From the NCBI GenBank assembly GCA_963663165.1, contig OY760175.1, positions 5,344,001 to 5,408,000 on the forward strand: DNA of 64,000 nucleotides, written 5' to 3'. Under the pieces are notes generated by a model. That model was not told where the DNA came from, made no database searches, and worked only from the letters and a program-made list of their open reading frames with translations. Position 1 is the first letter of the stretch. Each line of letters starts with the position of its first letter. Shown piece after piece: positions 1-64,000 of this stretch. The translations under genes and the position numbers were made by a program. The stretch comes from an uncultured Desulfospira sp. (GTDB lineage: Bacteria > Desulfobacterota > Desulfobacteria > Desulfobacterales > Desulfobacteraceae).

Positions 1-2
1 TT

Positions 3-293
3 CTGGGAAACCTTTTTTCCGGGTCCATGGATATGGAACAGATCCTTGGTGGTTTAGGAAATCAGTTTGCCTGGCCTGATGTGGTGGATGGTTTCGGGCT
101 GTGCCGACCTTGCGAGTTCCGGTACCTGTGCGGCGGCATGTGCCTGGCCTGGCATGATCTTCTGCCGGCTCCCTTTGAGCCTGAAATTCACTGCAGAAAG
201 CAGTACGGTTTTTTCAAGCGCCTGACAGGGCAGGCCCGAGCCTGTCTGGAAGCGCATCATCTTCTAAAGACAACAAGTGAAAGGGGTTTCTGA
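3..293 (+). CDS. Radical SAM/SPASM-domain protein, C-terminal part (5'-partial, runs off the window)
   Basis: Frame is open from base 3 (LGNLFSGS...); contains the SPASM-type motif CRPCEFRYLCGGMC and a downstream HC. Confidence 0.75.
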   Translation: MGNLFSGSMDMEQILGGLGNQFAWPDVVDGFGLCRPCEFRYLCGGMCLAWHDLLPAPFEPEIHCRKQYGFFKRLTGQARACLEAHHLLKTTSERGF

Positions 294-2290
294 TGTGGCC
301 TCATGAAATGCTGATGTTCTCAAAGTGGTATGTCCTGGCGGGCAGCCTTGCGGTGGGCCTGGCCTTATATGTTGTGGCTGACGGTGTTCTTTATTATGCC
401 CGCTGGCGGGTCCTGACAAACGGATATCTGGCGGCCTGTTGTTTTTTGACCGGGCTTTTGTGTATGGCGCTGATAGTGTTTATAAACTTCGGTACGCCGT
501 TAAAACAGATCCTGCTTTATCTTTTTTATGGGACGGTTCTGGTGTATCCGGTTTTTCTGTCCATGGCCGCAGCGGTTCGATGGGCCCTGAGGTTAAAGCC
601 TGACGGCGATATCATCAATAACCAGTTGAATGAGGCCCTCCGGGAGAATTCAGACTATGTTTTTACAGTTTTAAAAAAGATTGTTCCAGGTATCCATATG
701 CCCGATAAATTAGGGCTTGTCAGGGCCCTTTGCCATGATAACCCTGAAATAAGGCAAAGTGCCGTGAATGCCGCTCTGGCTGCCGGAATGAACCAGGATA
801 TAGAAAAGGCCGTTCAGGGCGACACCGGTGATTTTGAGCGGCTGGGTGATTTGGGGGATGAAGATTTTCTTTACCGGCTGATGCCCGTTGCCGCCAAAGA
901 CAACAAAGAAGCCATGGCCGCGGCCAGGGGGCTCCTTGCCATGGCCCAAAAGAACGGCATATCACCGGATATGGCATATGTTCTGCTCAAAATCCTTCAG
1001 GACGGTCCGTCGGGTAAAACAACGGAATTCATCCTGAACCGGCTGCTTGAGAACGAGTATGGGGGCGTAATTTATGAAAAACTGCTTCAGGATCAGGATA
1101 AAAAAATCCAGAACCTGGCGGCCCAATTTTATTTTGAGGCTCTAAAAAAAGGTTCCATGCCCGCCCACAGTTCCTGGCGTAAAGCCGACAAAATATTCCT
1201 TAACCGCCATGCCAGGGGTCTCACTGAACTTATGTGTTCCCACAAACCCAATGATCAGAGGAGCGCACTTAACATATGCAGCTTGTTGGGCGTATCCATC
1301 CCGTCGCTTCAAACCGGGAAAAGAGCCGGTGATTATTTTGTACAATTGGGCCGGTCTGAGCAGCCCTGGATTCTGGAACAGTTAATTCGCAATGCCCGGT
1401 CTAAAAAAATTGAAATTGCCCTGCCCGCCGTCAGGGGGTTGGCCGCCATGGTGGAAACAGGCCGGATTCCCGCCGGATTGCAACCCTCGCTAAAGTCCGG
1501 CCGGATCAGGACGTCTGCGCCTGAACAGGCAAACACCCTTGATGCGCCGCCGCCGGAGTTTTTACCGGTAACCGGCGAGGTGTTAAGTTTGCTCTATGAA
1601 AAGATTAAACCGTCCCTGGAGAGGGGCTTGTGCCACCCGGACGGTCAAATACGGCAGGAAGCGGCCCGTCTGGCCGTGGTCTTTGGCATGGACCCGGCCA
1701 TTACCGCCGCAGTCCGGGGGGATCTTAACGATTTTGAGCGGTTGGGAGAATCCGTGGGCGGGGAATTCCTGCTTGATCCTTTGCTCAACATCGCTCTGGA
1801 AGAAAGTCAAGCCAGTGAGCCTGCGGCAAGAGGATTGGCAGGGCTGTACCACCGCTTAAACATTTCCCAGGAATATCTTAAAAAAATGATTCTGCAGGGC
1901 AGGGCCCCGGTGCCGGATATTGCCATCGAAGCACTGGCCAAAAAAGGGGATGCCGGTGCCGGGATTCTGCTGGGTTTGCTGAAATCGAACGACGTTGGCC
2001 TGAGGAAAAAGGCGGCAAAGGCCCTGGTGGCCTGCGCACAGAAAGCTGAAAACGGATTTGGCGACCACTGGTGGACCATGAAAAACCTCATTACTGCCCC
2101 CCACACGGATACCACCGGCAGTCACCAGGACGGGTACCATTGTGATTATGACCGCGGCTGCACCATATACGGGTGTGATCCCCATACGGATATGATGGTT
2201 AAAGACAGGGATGGTTACCGGGTCCACCGCATGAATCGGACCACCCCTCATTCAGATAATATGGGGATTGGATTAAAGTTTGATCCATAG
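293..2290 (+). CDS. Membrane-anchored HEAT-like repeat protein with C-terminal His-X-Asp repeat tail
   Basis: About 3 N-terminal hydrophobic segments; HEAT-like helices (IRQSAVNAA, IRQEAARLA, LRKKAAKAL); tail HTD/HQD/HCD/HTD/HSD; start overlaps the upstream stop (TGATG). Confidence 0.6.
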   Translation: MWPHEMLMFSKWYVLAGSLAVGLALYVVADGVLYYARWRVLTNGYLAACCFLTGLLCMALIVFINFGTPLKQILLYLFYGTVLVYPVFLSMAAAVRWALRLKPDGDIINNQLNEALRENSDYVFTVLKKIVPGIHMPDKLGLVRALCHDNPEIRQSAVNAALAAGMNQDIEKAVQGDTGDFERLGDLGDEDFLYRLMPVAAKDNKEAMAAARGLLAMAQKNGISPDMAYVLLKILQDGPSGKTTEFILNRLLENEYGGVIYEKLLQDQDKKIQNLAAQFYFEALKKGSMPAHSSWRKADKIFLNRHARGLTELMCSHKPNDQRSALNICSLLGVSIPSLQTGKRAGDYFVQLGRSEQPWILEQLIRNARSKKIEIALPAVRGLAAMVETGRIPAGLQPSLKSGRIRTSAPEQANTLDAPPPEFLPVTGEVLSLLYEKIKPSLERGLCHPDGQIRQEAARLAVVFGMDPAITAAVRGDLNDFERLGESVGGEFLLDPLLNIALEESQASEPAARGLAGLYHRLNISQEYLKKMILQGRAPVPDIAIEALAKKGDAGAGILLGLLKSNDVGLRKKAAKALVACAQKAENGFGDHWWTMKNLITAPHTDTTGSHQDGYHCDYDRGCTIYGCDPHTDMMVKDRDGYRVHRMNRTTPHSDNMGIGLKFDP

Positions 2291-2504
2291 TCGGGAAACT
2301 TTTTTATATTAGGGAAACAGATTCAATCTGCTAATGTTTTTACGAAAAGAAAAGGTTTGACAAAACAATGCCAGGGCAATGGGGTCCGGCCCCTATTAAC
2401 CGGCAAAACAATTGAAATTCGGGGTGTTCAAAAAGGCTTGACAGGGCACCACAAGTCCTTTAGTTAATGAGCATCTTGCGATAAACAGATGCTTAGAGGA
2501 TAAT

Positions 2505-2591
2505 ATGTTTTTTCGGTATGATTACTTTTTTATATTTACCTGCTTTGGCAGCTTCTTTTTTACCAGGTCTGCCCAGGGAGAGTTAATGTAA
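2505..2591 (+). CDS. Phe-rich attenuation leader peptide MFFRYDYFFIFTCFGSFFFTRSAQGELM
   Basis: Hand translation: 9 Phe and 2 Tyr in 28 codons; AGAGGA Shine-Dalgarno at 2495-2500. Confidence 0.8.
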   Translation: MFFRYDYFFIFTCFGSFFFTRSAQGELM

Positions 2592-2632
2592 CATATCGAA
2601 AAGATAAGGGTGAACTCAAACCATGGGCAGAC
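2567..2632 (+). promoter_or_regulatory. Antiterminator of the attenuator
   Basis: GTCTGCCCA (2567-2575) is complementary to TGGGCAGAC (2624-2632); GAGTT pairs with AACTC; overlaps the 5' arm of the terminator. Confidence 0.7.
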
Positions 2633-2667
2633 GGAAAAGCCGGCTGATCCATGGTTTTTTTATTTTT
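2618..2667 (+). terminator. Intrinsic attenuator terminator
   Basis: AAACCATGG...CCATGGTTT stem with inner CAG/CTG and CGG/CCG pairs, followed by T7-A-T5. Confidence 0.8.
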
Positions 2668-2737
2668 AGGGGCTTTGGACAGCGGATTAAAAAACAGCCC
2701 GTGACATTTTAAACTTTATTTAAAAGGAGTAAAAACA

Positions 2738-3883
2738 ATGGCAATGAAAAAGATCTTAACCCTGCTGCTGACAATCAGTTTGTGCCTTACCCCCCTTACC
2801 GGGCTGATGGCCAAGACCGTGTACAAGGTGGGCGGCATTTTTTCATCCACGGGCCGGGCCTCTTTTCTGGGTGATCCGGAGATGAAAACCATGGAGATGC
2901 TGGTGGATAAGATCAACGCGGCCGGCGGCATTGACGGGGCCATGCTTGAGGCCGTGATCTATGATTCCGAGGGCGATCCGGCAAAAGCGGTGTCAGCGGT
3001 GAACAAACTGATCCATAAAGACAAGGTCCTGGCCATTATCGGGCCATCCACCACCCCGACCTCCATGGCCATTATCAATTTTGTAGAACGGGCCAAAATT
3101 CCGCTGATTTCCTGCGCTGCCGGGGTGAACATCACCACCCCGATCAAACCCTATGTGTTCAAGACCGCTCAGAGCGATCTTCTGGCCGTGGCCGCCGTTT
3201 ACCAGCACATGCAGAAACAGGGGATCAAAAAGATCGGAATCATCTCTGTGGCCAACTCTTTCGGGGAAAGCGGCCGGGATCAGCTGCTGAATCAGGCCAA
3301 GGATTTCGGCCTTGAGGTGGTCCAGGCTGAAAGTTTCGGGGCCAAGGATACGGATACCACAGCCCAGTTGACCAAAATCAAGTCCAAATCCCCGGATGCC
3401 ATTGTCTGCTGGGGAACCAACCCGGGACCGGCCGTGGTGGCCAAGAACGTTAAGCAGCTTAAAATCGATATCCCCCTTTACCAGAGCCACGGGGTGGGGT
3501 CTCCCAAGTTTATAGAGCTTGCCGGAGATGCGGCTGAAGGCATTATCCTGCCCACGGGCAAAATTCTGGTCACTGATCTGCTGGACCCTGCCGATCCCCA
3601 GAAAAGGATTCTGGAAGATTACCGGGCCGATTATACGGCAGCTTATAAAGGCAATGTTTCCGGGTTTGGCGGGTATGCCTTTGATGCGGTGAATCTTCTT
3701 GCCGGAGCCCTTAAAGGGACCGGGGGAGACAAGGAAAAAATTCGTGCAAACCTTGAAGCCACCCAAAATCATATCGGTGCAACCGGCGAGTTTAATTTTT
3801 CAGATCAAGATCATAACGGGCTTTCCCCGAGTGCCTTTGTTATGGTAGAAATCAAAAACGGAACATGGAAATTAATTAAATAG
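2738..3883 (+). CDS. HAAT/Liv-family ABC transporter substrate-binding protein
   Basis: Signal peptide; INAAGGIDG, YDSEGDP and IIGPSTT motifs of type I periplasmic binding proteins. Confidence 0.9.
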   Translation: MAMKKILTLLLTISLCLTPLTGLMAKTVYKVGGIFSSTGRASFLGDPEMKTMEMLVDKINAAGGIDGAMLEAVIYDSEGDPAKAVSAVNKLIHKDKVLAIIGPSTTPTSMAIINFVERAKIPLISCAAGVNITTPIKPYVFKTAQSDLLAVAAVYQHMQKQGIKKIGIISVANSFGESGRDQLLNQAKDFGLEVVQAESFGAKDTDTTAQLTKIKSKSPDAIVCWGTNPGPAVVAKNVKQLKIDIPLYQSHGVGSPKFIELAGDAAEGIILPTGKILVTDLLDPADPQKRILEDYRADYTAAYKGNVSGFGGYAFDAVNLLAGALKGTGGDKEKIRANLEATQNHIGATGEFNFSDQDHNGLSPSAFVMVEIKNGTWKLIK

Positions 3884-3991
3884 GCTGAAGGTTTTTAGAC
3901 TGAAGGCTGAAGGAGGGGAGACTGACAAAGGATTGGTCTAAATTTCTTCAGCCTGACCGCCTTCAGTCTAAATGCCTAATAAGGAACCTCC

Positions 3992-4867
3992 ATGCAGGAG
4001 CTGATTCAATATCTGTTTTCGGGAATCACCACCGGTGCCATCTATGCCGTGATTGCCGTGGGGCTGTCCATGCTTTACGCGTCCACCGAACTGATCAATT
4101 TTGCCCATGGTGAATTTGTCATGATCGGGGCCATGGCCATGGTGACGCTTTGGGTCCATTTCGGCCTTCCGTTGCCCCTTGCCATGGCAGGGGCCGTGGC
4201 CATGGGCTGCATTATCGGTCTGTTGTTTGAACGGTTTGCCATTCGCACGGCAAAAACCCCGAACCCCATTGTCCTGGTGATCATTACCGTGGGGGCGTCC
4301 ATTTTTCTAAGGGGTGTTGGCATGATTGCCTGGGGGAAAGACCCGTTCAGTGTTCCGCCGTTTTCCAGCCATGAATCCATTGAAATTTTAGGGGCGGCCC
4401 TGCTGCCCCAGAGTATTTATATTGTGGGCGCCGCCCTGATCCTGGCAGCCGGAATCCATTTTTTCCTCAAAAAGAGCCTTACCGGAAAGGCCATGGTGGC
4501 CTGCGCCGTAAACCGGAAAGCCGCCTGGCTGTCAGGAATCCCGTCTGAAACCATGGCCGTGCTGGCATTCGGCATCAGCACAGGCTCCGGGGCCCTGGCC
4601 GGTGTGTTTATAGCCCCCATCACCATGAGTTCCTATGATATGGGCACCATCCTGGGGCTAAAAGGCTTTTGTGCCGCCATGATCGGGGGGCTGGGCAGCC
4701 TGTGGGGGGCCTTTGCCGGCGGACTGTTGCTGGGGGTGCTGGAATCTTTTGGCGCCGGTCTGATTTCATCGGGCCTCAAGGACGCCATAGCCTTTATCCT
4801 GCTGCTGCTGATCCTTTATGTCCGGCCTTCGGGGCTGTTTTCTGCGGGAGAGGCGAAACGGTTTTGA
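3992..4867 (+). CDS. livH: ABC permease, LivH-like
   Basis: GAIYAVIAVG...INFAHGEF motif; multiple transmembrane segments. Confidence 0.9.
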   Translation: MQELIQYLFSGITTGAIYAVIAVGLSMLYASTELINFAHGEFVMIGAMAMVTLWVHFGLPLPLAMAGAVAMGCIIGLLFERFAIRTAKTPNPIVLVIITVGASIFLRGVGMIAWGKDPFSVPPFSSHESIEILGAALLPQSIYIVGAALILAAGIHFFLKKSLTGKAMVACAVNRKAAWLSGIPSETMAVLAFGISTGSGALAGVFIAPITMSSYDMGTILGLKGFCAAMIGGLGSLWGAFAGGLLLGVLESFGAGLISSGLKDAIAFILLLLILYVRPSGLFSAGEAKRF

Positions 4868-4952
4868 GAAAGGATGAGGGCTGAAGGATGAAATTGGCGT
4901 GATTTATGGAATATGGCAGGGGGCTAACGGCTAACAGCTAAAAGCTACAATT

Positions 4953-5924
4953 ATGAATGAGAATGTTAAAAAAAACCGGCTGGAAGTAGTGGCCTTTGTG
5001 GCGGTTGTCTTCGGTTTAGGGCTGTTTGTCAGGAATGACTATTATCTTCAGATCATGACCTTTATCGGCATCAACACCTTGCTGGCACTGGGGTTGAACA
5101 TGCTCATGGGATATGCGGGCCAGGTTTCTTTGGGGCATGCCGCCTTTTACGGTATCGGGGCTTATACCACGGCCATTTTGTCGGCCACTTACGGGGTCTC
5201 GCCCTGGCTTGCCCTGTTCTGTGCCGTGGGCGCGGCCGTGTTCATTGCCTTTGCGGTGGGGCTGCCGACCCTGAAACTGTCCGGCTATTACCTGGGCATG
5301 GGCACCCTTGGCTTTGGCATGATTGTCAACATTGCCTTCCGGGAATGGAGTACGGTTACCGGCGGGGCATCGGGGTTTGTGGGCATTCCCGTGCTGGAGG
5401 CCGGGCCCGTGGCCTTTATGGAGGGGCAGAATTATTTTTTCCTGGTCTGGGGCGTGGTGCTGGTTGCAATTCTTATTTGCCGCCGCATTCTTTCCTCGCG
5501 CATGGGCCGGGGGCTTCGGGCCATCCATGACGGGGAAAACGCGGCCCTGGCCACCGGGGTGAACACCCATTTTTTAAAGCTTGAGATCTTCATGTTCTCT
5601 GCGGCCCTGGCCGCGGTGGCCGGGTTTTTATACGCCCATTTCGTTTTGTTTATCAGCCCTGAATCCTTTGGGTTCATGGTGTCGGTAAAAATTGTGACCA
5701 TGGTGGTCATCGGCGGCATGGCCAGTGTCTGGGGCGCTCTTCTGGGGGCCTGCCTGCTGACGCTGCTGCCGGAGGTTCTCCATGGATTTGCCGAATATGA
5801 AATGGTGGTGTTCGGCCTGATTCTTATGGTGGTCATGATATTTATGCCCCAGGGGTTGACCCGGGGATTTGTGGATATGTTTTTGCGGTACTGGAAAAAA
5901 AGCCATGACACTCTCGGAGCCTAA
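4953..5924 (+). CDS. livM: ABC permease, LivM-like
   Basis: GYAGQVSLGHAAFYGIGAY motif. Confidence 0.9.
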   Translation: MNENVKKNRLEVVAFVAVVFGLGLFVRNDYYLQIMTFIGINTLLALGLNMLMGYAGQVSLGHAAFYGIGAYTTAILSATYGVSPWLALFCAVGAAVFIAFAVGLPTLKLSGYYLGMGTLGFGMIVNIAFREWSTVTGGASGFVGIPVLEAGPVAFMEGQNYFFLVWGVVLVAILICRRILSSRMGRGLRAIHDGENAALATGVNTHFLKLEIFMFSAALAAVAGFLYAHFVLFISPESFGFMVSVKIVTMVVIGGMASVWGALLGACLLTLLPEVLHGFAEYEMVVFGLILMVVMIFMPQGLTRGFVDMFLRYWKKSHDTLGA

Positions 5925-6699
5925 GGTTGCGGCATCAGAAGACGCCCTGCTGGCGGTGGAAGGTCTGACCAAGCGCTTTGGCGGGGTAACGGCCCAGGAC
6001 AACATCAGTTTTTCCATTGAAAAGGGGATTGTCTGCGGTCTGATCGGCCCCAATGGTGCGGGAAAAACCACCCTGTTCAACATGATCACCGGGATCTACC
6101 GGCCCGATGCCGGCCAGGTGATGTTCAACGGCAAAGATATCCGTAAAAAGGCTGTTCACCAGCGGGTCAGGGAAGGGATTGCCCGGACCTTTCAGCATGT
6201 GGAGCTGTTTTCATCCATGACCTTGCTGGAAAACGTGCTGGTGGGCATGCATGTTAGAACAAAGGCAGGGTTCTGGGGGGCAATCACCCGGCTGCCCCCG
6301 GTTAAAAGAGAAGAACAGGCAGCCGTGAAAAAGGCTGAAGAACTCCTTTGCTTTACCGGTCTTGAAGCCCATGCCTTAAAACCGGCCGGCGACCTTCCCG
6401 TGGGCTTGCAGAAAACCGCCCAGATCGCCCGGGCCCTGGCATCAGATCCGTTACTGCTGTTACTGGATGAGCCGGCCGCAGGCCTTAACGCCGTGGAGAC
6501 TGAACAGCTGGGGCAGTTGATCCGGCGGATCAAGGACAAAGGGGTGACCATGATGCTGGTGGAGCATGACATGAGTCTTGCCATGGGCATTTCAGACAAG
6601 ATCATTGTTCTGGACCGGGGCAAAAAATTGGCCCAGGGTACCCCAAGGCAGATTCAGAACGACGAGGCGGTCATGTCGGCCTACTTGGGCCAGGGTTAA
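5905..6699 (+). CDS. livG: ABC ATPase, LivG-like
   Basis: GPNGAGKTT, IARTFQ, LLLDEPAAG, VEHDM; ATG at 5905 preferred over the ORF-track start. Confidence 0.9.
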   Translation: MTLSEPKVAASEDALLAVEGLTKRFGGVTAQDNISFSIEKGIVCGLIGPNGAGKTTLFNMITGIYRPDAGQVMFNGKDIRKKAVHQRVREGIARTFQHVELFSSMTLLENVLVGMHVRTKAGFWGAITRLPPVKREEQAAVKKAEELLCFTGLEAHALKPAGDLPVGLQKTAQIARALASDPLLLLLDEPAAGLNAVETEQLGQLIRRIKDKGVTMMLVEHDMSLAMGISDKIIVLDRGKKLAQGTPRQIQNDEAVMSAYLGQG

Positions 6700-6703
6700 G
6701 AAA

Positions 6704-7450
6704 ATGCTGAGAATTAAAAATTTAAAATGCGGTTATAACAAGGTCCTGGCCCTGCACGGGGTGAGCCTGTCGGTCTCCAAAGGGGAGCTGATCTCCATTA
6801 TCGGGGCCAACGGCGCCGGGAAAAGCACGTTGCTTCTGGCCATCTGCGGCCTGCTCAAAGAGTGGTCGGGCAGCATTGTGTTTAAGGAAAATTCCCTTGA
6901 AGGCATGGCCGCACCCGCCATTGTCCGCTCCGGCATCAGCATGGTGCCCGAGGGCCGGCAGATTTTTTCCCCCCTGAGTGTGGCCGACAACTTGAAGCTT
7001 GGGGCCTATACCCGGTATAAGAAAAAAGAAAAAAAACAGATTGAACAGGACATTGACAGGGTCCTTGAGATGTTTCCTATCTTACAGGAGCGGTCAGACC
7101 AGCTGGCCGGCACCCTGTCCGGCGGCGAACAGCAGATGCTGGCCATTGGCAGGGCCCTGATGGCAAAGCCGGACCTGCTGGTGCTGGATGAGCCCTCCAT
7201 GGGGCTGGCCCCTAAGATGGTGGACATGATTTTTGCCACCATTCAGGAATTAAAGGACAAGGGGTCCACCATCCTGCTGGTGGAGCAGAATGCAAGGGCC
7301 GCCCTGAAGATTGCTGACCGGGGCTATGTGCTGGAAACCGGCAAGATCGTCCTTCAGGGCAGTGCCGATGAACTGCTGGTGGATGATGATGTCAAGCGGG
7401 CCTACCTTGGCCGGGACTATGGGGATTTTTATGACGGGAGGGATGAATAA
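6704..7450 (+). CDS. livF: ABC ATPase, LivF-like
   Basis: GANGAGKST, LSGGEQQM, LDEPSMGLAP, VEQNA. Confidence 0.9.
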   Translation: MLRIKNLKCGYNKVLALHGVSLSVSKGELISIIGANGAGKSTLLLAICGLLKEWSGSIVFKENSLEGMAAPAIVRSGISMVPEGRQIFSPLSVADNLKLGAYTRYKKKEKKQIEQDIDRVLEMFPILQERSDQLAGTLSGGEQQMLAIGRALMAKPDLLVLDEPSMGLAPKMVDMIFATIQELKDKGSTILLVEQNARAALKIADRGYVLETGKIVLQGSADELLVDDDVKRAYLGRDYGDFYDGRDE

Positions 7451-8697
7451 TGGCAGAACAGATCAGCCTTAACATCAGTGTTGAAGAAAAAGAGCAGCTC
7501 AAGCTGGAGCGGCTTCAAAGTACCCTGAACCGGGCCTATAAAAATGTCCCCTTTCACCGGAGCCGGTTTGAGCAGGAAGGCTTGTCCCCCCAGGATATCG
7601 GCTGCCTTTCGGATTTGCAGCAGCTGCCCTTTATGGAACGCTCCCATTTAAGCCTGCATTATCCTTACGGATTGTTTGCCGTTCCCCTGCGGGACATTGT
7701 CCGGATCCACACGGCCCCCGGAACCTTCGCCAATCCGTCCATCAGCGGATACACCAAAGCAGATCTCCTTATCTGGAAAAAATTGGTGGCCCGCGCTTAT
7801 GAGGTGGCCGGGGTCACGGACATGGACATTATCCAGATTCATCTGCCCCCGGGCCTGGCCAACTGGGCCAGGGATTACAAAGACGGCGGCGAAACCATCG
7901 GCGCCGGGGTCATCCCCAACTCAAGCCTGTCCCTGTCCAAAACCCTGATGGTCCTCAAGGATTACAAAACCACCACCCTGGTCACCACCAAAGCCTTTGC
8001 CCGCCGCCTGACCACCCACCTGTTTGAGACCTTGCACCACCCCAGCGAGTTGAACTTGAAACGGGTTATCCTGGTAGGGGAACCCGTGGATGAAGCAACC
8101 GTTCAGGAATTGAGCGGGCAGCTTCATACCGATATCTGGCGGCATTATGGGTTAAGCGAGATCCCCGGGCCCGCCATCGCCCATGAATGCCCGGACCACC
8201 AGGGATTCCACATCAACGACGACCATATCCTGGCCGAAATTGTGGACCCGGCCACGGGCGCCTCTGTCCCCAAAGGCGAAAAAGGAGAACTGGTCCTCAC
8301 CACCCTTTCGGCCCGGGCTTTTCCCCTGATCCGGTTTAAAACCGGGGACATGGCCGGATTCCTTGACCGGGACTGTGCCTGTCCCTGTCCCCTTGACCGG
8401 ATCGCCTGGTATAAGGAACGGACAGACAATATGATGATCATTTCCGGTATCAAGGTGTCCTGTGACCAGATCCGGTCCTGCCTGAAAACCGCCCTGGACC
8501 TGCCCGACATAGAATGTGCCATCAACCGCAGCGGCAACGGGGATCAGGATGTTCTGGAGGTCTCCCTTAGAATGGGGGATCAGCTGTTTTCAGATGAAAT
8601 CAGGAACCTGGAGCAGGTCATGCGCCGAACCGAGGTGTTCCTGGCAGAACAGGTCGGTGTCCCTGTCAAAATTCATCTGGTTCAGCGCATGGGGTGA
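7450..8697 (+). CDS. Phenylacetate-CoA ligase family protein (PaaK-like, degenerate motifs)
   Basis: YPYGLFAVP..IVRIH, YGLSE, GELVLTTL, PLIRFKTGD; P-loop altered. Confidence 0.8.
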   Translation: MAEQISLNISVEEKEQLKLERLQSTLNRAYKNVPFHRSRFEQEGLSPQDIGCLSDLQQLPFMERSHLSLHYPYGLFAVPLRDIVRIHTAPGTFANPSISGYTKADLLIWKKLVARAYEVAGVTDMDIIQIHLPPGLANWARDYKDGGETIGAGVIPNSSLSLSKTLMVLKDYKTTTLVTTKAFARRLTTHLFETLHHPSELNLKRVILVGEPVDEATVQELSGQLHTDIWRHYGLSEIPGPAIAHECPDHQGFHINDDHILAEIVDPATGASVPKGEKGELVLTTLSARAFPLIRFKTGDMAGFLDRDCACPCPLDRIAWYKERTDNMMIISGIKVSCDQIRSCLKTALDLPDIECAINRSGNGDQDVLEVSLRMGDQLFSDEIRNLEQVMRRTEVFLAEQVGVPVKIHLVQRMG

Positions 8698-8717
8698 AGC
8701 ACTTATAAGCCCAAGCC

Positions 8718-8936
8718 CTAGTGGGGGCCGTCGCCAGTGCTTAAAATGTCCTGGTAATCCACCCGGGGAGGCTTTGGGTTGGGCTGGGCAGCGGTTGTCG
8801 CTTCCATGCCTGCCGTAAAGAGGGCCTCCGCAGTTTTGGAACGGTTGCCTATGGGCAGTTTGGAGAAAAACTCGTATCCGGAAAGAAGCAGTAGCGCGGT
8901 AAACAGGATCAATACAGCCATTTTTTTCAGTCTCAT
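8718..8936 (-). CDS. Short exported/membrane hypothetical protein, possibly truncated
   Basis: MRLKKMAVLILFTALLLL signal-like start; overlaps the stop of the upstream gene. Confidence 0.4.
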   Translation of the reverse strand: MRLKKMAVLILFTALLLLSGYEFFSKLPIGNRSKTAEALFTAGMEATTAAQPNPKPPRVDYQDILSTGDGPH

Positions 8937-9847
8937 TTTTTCGGCTCCTTTGGTGTCGGTGCTTTTCCAGGCCTTAAGCACTTGGTTCTAATGAACTGAA
9001 AATAGTCAAACAAACATGTTATCGGGCACAGGAGCCTGCACCAGGGGCGCCTGAAAACCAGGGAGGAAAGGACCACCAGGATGGTCAGCCCGAACAGCAT
9101 GGTGGAACCGATAAAGTTGAAGGCCATACCAAAGGGCTCGTAGGTGGCCTGTGAAGGGTCGCGCCAATATAACGCGGCAGACAGGACCAGCAGCGCAAAG
9201 CCCCGGGCCGCCCAGGGCATCCAGCGATAGACCGGTGGTGGAGCGCACCCGGTAATCCGGCCGAGCCCTTCCTGAAGCGCCCCAAATGGACAGATCCACG
9301 CACAATACAGATTCTTGCGGGTCACCAGAAACAGCAGCACCGCCAGCCCCAGGCAAAGCAAAGGCCCTGCCGTGGCCAGCCCCTTTTGCCAGCCGCCCCC
9401 CAGTAAAAGCGTTATGGTGGACCAGGAAAACTGACACCCGTAGACAAACCCCAGAAGGATCAGGGAGATCAGCAGGATGGCCAGGCGCGGCCATTTCTTG
9501 TTCCAGGGGAACCGCTTTCCGGAAACCAACCAGACAATGCCGAACAACATCACGATGGCCAGCAGCTTGGGCCATTCATGGCCAGGCCAGTAGTAAGGGT
9601 CTAAGGTGGCTTTCGCTGCAAGGCCGAAGCGCTCATGGCCTATATGGGCCAGTGCCCCGGAAAGCCCCTCAATGACGGCGGTGGACGAAATGGTGGCCCC
9701 GGAGACCGCATCCACCTCGGGAAGATTATCTAACCGGTGTCCCGGATAGGCGTTTAAAATGCCATGGTTCACCACCTTGCTCAAATAGGTGCGGGTGTCC
9801 GTGCTGTGTAAAATAGCGGCTTGTTCGATTAAACCCGATGGGCCAAT
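8933..9847 (-). pseudogene. 5'-truncated FMN-binding / 4Fe-4S membrane protein (NosR/RdhC-like)
   Basis: VDAVSGATISS flavinylation motif; CAWICPFG and CRLLCP; frame extends to about 9847, mid-FMN domain, with no proper N-terminus. Confidence 0.7.
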
Positions 9848-10466
9848 TCGCGAGGACCTTTACTTTAGGCTGTTTGTCTTTCCCATATATATTCCGCCCC
9901 TCAGGGAAAGGGTTCAGGATATCCCCGCACTGATTCATTTTTTTATTCAACGGATCTGTGACAGATTGAACATCAGCTCCCCGCCGGTGCTGCATCCCGG
10001 ATCACTGCCCAGGCTTTCTGCCTATTCCTGGCCTGGAAATATCCGGGAACTGGAAAATCTGGTTGAACGGGCCGTGATCCTGTCCAGCGGGGATGTTATC
10101 ACGCCGGAAAAATATTTGCCCCGGGATGCGGGCTGGTATATCCGGCCCGGAGACGAGAAGGGATATCTTGAAAAGCTCATTGACCAGAGAATTGAAGCCT
10201 GGTCGGAAGACCACCCGCAGTTCAAATTTGATTCGGCTGAGGACGCCCCGGGATTGCCGGCAAAAGATACCCGGGAAGGCCGGCTTCCCGTAAAGCCCCT
10301 GGACGATTTGGTGCGCGAAGGCATTGAACACGCCTTGCGGTCCTGCAGCGGCCGGATCAGCGGCCCCCATGGTGCCGCAGCGGCGTTAAGGATCAATGCC
10401 AGCACCTTGCGCAACAAGATGGCCAGGCTTGGCATTAACCCGTCAGATTGGCGTCCTGCCCGGTAA
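9845..10466 (+). pseudogene. 5'-truncated sigma54-dependent activator (end of AAA+ domain plus Fis-type HTH)
   Basis: REDLYFRL..FPI.IPPLRER, WPGNIREL, AAAALRINASTL; Walker A and GAFTGA absent. Confidence 0.8.
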
Positions 10467-10507
10467 GGGCCTTGGCGCTGGTCCATACTGTGAGTAAACC
10501 ACACGGG

Positions 10508-10984
10508 TCAGGGAATTTCATCGGTGTCAGGGTCCAGCAACAGGGGCTTTTTTTTCTTATGGCTGTCGATGACAAAGGCGGACTGGATGCTCTGGATGCC
10601 CTGGATCCGGGTCAGCTTCTGGTTGATGAATTCTCCGTAGGCTTTGATGTCTTTGGCAATGACCTTGAGGATAAAGTCGTTGGGTCCGGCCATCTGGTAG
10701 CACTCCACCACCTCTTCAAGGGCGGCAAATTCTTTTTTAATGGCATCCACTGAGCTGAGCTTGCTTAAGCTCAAGGAAATGCTGACAATGGAGGTGATGG
10801 AAAATCCGATTTTTTCCGGGTCCACCACCGCCGTAAAATGGGAGATCACCCCGGAAAGTTCCAGGCGCCGGACCCTTTCTAAGGTGGACGGCGCTGAAAT
10901 CCCCACCATCCTGGACAGCTTGGCATTGGTGATCTTGCCGTTCTCCTGGAGAATGTTCAGTATCTTTTTGTCAATCTTGTCCAC
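10508..10984 (-). CDS. Lrp/AsnC family transcriptional regulator
   Basis: DKIDKKILNILQENGKIT...ERVRRLE HTH and C-terminal RAM domain. Confidence 0.9.
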   Translation of the reverse strand: MDKIDKKILNILQENGKITNAKLSRMVGISAPSTLERVRRLELSGVISHFTAVVDPEKIGFSITSIVSISLSLSKLSSVDAIKKEFAALEEVVECYQMAGPNDFILKVIAKDIKAYGEFINQKLTRIQGIQSIQSAFVIDSHKKKKPLLLDPDTDEIP

Positions 10985-11140
10985 TGTCTGGCCTTTCTGT
11001 GCATATAAGGGGGTTCATTTATTGCGGCCGGCCTGCCGCCCAAGCCATCCTTATCTTTTTTGGGGCCTGATGGCAAGGGGTTCCTGAATATGGTGACCGC
11101 ATTTGTAATAATACAGTTAATCCAATATAATTGAAGGGAA

Positions 11141-11274
11141 AAACACGGACGAACACGGACATTCACGGACGATCACAGACACACGGACGAACACGGACAG
11201 CCCGAGGAGTCCGTGACTGTCCGTGTGTCTGTGTCAGTCCTTGTTCGTCCGTGTCAGTCTGTGTGTCCGTGTTT
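11141..11274. repeat. Inverted array of ACACGGAC-type short repeats
   Basis: About 6 CACGGAC/CACAGAC units followed by about 6 GTCCGTG/GTCTGTG units. Confidence 0.85.
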
Positions 11275-11281
11275 CAGTTCG

Positions 11282-11399
11282 GTAGGGCGGGCACGCTTTT
11301 TGTGCCCGCCGGTTGCCGCAAGTCCGTTTGATTTATCTTTCAAAAAACAACATGTTATAAGGAAAATGGTGGGCAACGCTGCGCTTTTGCCCACCCTAC
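11282..11399. repeat. Inverted pair of GTAG-type REP elements (REPIN-like)
   Basis: GTAG-GGCGGGCAC..GTGCCCGCC and GGTGGGCAA..TTGCCCACC-CTAC. Confidence 0.75.
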
Positions 11400-11402
11400 C
11401 GA

Positions 11403-11463
11403 ACTTGGGACTTGGGGATTGCAGCAGCCGTGGCCTCCCCAAGTCCCATATCCCAAGTCCCAA
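11403..11463. repeat. CTTGGGA/TCCCAAG heptamer inverted repeats
   Basis: Direct reading of the sequence. Confidence 0.7.
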
Positions 11464-11826
11464 TTCTATAAAAATTTACGAACGGTATCTGAATACCATG
11501 CCGGATTATAAATTCGGGCCCTCTGGTTTCCTTAAATTCCGTGGCTTGTTTTTTTATCAAATTAATATATACTAAGAAAAATTCTCTCAATGACGATTCC
11601 AATTATTACAGCTGCATTTGAAAGCGACCGTATCCGTTTAAAATAGCCGGGCAAGATTGCCCAAAGAAAAGAAACCCGATTAATTATTATCTTATGACCC
11701 CTTGGGCGCATCCCCTCGGGCATCTGGCCAGGGCCGATTCACATTGTTCGTTGGCGAAACAGCCATAGGGCGGCCTGGTTTTCTTGGATAAACACTTTTA
11801 GGAAAATCGCAAAATAAGGAGAGCAG

Positions 11827-13833
11827 ATGAAGAAGATTAAAGATTTCAGGTTAAGCGTTAAATTGATTCTCACAGGATTGGTCGCTGTTTTGATTTCCAT
11901 GGGAAGCGTCGGGCTGATATCGGTAAAAATCGCATCGGATGCCCTGCTTACCATCGGCCTGGACAATTCAAGAAGCATTGCCGCGTATATGGCCAAGGCG
12001 ACCCAAAGTTATGTGGAACTTGAAATGCAGATTACCCGGGCCATGGGCATCAGCCCTGTCATAACCGACACCATCCGGCAGGTTGCCCGGAACGGTACAC
12101 AGAATTCCATGGACAGCCTGAAGGATTTAGACCGCTATTTAAAGGAAGTTCATGAGAAAGTCGGTAAAAATCTGGACTTGTACTTCGTGGCCGACCGGGA
12201 GGGGAACACCGTGGCCGACAGCCTTGACGGCACCATGAGGCAGCAAAAAATCAATATCATGGACAGGGGATACTTTTCCAAGGCACGGCAAACCGGCCGG
12301 CCTGTGATCGGAGAACCCATCAAGTCCCGGGCATCCGGTGCCCCCTCCATCGTTCTGGCCATTCCGTTAACCGATGATGACGGCAATTTTGCCGGGGTCT
12401 TTGGCTCTGTGCTTAAATTGGATGCCATGTCCGAGTCGTTAACCGATTTCAAGGTGGGAAAAACCGGGTATCCGTTTATTGTAGACAGCCAGGGGATGAT
12501 TATTGCCCACCCCAACAGCGATCTGCTGTTTGACCTTAATATTAAATCCCTTAAGGGAATGGAGAACATCACCGACCACATGCTTGCGGGCCAGGACGGC
12601 GGGGAGTATTATATTTACAAGGGAAAAGAGAAACAGGCCGGGTATGCCAGTGTTCCCCTGACCGGCTGGAGCATTGCCGTTACCCAGAACATGGAAGAAT
12701 TAATGGCCCATGTGAACAAGATTATCTTTTACAGTGCCCTGATCGGGATTGTGATTTTACTGGTGGTTTTCATTGTACTTTATTTTGGCACCAACGCCAT
12801 TGTTAAACCCATCAATCAAGCCGTTTCCGGACTTAAGGCCATGGCCGAAGGCGAAGGCGACTTGACCCAGCGCCTGCCCGTGTCCGGAAGGGATGAAGTC
12901 GGGATACTTTCCCATACGTTCAATATTTTTATTGAAAAATTGCAGTCCATGATTTCCGATATTTCCCAGGGGGTGCATACCCTGTCATCGTCCTCAACAG
13001 AGCTTGCCGCTGTTTCGGAAGAAATGTCGGCCGGGGCCGCCAATACCTCTGAAAAGGCCGGTTCGGTAGCTGCTGCGGCCGAGGAAATGACCATGAACAT
13101 GAATTCCGTATCGGCCGCCATGGAGGAGTCTGCCAATAATATCAACATGGTGGCCAGCGCCGCACAGCAGATGAATTCCACCATTGATGCCATTGGCAAA
13201 AATACCGGAAGGGCCCGGGATGTGGCAGCCAATGCCGTGAACAGCGTGGAGCAGTCTGCCGAACGGATGCGGGAATTAGGTGCCGCCGCCCAGGCCATCG
13301 GCCAGGTGGTTGAAACCATTACCGACATTTCCGAACAGGTCAATCTGCTTTCCTTGAACGCCACCATCGAGGCGGCCAGGGCCGGGGAGGCGGGCAAGGG
13401 CTTTGCCGTTGTGGCCAATGAAATAAAGGAACTGGCCAGCCAGACATCCAATGCGTCCCAGGATATCAAAGATAAAATAGACCATATCCAGCAAAGCGCC
13501 TCCGGTTCCATGGCCGGGATGGAAGAGGTCACCGGGGTCATTGGCAAGGTCAGTGAAATTGTATCTGAAATTGCCGCCGCCGTTGAAGAACAGTCTGCGG
13601 CCACCCATGAGATCAATGAAAATATCGCCCATGCCTCTTCGGGGATTGAAGAGGTGACCCAGAACGTGGGCAATGGCGCCCAGGTGGCCGAAGGGATTAC
13701 CAGGGATATCTCCAGGGTAAACCAGTCTGCTGAAAATATGACCCTGCGCAGTCAGAAAATTCAAACCAGCGCTGAAGAATTGTCCAGCCTTGCCGAGAGA
13801 CTCGACGAGCTGGTCGGCCAGTTTAAGATTTAG
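11827..13833 (+). CDS. Methyl-accepting chemotaxis protein (Cache-HAMP-MCP)
   Basis: Two TM segments, Cache-like [19 protein letters not shown], and [21 protein letters not shown]. Confidence 0.95.
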
Positions 13834-14597
13834 TGCTCCCCAACGGGTTTGTTTGCGTAAACAATAAAGAACCGGGGGGCTTGTCCGGCCCCGTAGGGGT
13901 TGATTCTGAAATGCCGGCGGATATCCCAGGACAGCACCTGCTGGAATCCGGCGTTGTGCATCAGACGGCCCGCATCCTGAGAAGTGACGCCTTCATAAAG
14001 GGGAAGGGAGCGGATCAGTCCGGCATAATGGGAAAAGAAGCGGCATGAAATCAGGCTGCGGGACTTTAACAGCCCTTTTGCCAGTTTCAGGGCCAGGACA
14101 GGGAGCCGGGCCCAGGTGATGTTGCGCCAGTATCCGTCGGAAATGATGATGCGGCCGCCGGGTTTCAGCACCCGGTGCCATTCCTGAATGGCGGCTTCCG
14201 GGTTGGGAAGGGTCCAGACCAGGTTACGGGTGACCACCACGTCAAAGGTATTGTCTTCAAAGGCCAGGTTTTCGGCGTCGCCGGTTTGAAAATCAGCATT
14301 AAGGTTTAATTCACGCGCTTTTTGCCTGGCCCGGTCAATCATGCCGGCAGAAATATCAATCCCGGTAACCCGGAACCCTTTCTGGGCAAGGTAAAAGGCC
14401 AGTTGGCCAGGGCCGGTTCCCACATCAAGGGCCGTCAGGAGATTCCCCTTTACAGGGGAGACCAGGGCATTGATGGTGGATTCCCAGTCCTTTACCGTCT
14501 CAATGGATTTGTCACAGTCGAGTTCATAACTTGAGCTTCTCCAGTTCCAATAAGTTGCAATCCGGTTTTTGAGGCGGCCCATTTTGCTGGTTTTCAT
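13830..14597 (-). CDS. Class I SAM-dependent methyltransferase
   Basis: [35 protein letters not shown] before the ATG at 14597. Confidence 0.9.
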
Positions 14598-14641
14598 TGA
14601 TTCTCCCTTTCTGAAAATTTTTGCTAACGCCGGATGCCCAC

Positions 14642-14695
14642 AAAAAAACACGAAGGCAGACGACGCATGCGGTCAGCACGTGTTCAACCTTCGTG
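14642..14695 (-). terminator. Intrinsic terminator in the 5' leader of the methyltransferase gene
   Basis: CACGAAGG...CCTTCGTG stem followed by T7 on the minus strand. Confidence 0.6.
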
Positions 14696-14841
14696 GTTTT
14701 GGTTTTTTTAATATGGAGGGGGTGAAATTAGCCCCTTATCCCGTAAACTACTCGGCACATCAGCTTTTTTCCGGATTCTTCCGGACATTTCATACGAGAA
14801 AATCAGCATGAAAATATTTGCCTTCAGGCAAAATTTCTGCT

Positions 14842-14870
14842 TTTATAATAAAACATCCGGAGGCCGTCAA
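14842..14870 (-). promoter_or_regulatory. sigma70-type promoter
   Basis: TTGACG-N17-TATAAA. Confidence 0.6.
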
Positions 14871-15064
14871 GCAAAATGCGGCTTTCAATCAGGGCAGATG
14901 GTGTCTGCCATGCCGTTAGATATGCCAAAACCCATAACCGCCCGCCCCCTTCTTCATCGCTGATCTCGGTTACAGGCAAAAGACTATACGGACAATCATG
15001 TATTCCTGTTGATTGTTGACCGGGGGCTGGAACTGTTTAACCCCTTAACTCTTGGGATGATTTC

Positions 15065-16354
15065 ATGGATTTTAAATTAATGGACAGAATGCTGGCATTA
15101 AGCGATTTAATCGGGCATGCCGATATCGCATACATTGAGGCCAACCGGAAGCTGGAGGTCGTTTACTGGAACCAGGGGGCTGTCCGGATGTTCGGGCTCA
15201 GTGAAGATGATGCCATGGGGCAGTTTTTGTATGACCTGCTTTCCTTGAAGAAAAGAGAGTTAAGGGCCTGTACCGAGACCACCCTGGCCACGTTTTCCCG
15301 CCAGGACACCAAAGGCTGCACCATCCCCTATGTCCTTTATTATGCGCCCATTATGAAGGTGAACGGTGAAAAACTAGGGGTGGCTGTAATGGCAAAGGAT
15401 ATCCTGGGAAATGAAAAGGAAAAAGCGGCATTTAAGAACCGGGACAAGAATTTAGACGATATTTTCGAGTTTGCACCCATGGGAATTTACCATGTCAACA
15501 AGGAAGGCAATGTGGTTTGCGCCAACCCCGAATATGCCTGGATGCTGGGGTATGAGTCGGCACAGGCGGCAGCCGAGCAGATTTCAGATTTTGTCGATCA
15601 GACCTTTTACGACCCTGAAAAAGCGGAAGAATTCATGTTCGGGGTATACGAGGCCGAAGAAGTCATCCGGCTTCGGGCCCGGTTAAAGAAAAAGGATGAA
15701 TCCCTTGTCTGGGCCATGTGCTATGCCCGGGCCACCAAAGGTGAGGATGGCCGGATCAATGGATTTAACGGGTTTTCCATTGATATCAGCGAGATGGTCC
15801 GGACAGAGGAGCAGTTAAAGACGGCCAATGAAAAATTGAAAATGCTGTCCGTGATGGACGGCTTGACCCGGATTCCCAACCGGAGGCGGTTTGATGAGTA
15901 TCTGGATGCCGAATGGCGGCGGCATTACCGGGACAAGGAACAATTGTCCGTTATCCTGTGCGACATCGATTTTTTTAAATTGTACAATGACACTTACGGC
16001 CATCAGGCCGGCGACGACTGCCTGATCAAGGTGGCCGGTGCCATTGCCGGGAGTGCGGCCCGGGCCACAGACCTGGCCGCCCGCTACGGCGGAGAGGAAT
16101 TTGCGCTTATTTTGCCCCACACAGATGCCAAAGGGGCCATGGCTGTGGCGGAAACGGTATGGGAAAACGTCCAGAATTTAAAGATTGATCATGAAATGTC
16201 TACGGTCAATGACCATGTCAGCTTAAGCCTTGGGGTGGCCACCATGGTGCCTGATGAAGGCAATCAGGCCGAAGACCTGGTGGCCCTGGCGGATAAGGCC
16301 CTGTATGAGGCAAAGGAGAACGGCAGAAATCAGTATCGGTTCTTAGACTGTTAG
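15065..16354 (+). CDS. PAS-PAS-GGDEF diguanylate cyclase
   Basis: DIDFFKLYNDTYGH, RATD I-site, RYGGEEF. Confidence 0.93.
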   Translation: MDFKLMDRMLALSDLIGHADIAYIEANRKLEVVYWNQGAVRMFGLSEDDAMGQFLYDLLSLKKRELRACTETTLATFSRQDTKGCTIPYVLYYAPIMKVNGEKLGVAVMAKDILGNEKEKAAFKNRDKNLDDIFEFAPMGIYHVNKEGNVVCANPEYAWMLGYESAQAAAEQISDFVDQTFYDPEKAEEFMFGVYEAEEVIRLRARLKKKDESLVWAMCYARATKGEDGRINGFNGFSIDISEMVRTEEQLKTANEKLKMLSVMDGLTRIPNRRRFDEYLDAEWRRHYRDKEQLSVILCDIDFFKLYNDTYGHQAGDDCLIKVAGAIAGSAARATDLAARYGGEEFALILPHTDAKGAMAVAETVWENVQNLKIDHEMSTVNDHVSLSLGVATMVPDEGNQAEDLVALADKALYEAKENGRNQYRFLDC

Positions 16355-16415
16355 ACTGAAGGGTGACAGACATTTGATTTTTCTTCAGCCTAATCCCCTT
16401 CAGCCTAATCCCCTT

Positions 16416-18320
<1,905 letters not shown>

Positions 18321-18488
18321 GTTTTACCTCCATTGTTGTTGTGGTTGTTTACGGGCTAAAGGTATGACATGGCCGATTGATGTCAATTAAATTTTCATTA
18401 TTTTTTTCATCTTTTCAAAAAAAGTAATGCAATTTGTACACAGGAGTTTCTGCCGGCTGGCCCCATTTACCGTACAGGTGATAATGGT

Positions 18489-18516
18489 GTAGGGGCAATT
18501 CATGAATTGCCCCTGC
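18489..18516. repeat. GTAG-type REP palindrome
   Basis: GTAGGGGCAATTCATGAATTGCCCCTGC. Confidence 0.7.
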
Positions 18517-18615
18517 GACCGCCCCAACAACACCGCAACATCTGGTCTCCATTTATCCCGGCATTAACGTCCGTGTTTTTTTTGCCGGCAGATGGCCTTG
18601 CCGGCCAGCCGGAAT

Positions 18616-19188
18616 CTATCCGTTGATGTCGGCTTTGTACATCAGGTCCTTGTCCATTTTATAGGTCCAGGGCAGTCCCTCAAGCTTCCATCCGCCGGCC
18701 CACCGTTTGCCGTAATAGACACTGGCTTTATTTTTGTTTTTGTCGCCTTCAAAGCCGCCCATGAGGTTGAATACCTTTGCCTCGTCAAAGCCGGCCTTGA
18801 TGGCTTCGTTACAGGCGGTGCAGCTTCGGTTGCCCGAACGGCATAAAATGATCAGGGTGTCTGTTTTGGGGTCGAACCGGCTGAGTAGGTCTTTGCCGAA
18901 ATTATCGTTCATGGCTTCGGTATACCCTTTTTCCCCCGCATTGGTGGTTAAAAAACGCAACGGGACATTGTATGCATTTTCCGGGTGCCCCACAAACTGG
19001 TATTCAGCCCGTGTGCGGCAATCGACCAGAAAGGTGTGCTCCGGGTCTTTTTGAACCATTTTAAACGCGTCTTCAGGAGTCAGGTCCCCCCCGAGATGAT
19101 CTTTGTTGGCCTTGTATTCATACCCGCCCGCAAAGGCCAGGCTAGTAAAAAACAACATGCCGGTCAGCAAATAAAAAATTTTTTTCAT
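18616..19188 (-). CDS. Exported rhodanese-domain sulfurtransferase
   Basis: Signal peptide (..SLAFA); LVDCRT..EY..GH; active-site loop CRSGNRS. Confidence 0.88.
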   Translation of the reverse strand: MKKIFYLLTGMLFFTSLAFAGGYEYKANKDHLGGDLTPEDAFKMVQKDPEHTFLVDCRTRAEYQFVGHPENAYNVPLRFLTTNAGEKGYTEAMNDNFGKDLLSRFDPKTDTLIILCRSGNRSCTACNEAIKAGFDEAKVFNLMGGFEGDKNKNKASVYYGKRWAGGWKLEGLPWTYKMDKDLMYKADING

Positions 19189-19245
19189 GTCCTTTCTCCT
19201 TTTTGAATTAGATTTTTGATACGGCGGCTCAACACAGCCGCCCCG

Positions 19246-20580
19246 CTATTGTTTCAGGATTTTTTCAGGAATCCTGTCTTTGGGCACAATAGTCTTTTGA
19301 TTGGCCTTTATTTCCTCCGGGGTCAGGTCCTTTGCCTGTAAAAACAATTCCGGGTTCCCATGGCAGCTGTTACAGGTTTCGGCCTGGCGTGTTTTCAATA
19401 TAATGTTATGGGGAGAGCTTCGTTTCCAGGTGGGAACAGCCGGAAAATTCTCCAATCCCTTGGGGATGTAAAATTTAAAGGTGTCCGGCACAACAGGGGC
19501 ATGCCGGACCACCACATATTCGTAAGGGGCTTTTTGTGTGGGCTCCGGGTTCAGGCCGATTTTAAACATCACATGGGTTTTCTGGCATTTGAAATAGGGC
19601 AGCCCTTTTTTATCCGTGCCCACATGACAGGAAAAGCAGCTTTTGGAGGCCTGGGAATGGCAAACCTGGCAGGCCAGTTTTTGGACATGCCCGGTATGAT
19701 ACGGGTTTTTGCTGTCCGGTTTGAGGACATCTTCATGGCACTGAATGCATTCCGGCTTCTGGGCAAGGGCATACCGGTCGGTGGCGGCATTGGCATGCAT
19801 CTCATTGGCGTTGTGGCAGTTCATGCAGGTCATTTCTTCGTCTTCAAAATGGGTGTCGGGCGCCAAATCCTCGGTGGTCCCGGTAAATTCACCATGGACC
19901 CGTCCTCCGTGGCAGGAGGCACAGGTGGTATCCATGGGCGGCTTCTTCTTAAAGTGGTGTTTGGATAAAAAACCGCCTTTGACATAGTCCGGCCGGGAGA
20001 TGTGGCATTGTCCGCAACTGCTGTGGCAGGTCCCGCAGTGCCGGTCCATGGATTCTTTGAGGACTTTTCTGGTGTCGGGGGCACAGCATTCCCCGCCGGC
20101 CCGGCTGAAGATGGCCTGAAACATGGGCCCCAGGGTATAATGCAGGCTGTTGGTCGCCGTTTCAACGATATCGCCGTGACATTCTCCGCACACCCGATCG
20201 GCATCCCGGATGGTCGGATCGGTGACCAGTCCCTTGTGGGCGGTCTGCCAGTTATCGTCATCCGGTAAGCCGCCGTGGCATTCCTGGCAGGGGATCTGGC
20301 CATGCTCGGTTTCCAGAAAGGCCGGATCCACATAAATCTTCTGGTACAGCTCCAACGGAGCCAGCGGGCCGCCTCACCCTTCGCCGGTGGTTTCGGAGCT
20401 TTGGCCTTTCCTGGGCTTGAGTTTTTCTACCTCCCAGCACAGGCGGATCAATTTTTTCAGGTTGGTATGGCATTGGATACACTGGCTGGAAGGCTCTTGC
20501 GAAAAAGAGGCCGGGGAAATTATCGCAGCGATGAAGCCAAACGCAAAAATCAAAGGGAGAATCTTCTTTTTGAAGCGCAT
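19246..20580 (-). CDS. Predicted 444-aa undecaheme cytochrome c selenoprotein (UGA at 20374-20376 read as Sec)
   Basis: ORFs 20374-20580 and 19246-20355 are in frame, joined by TGA-GGPLAP; 1+10 CxxCH motifs; only the upstream ORF has a signal peptide. Confidence 0.8.
20347..20363 (-). promoter_or_regulatory. SECIS-like hairpin
   Basis: TGGCTCC-GTT-GGAGCTG starting 10 nt after the UGA, G in the apical loop. Confidence 0.55.
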
Positions 20581-20730
20581 TCAAATCACCTTTTTTATAG
20601 AAACAATGTTGGGCTCTGGCTAAGTTACTTAGTACTTGACCAGTGGCCTGTCAAGGAAAAAACTTGGTCCTTGCCTTTCTGTGGCCTTCCTGGTAAATCC
20701 CAGGTTGGATTTATATTAAGGAAGGTGAAC

Positions 20731-21549
20731 ATGCAGTCAGGGCAGTCAAACGGTTCCGCGGTCTTTCATGCCCGGGAATACGGCACAGATCAAAATCGGT
20801 CACAACCCATTGAGCTGGTTGAGGAAAGCCCTCTGTTGATAACGGTTCAAGGTGGTAAATCCGTTTGTGTTATGAGAACGCCGGGCAACGAAATCAACCA
20901 TGCCGCAGGCTTTTGCCTGGCCGAAGGCATTGCCGGATCCCCTTCGGATTTTCAAACCATTGAGTATGACGGCAGAACAGATCCAAACCGCGTTACAGTT
21001 CGACTCACGCCGGGATGCCAATCAAGGGCACCTTCCCTCAGGGTCTGGGAGAACTTTCCCCCTCAGGACGGCGGCAGCCCGGACAAAGGGCAGTTGATCG
21101 GGCAATTTACCAAAGCCTTTGCTTTGCCCAGGGACGGGTTTCGTATTCATCCAGACCAGGTCTGCCAGTGCGTGGATTCCCTTTATGAGCGGCAGAGCAT
21201 TTACCCGAAGACCCGGGGAACCCATGCGGCCCTGGTGTTTGATAACCGGTTTGAAATTCTCGGGTTTGCTGAAGATGTGGGACGGCACAATGCCCTGGAC
21301 AAGGCCCTGGGAAGGGTATTGCTGGAAGGGGGCCTGGGCCGTGCCAAAATGGCCGTGATGTCTTCCAGAATCAGTTCGGCACTGGTCCTCAAAGCGGCCC
21401 GGGCCCGGCTGCCCATGCTGGCCAGTAAATCCTCACCAACGGCCATGGCCGTTGATATGGCAGCCGGGGTAAACATGACCCTGGCGTTTGTGACCGAAAA
21501 ATCAAAGCTTGTGGTTCTTTGCGGAGAACACCGGATTGTGGCGGGATAA
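20731..21549 (+). CDS. fdhD: FdhD-family sulfur carrier protein (lacks the CGxCG motif)
   Basis: EE.PL, MRTPG, GF.LAEG, THAA, EDVGRHNALDKALG; AAGGTG RBS before the ATG at 20731. Confidence 0.85.
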   Translation: MQSGQSNGSAVFHAREYGTDQNRSQPIELVEESPLLITVQGGKSVCVMRTPGNEINHAAGFCLAEGIAGSPSDFQTIEYDGRTDPNRVTVRLTPGCQSRAPSLRVWENFPPQDGGSPDKGQLIGQFTKAFALPRDGFRIHPDQVCQCVDSLYERQSIYPKTRGTHAALVFDNRFEILGFAEDVGRHNALDKALGRVLLEGGLGRAKMAVMSSRISSALVLKAARARLPMLASKSSPTAMAVDMAAGVNMTLAFVTEKSKLVVLCGEHRIVAG

Positions 21550-21740
21550 CGTCAATTTTCTCCATTGTTCAAGACCGGTAAAAATCGTTACGATATTTAT
21601 GGGGACGGCTTAAATTCCAGGCCTGACCGGTAGCTGTGACGCCCGTTGATGCCCATAAAACCGGATATTTTCCTTGACAAAGCTCAAGTCACTATCCTAA
21701 TATTTCAGGACACGTCGTTGAAATTTAGGAATTTATCATA

Positions 21741-24700
21741 ATGAGACATGTTTTTTGGGGCACGGGCATTATCATACTGTTCGCATCGCTCGCAGCCGGC
21801 TTTTCATCCCGCTTCATATCCGGGGCCTTCGCCGTGGGTGAAATATCGCAACTGCCTGTTTCGGCAGAAAATATCAACTGGGGTATCCTGGCTTTGGCCG
21901 GGGTGGCACTGGTGGCTGCGGTTTACTGGAACCGCAGAATTTCCAAAGAAATCAAAGCGCGCCGGCAGGTGGAGAAAAACCTGGACGATGTAGCGGCTGA
22001 ATTAAGCAAGGTTCTGGAAAACGCCCAGGCCGGAATCCTTTTTTTACGGGGTGACAGAAGCGTTTATAAGTGCAATGAACGGCTGGCCAAAATCCTGGGG
22101 TATGAGAAGCTTGAGGACATGATGCCCATAACGGTCAGGGACATCCATCTGACCAAGGAACGGTTTGAAAATTTTGGCAAAAATTATTACGAGAAACTCC
22201 GGGATGAAACCGTTTATGTGGAGTATGAACTGTGCCGCAAAGACGGCAGTCCGGTCTGGTGTTCCCTTAAAGGCAAGGCCTTTGACGACAAACAGCCGGC
22301 GGATCTTGGCAAAGGGGTCATCTGGTTAATTGACGATATCAGCAATCGCAAGGCAGCCGAGCAGGTTGCCCAGGACCAGCTCATGTTCCAGGCAGCCCTG
22401 ATCAATACCATCCCCTATCCCATCTTTATTAAAGATATTCACAACCGGTACGTGGGCTGTAACAAAGCCTATGAAGACCTGTTCCAGACCACACGGGACC
22501 AGATTATCGGCAAAATGGTCCTTGATCTCGAACTTCTCCCCCTTGAAGTTAGGAAGACCCATCACGATGAAGATGCGGATCTGCTGCTCAAAGGCGGCAT
22601 GCTCCATCGAGAATTCCCTTATAATTATACGGATGGCCGGTGCCATCACGTCCTGTACCGGGTTTCCGCATTTGATCTTTCCGACGGCCGGCGGGCCGGG
22701 CTGATCGGTATTATCGTGGACATCACCGACCTTAAACAGGCCCAGGAAAAAGCCGAAGAGGCCACCCGGGCCAAATCGGATTTCCTGGCCAACATGAGCC
22801 ATGAAATCCGGACCCCCATGAATGCCATCATGGGGATGACCCATCTGGCCTTAAGGACCGAGCTCTCTGACAAGCAGCGCGATTATTTGGAAAAAATAGA
22901 CGGCTCAGCCAAGGCATTGCTCCACATTATCAATGATATTCTGGATTTTTCAAAAATTGAGGCCGGCCGTCTGGAGATGGAAAAGACCGACTTTTTTCTG
23001 GAGGACGTGCTGGATAATCTGGGCAACCTCATGCAGGCGAACACTGGGGAAAAGGGGATTGAACTGCTCTTTAAGGTGGCTTCCGAGATCCCTGTAAATC
23101 TGGTGGGCGATCCCCTGCGCTTAGGCCAGGTGCTGATCAATTTTACCAGCAACGCCGTCAAGTTCACGGAAAAAGGGGAAATCGTCGTATCTGTGGAGGA
23201 AGTGGAGCGGTCCTCAAAAACCACAAAACTTAAATTTTTAGTTTCAGATACCGGGATCGGGATTCCTGAAAAGAAGCTGGCCAAACTTTTCCATGCCTTT
23301 ACCCAGGCCGATTCTTCCACCACCCGAAAGCATGGCGGTACCGGCTTAGGCCTTGTTATCAGCCAGCGCCTGGCTCAGCTTATGGGCGGAGAGGTCGGGG
23401 TGGAAAGCACGCCGGGCAAGGGCAGTACCTTCTGGTTTACAGGGGTTTTCGGCCTTCAGGAGAATCCGGACAAAGAGATGCGCTTTCTGGCCGACGATTT
23501 TTACGGCATGCGGGTACTGGTGGTGGACGATAATCGGGTATCCTGTGTCATTTTAAGCGAAATGCTGACGGAAATGGGCCTGTCCCCGGAAATCGTTCAT
23601 ACCGGCGAAGAGGCCATCCGGGTGCTGGAGCAGGCCCCTGAAGATTTGCCTTTTGAGCTGGTTCTCATGGACTGGCGCATGCCGGGCATGGACGGGATTG
23701 AAACCTCTGTTAAAATACAAAATAGCGACCGGCTTCCCAAGACGCCAACGATTTTCATGGTTACGGGGTATGGCCGTGAGGAGGCCATGAAGCAGGCCCA
23801 GGATGCCCAATTGAGTGCATTCCTGGTCAAACCTGTCAACCGGTCGGTTCTGTTTGATACCATTGTCAATACCCTGGGATGTGCTGTGCCGGAAAAATCC
23901 AGAATTCACCGGACCATAGAGCCGGATCTGCCGGAAGTCGCCGCCATAAAAGGCGCCCGCCTCCTGCTGGCCGAAGATAATTTGATCAACCAGCAGGTGG
24001 CCCGGGAACTGCTGGAGCAGGCCGGATTTGTGGTCAGTGTGGCTGAAAACGGTCAGGAAGCCGTGGATATGGTGAAAACCGCATTGCAGGATGCGAAAAT
24101 AACGGGCAGTTTCGCTTACGACGCCATTCTCATGGATATCCAGATGCCGGTCATGGATGGGATCGCCGCCACCAGGGCCATTCGCAGCCTGAACGGGGTT
24201 GAAGCGCTGCCCATTATCGCCATGACCGCCCATGCCATGGCCGGAGACCGGGAAAAGTCCATTGAAGCCGGCATGGTGGACCATGTTGCCAAACCCATTG
24301 ATCCGGCCGAGCTTTATAACGCGCTGCTTAAATGGGTCAAGCCGGGTGCCGCTGCCAAGACGTCTCCCCCCGCACCTGCCCCTGAACCCGCACCGTTGCC
24401 TGGCGCCGGGCCGAAACCCGCACCTGCCCCCAAACCCCAAGCCTCTCCGGCACCCTCAAGCCGCAAGGATGATGAACTTCCCGATTTGCCGGGCTATGAT
24501 GTCAAAACCGCCCTGAACCGGGTCAGGGGGAATATCAAACTTTATATTTCCCTTCTGAACAGCCTGCGAACTGATTACATGGATGCGCCGGAAAAGCTGA
24601 TATCCCTGCTAGAAGCGGGGGCTGTTGAAGATGCGGAGCGACTGGCCCATACGGTTAAGGGGATTGCCGGAAATCTTGGCCATAATGAACTGCAACATGT

Positions 24701-25073
24701 CGCCTGTGAGGTGGAATACGGCATCCGGGATCAGGTTGAGGACATGTCCGGCCGCCTGTCCGCCTTTTCAGCGGTGCTGGCCATGGCCCTTGATGCCCTG
24801 AAACCGCTGGCCCAGAAGAAAGAGCCCCAAAAAAGGCCGGCTGTTCCCGATGACCAGGTGGATATCAGTGCCTTACGCGATGTCCTCGAAGGGATGCTGC
24901 CCTTTGTCCAGTCCCGGAAAATCATGGAATGCCGGGAGCGGATGTCGTCCCTTAAAGCCTTGCCATGGCCGTCCGGCATTTCGTCAAAACTGGAAGATTT
25001 GAACCGGTATCTGGGTAAATATAAATTCAAAGAGAGTGTGGAAATTATTGAAAGTTTACTGAAAACCATGTAG
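21741..25073 (+). CDS. Hybrid sensor histidine kinase (TM-PAS-PAS-HisKA-HATPase-REC-REC-HPt)
   Basis: [21 protein letters not shown], two REC domains, AHTVKG HPt. Confidence 0.95.
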
Positions 25074-25144
25074 TGTTTTTCCATCGGCCCTAATGTTAAA
25101 CCGGCCCCCTCTAACCGGGACTCAACCCATTCAAGGTAACGTCA

Positions 25145-26200
25145 ATGAACCCAGAAGAATCGTATATGCCCCAAGTTCTTATTGTTGACGATATTGAAGC
25201 CAATATTGATGTTTTGGTGGAAATCTTGTGTGAGGACTATGATCTCCGGGTGGCCACCAGCGGGGCCGATGCTTTAGAAGCCGTGGCCGACACCCGGCCC
25301 GAGCTGATTCTGCTGGACGTCATGATGCCTGAAATGAACGGGTATGAGGTGTGCAAGCGCCTGAAGTCCGATCCCAAAACCGCCAAGATCCCCATTATTT
25401 TCGTAACCGCCATGAACGAGGCCGTGGATGAGAGCAAAGGGCTTGAAATGGGGGCGGTGGACTACATCACAAAACCCATTGTGCCGTTCATCCTTCAGGC
25501 CAGGGTCCGCAACCATCTGGCCCTGGCCGACCAGCAGCGGGCCTGTGAGCGGACCGTGGAAGCACAGGTGGCGGAGATTGAGCAGGGCCAGACCGACTGC
25601 ATTCATATGCTGGGCAACGCCAGCCATTACAATGATGATGATACCGGGGTCCATATCTGGCGGATGGCGGCCTATTCCAAAGCCCTGGCCAAAGCCGTTC
25701 ACTGGTCGGTGGAAGACCAGGAACTGCTGGTTCTGGCCGCCGCCATGCATGATACCGGGAAAATCGGTATTCCGGATGCGGTCCTGAAAAAACCCGGCAG
25801 GCTTAATGACGAGGAATGGGCCATCATGCGGACCCATTCTGAAATCGGGTATAAGATTCTTTCCATCAGCCAGACCCCCGTGTTCCAGATGGCCGCCGCC
25901 ATTGCCTATTATCATCATGAGCGGTGGGACGGTAACGGATACCCCAAAGGCCTTAAGGGCGAAGATATCCCGGAGTCTGCCCGGATTGTGGCCATCGCCG
26001 ATGTGTTTGATGCCCTGACCTCTGCCCGCCCTTATAAAGACCCCTGGCCTGTGGACAAGGCCTATGCGGTTATTTGTGAAGAAAGCGGCCAGTTTGATCC
26101 CGGGCTTTCAGACGGCTTTCTTTCCATTCGTCCTGAAATCGAACGGCTGATGGCCTACTGGCGGGATCAGGAGAATGAGGACGATGTGTTTGGGGCTTGA
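25145..26200 (+). CDS. Response regulator with HD-GYP c-di-GMP phosphodiesterase domain
   Basis: REC (LLDVMMP); MHDTGK; HHERWDGNGYP; ADVFDAL. Confidence 0.93.
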   Translation: MNPEESYMPQVLIVDDIEANIDVLVEILCEDYDLRVATSGADALEAVADTRPELILLDVMMPEMNGYEVCKRLKSDPKTAKIPIIFVTAMNEAVDESKGLEMGAVDYITKPIVPFILQARVRNHLALADQQRACERTVEAQVAEIEQGQTDCIHMLGNASHYNDDDTGVHIWRMAAYSKALAKAVHWSVEDQELLVLAAAMHDTGKIGIPDAVLKKPGRLNDEEWAIMRTHSEIGYKILSISQTPVFQMAAAIAYYHHERWDGNGYPKGLKGEDIPESARIVAIADVFDALTSARPYKDPWPVDKAYAVICEESGQFDPGLSDGFLSIRPEIERLMAYWRDQENEDDVFGA

Positions 26201-26853
26201 GCCTGTTTCCGGGGCGTCACCCCTTTTTGGGGGCATTTTTCCTGCAACGGGCATTGATGGCACAAGGGGGAAACCGGGCGGCAGGTCCCCTGGCCGAATG
26301 CCACCAGGATGCCGTTGATTTTTTTCCAGTATTTTCTGGGCAGTTTTTTTCTTAAGGCCTGCTCGGTTTCCAGAGGGGTTTTGGTGCTGACATATCCCCA
26401 GATGTTCATGATCCGGTGAACATGGGTATCCACGCAGATGGCGTCCTTGTCAAAGGCCACGGCCCGGACCAGGTTGGCGGTTTTCCGGCCCACCCCGGGC
26501 AGGGTGACCAGGTCGTCAATTTTGTCAGGAACCCTTCCGCCAAAGGCGTCAAGGGCCTGGGGCAGCCGGGCCAGGTAACCGGCCTTGGATTTGTAAAACC
26601 CCACCGGGAAGATCAGGTTCTGGATCTGTTCCTGGGAAAGCCCGGAAAGCCCCCTGGCATCCGGGGCCGCTTTGAACAGGCGCTCTGAGGCCTTTGCCGT
26701 CACCTCATCCTTGGTCCTTGCCGATAAAATGGTGGCCACCAGCACCTTAAAGGCAGACCGGGTCTGAACATGGATCAAATCCACCACCGGTACCTGGTAG
26801 GTGGACACTTCTTTTTCTAAGGTTTCAACAAAACAGGAAATGTTAATGGCCAC
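26167..26853 (-). CDS. nth: Endonuclease III
   Basis: HhH LPGVGRKTAN, VDTHV, C-x6-C-x2-C-x5-C. Confidence 0.93.
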   Translation of the reverse strand: MAINISCFVETLEKEVSTYQVPVVDLIHVQTRSAFKVLVATILSARTKDEVTAKASERLFKAAPDARGLSGLSQEQIQNLIFPVGFYKSKAGYLARLPQALDAFGGRVPDKIDDLVTLPGVGRKTANLVRAVAFDKDAICVDTHVHRIMNIWGYVSTKTPLETEQALRKKLPRKYWKKINGILVAFGQGTCRPVSPLCHQCPLQEKCPQKGVTPRKQAQAPNTSSSFS

Positions 26854-26865
26854 GGTCTGCTGTCT

Positions 26866-27882
26866 TCATTGGTTGGTTTTGGGCAGGGGAGCGTCCGGAA
26901 CAAAGGCCCCATGGTCGGGGGTAATGGTTTTATACCCCTGCTTGAATATTTTGAAATGGATGATGGCCAGGTAGACCACCAGGGCACCGATAATGCCGGA
27001 TCTAAGATTCTGGGACAACGGAATGATGCTCTGGGTCCACAGGGTCATGAAAAAATCAATGCTCAAAAAAACGGTAAACAGCAACAGCACGTTTCTTGGC
27101 CCGATTTTAATGGCAAAGTATGCGGCCAGAAACAGACCGGCGATGGACACCCCGGGGACCGCCGAATACCACAGGGAAAAGGGGACATCATGAAACGCAA
27201 GATTGAGCAGGGTCCCCATGATGGAAGTGGCCGCCATAATGGAAATACTGGTGACAATGGAGGCGGCCGGATTGATCCGGTAGACCATGGTTAACAGAAA
27301 ATAAAATATGGTATCAATCCCAAACCCGATCCAGCCCGAGATCAGCCCCCCGATCAGTGAGGCCATAAAAAAAATGGCGCCGTTTTTAAGGGTCAGGCTG
27401 ACGGTGCGGTTGGGGTAGGTCCGTTTAAATAAAATGGAGAAAAAAATAACCTGGGTAAAGATAAACGCAGTGGAGTTGAACACCAGGGTTAAAAATTCAG
27501 GGTTGTAAATGGGGATACAAATATTGCCCAGGACCATGCCAACAGCCCCCCCGAACAACGAGACCGGGATCACATTGGTGATGAACAAATTCCGGTTAAG
27601 GCAGAACCACCGTAATGAGCCAAGCCCCATCCCATACGCCTGGATCACCAGGCTGAACTGAACCACGGTAACCGGGTCCATATGAATCCGGGTCAGGACG
27701 GGGAAATAGACAATCCCTGCGGCAGCCGGGGTAATATTGGCAACCGTAGCCGCAACAATGCCCAGAAAGGGCATAAAATAAAATTTTTCCAGGAACACGT
27801 CTTTGAAAAATGGAAACAGGGCCCCCCAGATCCCAAAAATCACGATTAATGACAGGTAAAAATATTTATGATTGAGTTTCAT
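26866..27882 (-). CDS. TauE/SafE-like sulfite exporter family membrane protein
   Basis: Polytopic; GGLISGWIGFG and AAAGIVYFPV half-repeat motifs. Confidence 0.6.
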   Translation of the reverse strand: MKLNHKYFYLSLIVIFGIWGALFPFFKDVFLEKFYFMPFLGIVAATVANITPAAAGIVYFPVLTRIHMDPVTVVQFSLVIQAYGMGLGSLRWFCLNRNLFITNVIPVSLFGGAVGMVLGNICIPIYNPEFLTLVFNSTAFIFTQVIFFSILFKRTYPNRTVSLTLKNGAIFFMASLIGGLISGWIGFGIDTIFYFLLTMVYRINPAASIVTSISIMAATSIMGTLLNLAFHDVPFSLWYSAVPGVSIAGLFLAAYFAIKIGPRNVLLLFTVFLSIDFFMTLWTQSIIPLSQNLRSGIIGALVVYLAIIHFKIFKQGYKTITPDHGAFVPDAPLPKTNQ

Positions 27883-28139
27883 ACACGGTTAAATACAACT
27901 GCCATTAATTTTTAAGGGATACTGAGACGGAAAAAAGATCCATTCTGAATCTCCCCGGCATTGGGTTAATTGAAGCATTGTAAGATGGTCCAATGAATAA
28001 ATCAAGCACCGTTTTTCTCCTGTCCCGCCCCTTGACCTTTAAACCGCTTTTCGGTATCCATGATATCGAATTGAATGCCTGCCCGTAAACATTCGCAGCG
28101 TTCAGGGGCATTTTCATTATGTGGCTCAAAGGAATCGTT

Positions 28140-28973
28140 ATGGAACTTACCATCCTTGTGGATAACCAGACCCTGATTGACCGGTATTTTCTGGCCGAAC
28201 CCGGCCTGTCCATCCTGATCGAAGATGAGGATGTGACGATTTTATTTGATACCGGATATTCGAATATCTTTATTCAGAACAGCATCAAAATGGGAAAAGA
28301 CCTGACCAATCTGGATTATGTTGCTCTTTCCCACGGCCATCTGGACCATACCTGGGGCCTTGGCCCCCTGATCCGTTACTTCACGGAACTTTCAATAGAA
28401 AACCGGTCGTTCAACCGGCCGACCCTGGTGGCCCATCCGGAATGCCTGACCGGAATTACCCTGGAAGGTGCGGGAGAAATCGGCCCGCTGGTATCACAAA
28501 AGGAACTGGCCCGGCACGTTGACCTCCAACTGGAAAAATCCCCTGTAAGTCTGGGCAAACACTTAATTTTTCTTGGGGAAATCCCCCGTGAAAACGATTT
28601 TGAAACCTTCCCCGGGATCGGGAAAAAACACGGTTGTGACAAACAAGACATGCTCCCGGATGATTCAGCCCTGGTTTACCGATCTTCTGAAGGGCTGGTC
28701 ATTATTACCGGATGCTCCCATGCCGGGATCTGTAATATTGTTGAGTACGCCAAAACCGTCTGCAGCGACCACCGGATTCTGGACATTGTGGGCGGATTTC
28801 ATCTTTTAAATCCGGGCCGCCGCCGTATGGAAGCCACGGCCGCCTATTTTAAAGCCCTGAACCCGGGCGCGGTTCATGCCTGCCACTGTACGGATCTGGC
28901 ATCAAGAGTGGCCCTGTCAGCCGTTTCCAATGTGAAAGAAGCCGGCGTAGGGCTTAGCCTTTCCTATGCCTGA
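28140..28973 (+). CDS. Metallo-beta-lactamase-fold hydrolase
   Basis: LFDTG, SHGHLDH, GCSHAG, GGFHL, CHCT. Confidence 0.88.
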   Translation: MELTILVDNQTLIDRYFLAEPGLSILIEDEDVTILFDTGYSNIFIQNSIKMGKDLTNLDYVALSHGHLDHTWGLGPLIRYFTELSIENRSFNRPTLVAHPECLTGITLEGAGEIGPLVSQKELARHVDLQLEKSPVSLGKHLIFLGEIPRENDFETFPGIGKKHGCDKQDMLPDDSALVYRSSEGLVIITGCSHAGICNIVEYAKTVCSDHRILDIVGGFHLLNPGRRRMEATAAYFKALNPGAVHACHCTDLASRVALSAVSNVKEAGVGLSLSYA

Positions 28974-29022
28974 AGCTTGAGGGGGGAAAACAAACAGACG
29001 TTCCCCGCAATTTTAAACCGCT

Positions 29023-29946
29023 TCAAGCCGGCCCTTTGTTTAATTCTTGGGCAATCTTTTTGATGGCATCACCGGCCTGGTCAACCGGAACCTGACAGGT
29101 GCCAACCCGTCTGTGGCCGCCGCCGCCGTATTTGAGCATTAAAGAGCCGACATCGGCTGTGGCGGTTCGGTTGATGATGCTGTAACCGCAGGTGATCACA
29201 ATATTCTGGCGTTGAAATCCCCACATGACCTGCATGGAAATGTTGGCGTCCGGGAACAGGCTGTAAAGCAGGAACCGGTTGCCGGTGTATATTTCCTCCT
29301 GATCCCGCAGGTCTGTGATTACGATTCTGCCGTCCATTTTGCTGCTTTTTAACAGCATGTCCCTGAACAGTTTGTCCTGTTCAAAGTAGCGGACCGTCCG
29401 TTCCTTGATGTCCGGAAGACTTAGAATTTCCTTATCTGTTTTTTGCCGGCAGTAATCGATCATGTCCATCATAAGGGCATAGTTGCTGATGCGGTAGTCC
29501 TTATAGCGGCCAAGGCCCGTACGGGGGTCCATGATAAATGATAAGAGGACCCAGCCTTCGGGATTGAGAATTTCTTCTTTGGTAAACTGGGCGGAATCCG
29601 CCTTGTCCACGGCAACGACCAGGGCATCCAGGTGATCGTTATTAAACTGATCGTATCCGCCGTAATATTCGTAGATCACCCGGGCCGCACTGGGTGCCGA
29701 CGGATCGCTTTTCCCTTCAAAATCCCCAAATGCCTTACGTTCAAGCTCACTGGAGTGATGGTCAAACCAGATACCGCAACCCGGAACAAAAGGAATGTTG
29801 GCCAGGATATCCTCGTCGGAAACCTCAACTTTTCCATCCTGGATGTCTTTGGGATGAACGAATTTAATGTCCTCGATGATCCCCTTTTCCTTGAGAATGG
29901 CGGCGCACCCCAGACCGTCAAAATCCGATCGTGTAACCAGTCGCAT
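29023..29946 (-). CDS. DHH-family phosphoesterase (exopolyphosphatase/nanoRNase-like)
   Basis: RSDFDG, FDHH, GGGGH. Confidence 0.85.
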   Translation of the reverse strand: MRLVTRSDFDGLGCAAILKEKGIIEDIKFVHPKDIQDGKVEVSDEDILANIPFVPGCGIWFDHHSSELERKAFGDFEGKSDPSAPSAARVIYEYYGGYDQFNNDHLDALVVAVDKADSAQFTKEEILNPEGWVLLSFIMDPRTGLGRYKDYRISNYALMMDMIDYCRQKTDKEILSLPDIKERTVRYFEQDKLFRDMLLKSSKMDGRIVITDLRDQEEIYTGNRFLLYSLFPDANISMQVMWGFQRQNIVITCGYSIINRTATADVGSLMLKYGGGGHRRVGTCQVPVDQAGDAIKKIAQELNKGPA

Positions 29947-30108
29947 TTAGCTCTCCTTTTTTTTGCGAAAATTAAAAGATAAGGATAGAGTTACCCTAAC
30001 ATGAAACAGGCAGAAAACTCAAATAATAAGTTGATTTTTAAATTCCCGGCCTAAGCGGACGTTCCAGCCGCTATCGATAGCGGGGTGTGTTCAGTGCCTA
30101 TTATTTTC

Positions 30109-31263
30109 TCAGGCGCTTTCGCGGGCAGTGGCTTCCTCGGCCAGATAAAGATCAACCACTTCTTTGGGCGACAGGGACCTTTTTTGCTCAAGGGCGGTTT
30201 GCCTGATCAGCGATAAGATTTTCTCGCCCTGGGACCGGGTAATGGATATGCCCTGGGTCTTCATGGCATGATGGATACCGGCAAACCCGGAATGAAAACC
30301 ATTGACCAGGGCCGCTTTTTCATGGCCCACGGTTTCAGGGGTAAAGGGCTGATAGGAGAGGGGGTTTTTCAGCAGGCCGGAACAGTGGATGCCGGATTCA
30401 TGCCAGAAGACCCTGGACCCGACAATGGGTTTGGAGGGATGGAGGGGGGTGCCCGAAGCCCGGGAAACCAGGTCGCAAAGTTCTGAAAGCCCGGCAAGAT
30501 CAATTCCGGTTCCCATCTTGTCCACCCGGGACAGGGCCATTGCCACCTCTTCTAAAGCAGCATTCCCGGCCCGTTCCCCGATGCCGTTCACGGTTACGCT
30601 AAGGGTCTGCGCCCCGGCCATGGCCGCGCTCACCGCATTGGCCGTTGCCATGCCAAGGTCATTATGGCCGTGGAACCCGAGTTGAAGTGCCGGCATTTTT
30701 TTTAACAGGCCTGACACCAGCGTCATGATCGTGGCCGGGTTGGCAACGCCCACGGTGTCGGCTATGGTGACCCGGTTGACGCCAAGGCTTAAGGCCTTGG
30801 CCATAAGCAATTCCAGGAATGGTAAATCCGCCCGGGTGGCGTCCTGGAAACCAAGGGAGATCCGGTCAAAGTACGTTTTAGCGCTGTTGATGCAGTCTTC
30901 CATCCGCTCCAGGACCCAGGCCTCATCCTTGTTAAATGTCCGGAGCAGGATGGAAGATGCAGGAAAGCTGATATGTACGCCTGGAGTACCGCACTCCGAG
31001 GCTTTTTCAATGTCCTCCTTTCCCGCCCTGCACCAGGAAACAAGGGCACAAGGCAGATTTAAACGGGTTAACGCTTTGATCTGGCTGATTGCCGGCTCTC
31101 CCATGGCCGGGATGCCGGCTTCCATTTCATCCACACCGGACCCGGCCAGTGCCCGGGCGATGTCAAGCTTTTCCGAAGTGCTGAACACCACCCCGGGGGC
31201 CTGTTCACCGTCCCGGAGAGTGGTATCCGAGATCCTGATGTGAATGGTTTTTTTTTCAGCCAT
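30109..31263 (-). CDS. nifV: Homocitrate synthase
   Basis: DTTLRDGEQAPG, HGHNDLG, GIGERAGNA, HESGIH; nif context. Confidence 0.92.
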   Translation of the reverse strand: MAEKKTIHIRISDTTLRDGEQAPGVVFSTSEKLDIARALAGSGVDEMEAGIPAMGEPAISQIKALTRLNLPCALVSWCRAGKEDIEKASECGTPGVHISFPASSILLRTFNKDEAWVLERMEDCINSAKTYFDRISLGFQDATRADLPFLELLMAKALSLGVNRVTIADTVGVANPATIMTLVSGLLKKMPALQLGFHGHNDLGMATANAVSAAMAGAQTLSVTVNGIGERAGNAALEEVAMALSRVDKMGTGIDLAGLSELCDLVSRASGTPLHPSKPIVGSRVFWHESGIHCSGLLKNPLSYQPFTPETVGHEKAALVNGFHSGFAGIHHAMKTQGISITRSQGEKILSLIRQTALEQKRSLSPKEVVDLYLAEEATARESA

Positions 31264-31341
31264 TTTAAATTCCTTGTAATTTAGCTGTTAGCCCTTAGCA
31301 TTTAGCCGTTAACTGTCCGCGACGGCCTAACAGCTAACAGC

Positions 31342-31650
31342 TTAATCCAATATATACTCTTCAGCAACTTTGCCGTCTTCCAGGGCATCGAGAATCTCGT
31401 CTATGGCATCCTCGGAATCCACGTTGCCGTACCAGATATTCTCCGGGTAGACCACCATAACGGGTCCCTGGTCACAGAGCTTAAGGCAGCAGGTGGAGGA
31501 AACGATAACCCCTTCAAGGTCCCGGTCAATGATCTCATTTTCGATATAAGGCAGAAAGCTGATGCTGTTTTTCTTGTGGCACTTGCCTTTGGGTTCTCCT
31601 GATGGCCTGAAGCTTGCGCATACTAAAATATGGTGTTTGGGTTTTTTCAT
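31342..31650 (-). CDS. Thioredoxin-like [2Fe-2S] ferredoxin
   Basis: HILVC...C...CLKLC.QGP.MVVYPE..WY; true start at 31650. Confidence 0.88.
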   Translation of the reverse strand: MKKPKHHILVCASFRPSGEPKGKCHKKNSISFLPYIENEIIDRDLEGVIVSSTCCLKLCDQGPVMVVYPENIWYGNVDSEDAIDEILDALEDGKVAEEYILD

Positions 31651-31670
31651 TTTACAATCCTTTTCTAACT

Positions 31671-31759
31671 TCTTGTTTCGATTTTCTCGTATCTCGTATC
31701 TTGTATCTCGTATCTTGTATCTCGTATCTTGTTTCTTGTATCTTGTTTCTAGTTTCTTG
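31671..31759. repeat. Tandem heptamer repeat (TCTTGTA/TCTCGTA)n
   Basis: About 10 consecutive degenerate 7-mers between nifB and the ferredoxin gene. Confidence 0.9.
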
Positions 31760-31760
31760 C

Positions 31761-33068
31761 TCACATGCACCCCATGCCCGATCCCTGGCACGCTCCTGAG
31801 CGGGTTCTTTCCCGGACTTTGAGATGGCTGATGCCGGTATTGTTTTTAATGCCGCTGATCACCTCGGAGATCAGGCCGTTGACTTCAAAAATGAGGATGC
31901 CCTTCTGGCTTAATATGGATTTTGGGGACTTTCCAATGCCGGAGACCAGGAGCATGTCACAGTCTTCGATGATGCCGGCGGTTTTTTCCCATCTGGATTC
32001 CCCGCCCCCGGGTTCGGGAAGCTGCCGTTTGTCCACCAGGACCGGCACATCCATGCTTATGTCGTAAATGTTGAGGCTGTCGGCTTCGCCCAGGTGCTGG
32101 TTGACCAGGATTCCCTCCCGGGTGGCCACGGCCACAAGGCCTGTGGCCTTACAGCACCCTTTGGCCGGTTCATTTTCTCTGGGAACGGTAACGGTCATGT
32201 CTTCCTCATTGATCATGGACTGGAGCATCATGTTATCCATGAGCTTTATGTCTTCTTTTTCTCCTAATTTGCCCACCGCATCGGCCCGGCACCGGGTACA
32301 GTGAAGCATTTGAGGGATGTAGGCCCCGGTTTTTTTCCGGATGGCCTTCATGGTCTCTTTGTCCGGCTCTGCCAGGTGGGACAGGTTGGAACCTTCGCAA
32401 GGGTAGTAGGCAATGCAGTTGTGCAGGTCCACGTTCAGTTCGGCCATTTTTTGGGCAATTTCTTGGGCATGGGTATCGTTGATGCTGGGCAGGATAATGG
32501 TGTTTACCTTGACGATGATCCCCCGCTCCTTAAGGCCTTTGATGGATTCAAGCTGTTTTTCAAGCAACAGCCTGACCCCTTGTTCCGGCCCCATGGATCT
32601 TTTTCCGAACCTGACCCATGCGTAGATTTTTTCCGCAATCTTCGGGTCTATGGCATTCACCGTGATGGTGACATGGCTGACATCCAGGCGCTTGACATCA
32701 TCCAGGTAGGGGGGCAGGTTGAGCCCGTTGGTGGCCAGACACAGGATCATTTCCGGATATCTCTTGCGGACCAGTTCCATGGTGGCCAGGGTTTCTTCAG
32801 GGTTGGCAAAGGGGTCCCCGGGGCCGGCAATGCCGGCAACCGCGATATAGGGTTTTTCCTTCATGACCGCATCCAGGTAGTTAAGGGCCTGAAAGGGCTT
32901 TAAGATGGTGGAGCAGACCCCGGGCCGGGATTCATTGACGCAGTCAAATTTTCTGGAGCAGAAGTTGCACTGGATATTGCACCGGGGTGCCACGGGCAGA
33001 TGGACCCGGCCAAAGGATTTGCATGCCCCGGGATTAAAGCAGGGATGGTTTTCAAGATTCATGATCAT
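31761..33068 (-). CDS. nifB: FeMo-co biosynthesis radical SAM protein NifB
   Basis: HPC, CNIQCNFC, AGPGDP, CTRCRADA; C-terminal NifX-like domain. Confidence 0.96.
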   Translation of the reverse strand: MIMNLENHPCFNPGACKSFGRVHLPVAPRCNIQCNFCSRKFDCVNESRPGVCSTILKPFQALNYLDAVMKEKPYIAVAGIAGPGDPFANPEETLATMELVRKRYPEMILCLATNGLNLPPYLDDVKRLDVSHVTITVNAIDPKIAEKIYAWVRFGKRSMGPEQGVRLLLEKQLESIKGLKERGIIVKVNTIILPSINDTHAQEIAQKMAELNVDLHNCIAYYPCEGSNLSHLAEPDKETMKAIRKKTGAYIPQMLHCTRCRADAVGKLGEKEDIKLMDNMMLQSMINEEDMTVTVPRENEPAKGCCKATGLVAVATREGILVNQHLGEADSLNIYDISMDVPVLVDKRQLPEPGGGESRWEKTAGIIEDCDMLLVSGIGKSPKSILSQKGILIFEVNGLISEVISGIKNNTGISHLKVRERTRSGACQGSGMGCM

Positions 33069-33167
33069 TCCTTTTTTTCAAGCTATTAGCCGTTAGCGGT
33101 TAGCTATTAGTTGTTTGAGAAGCCTTAACAGCTAAAGGCTAACCGCGAACAGCTAAAGGCTCCCAAT

Positions 33168-34565
33168 TTACATATATGAATACCCCACAGGAGAAGACTC
33201 CTGCCGGTGGCATATAATGGCGTTGACAATGGTATCAAACAAAGCCTGGGCCCCTTTGTACCCGATGTGAAGGATCCGAGATCCGCCCATTCGGTCATGG
33301 ATGGGAAATCCGGTTCTGACCAGGGGAACCCCCATTTTTCTGGCCATGGCATACCCCTTGGAATTGCCGATGATCAGGTCCGGTTCAAGGCCTTTGGCCA
33401 TTTCTTCGATACTGGCGAAATCCATGTTGTCATGGATTTGAACCTGTTCGAAGATATTCGGGGCCAGAATATCTTTAAGGGCGGTTTTAAGGCGACAGCT
33501 GTGTCCGCCGGAAGCGCACAATACCGGAATCATGCCGATTTCCCCTAGGAACCCGGCCATGGACGTCACCAGATCTTCTTCCCCGTAAACCACGGCTTTT
33601 TTTCTGGACAGATACTTGTTCCCGTCCACATAGGCGTCCACCAGCCGCCATCTCTGGCTTTTGTAGGTTTCACGAACCGGCTTCCCCGTGATGGATTCAA
33701 TCTGTGCGAACAGCTGGTCCGTGGCCTTGACCCCGATGGGGATGGGGATGCGGACATTGGGAATATTGAAGCGTTCTTCAAGCAGGGCACCGGCGCTGGA
33801 TTCCTCTTTGTTAACCGAAGAAGTCGGGAAGGTGGTGCCAAACTCAATGGATTTGACCGCCAGGTGCATTTTTTCAATTTTGTCAATGGGGGTGCCGCCT
33901 TCCTGGATGGGCTGGTATTCACTCCATGAGGGGCCTTCGAGCCGGTCTGAAACATCGGGAAGAATCACGCAGTTGGCCTTGTGGTCCCTGAATATTTCTT
34001 TTAAATGACGGATGTCCTCATTGGAAAGCATTCCCGGGAACAGGTTAATGGTTTTTTTCTTTTTGGGCCGGTAGGTCACCTTTACGTCTTTGGGGTTGAA
34101 CCGGTCCACAACCGCCCGGACCGCCTGGTGGAACCCGTCAATATGGGTTCCTGAGTAGCTCGGGGTGGACACGTGAACCAGGGTGGTCCGGCCAAGTTTT
34201 CCATTGAGCTCATCTATGAGCATGGGCACATTGTCCCCGATGGTTTCGCTCAGACAGGTGGTGGCAATGCCGATCATGGCCGGGGAATACTGCCGGACCA
34301 CGTTTTCAATGGCCAGCTTCAGGTTGGCGCCGCCGCCGAAGATGGCGGTTTCCTCAGTAAAATTGGATGAGGCGATGTCGATGGGTTCTTTGTAATGGCT
34401 GATCAGATACCGCCGCATATAGGTGGAGCAGCCTTGGGACCCGTGGAGCAGCGGGACCGCGCTTTCGATTCCCTGAAACGCCAGGGTGGCCCCAAGGGGC
34501 GTACACATTTTACAGGCATTCCGTGTGGCGGTGTATGGCTGGTCTTTTTTACTCTGGGCTTTCAT
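33168..34565 (-). CDS. nifN: Nitrogenase cofactor scaffold NifN
   Basis: CKMCTPLG, HGSQGC, position after nifE; start at 34565. Confidence 0.92.
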   Translation of the reverse strand: MKAQSKKDQPYTATRNACKMCTPLGATLAFQGIESAVPLLHGSQGCSTYMRRYLISHYKEPIDIASSNFTEETAIFGGGANLKLAIENVVRQYSPAMIGIATTCLSETIGDNVPMLIDELNGKLGRTTLVHVSTPSYSGTHIDGFHQAVRAVVDRFNPKDVKVTYRPKKKKTINLFPGMLSNEDIRHLKEIFRDHKANCVILPDVSDRLEGPSWSEYQPIQEGGTPIDKIEKMHLAVKSIEFGTTFPTSSVNKEESSAGALLEERFNIPNVRIPIPIGVKATDQLFAQIESITGKPVRETYKSQRWRLVDAYVDGNKYLSRKKAVVYGEEDLVTSMAGFLGEIGMIPVLCASGGHSCRLKTALKDILAPNIFEQVQIHDNMDFASIEEMAKGLEPDLIIGNSKGYAMARKMGVPLVRTGFPIHDRMGGSRILHIGYKGAQALFDTIVNAIICHRQESSPVGYSYM

Positions 34566-35923
34566 TTTCCTTTCCTTCCAGCCCGTCTGGGGACCAGGTC
34601 CCATACCGGGCTTGTAACGGTCTGGTGGGCTTCTATGGCAAAATTTTTCATGCCGACGAATCCGGCCAGGGGAATCTTTCTTTCATGGTTATGGTCGCAG
34701 AAGCCAATGCCCATCTTAAAGGCAATGGGCCGCTCTTTGACCCCGCCGATAAACAGGTCGGCATCCTTTTCCACGATATACTTGGCCAGTTCTATGGGGT
34801 TGGCGTCGTCCAGGATCACCGTGCCCGGGTTGCACATTTCCTCAAGGATGGCATAATCTTCCTTGGTCCCGGTCTGGGAGCCGGCCAGAACCACTTCCAT
34901 GCCCAGGTGCTTTAAGGCCTTGATCAGGGAAAAGGCCTTAAAGGCGCCCCCCACATAGATGGCCGCTTTTTTCCCTTCAAGGTCTGCACGAATCCGGGTG
35001 AGTTCCGGCATGATGTCAAAGGTCTCCTGAAATACCAGTTCTTTGGTTTTTTCCAGAATTTCAGGCGCGTCGTCAAAGAATTCCGCCACCCGGTAAAGGG
35101 CTTCAGCCGTATCTTCAATGCCGAAGTAGGAGACCCGGATATAGGGAATGCCGTACTCTTTTTCCATCCACTGGGCCAGATGGGTCATGGCCCCGGAGCA
35201 TTGGACCACGTTCAGGCAGGCCGATGCCGCACGACTGACTTCGGCCACCCGGCTGTCCCCGGTAAACACGGAGACCACGTTCACGCCCATGGATTCGTAA
35301 TAGTCCCTGATGATCCAGGTTTCCCCGCCGATGTTAAATTCCCCCATGATATTAATGCTGTGGGGTATCTTTTGGGGGGCAGGGGTCCTGGAAATCAGGG
35401 CGCTTAAAGCATCACAGGCGGCCTTGTACCCGTCTTTTTTGGTCCCTTTAAACCCTTCGGAATGAACCGGCAGGACCGGGATGTTCTTTAGGGCTTCCAC
35501 CTTTTTGCAGACCGCCTCCACATCATCGCCAATAATGCCGATGATGCAGGTGCAGTAGACAAAGGCGGCTTTGGGGGCGTATTTGTCGATGAGCTGGCAT
35601 AATGCCTTTTCCAGCTTTTTCTCTCCCCCGTAAATCACATCGGTTTCAGACAGGTCTGTGGAAAAACTCATCCGGTGAAGTTCCGGGCCCGAGGACAGGG
35701 CCCCCCGGATGTCCCAGGTATAGGAGGCACATCCGATGGGGCCGTGGATCAGGTGAAGGGCATCGGCAATGGGGTAGAGAACCACCCGGGAACCACAGAA
35801 TACGCAGGCCCTCTGGCTTACGGAACCGGCCAGGCTCTTTTTTTCACAGGCAATCTCAAAATTGCCGCTGCCCTTCTCATGGATCTGTTTCTTTCGTTCT
35901 TTGAGAATCGTTAAGGTTTCCAT
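34562..35923 (-). CDS. nifE: Nitrogenase cofactor scaffold NifE
   Basis: SQRACVFCG, HGPIGCASYTW. Confidence 0.94.
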   Translation of the reverse strand: METLTILKERKKQIHEKGSGNFEIACEKKSLAGSVSQRACVFCGSRVVLYPIADALHLIHGPIGCASYTWDIRGALSSGPELHRMSFSTDLSETDVIYGGEKKLEKALCQLIDKYAPKAAFVYCTCIIGIIGDDVEAVCKKVEALKNIPVLPVHSEGFKGTKKDGYKAACDALSALISRTPAPQKIPHSINIMGEFNIGGETWIIRDYYESMGVNVVSVFTGDSRVAEVSRAASACLNVVQCSGAMTHLAQWMEKEYGIPYIRVSYFGIEDTAEALYRVAEFFDDAPEILEKTKELVFQETFDIMPELTRIRADLEGKKAAIYVGGAFKAFSLIKALKHLGMEVVLAGSQTGTKEDYAILEEMCNPGTVILDDANPIELAKYIVEKDADLFIGGVKERPIAFKMGIGFCDHNHERKIPLAGFVGMKNFAIEAHQTVTSPVWDLVPRRAGRKGK

Positions 35924-35983
35924 AACATTTTTTCGCTTTGAACCTGTTAAATCAAAAATCTATGCCTGTGCTTAGGCTTTTGG

Positions 35984-37360
35984 TTACTCAACCAGTTCGA
36001 ACCGTTCTTCGGGTGCATCCCGGTCGATGCGGTCCATAATAACGCCCAGGATTTTGTCCAGAAGGTGCAGGGCGCCCTTGTATCCCACTGTGGGGAAATA
36101 GGAATGACCGATCCGGTCCAGGATAGGAAATCCGTGCCGGACAAAGGGGATGTCTTCGTCACGGGCAATGTATTTGCCGTAAGTGTTGCAGATGAGCAGG
36201 TCTACCGGCTCGTTCTTGATCCACTGGTGCAGGTGGAACAGGTCACTCGGGCCTTTGACGTTGATCTCATCGCCGAACCGGGCCGTGACCTCTTTAATCC
36301 GCTGGGTAAACATCTTGCCCGGGGTCCCGGTCACGATATGAACCGGTTTCATGCCCATGGTGACCAGAAATTCGGTCAGGGGGATGAGCTGGTCCGGGTC
36401 ACCGGCAATGGCCACTTTTTTGCCGTACAAGTGGGGCTGCATGTCGGAAATCACGTCCAACAGCTGTCCCCGCTGCCGGGTAATGGTATCGGGAACGGAA
36501 ACCCCGGCAGCCGTGCGCAGGGTATCAATAAACCGGTCCGTGGCCAGAAGGCCGATGGGCAGGTCCAGGACCTGGCAGGGAACCTTGAACTGGCTGTCAA
36601 GGGCCCGGACCGCATCGGCAGAGGCAAAGGCCCCTAACCCGATGGACCCGAGGCTGTCACCGGTACTCTTTAATTCGCTGATGGTGACCCCGCCCTTGGG
36701 GTACATTTTAAATTTGCCGGTCAACGGGCCGTTCAGGATCCCGGAGGTGTCCGGAAAGAGGATGGGATCAATGCCCAGGGTCTGGACCATTTCCTTGATT
36801 TCGGTCATGTCTGAAGGTTCTACAAATCCCGGGACAATATTGAATTTGCCGTTGGTTTTGCCGGTCTTTTCAGCTAACTGGACGGCCATGGATTTAACCA
36901 TATTGGAAAACCCCGTGACATGGGATCCCACATAGGACGGGGTGGAGGTGTGGATCACATATTTGCCCACCGGCACCTTGCCCTCTTTTCTGGCCTTGTT
37001 GGCAATCTGGTTGACATCGTCCCCAATGGTTTCCGACAGGCAGGTGGTATGAACCGCCACGATGTCCGGATTATAAGTGGTAAAAATGGTTTCAAGGGCC
37101 TGGAGCAGGTTGGCCTGGCCGCCGAACACCGACGCCCCTTCGGTAAAGGAGGAGGTGGCCGCCATAATGGGCTCCCGGTAATGACGGGTCAGGGTGGACC
37201 GGTGGTAGGCGCAGCAGCCCTGGGACCCATGGCTGTGAGGCAGGCAGCCGTGAATCCCTAAGGCCGCATACATGGCCCCGATGGGCTGGCAGGTCTTGGC
37301 CGGATTGATCGCCAAAACTTTTCGTTCTTTGATTTCTTTTGGTGTATGTCGAAGCAGCAT
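35984..37360 (-). CDS. nifK: MoFe protein beta subunit
   Basis: NPAKTCQPIG, HGSQGC, TTCLSETIGDD. Confidence 0.96.
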   Translation of the reverse strand: MLLRHTPKEIKERKVLAINPAKTCQPIGAMYAALGIHGCLPHSHGSQGCCAYHRSTLTRHYREPIMAATSSFTEGASVFGGQANLLQALETIFTTYNPDIVAVHTTCLSETIGDDVNQIANKARKEGKVPVGKYVIHTSTPSYVGSHVTGFSNMVKSMAVQLAEKTGKTNGKFNIVPGFVEPSDMTEIKEMVQTLGIDPILFPDTSGILNGPLTGKFKMYPKGGVTISELKSTGDSLGSIGLGAFASADAVRALDSQFKVPCQVLDLPIGLLATDRFIDTLRTAAGVSVPDTITRQRGQLLDVISDMQPHLYGKKVAIAGDPDQLIPLTEFLVTMGMKPVHIVTGTPGKMFTQRIKEVTARFGDEINVKGPSDLFHLHQWIKNEPVDLLICNTYGKYIARDEDIPFVRHGFPILDRIGHSYFPTVGYKGALHLLDKILGVIMDRIDRDAPEERFELVE

Positions 37361-37476
37361 ATTGTTTTTTCTCCGTTTTTAATTAGGTGATTAGGCTGAA
37401 GGGGTTTAGGCTGAAGTCTCTCGATTGTCTAATAGCCTTCAGGCTATTTCCCTTCTACCTATCCACCTTCAGTCTT

Positions 37477-39108
37477 TTATTCCCATACATATTTGGCAGA
37501 AAGTTCAGGTGCCGCCTGCCAGGGCGCTTCCAGGTACTGCCAGATATTGGCGTTGAGCATCCGGTCAATTTCATCGTAAAAGTTCACGGCCCCTTTGAAT
37601 ACCGCATAGGGCCCGCCCGTGTCATAAGAGTGCAGCTGCTTCATGGGAATACCATGCTTCTGGACAGCGTATTTTTCCTTGATGCCGGCACAGAAGATAT
37701 CGGGTTTGTACATGGCAATAAGGGTTTCGGTTTCATGCTGGCTGATATCATCTACGATCAGGGAGCCTTTGACCATGTCCGGCACCATGCCGTCATATTC
37801 CTTAAAGGGATAGCCGGCCTCTTCCAACGCCTTCATCTGTTCAGTGGTTTTTCTGGGGTTGTACCGGGTTTCATCCTGTTCTATTTCCAGTTCCTCAATG
37901 TTTCTGGAGTCCGCATCAATTTTAATGTCCGGAATCACGTGCCGGCCTTCATAGTCATCCCTGTGGGCAAACTCATACCCGGCGGAAAGGACTTCCATGC
38001 CCATATCCCTGAACAGTTCCTGGTAGTGGTGGGCCCGGGAGCCGCCCACAAACATCATGGCTGTTTTTCCCGTACACCGTTTTCTGACGTCTTCAAGTTT
38101 GGCCTCAACCGGGGCCATTTCCTCGGCAATGACTTCTTCCACCCGGTCAATGAGCTCCTGGTCTTCAAAATAGGCCGCGATTTTGCGCAGGCTTTTGGCC
38201 GTTGATCTGGGCCCCAGGAAACTGACTTTTATCCAGGGAATGCCGTATTTGGTTTCCAGCATGTCGGCCACATAGTTGATGGACCGGTGGCACATGACCG
38301 TGTTCAGGTCGGCGGTGTGGCAGTTGGCAAACTGGTCATAGGTGGAGTTGCCGCTGAAGGTGGAGACCAGGCTGATGCCGCATTTGTTGAGCAGTTCTTC
38401 AATGATGAAACCGTCTCCGCCGATATTGTATTCGCCCAGAAGATTGATTTTATACTTGGCATCCATGATGGTGTCGTCTTCACCGATCACATGTTTAAAG
38501 ATGGCGTTGTTGGCAATGTGATGGCCGGCAGACTGGCTGACGCCCTTGTATCCTTCACAGGAGAATCCCCAGATGTTGATGCCCAGTTTTTCTTTCATCT
38601 CCTTTGCCACCGCATGGACATCGTCACCGATCAGCCCCACCGGACAGGTGGAAAAGATGGAGATGGCCTTGGGTTTGAAAATGTCATAGGCCTCCTGGAT
38701 GGCGGCCTTGAGTTTCTTTTCACCGCCAAAAACAATGTCCTCATCCTGCATGTCCGTGGAAAAGCAGTAGGTCATATAATTGTCGTCTTCATCCGATTTG
38801 GGACGGGTCTGGTTCCGCCGGGTCAGCCAGGAGTAGAATCCGCAGCCGATGGGCCCGTGGGTCAGATTGATAATATCCCGGGTCGGCCCCATGATCACGC
38901 CCTTGCAGCCGGCATAGCAGCATCCCCTCTGGGTGATGATGCCCGGGACCGTCCTGACATTGGCCCCGACCTTCAGTCCTTCTTTTTCATCGCTTGCAAC
39001 CGGTGTGATCTGTTTGGCCCTTTTCCGGGCTACTTTGGGTGGATACTTTGCCAGAATTTCTTTTTTTATGTCTTCCGGGTTAACGGCAATGGTTCGGTCG
39101 CCTGTCAT
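37477..39108 (-). CDS. nifD: MoFe protein alpha subunit
   Basis: GCCYAG, QSAGHH, CHRS, YEFAHRDDY, LHSYD; clostridial-type insertion. Confidence 0.97.
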   Translation of the reverse strand: MTGDRTIAVNPEDIKKEILAKYPPKVARKRAKQITPVASDEKEGLKVGANVRTVPGIITQRGCCYAGCKGVIMGPTRDIINLTHGPIGCGFYSWLTRRNQTRPKSDEDDNYMTYCFSTDMQDEDIVFGGEKKLKAAIQEAYDIFKPKAISIFSTCPVGLIGDDVHAVAKEMKEKLGINIWGFSCEGYKGVSQSAGHHIANNAIFKHVIGEDDTIMDAKYKINLLGEYNIGGDGFIIEELLNKCGISLVSTFSGNSTYDQFANCHTADLNTVMCHRSINYVADMLETKYGIPWIKVSFLGPRSTAKSLRKIAAYFEDQELIDRVEEVIAEEMAPVEAKLEDVRKRCTGKTAMMFVGGSRAHHYQELFRDMGMEVLSAGYEFAHRDDYEGRHVIPDIKIDADSRNIEELEIEQDETRYNPRKTTEQMKALEEAGYPFKEYDGMVPDMVKGSLIVDDISQHETETLIAMYKPDIFCAGIKEKYAVQKHGIPMKQLHSYDTGGPYAVFKGAVNFYDEIDRMLNANIWQYLEAPWQAAPELSAKYVWE

Positions 39109-39239
39109 AGTGTTACCCCTATTTTCTTTTTCTTGTTGATATATAGCTGTTAGCTTTTAGCTGTTAGCCGTTAGCCTTTTAATATGTGTTGTGGACACGG
39201 TGTTTACAGATTAATTGTCCGGACGGCCCGGGCCGTTGT

Positions 39240-39620
39240 TTAAAATTCATCCAGGACGGTGTTGCCGTTTTCCGATGTCCGGACGGAAACGGCGTCTTCG
39301 GTGGGCAGCACCCAGATAACCCCGTCCCCGGATTTCCCGGTCTGGTTGGCCTTGATGATGGTGTCCACGGTCTTGTCCACCAGATTGTCCGGTACGACGA
39401 TGAAGATGGCCCGTTTGGGAACGAGGCGGTCGATCTGCCCGAGCTGGGCAATGGCCTCTTCATACCCTTGTTCCGCACCCTTGAGCAGTTCCAGGTTGAC
39501 CATGCCTTTTCCCCGGCCCAGGCATTCCATGGCGGTCATGGAAGACACCCCGGCTTCAATCAGGGCCTTTTTGGTAAGGTTGATCTTGTTCATGCGGACA
39601 ATGGCCATAACCTCTTTCAT
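39240..39620 (-). CDS. nifI2: P-II family nitrogenase regulator NifI2
   Basis: MKEVMAIVR, GRGKG, TGKSGDG; lies between nifH and nifD. Confidence 0.88.
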   Translation of the reverse strand: MKEVMAIVRMNKINLTKKALIEAGVSSMTAMECLGRGKGMVNLELLKGAEQGYEEAIAQLGQIDRLVPKRAIFIVVPDNLVDKTVDTIIKANQTGKSGDGVIWVLPTEDAVSVRTSENGNTVLDEF

Positions 39621-39982
39621 GATGACACCTCTTCGGACGCTGCCTCCTCAACCCCGCCTTCCTTTACCCCTGAACTGATGGTATAGGTCTCGATGACGGG
39701 GGAAACAAAGATCTTGCCGTCACCAAAGGCGCCTTTTGTACCTGTTTTTGCCGTGGCCAGGATGGTTTTAAGGACAAATTCCTTGTCTTTTTCATTCACA
39801 ACAGAAATCAGCATTTCTTTTGGAATTTCGTCATAGGTGATCTCGCCGATTTTGATCCCCCGCTGCTTTCCCCGTCCTGCCACGCTCATCCGGGTAACCG
39901 CCGGGTATCCGGCTTCCATGAGGGCGGCCATGACTTCGTTGACTTTTTCAGGGCGGACAATGGATTTAATCATTATTTTCAT
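39617..39982 (-). CDS. nifI1: P-II family nitrogenase regulator NifI1
   Basis: IVRPEK, GRGKQRG, YDEIPK, GAFGDGKIF. Confidence 0.9.
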   Translation of the reverse strand: MKIMIKSIVRPEKVNEVMAALMEAGYPAVTRMSVAGRGKQRGIKIGEITYDEIPKEMLISVVNEKDKEFVLKTILATAKTGTKGAFGDGKIFVSPVIETYTISSGVKEGGVEEAASEEVSS

Positions 39983-40107
39983 GGATGGTCTTCCTTGTTT
40001 TTGTGAAAGGCTGAAGGTTTTTAGGCTGAAGGCTGTTAGCCAGCCATTGTTGCCATCTTCATTGCTTTCATGGTTTGTTGGCTGTTATTAAATTCGGTTG
40101 TTCTTGT

Positions 40108-40986
<879 letters not shown>

Positions 40987-41000
40987 TTAAAACCTGATAA

Positions 41001-41016
41001 AGCAATGGGTGTTCCA
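41001..41016 (-). promoter_or_regulatory. sigma54 -24/-12 promoter of the nif operon
   Basis: TGGAAC-ACCCA-TTGCT (GG-N10-GC) about 70 bp upstream of nifH. Confidence 0.75.
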
Positions 41017-41226
41017 GGCGTGCCGAAAGGAAAGAAATAATTTTTAACTGCTCGGAAAAAAAGAAGAATATTTTTTATTATTAAAATAATTAGAACAAAG
41101 TCAGGCTCGGACTAAACATAAAAAAATCCAAATTCGTTATTAGTTGATTACAATTATGAAACTATTTATATAATATAGATTTTTTTTGCAAAAAATTAAA
41201 ACTCAGCCTCGAACGCCGCCCTGAGA

Positions 41227-41475
41227 CACCATAACCGTATCAACATTAATCTTGCAGGAAAACCGGGAAACAAATTTGAAGCTGATAAATTCGCTTATTA
41301 CCAAACGATTCCTGCGCTCAAAGAATATATTCTTGTATCTTTTTTATATGAAATTCTCGCTAACGAGCTGAAAAGACTTTCATTTTTCGTTGTGGACGGT
41401 GCTTGGTTGGATAATCCAAGCCGTCCGTGACGGTTATCCGAAATTTACCAGAATGTTGAGGTTGAATCAAAATAG
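41227..41475 (+). pseudogene. Uma2-family endonuclease remnant
   Basis: Hand translation: HNRININL...DKFAYYQTIPALKEYILVS...LSEIYQNVE with an in-frame TGA at 41428. Confidence 0.6.
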
Positions 41476-41494
41476 ATGAACGTGAAGCTGTATA

Positions 41495-41758
41495 TCAATT
41501 AAAAACCGTTTTGTATTTTTGTTCAATGGCCTGAGCTTCCGATGAGGTCAGCTCTTTGAATTCTTTTTCCCGGGCACGGTTTGAAAGCGTGCCATGGTGT
41601 TGGACAAGAAAACGGATGAGCAGGTCAACAAGCTTATCCGGCATATCAATATCGTTTTTTATGAGCTTGTTGAGAAGATTGTATTCTCTTAAGTATTCGA
41701 CTTCTTCAGGAACATTTTTCTTTGATTTCATATTATTTTCATAATATATCTTCCCCAA
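41495..41758 (-). pseudogene. C-terminal fragment of a Fic-family protein
   Basis: PEEVEYL..Y...DMPDKLVDLLIRFL.Q..G.LS.RAREKEF resembles Fic C-termini; no Fic core motif. Confidence 0.55.
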
Positions 41759-41818
41759 TTGACGAACGCTGGAATTTTTCTCCAGGCATAACCCGGGGAT
41801 AAAGATCAGGGAGGACTG

Positions 41819-44194
41819 TTGGCAAAATCAAAAGCGGAAAAACGCAAGCTCAAACGCAGGCAGAAGCAGGTGCAGGCCAGGCAGGTCAGGGCCGGGCAGG
41901 CCGCCGCAGACAAAGGGTGGTTTTATTATGAAGAAGCCTGCTATTATCATGATGTTCTAAATTTTCCCCAGGCGCTTAAATTTGTAAAAAAAGCGCTCAA
42001 GCTGCTCCCGAAAGAAGATAAGGTGATCCGCTTAATGGGGCAGATAGGCCTGTCTTCCCGCGACGACCAGGCCCAGCTGGATGCCTTTGACTGTCTTGAG
42101 AAAATCGAAGAATTACCGGATGAAATGCAGTTTGCCCGGGTTATTTTTTTGGTCAATCTGGAGAAATATGAACGCTGTCTGGAATTGGCTGAACCCCTGC
42201 TTCAAAACTTTAAACAGCTTAAAATTGACGACAAACGTGTAAAAAAGGCCACCATCAAAGATATCATCAGGCATTGTGAGCAAAGGGTGGCAGCGGACCG
42301 GGAGCGTGAAGACACCATCCGGCAGGTAAAAGAAATTTTAAGGCAGCAAACCCTTTTGGATGAAGCCCGCGCCAAACTCGGGGATGATATGGACGCCCCG
42401 GTTTCCCCAACACCTGAACCGCTGACGGGCCAGCCGGGTAAACGGAAAGCGCCTGAGAAACCGGCCTCGGTTCCTGTGACGGTAAACATTGACAAAGATG
42501 CCTTTGCCACGGCCCTGGCCGGGACACAAACCGTCGGCCCCGATCTGTATGAACTGGCGCTCATGAGTCATGAGATCCGGTTTGCGGAATCCTTTGAAAC
42601 CCTGATCTGCCTGCCGGGCTTAAGCGAAATCCAGTCCTTCTGGTATCAGGAGGAGACAGCCAAAAAAGTACTCAAGCAATTTCGGGGGCGGGCCCTGCTC
42701 TCGGATGAGGTGGGCTTGGGCAAAACCATTGAGGCACTGATCATCCTGTCGGAGTATTTGCGCCGGGGCATGGTGAAAACGGCGCTGATCCTGACACCGA
42801 CGCCGCTGGTCTCCCAGTGGCAGGCTGAGATGGCTTCCAAATTCAACCTCAAGGTACCGTCAACCGACAGTCCGGAATTCAAATCCGGGGATAAAAATTT
42901 CTGGGGCCAAAACCTTGTGGTGGCTTCCATCAACCAGGCAAAGTCAAAGAAAAACCAGGATCTGATCACCAGCCGGGAATATGACATGGTGATTGTTGAT
43001 GAGGCCCATCATCTGAAAAACAAATCCACGTTGAACTTCAAGCTGGTCAATGCCCTGAAGAAAAAATTTATCCTTTTGCTGACCGCCACGCCTGTGGAAA
43101 ACAACCTCATGGAGCTGTACAACCTGATCACCCTGCTTAAACCGGGGCAGCTTGAGACAGCCACCTCTTTCAGGGAACGGTTCATGAAGCGCGGCGACCC
43201 CACAGATCCGCAAAACAGGGAAATGCTCAAACATCTGCTAAGCCAGGTGATGATCAGAAACACCCGGGCCCTGGCAGGGATTCATATTCCGCCCAGGTTC
43301 GCCAGCACCATCCGCATTCCGCCCACAAAGGGCGAAACCGTTTTTTATGAACGGCTCCAGGTCCTTTTACACCGGCTTAACGATGAAAAAAAAGGGCAGG
43401 CCAAACTGATGATTAAAAATTTACTGGCCCAGGCCGGATCATCCCCCAAGGCTGTGGAAGCCACCCTGGACCGGATGCTTGCCAACCGGTCCTGGACACT
43501 GGAGATTGAAAATGAGATCAAAGCCGTTCGAAACCTGTGCCGGACAACGGTGGATACCCCTAAAAACATGGCCTTGCTCAGGCTGGTCAAGGCGGACAAA
43601 GAAAAGCTCATTGTCTTTGTAAAATACACGGCAACCCTGGAACATCTGTCGGAATTTCTGGAATGGAACAATGTGTCGTTTGTTCTTTTCCACGGCGGCA
43701 TGGCCAATGAGAAAAAAGATGCCGCCATCCAGGCGTTCAGGGACAACGTCCAGGTGCTGGTCACCACGGAAATCGGCGGAGAGGGGCGCAATATCCAGTT
43801 TTGTTCCCGGATGGTCAATTATGACCTGCCCTGGAACCCCATGAAAATTGAACAGCGGATCGGCCGAATCCACCGCATCGGCCAGGACAGGGAGGTGCAG
43901 ATTTACAACTTTTGCGCCCAGGGTTCCATTGAGGATTACATCCTGGACATTCTGGACCGGAAAATCAACATGTTCGAGATGGTCATCGGAGAGATTGACA
44001 TGATCCTGGGCCGGGTAAGAGGCGAAAAGGAATTTTCGGACATGGTCTGTGACATCTGGGTGGATTCACAAAGCCCGGAAGAGCGAAATCAGTCCTTTGC
44101 CAAACTGGGCACAAAACTGAAACGGGCCAAAACAGGGTACGAAAAAACAAGGGAACTGGACGGCAAGCTTTTTGGAGACAGCTATGAGCTATAA
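41819..44194 (+). CDS. SNF2-family helicase (YqhH-like) with TPR-like N-terminus
   Basis: DEVGLGKT, VDEAHH, TATP, GGEGRN, EQRIGRIHRIGQ. Confidence 0.9.
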   Translation: MAKSKAEKRKLKRRQKQVQARQVRAGQAAADKGWFYYEEACYYHDVLNFPQALKFVKKALKLLPKEDKVIRLMGQIGLSSRDDQAQLDAFDCLEKIEELPDEMQFARVIFLVNLEKYERCLELAEPLLQNFKQLKIDDKRVKKATIKDIIRHCEQRVAADREREDTIRQVKEILRQQTLLDEARAKLGDDMDAPVSPTPEPLTGQPGKRKAPEKPASVPVTVNIDKDAFATALAGTQTVGPDLYELALMSHEIRFAESFETLICLPGLSEIQSFWYQEETAKKVLKQFRGRALLSDEVGLGKTIEALIILSEYLRRGMVKTALILTPTPLVSQWQAEMASKFNLKVPSTDSPEFKSGDKNFWGQNLVVASINQAKSKKNQDLITSREYDMVIVDEAHHLKNKSTLNFKLVNALKKKFILLLTATPVENNLMELYNLITLLKPGQLETATSFRERFMKRGDPTDPQNREMLKHLLSQVMIRNTRALAGIHIPPRFASTIRIPPTKGETVFYERLQVLLHRLNDEKKGQAKLMIKNLLAQAGSSPKAVEATLDRMLANRSWTLEIENEIKAVRNLCRTTVDTPKNMALLRLVKADKEKLIVFVKYTATLEHLSEFLEWNNVSFVLFHGGMANEKKDAAIQAFRDNVQVLVTTEIGGEGRNIQFCSRMVNYDLPWNPMKIEQRIGRIHRIGQDREVQIYNFCAQGSIEDYILDILDRKINMFEMVIGEIDMILGRVRGEKEFSDMVCDIWVDSQSPEERNQSFAKLGTKLKRAKTGYEKTRELDGKLFGDSYEL

Positions 44195-45290
44195 TGAAAA
44201 TGACCGGGACCGAAATGACCGGAACAGGCATGAACACATTAACGCCATGGATTTTGCCTGCCGTTTTTTTAAAGCCCGGGGCGGGGTGGTGGAGGACCGG
44301 GGCCTGACCCGGGATATCCTGCTGCCCGAAGCGGCGGCCCGGACCCTTGGCATGGATGAATTTTTCCGGGTGGGGCCTGAAGATGTTGTGGAACAGGGCC
44401 GGTCAACGGTCCATGCCGTGCAGCTGCACACCCCGTTTCTTGACCGGATGCTTACCCTGGCAGGGGAATCTTCCCCGTTTGCCCGGGCTGAATTGAAATT
44501 TGACTATATCAAAACCCAGGGGTTTGACCGGCTCATTTCAGACCGGTTTCAATTCCACAAGTCCAAAGTCCGGGTGATGAAGACCGGCGAGGCAAGAACC
44601 CGGTATCTAATGCTTACCTGCCGGTACACGGCCCAAAGTGATGAGATAAAACAAGGCCTGGTGGAGATCTGCGTCAACCTGGATACCGGTGTGGTGATCC
44701 CGGACATGGCTGCCGGCATTTCCAATGTTCAAAAGGCATTCAGCGTCAAAACAGCCGGGGGGTTAAATGAAAAGGAAATTGAAGGGATCCGCAAGATTGT
44801 CTTCCGATATGGGCAGGACCTGGTAAAAGACCGGCTGGCCTCATTTGTTGAGAGCATGAACCGGCGGTTTCAAAGGGATACGGCAAGCCTTGAGGCATAT
44901 TACCAGGCACTTGAAACCGAGATGCGGCAAAATCTTGGCAGGACCGGACTTTCAAAGGACCTGATCAGGGAGCGGAAAGAAAAGATCGCCATGATTCCGG
45001 ACGAACTGGCAGCCAAGAAAAAAGACCTGCTCAACAAGTACGGCATCCGTATTGATTTTAAACCGGCCGCAGCCCTGCACCTGACCTGTGCCTGTGTAAC
45101 GGTGTTTGCCCGGCTCATATCCGGCCGCAGCCATACGGATTTTACCCTGACCTATAATCCCGTGACCAAGGACATGGACCCGGTGGCCTGCCGATCCTGC
45201 GGTGCCGGCACCTATGGCCTGGGACTGGCCCCCAACCGGCACATCACCTGCCCGGAGTGCCTGGGCCTGCATCTGACTTTTAACGAATAA
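44184..45290 (+). CDS. YqhG-like partner protein with C-terminal Zn finger
   Basis: Overlaps the helicase stop; coiled coil (LEAYYQAL); CRSC...CPEC. Confidence 0.6.
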   Translation: MSYNENDRDRNDRNRHEHINAMDFACRFFKARGGVVEDRGLTRDILLPEAAARTLGMDEFFRVGPEDVVEQGRSTVHAVQLHTPFLDRMLTLAGESSPFARAELKFDYIKTQGFDRLISDRFQFHKSKVRVMKTGEARTRYLMLTCRYTAQSDEIKQGLVEICVNLDTGVVIPDMAAGISNVQKAFSVKTAGGLNEKEIEGIRKIVFRYGQDLVKDRLASFVESMNRRFQRDTASLEAYYQALETEMRQNLGRTGLSKDLIRERKEKIAMIPDELAAKKKDLLNKYGIRIDFKPAAALHLTCACVTVFARLISGRSHTDFTLTYNPVTKDMDPVACRSCGAGTYGLGLAPNRHITCPECLGLHLTFNE

Positions 45291-45296
45291 AGTTGA

Positions 45297-46508
45297 TCAA
45301 TACAAAAAACCAAACAAATGCAGGGGAATTTCATACCGTGATCCAAAAAGGATTCCATCCTTAACAAGAAACGCCTGGTCCAGGTTATCTTTTATCTGCT
45401 TTTTTTCCTTGTTTTTTCCCCCGATTTCAAAAAAAACACCGTTAACCTCAAAGTCGCCGGTTTCGCTGTAATGAATTTTGAAACCTGCATTTTTCAGCAT
45501 CCGGATAAAAAATATCTCCCTGACGGTTCCAAGCTGGGCGGCAAACCCTGTTTGGTCAACAACGGCTGCATAAATATCAGGATTATCCAGATAAATTTTC
45601 TCGGTCTGCTTGAGCAGGCCGCCACCGGATTTATTCTTTTTAAACAGCTCGGCAAGTCCGCTTTCATGCAGAATATTCAAATAATTGTTAACGGTTTTAT
45701 TATCCACACCCAGGTGCCCGGCAATGCTGTTCCGGTTCAGGGCCTCCGGCGGGACAGCACTAAGATAAGAGATGATTCGTTTAAAATAATGCAGATTTTC
45801 CGTTTTTAATTTGTAAAAGTTTGCGATATCCTCAAACACGGTTTTTTCCATTACCCTTAATATTTTCTGGTGATAGGTTTGCCTTCCTTCCAGATGAAAC
45901 GGGTAATACCCCTGCCCCAGGTAGGTCTTGAAATGGCCTTTAAGCCTATTGATTTCAGCAGTTTGTTCCTCAAGATCCAGGCGGTTGCCCAACAAAGACT
46001 CAAGCTGAACCGGGGCCATATCGGCAACCTGGTTAAACAGCAGGTACTCCCTGAATGACAACCCTTCAAGGCGGTAAAGCACCCCCCGCCTTGACAGGTC
46101 GTGGCTTTCCCTGACAAGATCAATGCTGGAACTTCCCGAAAAAACAATCCGGATCCCGGGATAGGCATCATAAATATTTTTCAGTTCCTGGCCCCAGTTG
46201 GCGTACTTATGGATTTCATCAAGGAAAAAAAAGTGGATTCCATACTCCTCAGACAGCTCACTGACAAACTCAATCAACAGCCGGTTTGAAAAATAGATAT
46301 GGTCCATTGAAACATAAATACAGTCATCCGGGTCCTGAATCTTTTCTTTGATATATTGAAGCAGGAGCGTGGTTTTCCCCGTTCCCCTGGGGCCGATCAG
46401 GCCTGTCAGCCGATTGTCCAGGTTAAAAGAATCAAAAAGATACCGGTGGTGGGGATATTGTGTAGCATTCAGCAGCCGCTTATAGGTCTGGATAAAATAA
46501 GGTATCAT
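45297..46508 (-). CDS. AAA+ ATPase (AAA_14/DUF4143-type)
   Basis: GPRGTGKTT, LDEIHKY, SGSSS, FEIGGK. Confidence 0.85.
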   Translation of the reverse strand: MIPYFIQTYKRLLNATQYPHHRYLFDSFNLDNRLTGLIGPRGTGKTTLLLQYIKEKIQDPDDCIYVSMDHIYFSNRLLIEFVSELSEEYGIHFFFLDEIHKYANWGQELKNIYDAYPGIRIVFSGSSSIDLVRESHDLSRRGVLYRLEGLSFREYLLFNQVADMAPVQLESLLGNRLDLEEQTAEINRLKGHFKTYLGQGYYPFHLEGRQTYHQKILRVMEKTVFEDIANFYKLKTENLHYFKRIISYLSAVPPEALNRNSIAGHLGVDNKTVNNYLNILHESGLAELFKKNKSGGGLLKQTEKIYLDNPDIYAAVVDQTGFAAQLGTVREIFFIRMLKNAGFKIHYSETGDFEVNGVFFEIGGKNKEKKQIKDNLDQAFLVKDGILFGSRYEIPLHLFGFLY

Positions 46509-46727
46509 TTGGAGTTCATTCCTGTTTTTTATTCATTTTTCTGGAGTGTACTCCAAATTATCCTGTTTTGCAATTCAAGAAGAAAATTTAAACGGTTACC
46601 TGCTGCCAAGGTCCTCAAAATTCTGTATCAGGTTTCTTGTCTCTTGACCAATCCTCTCTAATCGAGGCAATCGTTCTGACGCCGAACAAGATCCATGGAC
46701 GGCTTTGGAGTACGCATTTTATGGCCC

Positions 46728-47125
46728 CTATAGACTGATCTTTTGTCTCGCATGATTGGCCTCACCTTTTAAAATATCCTCGGAGATCAGGGAAAAGGCT
46801 TTTCCACAAGTTTGAAAATTCGGCGTGCTGATCCAGTTGATTGAGTTAAATTGTTCAACCGGAAACAGACGAAGCATCCGGCTGATTTCAATGGGGTCAA
46901 CCCAGAGGTCTTTTTCCCTTGCTTCGGTTACGACCTCTTTCCAGTTGAAATCATAGGCGTTTGAGATAAACAGGATGTCCGCATAATCCTTTGGTTCCAT
47001 CCGGCTCAGTGCGCACAGTTTGTTTGAAAGAATATTGCGCCAGTCGTCAATGTCCCCAAACCCTTCCCGATTGGTGATGCAGCCAAAATGAGCAGCCACA
47101 TCATTGACCATATCAATTTTCAGGG
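46728..47125 (-). pseudogene. 3' part of an AbiEii-like nucleotidyltransferase, cut by an IS
   Basis: LKIDMVND...NILSNKLCAL.R.EPKDYAD; the ORF-track N-terminus lies inside the IS end. Confidence 0.6.
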
Positions 47126-47253
47126 GGGTGCAATCCCATTTAGTGGCATGAACTGACATGTATCCAATTTTTCCGTTTTTCATGCTGCATTGAATACTCT
47201 GCCCTCCCAAAAAAAGCTGGACTCCTGGCTCATGAAAGGTTATATAGATTTGC

Positions 47254-48126
47254 ATGAGCAGGACTTTAACCATTCAAGGACGTGAATTTTCAGAAGTTGA
47301 TATACAAACGATACGCCATTTGATTAACGACAATCCCGCCTGGCACCGCACTCGTTTATCCAAAGAATTGTGTGCTCGCTGGGATTGGCGCACGGAAAAA
47401 GGTCTGCTCAAGGACATGGCCTGTCGAAGCATGCTGAGAAAACTTGAGCAAAAAGGGATGGTCACACTTCCCGTTGCCCGTCATAGCGGTAACCGTCAGC
47501 GGCGTATTCCCGATGTCCCCCATGATTGTAAGCCGATAGAAACCACTTTGCGTAAGATCCGCCCGATACAATTGATACCGGTATCGGGCCGTGGAGATAT
47601 TGATGATTTATTCCATTGCCTTATGGATCGACATCATTACCTTGGGTGTAAAGGGTATGTCGGAGAACATATGAAGTATATGGCTTTTGATCGCAATTCT
47701 CGTCCGGTTGCCTGCCTGCTTTTTGGCTCAGCAGCATGGAAAACGGCCCCTCGTGACCGATTCATCGGTTGGGATAGGTCGGCTCGTCGCAGGAACCTGC
47801 ATATGACGACCAACAATACCCGATTTTTGATTTTGCCATGGATTCGAATTCCCCATCTTGCCAGTCATATTCTGGGTTCATGTCTTAGGCGGCTGAGCCG
47901 GGACTGGACAGCTAAATATGGTCACGATATCTGTCTGGTAGAAACTTTCGTGGATCGATCACGCTTTGCCGGAACTTGCTACCAGGCGGCAAATTGGCAA
48001 AAAATTGGTCAAAGCAAAGGGCGAAGCCGTCAAGACAGGCACCACAGACTTCAGGTGCCGATAAAAGACATCTATGTATACCCGTTGACTTCCAATTATA
48101 AAAAGCAGCTATGCACACAAACTTGA
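47254..48126 (+). CDS. DUF4338-family protein
   Basis: HHYLG, AAWK..PRDRFIGW, NNTRFLILPW, ETFVD..RF.GTCY.AANW. Confidence 0.85.
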   Translation: MSRTLTIQGREFSEVDIQTIRHLINDNPAWHRTRLSKELCARWDWRTEKGLLKDMACRSMLRKLEQKGMVTLPVARHSGNRQRRIPDVPHDCKPIETTLRKIRPIQLIPVSGRGDIDDLFHCLMDRHHYLGCKGYVGEHMKYMAFDRNSRPVACLLFGSAAWKTAPRDRFIGWDRSARRRNLHMTTNNTRFLILPWIRIPHLASHILGSCLRRLSRDWTAKYGHDICLVETFVDRSRFAGTCYQAANWQKIGQSKGRSRQDRHHRLQVPIKDIYVYPLTSNYKKQLCTQT

Positions 48127-48183
48127 GGGTTTCAGTCATCGAAATGACAGGTAATTTTTCAACCTGCAATTCGAGGACTGATC

Positions 48184-49584
48184 ATGAAACTTGCTTCCAC
48201 TATAAGGGATATTCGAACCCTTCTAACAAAAGCCGTAGCTGATTTCCAAAACCATCAAAATGCTAATATCCTGTGTGAGCAGGTACGGAACGGCCTCTTC
48301 ATTATTGTGGAAGCATTTCTGATTCCCGTCATTGAAAAGGCACTGTCTGACCCGGATCTTTTATCTGAACTGAAAATTGGTGCCGGTAAAAAGGGACTGC
48401 GTTTCAACGGATACCGCCCCAGCAGCATTCGATTATTGACAGGAACTACCCTGAGCATCCGATCCCCTTACTTTTCAAAAGTTGTTTCCAAACAACGGCC
48501 AGGCCCTAAAACAAAAAAACGACAAAAGGGGACAGGCCGCCATTTTGGGCTTGATTACCTTGGTTTTATCGGCAGGTGTTCAACGCTGTTCGCTTCGTCG
48601 GTGGTCCATGCAGCATTGCTCTGTCCCTCTTTTGAAATTGCCCGAAGATCCCTGGAAAACCATGCAATCAACTTAAATGTCAAAACCATACGCCGCATAA
48701 CAATGAATCTTGCACAGGAAGCTATGCCCCTGCGTGGCCGGGTATCTTTTGGAGATACTGATCGCGTTGGTGGCAAAACGGTTCTGGTTTGTATCGACGG
48801 CGGTCGCCTTCGAGAACGGAGGCCAAAACGGGGACGTAAATCAAAAGGCCAAAAGCGGCAGGGATATCATACTGAATGGAAAGAACCCATTCAGTTTGTC
48901 ATACATATTGTCGATCCGGACGGCACAATATCCAAAAAACACTTGCCGGTTTATGATGCCACAATGGGCGGTATTGATGCCGCTTTTGATATTCTTGAGA
49001 TCTACTTGCGTGAATTAGATATTCCCAAAGCCAAGCGTGTTGTTTTCTGCTGTGACGGTGCACGTAGCTATTGGAAGCGAACAGGCCCGCTGGCCAAACG
49101 GCTTGAAATCGAATCCTATTATGAGGTAATCGACTACACCCATGCAAAACAGAATTTACATGAAATCGTGGACAAATTGCCAAAGAGAATCCCTATAAAA
49201 GAAAGAAACCGGATAGCAGAATCTTGGAAGAACCTCCTTTGGGATGGCAGATTCAAAGACCTTAGAAAAGAAATTGTAAAACACATTACGTACCCTAAAA
49301 GGCGCATAGAAGCACTATCCAAATTTAAAAGTTACTTCGTGAAAAATCGAAACAGAATGCAGTATCGCCAGTTCCGCAGCCTGAAAATACCTACTGGCAG
49401 CGGCTGTGTTGAAAGTGCAATACGTCGGGTTATAAATCTCAGAATGAAATCACCGGGTATATTCTGGAAACCGGAAACATCCGAATCAATGTTGTTCTTA
49501 AGGAGTCAGCTCCTTTCCGGGAGGTGGAACATCTTGACTGACAATATCTTCATACAAATTCGGTCACTTTGCTTAGGCCACTAA
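48184..49584 (+). CDS. DDE transposase (ISKra4-like)
   Basis: IDGGR, DGA..W, IDYTHA, GSGCVES, R.K.PG.FW. Confidence 0.85.
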   Translation: MKLASTIRDIRTLLTKAVADFQNHQNANILCEQVRNGLFIIVEAFLIPVIEKALSDPDLLSELKIGAGKKGLRFNGYRPSSIRLLTGTTLSIRSPYFSKVVSKQRPGPKTKKRQKGTGRHFGLDYLGFIGRCSTLFASSVVHAALLCPSFEIARRSLENHAINLNVKTIRRITMNLAQEAMPLRGRVSFGDTDRVGGKTVLVCIDGGRLRERRPKRGRKSKGQKRQGYHTEWKEPIQFVIHIVDPDGTISKKHLPVYDATMGGIDAAFDILEIYLRELDIPKAKRVVFCCDGARSYWKRTGPLAKRLEIESYYEVIDYTHAKQNLHEIVDKLPKRIPIKERNRIAESWKNLLWDGRFKDLRKEIVKHITYPKRRIEALSKFKSYFVKNRNRMQYRQFRSLKIPTGSGCVESAIRRVINLRMKSPGIFWKPETSESMLFLRSQLLSGRWNILTDNIFIQIRSLCLGH

Positions 49585-49663
49585 ATGGGAATGCACCCCT
49601 TCGATTATTGAAATCCCTTGGAAATTTTCTGCCCGGTCTTACCGGTTCTATAGTCCTGACAAA

Positions 49664-50638
49664 GGATAGGAACTTGCTTTTTACCAAGCAAGATATAACA
49701 AAAGTTGAAAATATGATCAAGAGCTGGAATATGGCCCCAACAGGGAACGGCTACAACATGTTGTAGCCGTTCCCTGTTGGGGCCTCGTCGCCTTAACGGT
49801 TGTTTGAAATAAAAAGAATCCTTGAAGAGAAAAATAAGAATTGGGCCTTTGTGTTATTGAAAAAGTGCTAAACAGCTATTTTTTAGGCCATTTTTGAGCA
49901 TACCCCACCGGAAATCCCCTAAAGCATCAAAATTAATGCCAGCCACTGACAGGGATTTGAGAGTCAGAAAAGTCATAAACCAAATCAGGAATAAAATCGG
50001 AAATAGCTGATTCCGGCGGATCATGGTTGCGTATATCCCAAAGTCCAAGATGACGTAAAATTTTTTCGATAAGGTATAGCTCCTCAATGAAGGCTACTAT
50101 TTTCATGGAACCCTCGCATTTGGGGCATATAAGAGGATCAACCTCATAAATTTTCTGGATTAACCGTGCCCAATTCTGCTTGGCTTCCTTAGAAGATAGC
50201 GTGTTTGGCATGATTGTTGGAATTGTCTCGTCAGCCTCAGCCTTTTTTCTCATTCCCCTGGATTTGTTAGAAAAGTGACCGTAGTATCTTACCGTATGCT
50301 CATATCTTTCTGGGATATGTGTCACCAGCCGAGCCAACCAATCCAAAGCATTAAAAGCTTCCTGACTTTTCCTGTCTTTTGATGTATAAACCACCTTGGC
50401 AATACCATCTGATGCTTCTTCAGCAGGGATATATACCATTCGTTCCTGACTGAAACATGCACGTATGATGTAGCGGGCCAGATTGCCAAGGCCTGCTTTA
50501 TCATCAGGTTCAATTTTGTCTCCAATATAAACACTAAACCCGGAATGATGCCAGGAAAGCATGTTTTCAATGATATCATCATTAATTTCCCCCTCTTTCT
50601 TGAGCATTTTCAGTACTTCATACCGAAATGCTTCTTTA
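49664..50638 (-). mobile_element. 3' half of an IS91-family element (transposase C-terminus 49933-50638 plus ori end)
   Basis: HSGFSV, LARY, RYYG..SN, WARLIQKIYEVDPLICPKC; end AAAAAGCAAGTTCCTATCC resembles oriIS. Confidence 0.8.
49733..49784. repeat. Perfect 52-bp palindrome
   Basis: GGCCCCAACAGGGAACGGCTACAACA followed directly by its reverse complement. Confidence 0.95.
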
Positions 50639-50856
50639 TACCTCCTGGCATTCTCATGCAAACGCAGACAATTCTGTCCCTCCTGCCATCAAAAACGGGT
50701 TGTGGAATACGGCGAGTGGCTGCTTTCAAATGTACTCAAGGATGTGCACCACCGGCAGTGGGTGTTCAGCATCCCCAAACGGCTGCGGATCTATTTTCTC
50801 TTTGACCGGAAGCTCTTGGCTAAGTTGTCTGTATGCGCCTGGAACGTCATCAAAAG
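50639..50856 (+). pseudogene. IS91 transposase N-terminal Zn-binding fragment in inverted orientation
   Basis: AFSCKRRQFCPSCHQKR...HRQWVFSIPKRLR. Confidence 0.85.
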
Positions 50857-50861
50857 GTATC

Positions 50862-51013
50862 GGGTGCATTCCCATTTAGTGGCCTAAGCAAAGTGACCGA
50901 ATTTGTATGAAGATATTGTCAGTCAAGATGTTCCACCTCCCGGAAAGGAGCTGACTCCTTAAGAACAACATTGATTCGGATGTTTCCGGTTTCCAGAATA
51001 TACCCGGTGATTT
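50862..51013 (-). mobile_element. Inverted partial copy of the right end of the ISKra4-like element
   Basis: Reverse complement of 49447-49598. Confidence 0.9.
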
Positions 51014-51225
51014 GGTCCTGTCGGAATATCTTTCCGTGCGAACATTCTTCTATAAAAATGAGTATCGCAACGCCCTGTTTATCTCGAAAAAAGGAAACCG
51101 CCTGGCCGTTCGTACCATGGAGGACAACTTTAAAAAAATCGTTTTGAAATCCGGCCTGCAAACCCGGTTCAACGTATCCTGCCACACCCTGCGGCATTCT
51201 TTTGCTTCCCACCTCAATGATAAGG
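51014..51225 (+). pseudogene. Tyrosine recombinase internal fragment
   Basis: ALFISKKGNRL...CHTLRHSFASHL. Confidence 0.8.
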
Positions 51226-51983
51226 CTCACATTCCACACCCCTAACAGGGATATATCTGGAATTTTGAAATAAGATCTTTATCTGTTTGTTCAGTTGGTT
51301 AAGATTTCTGACTACCTTGAATAGAATTCACACACTGAATCGTATTTAGCCTAGATTTTTCTAGCAAGTTCTATTATGATCAGTCCTCAATGAAAAAACA
51401 GCCATTGAGGTGAGCATGAAAGATTTTCCCGCAGTTGATGGATTTACCGTTGAACATCTTCCGATTATTACAGCGTATGCCCAAAAAATAGGGATAGTTG
51501 ATATTATCAACACGCTTATTCCAACACAGATGGCTATTGATGCCGGCACAGTGATTCTTGGAATGGTTCTTGACACCCTGACCGGGAGAAGTCCCCTTTA
51601 TAAACTGGATAAATTTTTTGAACATCAGGACACCGAACTTCTTCTGGGCAAAGTGGTCGATCCATTAAGCTTTTCAGATTATACTGTTGGCCGAGTTCTG
51701 GATAGAATTCACGACTATGGGTGTTATCGCCGGTGATCAAGGTCACCACCTTTGCCGGCAACGAACCGTCCCCACCTGTGATATATTGACTTGTCAGGGC
51801 TTTTCGCAGGTGTAATATTTGAGGGAAGATACCATTCTCATTTGTATCGATAATTTGCAACACAATCAGCTAAAACAAGATATATTAATGGAATAGCGCC
51901 ATAGCAATCAATTTGGTTGCAGTAAAGCACCTGCGGTTGGAAGAACACGCTCACCAACAGGCGTCAATCCCGATTTTGGAAGT

Positions 51984-52023
51984 AAAAAAGCCGGGTTTTA
52001 TACGAGGACGTATAAAACCCGGC
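51984..52023 (-). terminator. Intrinsic terminator after istB
   Basis: 15-bp stem GCCGGGTTTTATACG with a 4-nt loop, then T6. Confidence 0.8.
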
Positions 52024-52039
52024 AGATGTGAAGAGATGG

Positions 52040-52828
52040 TTATTGGGGTATGGACTGGGGATTAGTAGTGTTCGTTGTGTTGGGACCTTCCGTTCGATAA
52101 CTGAGTCCGTCCCGGATATTAATGATGTGAACATTGTGCATCAATCGATCGATAATGGCATGAGTTACAACCGGATCTCCCAGAGTCGTCCCCCAATCCT
52201 CAAGACTGATTGAAGATGTGGCAATAAAGGCGGTATCGTCCTGGCAGACGCTGATCAAATCCAGCAGCAGGCTGGGATATTCCGGCTTTGTGCGGATACC
52301 GCCCACATTATCTATGATCAGAAGATCAAAACGGCTTAAGCCGGCGACCACCTCATCGGTGGATTCGTCAGCCAATGACGTATACAGCATGGCCAGAAGT
52401 TTTTGCAGGGAAAAAAATCGAACCTTATAACCCGCACGGCAGGCCTGGTCGCCAAGGGCTGAGGCAATATGAGTTTTGCCCGTGCCGGTTTTCCCAAAAA
52501 TAAGCAGCGGCTGCTTTCGATCCACAAAGGATAGCTCCATCAGATCTTTGAGGTGCTCTACATTCAGGCTTGGCTGGAAGTTAAAATCAAAGTTATCAAA
52601 GGTCATGTTTCTGGGGAAATCCGCTGTTTTTAGCCGCTTTTCAAGGGATCGGTGCTTTCTTGCCTTCATCTGTACGTCCACGATGTCGGCCAGGAACGCC
52701 AAATGACCGGATTGATTTTTCTGCGCCTTGGCAAGGGCCTGCTCCAGATATTGGGCCATATCCTTGAGATAAAGCTTGCGCAGTTTCTTTTTAACCTGGT
52801 CGCTTAAGTTTTCATTCATCCTTGCCAT
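52040..52828 (-). CDS. istB: IstB-like AAA+ transposition helper
   Basis: FDFNFQP, GKTGTGKTH, LLIIDNVG, AIIDRL. Confidence 0.9.
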   Translation of the reverse strand: MARMNENLSDQVKKKLRKLYLKDMAQYLEQALAKAQKNQSGHLAFLADIVDVQMKARKHRSLEKRLKTADFPRNMTFDNFDFNFQPSLNVEHLKDLMELSFVDRKQPLLIFGKTGTGKTHIASALGDQACRAGYKVRFFSLQKLLAMLYTSLADESTDEVVAGLSRFDLLIIDNVGGIRTKPEYPSLLLDLISVCQDDTAFIATSSISLEDWGTTLGDPVVTHAIIDRLMHNVHIINIRDGLSYRTEGPNTTNTTNPQSIPQ

Positions 52829-54314
52829 CCATTGTTTTTCTGTTAATCAGGTGGTCATACCTTTGTGGGTTATCCTGCTCCACTGAACAGGATTTCAAAT
52901 AGCTCCGGGTGTTGTTGGGCAGACCTTTTCCGGCTTTTGTTTTGTTTGAAGCTTTAATGTTTTTCCCCTGGATGATACGCAGGACGGCATCAGCACTAAA
53001 TGAGTCAAACCGCGTGGCATGAGCTAATGCCCCTGAGACCACATCCGCACCATAGCGGTCGGCATATTTGAGGATACGGCCCATATGGTACCCGGCAGCG
53101 CTTTTCCGGGTTTCTTTCAATCCGTTATAATAGACCTGCGCCACCTCACCCAATCTCAAAAAGGCATCTTTGAGCAATTGACTCTGGCCTGTCATCTTCC
53201 TGTACAGGGCTTCATGTTCAGGCAACACCTGCCTGTCTTCTTGAGTGTAAACATGCCGGCAATCCATCGTTTCATCACACCATATTTCAATGTGATCACG
53301 GAACAAACGGACCTGGACATAACGGCCTATCAGTTCAGGATTGGCAGAGTATCGTTTTTTGTCGATGGTGACACAAAAATCAACGTTAACAAGTCGACGT
53401 ACTTCCTTAAAAAATTGATCCGTTTTATTCCATGGCACAGGCTTTAACAGACTTTTTTCCCTTGCCAGGCGATCCACAGGCCTTTCCCGGGTGGTACCGT
53501 GGATACGGACATTGGCTGTGTTCGCCCGCCAGGCATCGGCCTTGTTATTGAGATCCTCAAGATCAATAAATTCTTTGCCTCTAAGGAAATTGTCTTCAAT
53601 ATACCGGAACGGCCGCTCTACCTTGCCGTGTCGTTCCTTTTTGCCGGGTAGAAGGATGACGATCTCAAAGTCATACTCCTGGGCAAACCGTTTAAATACC
53701 GGATTGATCCAAACGGTTCCGGGGCCCGTGTGCCTGCCCACCGTGGTCATATTGTCATAGGTGATTTTGTGGGGAACCGCCCCGATCTCGTCAAACGCCT
53801 CTTCATGCAACCGGATCACTGATTCTATAGTTTCATCAAAAAAGTGACGTATAAATATCCAACGACTGAAGCACAATACAAAAGATCCGGTATGCACCAC
53901 CACGCGTTGTCCACCCATGTACACACTATGAGGACTCCAGTCCATCTGCCCCTCATCTCCAGGGGCATGATCAATTGGAGGCCTGGGCACCTTCAAGCCT
54001 TTGGGCCGGATTATTCTGATATACTCCTTGAGGATGGAGTATCCGCCCGTGTACCCCAACAACGTGATCTCTTCCAACACCCGAACCCCGCTGAGATGTT
54101 TTTCTTTTACAAGGTAACCGATTTTGGCCTTGTAAGGATCAAGTTTGCTTTTGCGGGGACTGGTTTGAGGCGCATTAATAACATTGTTGCAGCCCAATGC
54201 CCTGCGCACTGCCTTGCGGCTGTGCCCGGTCTGTTTTGCTGTCTGACGGATGGATGCTGTGCGCCCAAAGACTTTACGAATACGTTCCTGTTCCTTTTCA
54301 CTCAACCGGCTCAT
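52812..54314 (-). CDS. istA: IstA-like DDE transposase
   Basis: SKLDPYK, GQMDW, YDNM, GKVER, HGTTRERP. Confidence 0.9.
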   Translation of the reverse strand: MSRLSEKEQERIRKVFGRTASIRQTAKQTGHSRKAVRRALGCNNVINAPQTSPRKSKLDPYKAKIGYLVKEKHLSGVRVLEEITLLGYTGGYSILKEYIRIIRPKGLKVPRPPIDHAPGDEGQMDWSPHSVYMGGQRVVVHTGSFVLCFSRWIFIRHFFDETIESVIRLHEEAFDEIGAVPHKITYDNMTTVGRHTGPGTVWINPVFKRFAQEYDFEIVILLPGKKERHGKVERPFRYIEDNFLRGKEFIDLEDLNNKADAWRANTANVRIHGTTRERPVDRLAREKSLLKPVPWNKTDQFFKEVRRLVNVDFCVTIDKKRYSANPELIGRYVQVRLFRDHIEIWCDETMDCRHVYTQEDRQVLPEHEALYRKMTGQSQLLKDAFLRLGEVAQVYYNGLKETRKSAAGYHMGRILKYADRYGADVVSGALAHATRFDSFSADAVLRIIQGKNIKASNKTKAGKGLPNNTRSYLKSCSVEQDNPQRYDHLINRKTMDGKDE

Positions 54315-55134
54315 GGTGCCCTCCTATCAACTCATTGAGCCGTTTCATCCGGGCACCGGCCCGCCCTATAAAGTCTTTAAGGGCGCAGACCTTGGAACCA
54401 TTGATCGTGCCGCTGCCAATGCAGTTGTTCAGCTTGGACATTTTTGAAAGAATGGCATCAATAATCAAATAATAATTTTCCTTGTCCCGGCTTACGGACT
54501 CCAGCGCTTGCCTGGGAGATTCAAGCAGGTGGCGCCTGGCTCCGGGATCACTGGTCTTGCACCACAGGTCCACCAGACGGTTCACCTCCCGGGTTTTAAG
54601 GTTGTGTTTTTGAATACAAAGAGAAAAATCGGCCTGGGTTGCAGGCTGCAACCGCGCCAGTGACGGACCGACCCCGGCAGGGAGCAGCCCAAGTTTGATA
54701 TCGTGGACAATTTCCGGGGTCAGGCTGCGGATCATGGAAAGCCGTCGGCAAACCCAGCTTTTATGCCGCTCAAGGAGTATCGCCGCTTCAACCTGATTGA
54801 GCCCTTCTATTTCTACAAGTTCCCAGACCACCAGGGCCTCCATGATCGTGGAAAACCCATCCGGGCGGTTCAGAAGGTAGAGCAATGCCTTGGCTTCTGC
54901 AGCACTTTTTTTCAACACAGCCACTTTAAGCGTCTTCATGCCAAGAAGGCCTGCACAGCGATGCCGCTTGAAACCGTCTATTAAAATATGGCAACCTCCT
55001 TGCTCAACCGCAACAACAGCCGTTAATTGGCCATGCTTGACTAATGAAGCCGCCATCTTTTCCTGGGCACCGGCGTGGACCGGCCGCAGGAATCCCAGAC
55101 GTAAATCCAATTGGTCCGGACGCAGGTTAATCAT
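54298..55134 (-). CDS. ParB/Srx N-terminal domain plus HTH protein
   Basis: SLVKHGQLTAV, LIDGFKR, NQVEAA.LL.RHKSWVCRRL. Confidence 0.75.
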   Translation of the reverse strand: MINLRPDQLDLRLGFLRPVHAGAQEKMAASLVKHGQLTAVVAVEQGGCHILIDGFKRHRCAGLLGMKTLKVAVLKKSAAEAKALLYLLNRPDGFSTIMEALVVWELVEIEGLNQVEAAILLERHKSWVCRRLSMIRSLTPEIVHDIKLGLLPAGVGPSLARLQPATQADFSLCIQKHNLKTREVNRLVDLWCKTSDPGARRHLLESPRQALESVSRDKENYYLIIDAILSKMSKLNNCIGSGTINGSKVCALKDFIGRAGARMKRLNELIGGHHEPVE

Positions 55135-55549
55135 TTGGACCTCCGGCTATATTGAGGCTTTTTTGAAAAATCTCCCCGATTGAGATAAGGCCACTGCCGC
55201 CGGTGGGTTGCTTAGGCGCCTTGGACGTCGGTGCTGCAACATTTTTTTTGGGAAGGGAAAGCACTTGAAACAGTCGGCCGTCAAAGGCTATGAGATCTTT
55301 ATCAATGAGCCCGTTCCTGGCCTGGATATATTCGTCCAGGCGGATGGCCGTCAATGAACAGATTTTATCATAGCCGTAATAAGACATTCCCTGACGATCT
55401 GCCACCATCACCAGAAAAAGGTACAGCACAAGCTCCTGGTGGTTCAGGCTGCCCCAATACCCCTGGCGGATAAACCGGTGGCTTATCCATGCGAAACTGC
55501 CGTTAATTTTTCTAATTCGATGGTCCTTCAACGGTTCCTTGGTAATCAT
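55127..55549 (-). CDS. Small winged-HTH / replication-initiator-like protein
   Basis: LYLFLVMVADRQGMSYYG...AR..LI; AAGGAGG RBS. Confidence 0.55.
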   Translation of the reverse strand: MITKEPLKDHRIRKINGSFAWISHRFIRQGYWGSLNHQELVLYLFLVMVADRQGMSYYGYDKICSLTAIRLDEYIQARNGLIDKDLIAFDGRLFQVLSLPKKNVAAPTSKAPKQPTGGSGLISIGEIFQKSLNIAGGPND

Positions 55550-55982
55550 TTTTACCCTCCTTGGAAATATAATGATGAAAATTGTCGCCTGAATACCGTC
55601 TGCCATATCCCCGCCGGGGGAATTGATCTACAATCAGACCTTTTCTTCCGCAAAAACAGCAGCATGGATGGGAAGACGGAGGCGTTACCCGAAGACTATC
55701 ATTGGATTTGGAGGGTGTTGAAGTGTCATCATCCACGGTTTTTTGAGAATTTCTTAATCTCCGCTCTTTTTCCTGCCGACGATGGGCTAACTTACCTTTT
55801 TCAGTTTGTCGATATTTCTTCTGGGCGTTACGGTGAGCTTCTCTTTGAGCAGTTTCCCGACAGGATTCACAGCAATAAATCTGTCCACGCCAGCAACTGT
55901 GGCAGATATAAAAAATGCTGCCGCATCGTTTACACTGGATTTCTTTTAATAAAACGATCTCCACATTTTCCGTTCTTGCCAT
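55512..55982 (-). CDS. Cys-rich Zn-finger protein
   Basis: CKRC..F.IC..C.RGQ.YC...C, then a second C..C. Confidence 0.6.
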   Translation of the reverse strand: MARTENVEIVLLKEIQCKRCGSIFYICHSCWRGQIYCCESCRETAQREAHRNAQKKYRQTEKGKLAHRRQEKERRLRNSQKTVDDDTSTPSKSNDSLRVTPPSSHPCCCFCGRKGLIVDQFPRRGYGRRYSGDNFHHYISKEGKNDYQGTVEGPSN

Positions 55983-57699
55983 AAAACGGAAGCCGTGATT
56001 ATATGAAGATGTTGGGTAGCTTCCGTATTTTATATGGATGTCTGCTTTTTGAAGGCTCGAAGCGGCCTACTTCGAGCCTTCCTTATTTTTCAAATCCATC
56101 CAAGAAACAAAACCAAATTCAAAGAAAAAAAGGAAGAAAATATATTTTTAAAATATGGGATGAAGAAGAGACAAAGTAAAAAGGATGGAGGCTTTGTTAC
56201 CGGCTAAAGGGGTGGCCTGCTTCATCGCCATAGGTGGGGACGGTTACGACCGGCGGTAACACTATGGGGCCATGAAGACATTCTCAGAGATTACTATGCG
56301 AGCATTGAATTATTTCAATATCAGCCACAAGCATCTGAGTTTCGACACAACTTCAGTAACTGTCCAAGGCGACTACCTTCTATACTCGAAAGAAAAAGGG
56401 CCTGACGATACGATGAATATTGTACACGGCCACAGCAAGGACCACCGTCCGGATCTCAAACAGTTTCTGGTAAAGATGTTATGTGTGGACCGAACAATCC
56501 CGGTATTCGGTCAAACTGAGGATGGAAACGCATCTGATAAAACGGTCAATAACGAAGTCCTGTCATCAATATCAAAATATATGGCGAACAACGGAATCCA
56601 TAAAGATGGATTCATCTACATTGCAGACTCAGCCATGGTGACTAAAAAGAACCTTGAAGAAATAGGAGACAAAATTCAATTTATCAGCAGGCTTCCCGCA
56701 AACTATAAAGCGTGTTCTCAATTGATCAAAGAGGCCGTAACCAAAGACGATTGGACAACTCTTGGCAAGTTATCCGAGACAACAGAAACTCAAAATCGTC
56801 CTGCAGCAGTGTACAAGTCATGGGAAACCGAAACCACCCTTCATGGCAGATCCTACCGGGTAATCGTAGTGCACTCCAGTGCCCATGACAAAAGGAGACA
56901 AAAACGGATTGACCGTGAGCTGGAGAATGAGCATGCGGATCTTTCAAAAAAAGCAAACGCTCTGGCAAAACAAGAGTTCTTCTGCCAGGAAGATGCAGAA
57001 AAGGCCGCCGTTGACCTGAAAAATGGTAAACATAAATATTATGCCCCGACAACAAAAATCTCTGAGCGCCCAAAATACAAACGAGGCAGACCTAAAAAGG
57101 ATGGTTCCCGTTCATTGGACAAAATGATGTATGCTGTTACATCTGAACTAGAAGAGACCGAGGCTGCAACAGATCTGCGAAAAGAAGCAGGATGCTTTGT
57201 TCTGATATGCAATGTGCCTTCGGCCGGGGCTGACAAATATAGTTCCTACGATGTCCTTCGGGCCTACAAGGATCAGTACGGGATTGAACAGAACTTTGGA
57301 TTTCTGAAAAACACCCCCCTTGTAAATTGCGTATTTCTCAAAAAAGCAGAACGAATAGAGGTGCTTGCCCTTGTCTTGCTATTGTCTCTTTTGATTTGGC
57401 GGCTTATTGAGTACAATATGAGACGATATACAAAAGAGGAAAATAGAGACCTTCCCGGCTGGAAAAAAAGAAGGACAGATAAACCGACATCTTTCATGGT
57501 GATGAGTAGTTTCCAATATCAGTTGGTTCTTAAAATTGGAAAGCACCGAAAACTGGCCAGGCCGCTAAACAATAATCAACGGGAGTATTTGATGGCCTTG
57601 GGGTTAAACTCCAAAATTTTCACAGTACCTGGAGGGTAATTGACGTTGCACGCACAAAAAAAATACGGATTTATCACAAATTAGGGTGCGGAATGTGAG

Positions 57700-58207
57700 C
57701 TCCAGGCAACAAAAATGACCTGAAGGGCAGATTGGATATTTTGGTGCTTCCGAAAAAAGGCAGATGCAACAAGGCGGAATATGAAGAAGAAACAGCGGAA
57801 GATTTCATTCGTTTTAAAAGAAAACATTCAGCGGTGGAATCTGCCATAAACGGACTGGAAAATCATGGTCTTGACAGATGCCCGGATCATGGCATTCAAG
57901 GGTTTAAGAGGTATGTGAGCCTGTCGGTTTTGGCAAGAAATCTCCAGATCATCGGGCATCACATACAACAAAAGGGATTAAAAAAGCTGCAAGGGTCTGA
58001 ACAGCGCAAAGCAGCTTAAAACAGGCCATTGCTTAAAAAAAACACGGCAAACACTACAGTTGCGTCCGGAAAAGGAGAAAGTTGCCGAAAACCGGCAGAG
58101 ATGGAAGCATTTCTCCCGGTTTGTGATGACAGGAACAACAAAGATTTAAGGTTTTTTCAAACATCGACCCCCTGAAAATTTCAAAATCGGGGTTTCCGGT
58201 CAGGCAC
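57700..58207 (+). mobile_element. 3'-terminal 508-bp fragment of the ISNCY/IS5-like element
   Basis: Near-identical to 61885-62392. Confidence 0.9.
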
Positions 58208-58670
58208 TAAATAATATTAAAAAATATCGTTTCCACTCGGAAAGAGTGGGTATCCCTGAACCATTGGGGGCAGTATTATAGTTAATGGTTACAGTTTCTT
58301 CCCAAACTGATGGTATCCATGGTGATCCTGAAGGCCCCTGTAACTGGAAGCTGATTTCCATTATTGAGCCATTTTCTGCATCCCCAACGGCTCTATAAAC
58401 AAGACTTGCGTTTTCTCCAACCAGGATACTATCGGGGATGTCTTCTTCTTTTTCTAGAAAATCGACCCCCTGAATAACAGTTTTAGTTACGGTAATATTT
58501 ATTCCTGTCATGCTGTCGGCACTATCACCGGCATTATTTGCCGTAAAGCTTATTGTTTCTCCCGGCATAATTGTATATTCAGAATAACAATTATTTACAC
58601 TTATACATATCAAAAAGAAAATAAAAAAAGATGCCACGATATTTTTTATAAAAATTTTCAGAATACTCAT
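58208..58670 (-). pseudogene. Secreted Ig-like protein with IPTL-CTERM sorting signal, C-terminus cut by an IS
   Basis: Signal peptide; IPTLSEW..FLILF ends at the IS boundary. Confidence 0.6.
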
Positions 58671-59542
58671 TGTTGTTGTCCCTCCCTGTAAAAAATTTTT
58701 AATTTTTTATCGAGTTCAGCATTTTCAACATCAACAACAAATTCAAATCCATTAAACATCGTTATTACTGCAAACTCTTTTCGTTTAATCTGCTTTGCCG
58801 TGAATTTGTTTTGATACCTTTCTGGCAATTGCTTTTTCAAAATTGCTTTATTATTTAAATCAACTATAATTACATAATTCGAGTTATTTTCAAAATTAGT
58901 AAATAATATATTACTTTCATCAATCCAGGTTATCCCAGATGTAATACTATAAAGATTCGCCTTTTCATAAACAATGCTTGAATATGTATTTTTTCCCTGA
59001 TTCTCTTTATCGAATCTGGGATATAGAGGTGTGCCACATTCTCTAGGGTCTAGTTTTTCTTGAATTTGAATACGATTTTGTCGTGGGGTCAATTCCAAAT
59101 TATAAAGCATCAATATGTCTCTACTAAAAGCATTGCTACTATAACTTCTTGGATAGTGTTTGATATAAACTAAATATTTATTGTCACTTGATACAGATGC
59201 ATTATAACCCCAAATTGTGTCAATCAATTCCAGTGAAGGAAAACTAATAATTATAAACAAATCTCCACCGGCCTTTAAGGCACCTCTTACTATTATTTTA
59301 TTATTAAATGTTGTCAATTTTATTATTTCTCTAGCGCGAATCAAATATTCCCGAACGGTTTTGTTTTTTGTCCTTTTTTCGACCGATTCGATCTTAATAT
59401 TTATTTTATTTTTTTGTTTAGTACATAATGATTTTATTAAATATGCATTAGTTTCTGTCTCTATTATATTTTCTGCTATGCTTATATTTGGATATATAAA
59501 AAAAAACATCACAAATAATATAAAAAATTTGATTATTCTCAT
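58667..59542 (-). CDS. Secreted hypothetical protein (low GC)
   Basis: MRIIKFFILFVMFFFIYPNISIA signal peptide; AAGGA RBS. Confidence 0.7.
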   Translation of the reverse strand: MRIIKFFILFVMFFFIYPNISIAENIIETETNAYLIKSLCTKQKNKINIKIESVEKRTKNKTVREYLIRAREIIKLTTFNNKIIVRGALKAGGDLFIIISFPSLELIDTIWGYNASVSSDNKYLVYIKHYPRSYSSNAFSRDILMLYNLELTPRQNRIQIQEKLDPRECGTPLYPRFDKENQGKNTYSSIVYEKANLYSITSGITWIDESNILFTNFENNSNYVIIVDLNNKAILKKQLPERYQNKFTAKQIKRKEFAVITMFNGFEFVVDVENAELDKKLKIFYREGQQQ

Positions 59543-59701
59543 CGCATATTCCTTTAATTAGATACTTTTATTGTCAAAAAATTACCGAGTGTTTGCACTT
59601 CATTGCACCCGGATGCCCCACCATAATTATCAATATGATGAAAATTATTATCACTACAAGCAGGACAGTAATCGGTCACGGTTTTTTTCCCAATAGTATG
59701 T

Positions 59702-59825
59702 CAATGTCATTAACTTAAGCGTTAATACAAGAAACTGGAAACAAGAGACAAGAGGGTGAAGCGCCGTTGGCGCCCATTTTATAACCCCTGCGCGCTATGC
59801 AAAATTTCTTAAGTTAATGGCATTG
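59702..59825. mobile_element. 124-bp MITE
   Basis: TIRs CAATGTCATTAACTTAAG / CTTAAGTTAATGGCATTG; 10-bp TSD AATAGTATGT. Confidence 0.9.
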
Positions 59826-60514
59826 AATAGTATGTATATAAATTATATCTCCACATTGAAGCACTGGATGATTTGGATGAACAGCAACGGTCTGCCCTGC
59901 TTGAACCGAGCTACCACATGACCCTATAATATTATTCACTTGAGCAAATGTGTTCGAAGTCCCACAAGGAGATGTTAATGGGTACCCAGTTGTCCAGCAG
60001 TAATTCCCCCATTGTAGACTTCCATACTCCGCAGATTCCCCACTTCCATTTTCATATACTTCAGAGATAAAATCAGATAATAAGGTTATGCTTGTATATT
60101 GGCATTGGGTATCAGACAAACAAGCATTGGCTGCCGTTCCTCCACATTCGTTTTCTATAGGGGTATTATATTGTGTATGTAAGTATATCCCCAAAACAGT
60201 AAAATAATAATAATACGAGGCTTGAATGGAAGAATCACCAGACGTCAATGTGGCTATAATTGAAGTGTATTCCCCTTCAGGTAAATTTTCTACATTAAAA
60301 GGGACTATATGTGTTCCGCCCGTTACAATGTCATTTAGGATTTCATGGATTAAACCATTATTATATTCTGCGGTTACTTGAAGAATTCCTAACATACTTG
60401 AAGGTTCAATAGCTACTGTTATTCCATTTTCAATATCAACCGATGTGATATCTATGCCTACAACAATAAAATTTTCTTCGAGAACAACATCATCTGCAAA
60501 AGATATTTTATATA

Positions 60515-62392
60515 GTGCCTGACCGGAAATTGGAACCATCATATTTTCCAGGGGTATCTGGGCTGAAATTCGTTTGAAGTTTCTGTTGTGATATGAATTA
60601 CTTGTTGCTTTTTACTAATTACTATGTTAATCTAACCCTATAAAATTATATAGGATTTATGTTTTGTGAGACAAGCCAATAGTAATTCAAACTTCAACAT
60701 TCCATCAGAACTTCGAGGTCGTTTTGCGTAAAATTTTTGAACTACAGATGACATTCGGGCAGACCCCTATCGATCAAATTAAAATTGATATGAGAGCCAG
60801 GGATGAAATCCCCAAACTTCTTTTGGGACTCCAACATATCTATTGCGACCAGAGTCTTCGACAAAAAGTTTTTGATATCCTCACGGACATGATCCCAGAA
60901 AGTACCGATTCTAAAAATGGACGTCCCGGTATGGACCTGTGGAAGATCCTTGTAATGGGCGTCATTCGGCTCAATTGCAATTGGGATTATGATAAACTCC
61001 AGGAAATGGTGAACAACCACAAAACAATAAGGCAGATGCTGGGGCATGGCATGATGGACAATGATATCGCCTACCCCCTTCAGACCCTGAAAGATAATGT
61101 CAGGCTTATGACCCCAGATATTCTTGACAAAATCAACACTCTGGTTGTGCAAGAAGGCCATAAACTTCTGATGAAAAAAAAACTTCGGACGATGGAGCCT
61201 TGATTGGGCGGTGTGATTCATTCGTTGTAGAAACCAATGTTCATTATCCCACAGATATCAACCTGCTTTTTGATGCAGTCCGAAAAATGATTCAAATTGC
61301 CGCTATTATCAGCCAGGACATTGGAACGAGTATGTGGCGGCAATCAGCGTATAATATTAAAGCATTTAAAAAGCTTTATCGAATAGTCCAGCGTTTGAAA
61401 CATTCCACATCAAAGGATGAAAAGAAAAAGGCCAAAAGAGTCCAGCAAATTATGGATGCCCATACAGCATATATCAAGCTTGCTGAAAAATATATTCAAA
61501 AGGCGCGATTGACCGTGGAAATGATACCGGCATCCGATATTATATGTGCAGCCCGAGCTGAAGAATTACAAACATATATCAACTACGCACTTTGGCAAAT
61601 TGATTTGATCAAACGCCGGGTGTTACAGGATGAAAAGATCCCCCATGAAGACAAGATTTTTTCGATTTTCGAACCCCACACGGAGTGGATTTCAAAAGGC
61701 AAGGCCGGTGTTCCCCAGGAATTGGGCTTGCGGGTATGTATCCTGGAGGACCAATATGGCTTTATCCTGCACCACCGGGTGATGGAGAAAGAAACCGATG
61801 ATAAAGTCGCCGTTGCGATGGTAACATTGGCACAAAGCAAATTTTCTGATCTCAAAGGATGCAGTTTTGATAAAGGGTTTTACTCTCCAGGCAACAAAAA
61901 TGACCTGAAGGGCAGATTGGATATTTTGGTGCTTCCGAAAAAAGGCAGATGCAACAAGGCGGAATATGAAGAAGAAACAGCGGAAGATTTCATTCGTTTT
62001 AAAAGAAAACATTCAGCGGTGGAATCTGCCATAAACGGACTGGAAAATCATGGTCTTGACAGATGCCCGGATCATGGCATTCAAGGGTTTAAGAGGTATG
62101 TGAGCCTGTCGGTTTTGGCAAGAAATCTCCAGATCATCGGGCATCACATACAACAAAAGGGATTAAAAAAGCTGCAAGGGTCTGAACAGCGCAAAGCAGC
62201 TTAAAACAGGCCATTGCTTAAAAAAAACACGGCAAACACTACAGTTGCGTCCGGAAAAGGAGAAAGTTGCCGAAAACCGGCAGAGATGGAAGCATTTCTC
62301 CCGGTTTGTGATGACAGGAACAACAAAGATTTAAGGTTTTGTCAAACATCGACCCCCTGAAAATTTCAAAATCGGGGTTTCCGGTCAGGCAC
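60515..62392 (+). mobile_element. ISNCY/IS5-like insertion sequence (1878 bp)
   Basis: TIRs GTGCCTGACCGGAAA / TTTCCGGTCAGGCAC; TSD TATATA (exact end vs TSD split is ambiguous by 1-2 bp). Confidence 0.88.
60724..62204 (+). CDS. DDE transposase in two ORFs joined by a -1 shift at A9 (61174-61182)
   Basis: GRPGM; DSFVVETNVHYPTD; FDKGF; HSAVESAIN. Confidence 0.8.
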
Positions 62393-62457
62393 TATATAGT
62401 GAACACGAAATCAAACAAATCAATAACCATACTTTCCACATTGAATCATTCCCTCAG

Positions 62458-62751
62458 TTATAAATTGCCATTATTAATACTGCCACTAGCTTGAGAAATT
62501 GAATCTTCACCAGTAATAATGTCCCAATTTACAGGCATTGCTGGCTTTGTTTCCAAATATACTTTTTCCCCAAGCCCTAATGTAGTTCTATCTCGATTAG
62601 AAGGAGTTTCTGAAATTGTTCTTGATATGATATTAAAAACAGTAAACATTTAACTAAGAATGACATCGCTTGCAAAAATAGATGTTGCGTTAAAAACAAA
62701 TAGAGCAACAAACAACTTAATTGTTAGCAGATTTCTAATCACTTTCAACAC
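62458..62751 (-). pseudogene. Degraded secreted protein gene
   Basis: AGGAG RBS and signal peptide, in-frame TAA at 62650-62652, then ISRTISETPSNRDRTTLGLGEKVYL. Confidence 0.5.
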
Positions 62752-62883
62752 AACGTTCTCCTATAACATTTTAATATAACCCCTGGTGTTGCCGAAACCA
62801 AACTCATTATTGGAGTACAAACATTTTATAAAAATAAACAATCTAAAAAACAAAGAACTGTTTTTTATTCGATGTAAGTCAGT

Positions 62884-63904
62884 AGTGTCCGGTTAGGTTC
62901 TTGCATATAAAAACCCATTAAATTTATTGAAAATTTTTTATTTTTTCTATTGACAAATGTGCGCAAAAATTTTTGCGCGCCTTGAAAATTTTTCTTTCAA
63001 GGAGGCCAATATGGCGCACATTTCAGTCCCGAAAAAACCAATACAGTCCCTGAATTTTGACAATTTCTTCTTTCCTTTGATAAAGTTGCATCCCATGGCA
63101 CCAGAATTAAAATCACGAGGTGATCGGCCTCTGAAAATGACATTTGAAGACCAGCTAAAAGCGTTGGTATATTTTCATCTTCAAGAACACAAATCTGCTC
63201 GACACCTGATCCAGGATCTCAAAGAGAATGTTTTTGCTAAAGAGTATATTGCTCCAGATGGTGGTATCAGCCGTAGCAGTTTTTCTGAGGCGATAAATCA
63301 CCGGGGTCTTGAACAGCTGCAATTCCTTTTTGAAAATCTTTATAAACAAGCCCGCAAGGTGCTCCCCAAAGAACATGCGCAATTGGGAGAGTTAGTTTCC
63401 ATCGACGGCAGTTTAATTGATGCGGTTTTATCAATGCACTGGGCTGATTACAGAAAAGGAGCTAAGAAAGCAAAAGCGCATTGTGGGTTTGATATCAACC
63501 ATGGCATCCCAAGCAAAATATTCCTTACAGATGGCAACGGTGGAGAGCGTCCTTTTGTAATGCGTATCCTTTCCAAGGGGCAAACCGGTGTGATGGATCG
63601 AGGGTATCAATCGCATAAAGACTTTGATCTGCTTCAGGAAGAAGGCAAACATTTTGTTTGTCGTATTAAAAGCAAAACAACCCGAACCGTAATCGAAAAG
63701 CATGCGGTAAACCCTGACAGCCATATTTTTTATGATGCATTGGTCCTGCTTGGTACTCCTAATCAGAATCAGACCGTCAAACCTGTTCGAGTTGTCGGTT
63801 ATGAAATTGCAGGGGTCAAATACTATGTGGCCACTGATCGACATGATTTAACAGCAGAACAGATAGCCAGTGTGTATAAACTCAGATGGACTATTGAAAA
63901 TTTT
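62884..63904 (+). mobile_element. IS4-family element, 3'-truncated (transposase from 63011)
   Basis: IDGS, MDRGY, YKLRWTIENF; similarity appears to stop right after the YREK-type motif. Confidence 0.8.
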
Positions 63905-64000
63905 CTGATTATAACGGATTTAGGGGAACAGAGGCCAAAACCGCTCTAATCATTGGAAGGGGGTAAAAAACTTTTTCGTAACCCATTGAAATCAAAGGGA

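Follow-up and report, generated by a model that had tools for sequence, protein, structure and literature searches.

A putative phenylalanine-starvation attenuator ahead of a probable aryl-acid importer operon in an uncultured Desulfospira sp.

Why should an operon for an ABC importer begin with a leader that appears to read phenylalanine? This question is raised by a region near the start of a 64,000-nt stretch from an uncultured Desulfospira sp. (assembly GCA_963663165.1, contig OY760175.1). We refer to that whole stretch as the window, and its numbering is used throughout unless another contig position is given. The answer we consider probable is that the leader is a ribosome-sensing attenuator that responds to a shortage of charged Phe-tRNA by switching on the importer, which most likely scavenges phenylacetate-type acids from which Phe is made. 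The features of the locus are collected in Table 1.

Table 1. Leader elements and genes of the importer operon in the window.
Feature	Position	Strand	Description	Basis
Promoter	2438..2466	+	Probable sigma70-type; TTGACA 2438-2443, 17-nt spacing, weak -10 at 2461-2466	Inferred, read from sequence
Shine-Dalgarno-like site	2495..2500	+	AGAGGA, of the leader ORF	Read from sequence
Leader peptide uORF	2505..2591	+	28 codons, among them 9 Phe and 2 Tyr; sensing is predicted at codons of about 7-19 (2523-2561)	
Outer protector arm	2506..2520	+	Predicted partner 2592-2606 when the leader is untranslated	Folding prediction
Segment A (1)	2530..2556	+	Forms the A:B protector with segment B; the loop holds the end of the Phe run	
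Segment B (2)	2567..2584	+	Antiterminator 5' arm, within the uORF right after FFF-T-R	
Segment C (3)	2613..2632	+	Antiterminator 3' arm and also terminator 5' arm	
Intrinsic terminator C:D	2618..2667	+	Stem 2618-2657, D = 2648-2657, U-tract 2655-2667	
Segment E	2671..2679	+	Pairs with D at 8/9 in the read-through state	
Binding protein	2738..3883	+	Substrate-binding protein of Liv/HAAT type, most similar to aryl-carboxylate binders	
livH-type	3992-4867	+	ABC component	
livM-type	4953-5924	+	ABC component	
livG-type	5905-6699	+	ABC component	
livF-type	about 6704-7450	+	ABC component	
PaaK2	7450..8697	+	PaaK-like paralogue; altered P-loop, C-terminal A10 lysine motif absent	

The leader ORF and its competing helices

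The 5' leader holds a short uORF behind a putative ribosome-binding site, and its translation is predicted. The site, the 28 codons and their Phe and Tyr content are as a preliminary description of this DNA had given them. The Phe codon cluster exceeds chance: of 2000 dinucleotide-shuffled versions of the 447-nt intergenic region, 3 contained an ORF of 12 to 40 codons with at least 9 Phe, and 5 of 5397 SD-led short ORFs genome-wide had at least 7 Phe at a share of at least 25%. The FFF run makes up codons 17-19 (2553-2561), and 146 nt separate the end of the uORF from the first gene at 2738. The probable promoter was not among the predictions of a consensus promoter scan of the window. Several homologous leaders also have TTGAC(A) upstream at a comparable spacing.

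We folded the two structures for which alternative pairing had been claimed. In the fragment 2560-2640, the antiterminator pairs 2567-2577 and 2580-2584 with 2613-2632 (-27.2 kcal/mol, z -5.15), and none of 200 shuffles was as stable. In the fragment 2610-2675, the terminator forms a hairpin at 2618-2657 that runs into its U-tract (-21.6 kcal/mol, z -2.59, 4/200 shuffles). Both need nucleotides 2621-2632, which are common to them, and the two are therefore mutually exclusive. Thus, folding bears out the claim that pairing of 2567-2584 with 2613-2632 excludes the terminator, and it adds a protector helix and segment E to the picture. The whole untranslated leader folds as this protector (2530-2556 with 2565-2591, and 2506-2520 with 2592-2606) plus the terminator (z -3.46). 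A simple terminator scanner run on the window did not list the C:D terminator, likely because the loop and bulges exceed the scanner's limits.

Predicted response to a stalled ribosome

We modelled the switch by blocking the bases under the ribosome codon by codon, with two footprint settings and equilibrium folding of 2468-2664. In this model of the window leader, the probability of the terminator was 1.00 without a ribosome, 0.95-1.00 with the ribosome at codons 1-4 and 1.00 from codon 20 to the stop, while, whichever footprint was used, that of the antiterminator was 0.95-1.00 at codons 10-16. The change-over fell at codons 5-9 and the change back, depending on the footprint, at codons 17-19. 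The predicted sensing range therefore spans Tyr7, Phe8, 9, 11, 14 and 17 and, marginally, 18-19, and Phe2, Phe3 and Tyr5 fall outside it. The preliminary description had placed sensing at the Phe codons in a pheL/trpL-type geometry. That geometry and the direction of control hold computationally, but the FFF run does not act alone in the model, where codons of about 7-19 contribute. A stall at the control codons is predicted to free the antiterminator, and full translation is predicted to block it.

The mechanism that we propose would run as follows. When Phe is sufficient, the ribosome would pass codon 20 and cover segment B, so that the C:D terminator could form. Without translation, the A:B protector would sequester B and the terminator would form as well. 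Only a ribosome stalled at Phe codons 8-17 (with 19 marginal) would melt A:B and yet leave B free, in which case B:C would form first and D:E after it, and RNA polymerase would read into the importer operon.

How general this response may be was modelled in 39 homologues. At full equilibrium the terminator dominates without a ribosome in 36/39 and with a ribosome at the stop in 37/37. With D present and the ribosome stalled 8 codons ahead of B, the antiterminator prevails in 21/39 and the terminator in 18/39; with a stall at the last Phe, the corresponding figures are 7/39 and 29/39. Because the terminator often wins at equilibrium despite the stall, switching in those homologues would rest on kinetics. 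In transcripts that do not yet include D, B:C forms in 37-38 of the 39 with a stalled ribosome and in 0/39 with a ribosome on B; it also forms in 23/39 with no ribosome at all, which counts against the switch. The leader is very probably a Phe-starvation attenuator.

Conservation and targets of the leader family

A search of 61 genomes gave 20 orthologues of the binding protein (58-100% identity). The leader lies directly upstream of 10 of these orthologues (self included) and at the head of a longer operon in 3, and none was found at the other 7. Conservation of the uORF upstream of orthologues, which the preliminary description had named as a check, holds computationally. Two of the leaders counted as directly upstream (L007, L008) look decayed. 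Among relatives of the same family, six (L006, L007, L008, L009, L010, L013) have a leader that is decayed or was not found, and they retain the importer.

A pattern built from the terminator arms only matched 29/401 genomes of the order, at 32 places, and its reversed control matched none. Thirty of these loci were fetched; 25 lie before paaK1, 5 before this binding protein and none elsewhere. Once three duplicates had been dropped and two fetched copies added, the alignment held 39 distinct leaders; its RNAalifold consensus is the antiterminator. Of 468 B:C cells, 96.8% are paired, compared with 29-42% in slid controls, and the search pattern had not included the 5' arm of the antiterminator, though kinship inflates all such conservation counts. 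Covariation is seen in 4/12 B:C pairs, with 17 cells changed on both sides, and 0/500 shuffles reach either the percentage or the covariation score. C:D is 97.7% paired, but both of its arms were selected by the pattern. A:B, in a register chosen by eye, is 77.4% paired (best slid control, 62%), with compensatory change in 6/10 pairs and 0/500 shuffles reaching this. The terminator is mutually exclusive with the antiterminator, and the pairing is conserved by compensatory change.

The frame fixed by segment B allowed us to ask how the coding sequence has fared. A uORF start and stop in that frame are intact in 35/39 leaders, with L008, L037, L042 and L054 broken. Phe codons make up 36% of this frame versus 21% and 21% of the other two, and stop codons 0.5% versus 2.3% and 5.5%. 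These figures bear on the view that the element is a constitutive or general translation-rate attenuator in which U-rich RNA merely happens to encode Phe. In its favor, U-rich sequence yields 21% Phe codons even in both wrong frames, and in some relatives the leader is lost or damaged. This view does not fit the in-frame enrichment of Phe, the depletion of stops or the uORF length differences among homologues, which by eye are mostly whole codons, and we regard it as highly improbable.

The starvation attenuator has well-known counterparts. In the his operon attenuator, six segments form A:B, C:D and E:F against B:C and D:E, and pheM-pheST, like pheL-pheA, is a Phe leader system. Like the his attenuator, the leader family has a chain of alternative helices, with D:E pairing at 8 or 9 of 9 positions in 32/39 homologues. 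Unlike it, C:D and E:F both end in U-tracts, so that the terminators are tandem; the second hairpin with a U-tract follows the first in 28/39 homologues. In the window, D:E is retained (8/9), but E:F has shrunk to a 5-bp stem and its U-tract is absent. Thus, C:D alone is the working terminator there. The gammaproteobacterial pheL-pheA leader is alike in its short uORF with Phe runs, its antiterminator opposed to an intrinsic terminator and its read-through on Phe shortage (PMC3082878), and the same source gives a possible pheL before pheA in Desulfobacterium autotrophicum. Unlike pheL, this family encodes a peptide that is longer, at about 19-30 codons, and has Tyr among the Phe, and its targets are paaK-ACT, an ABC importer, DAHP or ADH synthase and an aminotransferase.

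A search of the window with Rfam models (Phe_leader, leader and T-box families) gave no match at gathering score and, at E up to 10, only unrelated sub-threshold ones. As no Rfam match was obtained at any threshold, the leader forms a sequence family separate from Phe_leader, and it would be a new RNA family for Rfam. We did not find a Phe leader before paaK or before an aryl-acid importer in the literature, where attenuation surveys in subscription journals and supplements could list one; this target is unmentioned in the accessible parts of PMC2965389 and PMC9413887. The mechanism is classical textbook attenuation, while the leader family and its target are apparently undescribed.

We then ran a covariance model, built only from the 39-leader alignment, on a 151-genome sample of the phylum. 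It matched 25/151 genomes (self included) and yielded 25 further loci, nearly all with Phe/Tyr-rich uORFs. The targets, of which representatives only were checked against protein families, are DAHP synthase (12), ADH synthase (1), PRK06836 aminotransferase (3), paaK1 (3, one with a TPR gene between leader and paaK1), other Liv-type binding proteins (3) and a metallo-beta-lactamase-fold gene (1), with 2 unassigned. DAHP synthase, ADH synthase or an aminotransferase thus follows at 16/25 loci, and the element can be read as a marker of aromatic amino-acid supply. That the leader is common to de novo synthesis genes points to supply and not to breakdown. The preliminary description had called a transporter and CoA-ligase target unusual. 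An importer is less odd a target in a leader family that also serves these three kinds of gene, and providing Phe is the most likely role of the operon.

The codon content of the leaders follows the target. Trp codons occur in 11/12 DAHP-synthase leaders versus 2/39 paaK/importer leaders, a comparison of related sequences without a statistic. The pattern is what one would expect if all three aromatic amino acids were sensed at their common step, and Phe and Tyr at the salvage step. That Trp codons track the target gene also speaks against Phe codons as a by-product of U-rich RNA.

The same targets bear on a TnaC-like arrangement, in which free Phe or a derivative in excess would arrest the ribosome on the peptide and so induce a catabolic uptake and CoA-ligase operon. 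PaaK is chiefly known as an enzyme of phenylacetate catabolism (PMC8388817), a stall anywhere upstream of B would promote read-through, and the peptide end F-F-x-K-S-x-H-G is fairly constant among homologues. However, RNA segment B accounts for the constant tail, and the many Phe codons occupy shifting positions with no single fixed residue. Moreover, a homologous leader stands before DAHP and ADH synthases, which excess should repress and not induce. We give this arrangement very little credence.

Several loci deserve mention in their own right. The leader family precedes PRK06836 pyridoxal-phosphate aminotransferases at L141, L148 and L150, which suggests that the PRK06836 proteins behind it are aromatic aminotransferases. 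At L143 a Phe leader lies ahead of a metallo-beta-lactamase-fold protein, possibly a further salvage enzyme, and at L134:1501-1830 two tandem Phe/Tyr-rich leader-like units are followed by a short ORF. In the present genome, the covariance model gave no second significant copy. Two other leaders were seen there: a uORF with a five-Phe run and two tandem terminator-like hairpins before a DAHP synthase-prephenate dehydratase (PDT) fusion (G000:C1:665653-665806, +), and a Tyr/Phe-rich 23-codon uORF with a strong terminator before a pheA-aroE-aroA-aroK-aroC-like cluster, named by eye past pheA (G000:C1:763545-763680, -). The layout of the former resembles this leader family; neither has a significant covariance-model score, and equilibrium folding showed no switch in either. 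A Phe-rich short ORF at G000:C1:~400590 (-), among genes that by eye look like CRISPR-Cas, is probably repeat-derived and not a leader.

What the importer may carry, and to what end

Relatives usually have the order leader-paaK1-ACT-binding protein-livHMGF-paaK2. The lineage studied here has its paaK1-ACT apart at C1:1490082, about 50 nt behind another gene and without a leader. The PaaK1 encoded there has intact motifs and matches the solved PaaK of Burkholderia at E 3e-150, and SSGTTG and GK are retained in 19/19 PaaK1 sequences. In contrast, the P-loop is altered and the C-terminal GK motif is missing in 10/10 operon-terminal PaaK2 copies (the window; L062, L063, L065-L067, L069-L071, L073). 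PaaK2 is conserved all the same, at 47-68% to relatives and 94% in the closest; the window copy scores 266.7 bits versus a family cut-off of 646.3. The A10 lysine is the key catalytic residue of phenylacetate-CoA ligase (PMC8388817). PaaK2 lacks its motif and has an altered P-loop, and it is therefore probably no active ligase; its sequence marks it as a likely pseudo-enzyme, perhaps the heterodimer partner of PaaK1. Of the transporter and CoA-ligase operon in the preliminary description, the importer genes stand, but the "CoA ligase" is probably not an active one.

To judge what the importer carries, we compared the binding protein with solved relatives. It falls short of the LivJ/LivK family (91.5 bits versus 477). 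The positions of LivK Thr102, Tyr202 and Glu226, which we take to serve the amino group, are Gly, Asn and His here; they were mapped via a LivJ/K-like paralogue of the same genome, and the alignment is uncertain near Thr102. The best solved relatives score E 1e-41 to 1e-37, whereas LivK/LivJ score E 4e-16. Among the former is 4fb4, the caffeic-acid complex of an aromatic-acid binder (PMC10374108). These relatives belong to the subcluster B-III aromatic-acid binders (the R. palustris 4fb4 group; Variovorax IadK2, PMC10374108); those serve catabolic operons, and the present protein is only about 30% identical to them, as it is at most to any solved binder. The Arg in the "ARPD" stretch of solved aryl-acid binders aligns with Ala here. 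Overall, the binding protein resembles aryl-acid, not amino-acid, binders.

These comparisons also weigh on whether the same Phe-starvation attenuator governs uptake of L-phenylalanine or tyrosine (or of phenylpyruvate or phenyllactate), with no PaaK or Ior step. The binding protein is annotated as Liv/HAAT family, the leader in this lineage governs only the importer and a degenerate ligase, and there is a predicted precedent in the leader-controlled permease lysQ of Lactococcus lactis (PMC4833913). However, the residues taken to serve the amino group in LivK are missing from the binding protein, which is much more similar to aryl-acid binders, and 25/30 pattern loci head an intact paaK1, the substrate of which is an acid without an amino group. 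Amino-acid uptake therefore seems unlikely to us, and we favor aryl-acid salvage, a likely if less secure reading than starvation control itself, as the attenuator's purpose.

In aryl-acid salvage, the intact PaaK1 and its ACT partner would activate an imported arylacetate, which indolepyruvate:ferredoxin oxidoreductase (Ior) would convert to phenylpyruvate by reductive carboxylation; transamination would then give Phe. Aryl acids feed aromatic amino-acid synthesis via Ior in Methanococcus maripaludis (PMC4162585), and the Ior-linked arylacetate-CoA ligase of Bacteroides has been proposed to be anabolic (PMC13285125). As in those organisms, an arylacetate-CoA ligase and Ior are both present here, with an intact paaK1-ACT and two iorA loci. 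Unlike that route, an importer and a conserved A10-less ligase-like protein are added, and the de novo pathway is present too (DAHP synthase-PDT, pheA-aro). In one relative (L106), iorA-iorB-SBP-livHMGF-paaK form a single cluster, and a Phe-rich ORF before iorAB has, by eye, no clear terminator or attenuator. IorA is present in 58/61 relatives, so near-universal that co-occurrence says little. In this genome, no such leader stands at paaK1 or at either iorA locus. With these genes leaderless and PaaK2 apparently inactive, only uptake would be Phe-controlled here. The accessible parts of PMC4162585 and PMC13285125 describe no leader-peptide control of the Ior route.

A regulatory element can tell the direction in which a pathway runs. 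If the salvage reading is true, a widespread operon of sulfate-reducer-type anaerobes, whose annotation points to phenylacetate degradation and to uptake of branched-chain amino acids, would be an amino-acid salvage route. The reading of sediment and bioreactor metagenomes would then change, from degraders of aromatic compounds to scavengers, with cross-feeding on the phenylacetate of fermenters. Leader-peptide attenuation would be extended to importers and acid salvage, PRK06836 aminotransferases would gain a likely aromatic role, and a conserved pseudo-ligase is flagged.

We also put forward, tentatively and short of calling it probable, a broader reading. One phylum-wide attenuator family with tandem terminators would define an aromatic amino-acid regulon, its codon mix tuned to each target: Phe/Tyr/Trp before DAHP synthase and Phe/Tyr before paaK and the importer. 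The paaK-ACT-ABC-PaaK2 genes, annotated as catabolic, would then serve anabolic arylacetate scavenging with CO2 fixed via Ior for Phe and Tyr, and the ligase-dead PaaK2 would act as a regulatory or channelling subunit.

Upstream of the leader, window positions 293-2290 encode a 665-aa membrane-anchored HEAT-repeat protein with an internal duplication, which is unrelated to it. Downstream of the operon in several genomes (L062, L063, L069, L070, L072, L076, L079, L080), proteins of 768-790 aa that resemble one another lie behind the paaK-ACT/importer cluster, on the same strand.

Follow-up and report, generated by a model that had tools for sequence, protein, structure and literature searches.

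A gene of an uncultured Desulfospira sp. very probably encodes a selenocysteine (Sec)-containing cytochrome c with eleven hemes. The gene is located at 19246..20580 of the window, i.e. the whole stretch of 64,000 nucleotides analyzed here, on the minus strand, as are all features described below. It comprises a read-through open reading frame (ORF) of 444 codons followed by a TAG stop (19248-19246). The complete reading, in which one Sec-decoded 11-heme cytochrome acts as a rhodanese-fed sulfane-sulfur reductase, seems rather probable to us. The role as polysulfide or sulfane-sulfur reductase taken on its own is a tentative assignment, and this function was proposed from the gene neighbourhood and by analogy.

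The locus consists of two adjoining ORFs in the same frame. The first one encodes 68 aa with a signal-like segment and one CxxCH motif, ends with ...SSETTGEG and is followed by a TGA at 20376-20374. Past this codon the frame reads GGPLAPL and then enters an ORF of 369 aa (19246-20355 in the ORF list, with TTG as start), for which inspection of the sequence revealed neither a Shine-Dalgarno-like sequence nor a signal peptide. Reading through the TGA yields a product of 444 aa with 11 CxxCH motifs, one before and ten after this codon. The original prediction had described the split ORFs joined at an in-frame UGA, the distribution of the motifs and a hairpin 10 nt further on, and all of these details hold on the sequence.

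The ATG start codon at 20580 could be read directly from the sequence, and the motif AAGGTGA (20586..20592), located 5 nt upstream, probably represents the Shine-Dalgarno-like element. About residues 1-26 of the 444-aa protein (20503..20580; MRFKKK, a hydrophobic core and ..SPASF) were assigned as signal peptide by inspection, without a signal-peptide predictor. A comparable hydrophobic N-terminal segment was found in all homologues, in some of them with a lipobox. The first heme-binding motif CIQCH (residues 34-38; 20467..20481) is the sole motif upstream of the Sec codon and conserved without exception in the 32 sequences of alignment A1. Ten further heme-binding motifs are distributed over 19360..20289 (residues 98-102, 131-135, 182-186, 189-193, 220-224, 252-256, 278-282, 304-308, 315-319 and 403-407). 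The heme motifs are invariant across A1, the last one being CxxxCH in four relatives. In Pfam, Cytochrome_C7, Cytochrom_c3_2 and Paired_CXXCH_1 (PF14522, PF14537 and PF09699) scored above their cut-offs for the 444-aa protein. The eleven motifs, the putative export signal and the family-model matches together mark the predicted protein as a multiheme cytochrome c. Scanning of 18400-21000 for promoters and terminators resulted in counts not above those of shuffles.

Judged from sequence comparison, the TGA at 20374..20376 is a selenocysteine codon that specifies U69 in a G-E-G-U-G-G loop, based on the conservation of this column and on cysteine in relatives. The junction peptide across Sec69 reads ...TTGEG-U-GGPLAPLELYQK. 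The original prediction had proposed to inspect homologues for TGA or cysteine at this position. Of 36 related loci, 35 have TGA in the same alignment column and one is devoid of its N-terminus at a contig end; coding conservation extends across the TGA in 35 loci. Besides the locus described here, 34 others share the in-frame TGA and have a hairpin at the corresponding position. These TGA-bearing loci, the most distant ones only about 31% identical, belong to Desulfobacterota, Thermodesulfovibrionia and Peptococcaceae MAGs. In a sample of 401 genomes of the phylum Desulfobacterota one TGA was carried by 46 of 47 matches, found in 44 genomes; the single match without TGA spans residues 165-443 only and is located at a contig end. 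Cysteine occupies the Sec column in 14 of 43 unsplit relatives, or in 15 if P0198, which aligned one column off, is counted. Three relatives (P0118, P0164 and P0219) have tryptophan at this site. Neither Sec nor cysteine was found in 25 of the 43 unsplit relatives, so the cytochrome scaffold also occurs without Sec/Cys chemistry. A search for unsplit close relatives with the N-terminal part as query (residues 28-110) retrieved three matches only, all of them post-TGA ORFs. Moreover, among the 120 best database relatives listed, 119 have a length of 347-399 aa and cover 77-84% of the read-through protein, which corresponds to the post-TGA part. This supports the expectation that the full gene is missed by standard annotation.

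The SECIS-like hairpin TGGCTCC-GTT-GGAGCTG (20363-20347) starts 10 nt 3' of the UGA and forms a 7-bp stem (UGGCUCC/GGAGCUG) with the loop GUU. In alignment A2, comprising 26 sequences, 95.2% of cells were paired and compensatory changes were observed in four of eight pairs. This covariation score was matched by none of 500 shuffles, and controls with a slid position paired at 33-47%. The stem was maintained even through amino acid swaps such as VAPLEP to VEPLAP, and other clades possess a different hairpin of their own in the same place after the UGA. Folding of a single sequence, the 45 nt from the UGA onward, recovered the hairpin of the window with an MFE of -10.7 kcal/mol (z 0.36 vs shuffles). 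Thus, support for the hairpin comes from covariation and not from energy, as the single hairpin of the window is not unusually stable. An Rfam search of 19000-21000 at E <= 10 returned three chance-level rows and no SECIS family.

The source genome encodes SelA, SelB, SelD and tRNA-SeC (anticodon tca); selA, selB, selC and selD, whose presence was to be confirmed according to the original prediction, were all found. SelD of this genome contains a TGA itself. In this genome TGA functions as a normal stop codon: among 3007 open stop-to-stop frames of 300 codons or more, counted in all six frames, 1014 end in TGA. A SelA match was obtained in 371 of the 401 genomes, and a test for co-occurrence with SelA is therefore uninformative. 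Among 20 listed of the 30 genomes without a SelA match there are two carriers, G115 and G276, in which SelA was not found and SelB was present in both. Taken together, the conserved UGA, the covarying SECIS-like hairpin, the Sec machinery and the Cys-type homologues support the earlier proposal of one 444-aa periplasmic undecaheme selenoprotein.

The downstream gene of the pair (18616..19188) encodes a single-domain rhodanese of 190 aa that is predicted to be exported to the periplasm. It matched PF00581 with an E value of 2.8e-14 (53.8 bits vs a cut-off of 22.2) and contains the active-site loop C116-RSGNRS, with the Cys codon at 18843-18841. In 31 of 35 loci the next gene downstream, read from the same strand, encodes a rhodanese; three of the remaining four are contig ends. 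In all 19 aligned partner rhodaneses the catalytic cysteine is invariant and the hydrophobic N-terminus is kept. Furthermore, cytochrome and rhodanese are fused in P0129 and P0144, two of nine long forms scanned. The near-obligate partner and the fusions strengthen the suggestion, already part of the original prediction, that the protein may be a sulfur/selenium redox enzyme. In the window no electron donor gene adjoins the cytochrome-rhodanese pair.

In our proposed mechanism, codon 69 (UGA) would be translated as Sec by SelB and tRNA-Sec, with the hairpin 10 nt further on as guide. Decoding as Sec would make the full chain of 444 aa exportable via the N-terminal signal peptide and able to receive eleven hemes, which would be bound covalently in the periplasm. 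The rhodanese cysteine would then take on sulfur, donated by polysulfide or a similar compound, as persulfide and hand it to the selenolate of Sec69, whose glycine-rich loop is presumably mobile. Arg227 may help to hold the anionic substrate. Finally, electrons from the heme chain would cleave the Se-S bond and sulfide would be released.

Arg227 (19900..19902) is a candidate active-site partner of Sec69. Arginine is present at this position in 92% of 50 Sec/Cys-type sequences but only in 28% of 25 relatives without Sec or Cys, and R227 and G68 displayed the sharpest drop among conserved columns when Sec/Cys is missing; the link is correlative and the compared sequences are kin. In alignment A1 eleven heme motifs face nine conserved histidines outside the motifs, which are candidates for distal ligands (H93, 115, 147, 208, 244, 262, 295, 298 and 391; the H93 codon at 20302-20304 lies just beyond the range 19360..20289). 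No other cysteine, methionine or lysine outside the heme motifs is conserved in A1. The two hemes without a conserved distal histidine may constitute the catalytic centre. It is conceivable, albeit doubtful, that Sec69 serves as distal axial ligand of one of these hemes, which would create a natural His/selenolate c-type heme. This idea is based on the eleven hemes compared with nine distal histidines and on Sec/Cys being the only other conserved residue capable of ligation. The selenolate would then swing off the iron and attack S-S bonds. Some of the relatives without Sec/Cys have His, Tyr or Met in the loop. Several others are devoid of His, Met, Tyr and Cys in the loop, and we rejected, as a general rule, that another heme ligand takes the place of Sec. 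If Sec69 were a heme ligand, it would be the selenium counterpart of the His/Cys hemes in TsdA, SoxAX and MccSep and an independent invention of selenium-heme catalysis, and one residue in the 11-heme family would do the job of two in MccSep (Cys239 and Sec325).

MccSep is described as a Sec-dependent multiheme polysulfide reductase that needs a heme-ligating cysteine plus Sec (available part of PMC13510729). MccSep/ExtKL corresponds to GSU2937-2936 of Geobacter sulfurreducens (NCBIfam NF040886; PDB 9wt8), contains five hemes and is accompanied by the rhodanese-like ExtH in its cluster (available parts of PMC5877670 and PMC13510729). The similarities with the 11-heme family are manifold: both are periplasmic multiheme cytochromes c with one Sec at an in-frame UGA at which annotation splits the ORF, both have a SECIS-like hairpin right after the UGA and Sec in a glycine-containing loop, and both comprise Sec-type and Cys-type members. 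In addition, each has a rhodanese-like gene in its cluster, ExtH in one case and the downstream rhodanese in the other, and both occur mainly in Desulfobacterota and Nitrospirota. In contrast, the number of hemes is five in MccSep/ExtKL and eleven here, and MccSep carries Sec (residue 325) in an Ig-like domain at its C-terminus (PMC13510729, available part), whereas in our protein Sec is residue 69 of 444, just after heme 1. Moreover, the available part of PMC13510729 reports a strictly conserved heme-ligating Cys239 for MccSep, whereas the 11-heme family has no conserved cysteine outside the motifs. Since a second conserved residue is missing, the chemistry cannot equal that of MccSep in detail. 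NF040886 did not match the read-through protein at E <= 1; the best match of the genome reached 33.5 bits vs a cut-off of 250 at another locus, and the family profile matched 9wt8 with an E value of 0.033 (16 bits) over a generic heme region. Owing to the missing NF040886 match, the other Sec position and the absence of a conserved heme-ligating cysteine, membership in MccSep/ExtKL was rejected. The comparison with ExtKL and ExtH made in the original prediction is therefore apt as an analogy, with five hemes and ExtH, but does not extend to the family.

The nearest fold of the predicted model was the octaheme tetrathionate reductase of Shewanella oneidensis (1sp3), with a VIA Z of 8.1, an rmsd of 5.2 and 255 of 436 residues aligned, and the next match had a Z of 3.4. 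The model residues aligned with 1sp3 were 90-444, and heme motifs 3, 4, 6, 7, 8, 9 and 11 align with 1sp3 motifs. Foldseek gave an E value of 0.017 and a TM of 0.24. With the A1 profile 1sp3 also ranked first among PDB sequences (E 3e-8), while the single protein as query had no matches in the PDB sequence search at E <= 1. Together, these comparisons suggest a distant relationship at best. The octaheme tetrathionate reductase differs by having eight hemes instead of eleven, nothing in the 1sp3-aligned part corresponds to the N-terminal segment that carries Sec and hemes 1-2, and the family model TIGR04315 showed no match at E <= 1. We know of no rhodanese partnership for the octaheme enzyme. 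Its substrates are tetrathionate, nitrite and thiosulfate, and not polysulfide, according to the available part of PMC13510729, and a 2026 review lists a GenBank-annotated Sec form in the TIGR04315 family. We infer that the 11-heme protein may work like MccSep/ExtKL on a different scaffold, one distantly like that of the octaheme reductase. The feeding by a rhodanese recalls Sud/Psr of Wolinella succinogenes, where a periplasmic rhodanese-type protein passes polysulfide sulfur to a respiratory reductase. The reductase type and selenium differ, as Psr is a molybdopterin enzyme and not a cytochrome and works without selenium. TsdA and SoxAX are cited as mechanistic relatives of MccSep (PMC13510729, available part). 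In these enzymes a single chalcogen side chain at or on the heme iron does the S-S chemistry, for which Sec/Cys is the only conserved candidate here, but they have two hemes instead of eleven, and neither was among the matches of the family profile against PDB sequences.

The same selenoprotein might use another substrate. An interconversion of thiosulfate and tetrathionate, or a reduction of thiosulfate or sulfite, in the manner of octaheme tetrathionate reductase or TsdA, seems unlikely to us. Thiosulfate is a classical rhodanese substrate, and the rhodanese would in this case handle its sulfane sulfur. That 1sp3 is both the best structural and the top profile match would fit, and the lone chalcogen residue recalls the heme-ligating cysteine of TsdA (PMC13510729, available part). 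Nevertheless, the Z of 8.1 is within a range described as common by the search tool, TIGR04315 gave no match, the hemes are eleven and not eight, and the Sec segment lies outside the aligned residues. Besides, MccSep, the only characterised Sec multiheme cytochrome, was inactive on thiosulfate and on tetrathionate according to the available part of PMC13510729. An oxidative direction, in which electrons from sulfide, polysulfide or the rhodanese persulfide enter the periplasmic cytochrome pool, e.g. in sulfur disproportionation or sulfide detoxification, is quite improbable. It would agree with carriers in Desulfobacterota and Thermodesulfovibrionia, named as sulfur reducers or disproportionators, and with the oxidative operation of the His/Cys-heme enzymes TsdA and SoxAX (PMC13510729, available part); however, no SoxYZ-like carrier or other oxidation genes were found among the neighbours scanned.

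It is very unlikely that the protein is a selenite or tellurite reductase or a selenium-handling protein and not a sulfur enzyme. The cytochrome-rhodanese pair is common among sulfate reducers and allied lineages recovered from diverse samples, and in these settings sulfur species far exceed selenium in abundance. Selenite was also reduced by MccSep, which nevertheless preferred polysulfide (PMC13510729, available part). The ext cluster has been linked to the reduction of selenite and tellurite, and selenium carriage by rhodanese has been reported in a reference given there (PMC5877670, available part). Termination at the TGA or its reading without selenium, which would imply two genes, a pseudogene or near-cognate Trp/Cys read-through, has the least probability of all. 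Gene callers split the locus, tryptophan occurs at the site in three relatives and the single-sequence energy of the hairpin is unremarkable, but the downstream ORF lacks start context and signal peptide and yet contains ten heme motifs that require export. Coding conservation past the TGA in 35 loci, the covarying hairpin, the alternation of Sec and Cys and the complete Sec machinery likewise argue for decoding as Sec.

In the literature searched we found no description of an 11-heme Sec family, although BSepDB Table S2 and data S1/S2 of PMC13510729 could list members, and no paper combining undecaheme and selenocysteine; only MccSep/ExtKL and review tables touched a related subject. Proof that a Sec-dependent multiheme cytochrome, MccSep, serves as a respiratory sulfur enzyme came only in 2026. 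The family described here would be a second selenium-multiheme family, architecturally unrelated to MccSep. Together with the rhodanese it is a candidate periplasmic sulfur-redox module for sulfate reducers and sulfur disproportionators that is directly testable, and it may help, as a natural experiment, to explain the recruitment of selenium beside heme for S-S chemistry. Databases almost always store the family as a truncated, apparently cytoplasmic "hypothetical" cytochrome of 370 aa. Recognition of the full gene would correct many annotations and enlarge the bacterial selenoproteome. In addition to the 44 of 401 sampled Desulfobacterota genomes, the family was also found in Nitrospirota and Firmicutes MAGs.

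On the reverse strand of the window, the gene at positions 19246-20580 is split by an in-frame TGA. From an ATG at 20580 with AAGGTGA before it, a frame of 68 codons with a basic and hydrophobic N-terminus and one CIQCH motif runs to ...SSETTGEG and stops at the TGA (20376-20374). GGPLAPL joins this codon in frame to an ORF of 369 amino acids on the same strand (19246-20355, with a TTG start by mechanical listing) which holds ten CxxCH motifs and in which neither a start context nor a signal peptide was seen. The read-through protein has 444 amino acids and 11 CxxCH motifs, with selenocysteine (Sec) at position 69, and a hairpin (TGGCTCC-GTT-GGAGCTG, 20363-20347, reverse strand) begins 10 nt after the TGA. 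All of these elements, from which the original prediction derived an 11-heme selenocytochrome, are present in the window sequence and the finding of a split gene is real.

A database search with the read-through protein yielded 650 relatives. Among the best 120 of these, 119 were 347-399 amino acids long and covered 77-84% of the query, i.e. the part after the TGA, and only P0118 (556 aa) covered 96%. Such near-uniform coverage would result if every member of the family were cut by gene callers at one and the same stop, and it bears out the claim that standard annotation misses the full gene. Moreover, six of seven loci from named MAGs (Desulfospira, Desulfobacter, Desulfobacterales, two Thermodesulfovibrionia/-ales and two Peptococcaceae) read through a TGA at the corresponding position, in the contexts GEG-TGA-GGPLAPLEL, GTG-TGA-GGTVTPLEL and TGG-TGA-GAPPPPLS; the match of the seventh, L008 from Thermodesulfovibrionales, was limited to residues 1-63. 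A search of 401 genomes from the phylum to which the window belongs gave 47 matches at E <= 1e-20, distributed over 44 genomes. Exactly one TGA was present in 46 of them, once together with a TAA, and the only stop-free match comprised just residues 165-443 at a contig end. The TGA occupied one alignment column in 35 of 36 loci, the 36th being without the N-terminus. The Sec machinery which the prediction presupposed was found in the window genome (one contig of 6.74 Mb), namely SelA, SelB, SelD and a tRNA-SeC with anticodon tca. TGA otherwise behaves as an ordinary stop there: counted over all six frames, 1014 of the 3007 stop-to-stop open frames with 300 codons or more end in it. Simple termination at the TGA, or a pseudogene, is very unlikely. 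The selD of this genome is itself a selenoprotein gene, interrupted by a TGA (KGAG-TGA-ASKLPPGDL, position 1531 of locus L040, G000:C1:4858232-4862158) with a GC-rich hairpin downstream.

With a family profile built from 32 read-through proteins, 2038 representative proteins were found at E <= 0.001, of which 217 reached E <= 1e-30. By hand count, 41 among the 150 matches listed were cut at the Sec site; in these, the match begins at residue 1-6 of the protein and at position 73-86 of the profile. In 43 unsplit relatives the Sec column held Cys in 14 cases, or 15 when P0198, aligned one column off, is counted, and these mostly share the glycine-rich context. The family therefore alternates between Sec and Cys, as is typical of selenoproteins, and both states considered in the original prediction, TGA and Cys, occur among the homologues. 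With neither Sec nor Cys in 25 of the 43, the family, as judged from the alignment, also includes members without this residue. Trp stands at the column in P0118, P0164 and P0219, two of them with the context G-x-G-W-x-G; its codon may be either a genuine TGG or a TGA translated under another code. P0118 is, in addition, extended at the C-terminus, where it carries two further CxxCH motifs and a membrane anchor.

Alignment of 26 sequences, each from the UGA onward, revealed an 8-pair stem with a GUU loop in which 95.2% of cells were paired and four of the eight pairs showed two-sided changes. The covariation score was reached by none of 500 shuffles, and pairing fell to 33-47% when the partner was shifted by 1-3 columns. 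In some relatives the stem arms are swapped (GGCUCC..GGAGCC vs GGAGCC..GGCUCC), which alters the peptide from VAPLEP to VEPLAP yet keeps the stem and thus points to selection at the RNA level. In three clades further removed, another hairpin stands at equal distance from the UGA. By itself the window hairpin is not unusually stable (z 0.36), and Rfam contained no family matching it.

In the read-through alignment, all 11 heme motifs (the last one CxxxCH in four relatives) as well as Sec69 and G68 are invariant. Nine non-motif His residues are conserved (H93, 115, 147, 208, 244, 262, 295, 298 and 391), and no conserved Cys, Met or Lys was seen in the alignment beyond the heme motifs and Sec69. 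Hence, two of the 11 hemes are without a conserved distal His; that Sec69 itself ligates one of these is the boldest reading, possible but unlikely. When 50 Sec/Cys-type sequences were compared with 25 relatives without Sec/Cys, the steepest-falling conserved columns were G68 (88% to 24%) and R227 (92% to 28%). This correlation among related sequences makes Arg227 a candidate partner of Sec69.

On the reverse strand, the cytochrome gene is followed at 19188-18616 by a gene for a rhodanese of 190 amino acids, which has a signal-like N-terminus and contains the loop CRSGNRS. This arrangement, a rhodanese gene immediately after the cytochrome gene and in its orientation, is found in 31 of 35 loci; three of the other four are cut off by the end of their contig, and the fourth is L033. 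The catalytic Cys is invariant in all 19 aligned partner rhodaneses. The comparison of relatives thus shows a single exported undecaheme cytochrome that contains Sec and has a periplasmic rhodanese as its partner. The original interpretation was essentially right. Two of nine long relatives scanned, P0129 (652 aa) and P0144 (715 aa), fuse the cytochrome to two C-terminal rhodanese domains, and P0144 has Tyr (GEGY) at the Sec site. One source names many 370-aa cytochrome fragments 'thiosulfate/3-mercaptopyruvate sulfurtransferase', their Pfam domains being cytochrome only; the name was probably transferred from such fused forms.

We propose that Sec69, as a selenolate on the glycine-rich loop, would receive sulfane sulfur from the rhodanese persulfide, that Arg227 might aid anion binding, and that electrons from the heme chain would split the Se-S bond and free sulfide. 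Thiosulfate or tetrathionate chemistry by the same selenoprotein is possible but unlikely, and it is favoured by the fold. An AlphaFold2 model built on the family alignment (mean pLDDT 77, pTM 0.77) had as its sole notable Foldseek match the octaheme tetrathionate reductase of Shewanella (1sp3, E 0.017). An index-free aligner also retrieved 1sp3 (Z 8.1, rmsd 5.2, 255 residues, model residues 90-444; runner-up Z 3.4), and the family profile ranked it top among PDB sequences (E 3e-8), with MccSep (9wt8) at E 0.033. The N-terminal segment with Sec falls outside the part aligned to 1sp3. Function of the cytochrome in the oxidative direction is improbable, and we consider selenite reduction highly improbable.

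Among known selenocytochromes, the five-heme ExtKL (GSU2937-2936) of Geobacter sulfurreducens was predicted in 2007 (PMC1914089) and is clustered with the rhodanese-like ExtH (PMC5877670). In 2026 the same protein, as MccSep, was shown to be a tetrameric polysulfide reductase of the periplasm without which sulfur respiration fails; its Sec325 is located in an Ig-like domain at the C-terminus, next to a heme ligated by Cys239 (PMC13510729). A review table of the same year gives, as three families of cytochrome-related selenoproteins, ExtKL, the GSU2204 family and an octaheme tetrathionate-reductase form annotated in GenBank (PMC13188914). The window protein matches none of their models. An NCBIfam scan gave no family at its cut-off, and NF040886 (MccSep) and TIGR04315 (octaheme tetrathionate reductase) were absent at E <= 1; the best NF040886 match in the window genome lies elsewhere (33.5 bits vs a cut-off of 250). 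Our literature search found no 11-heme Sec cytochrome, although it may be listed in the BSepDB family table or the MccSep data supplements. We place the cytochrome among the selenium-containing multiheme cytochromes of sulfur metabolism, as a widespread and systematically mis-annotated family.

The remaining neighbours differ among loci and include LysR or sigma-54 regulators. L033 (2-1365), the only complete rhodanese-free locus, has a metallo-beta-lactamase-fold gene and a DUF1847 gene after the cytochrome, and in L028 (1477-2834) the cytochrome gene is immediately preceded by ResB/CcsA-type genes for cytochrome c maturation. In one distant clade (L037, 2-1401) an NrfB-like multiheme cytochrome and a cytochrome b561-type membrane protein just upstream of the pair are a candidate quinol-oxidising electron donor module, of which the window has no counterpart. 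In the window, dnaK flanks the pair on one side and a divergent fdhD on the other; the fdhD product is a sulfur-transfer protein serving formate dehydrogenase. The 424-aa ORF overlapping the cytochrome gene (20275-21549, forward strand) is over-extended, and fdhD probably starts near 20800, since the FdhD/NarQ match covers only residues 182-421. The gap of 57 nt between cytochrome stop and rhodanese start contains a 7-bp inverted repeat (GGCGGCT-CAACAC-AGCCGCC on the forward strand, 19223-19242), with no T-run after it on the coding strand, which could be an intercistronic mRNA element. The forward strand at 21741-26200 encodes a hybrid PAS histidine kinase, which has an Hpt domain and two receiver domains, and after it a receiver-HD-GYP protein; the kinase also adjoins the pair in L002, the closest relative.
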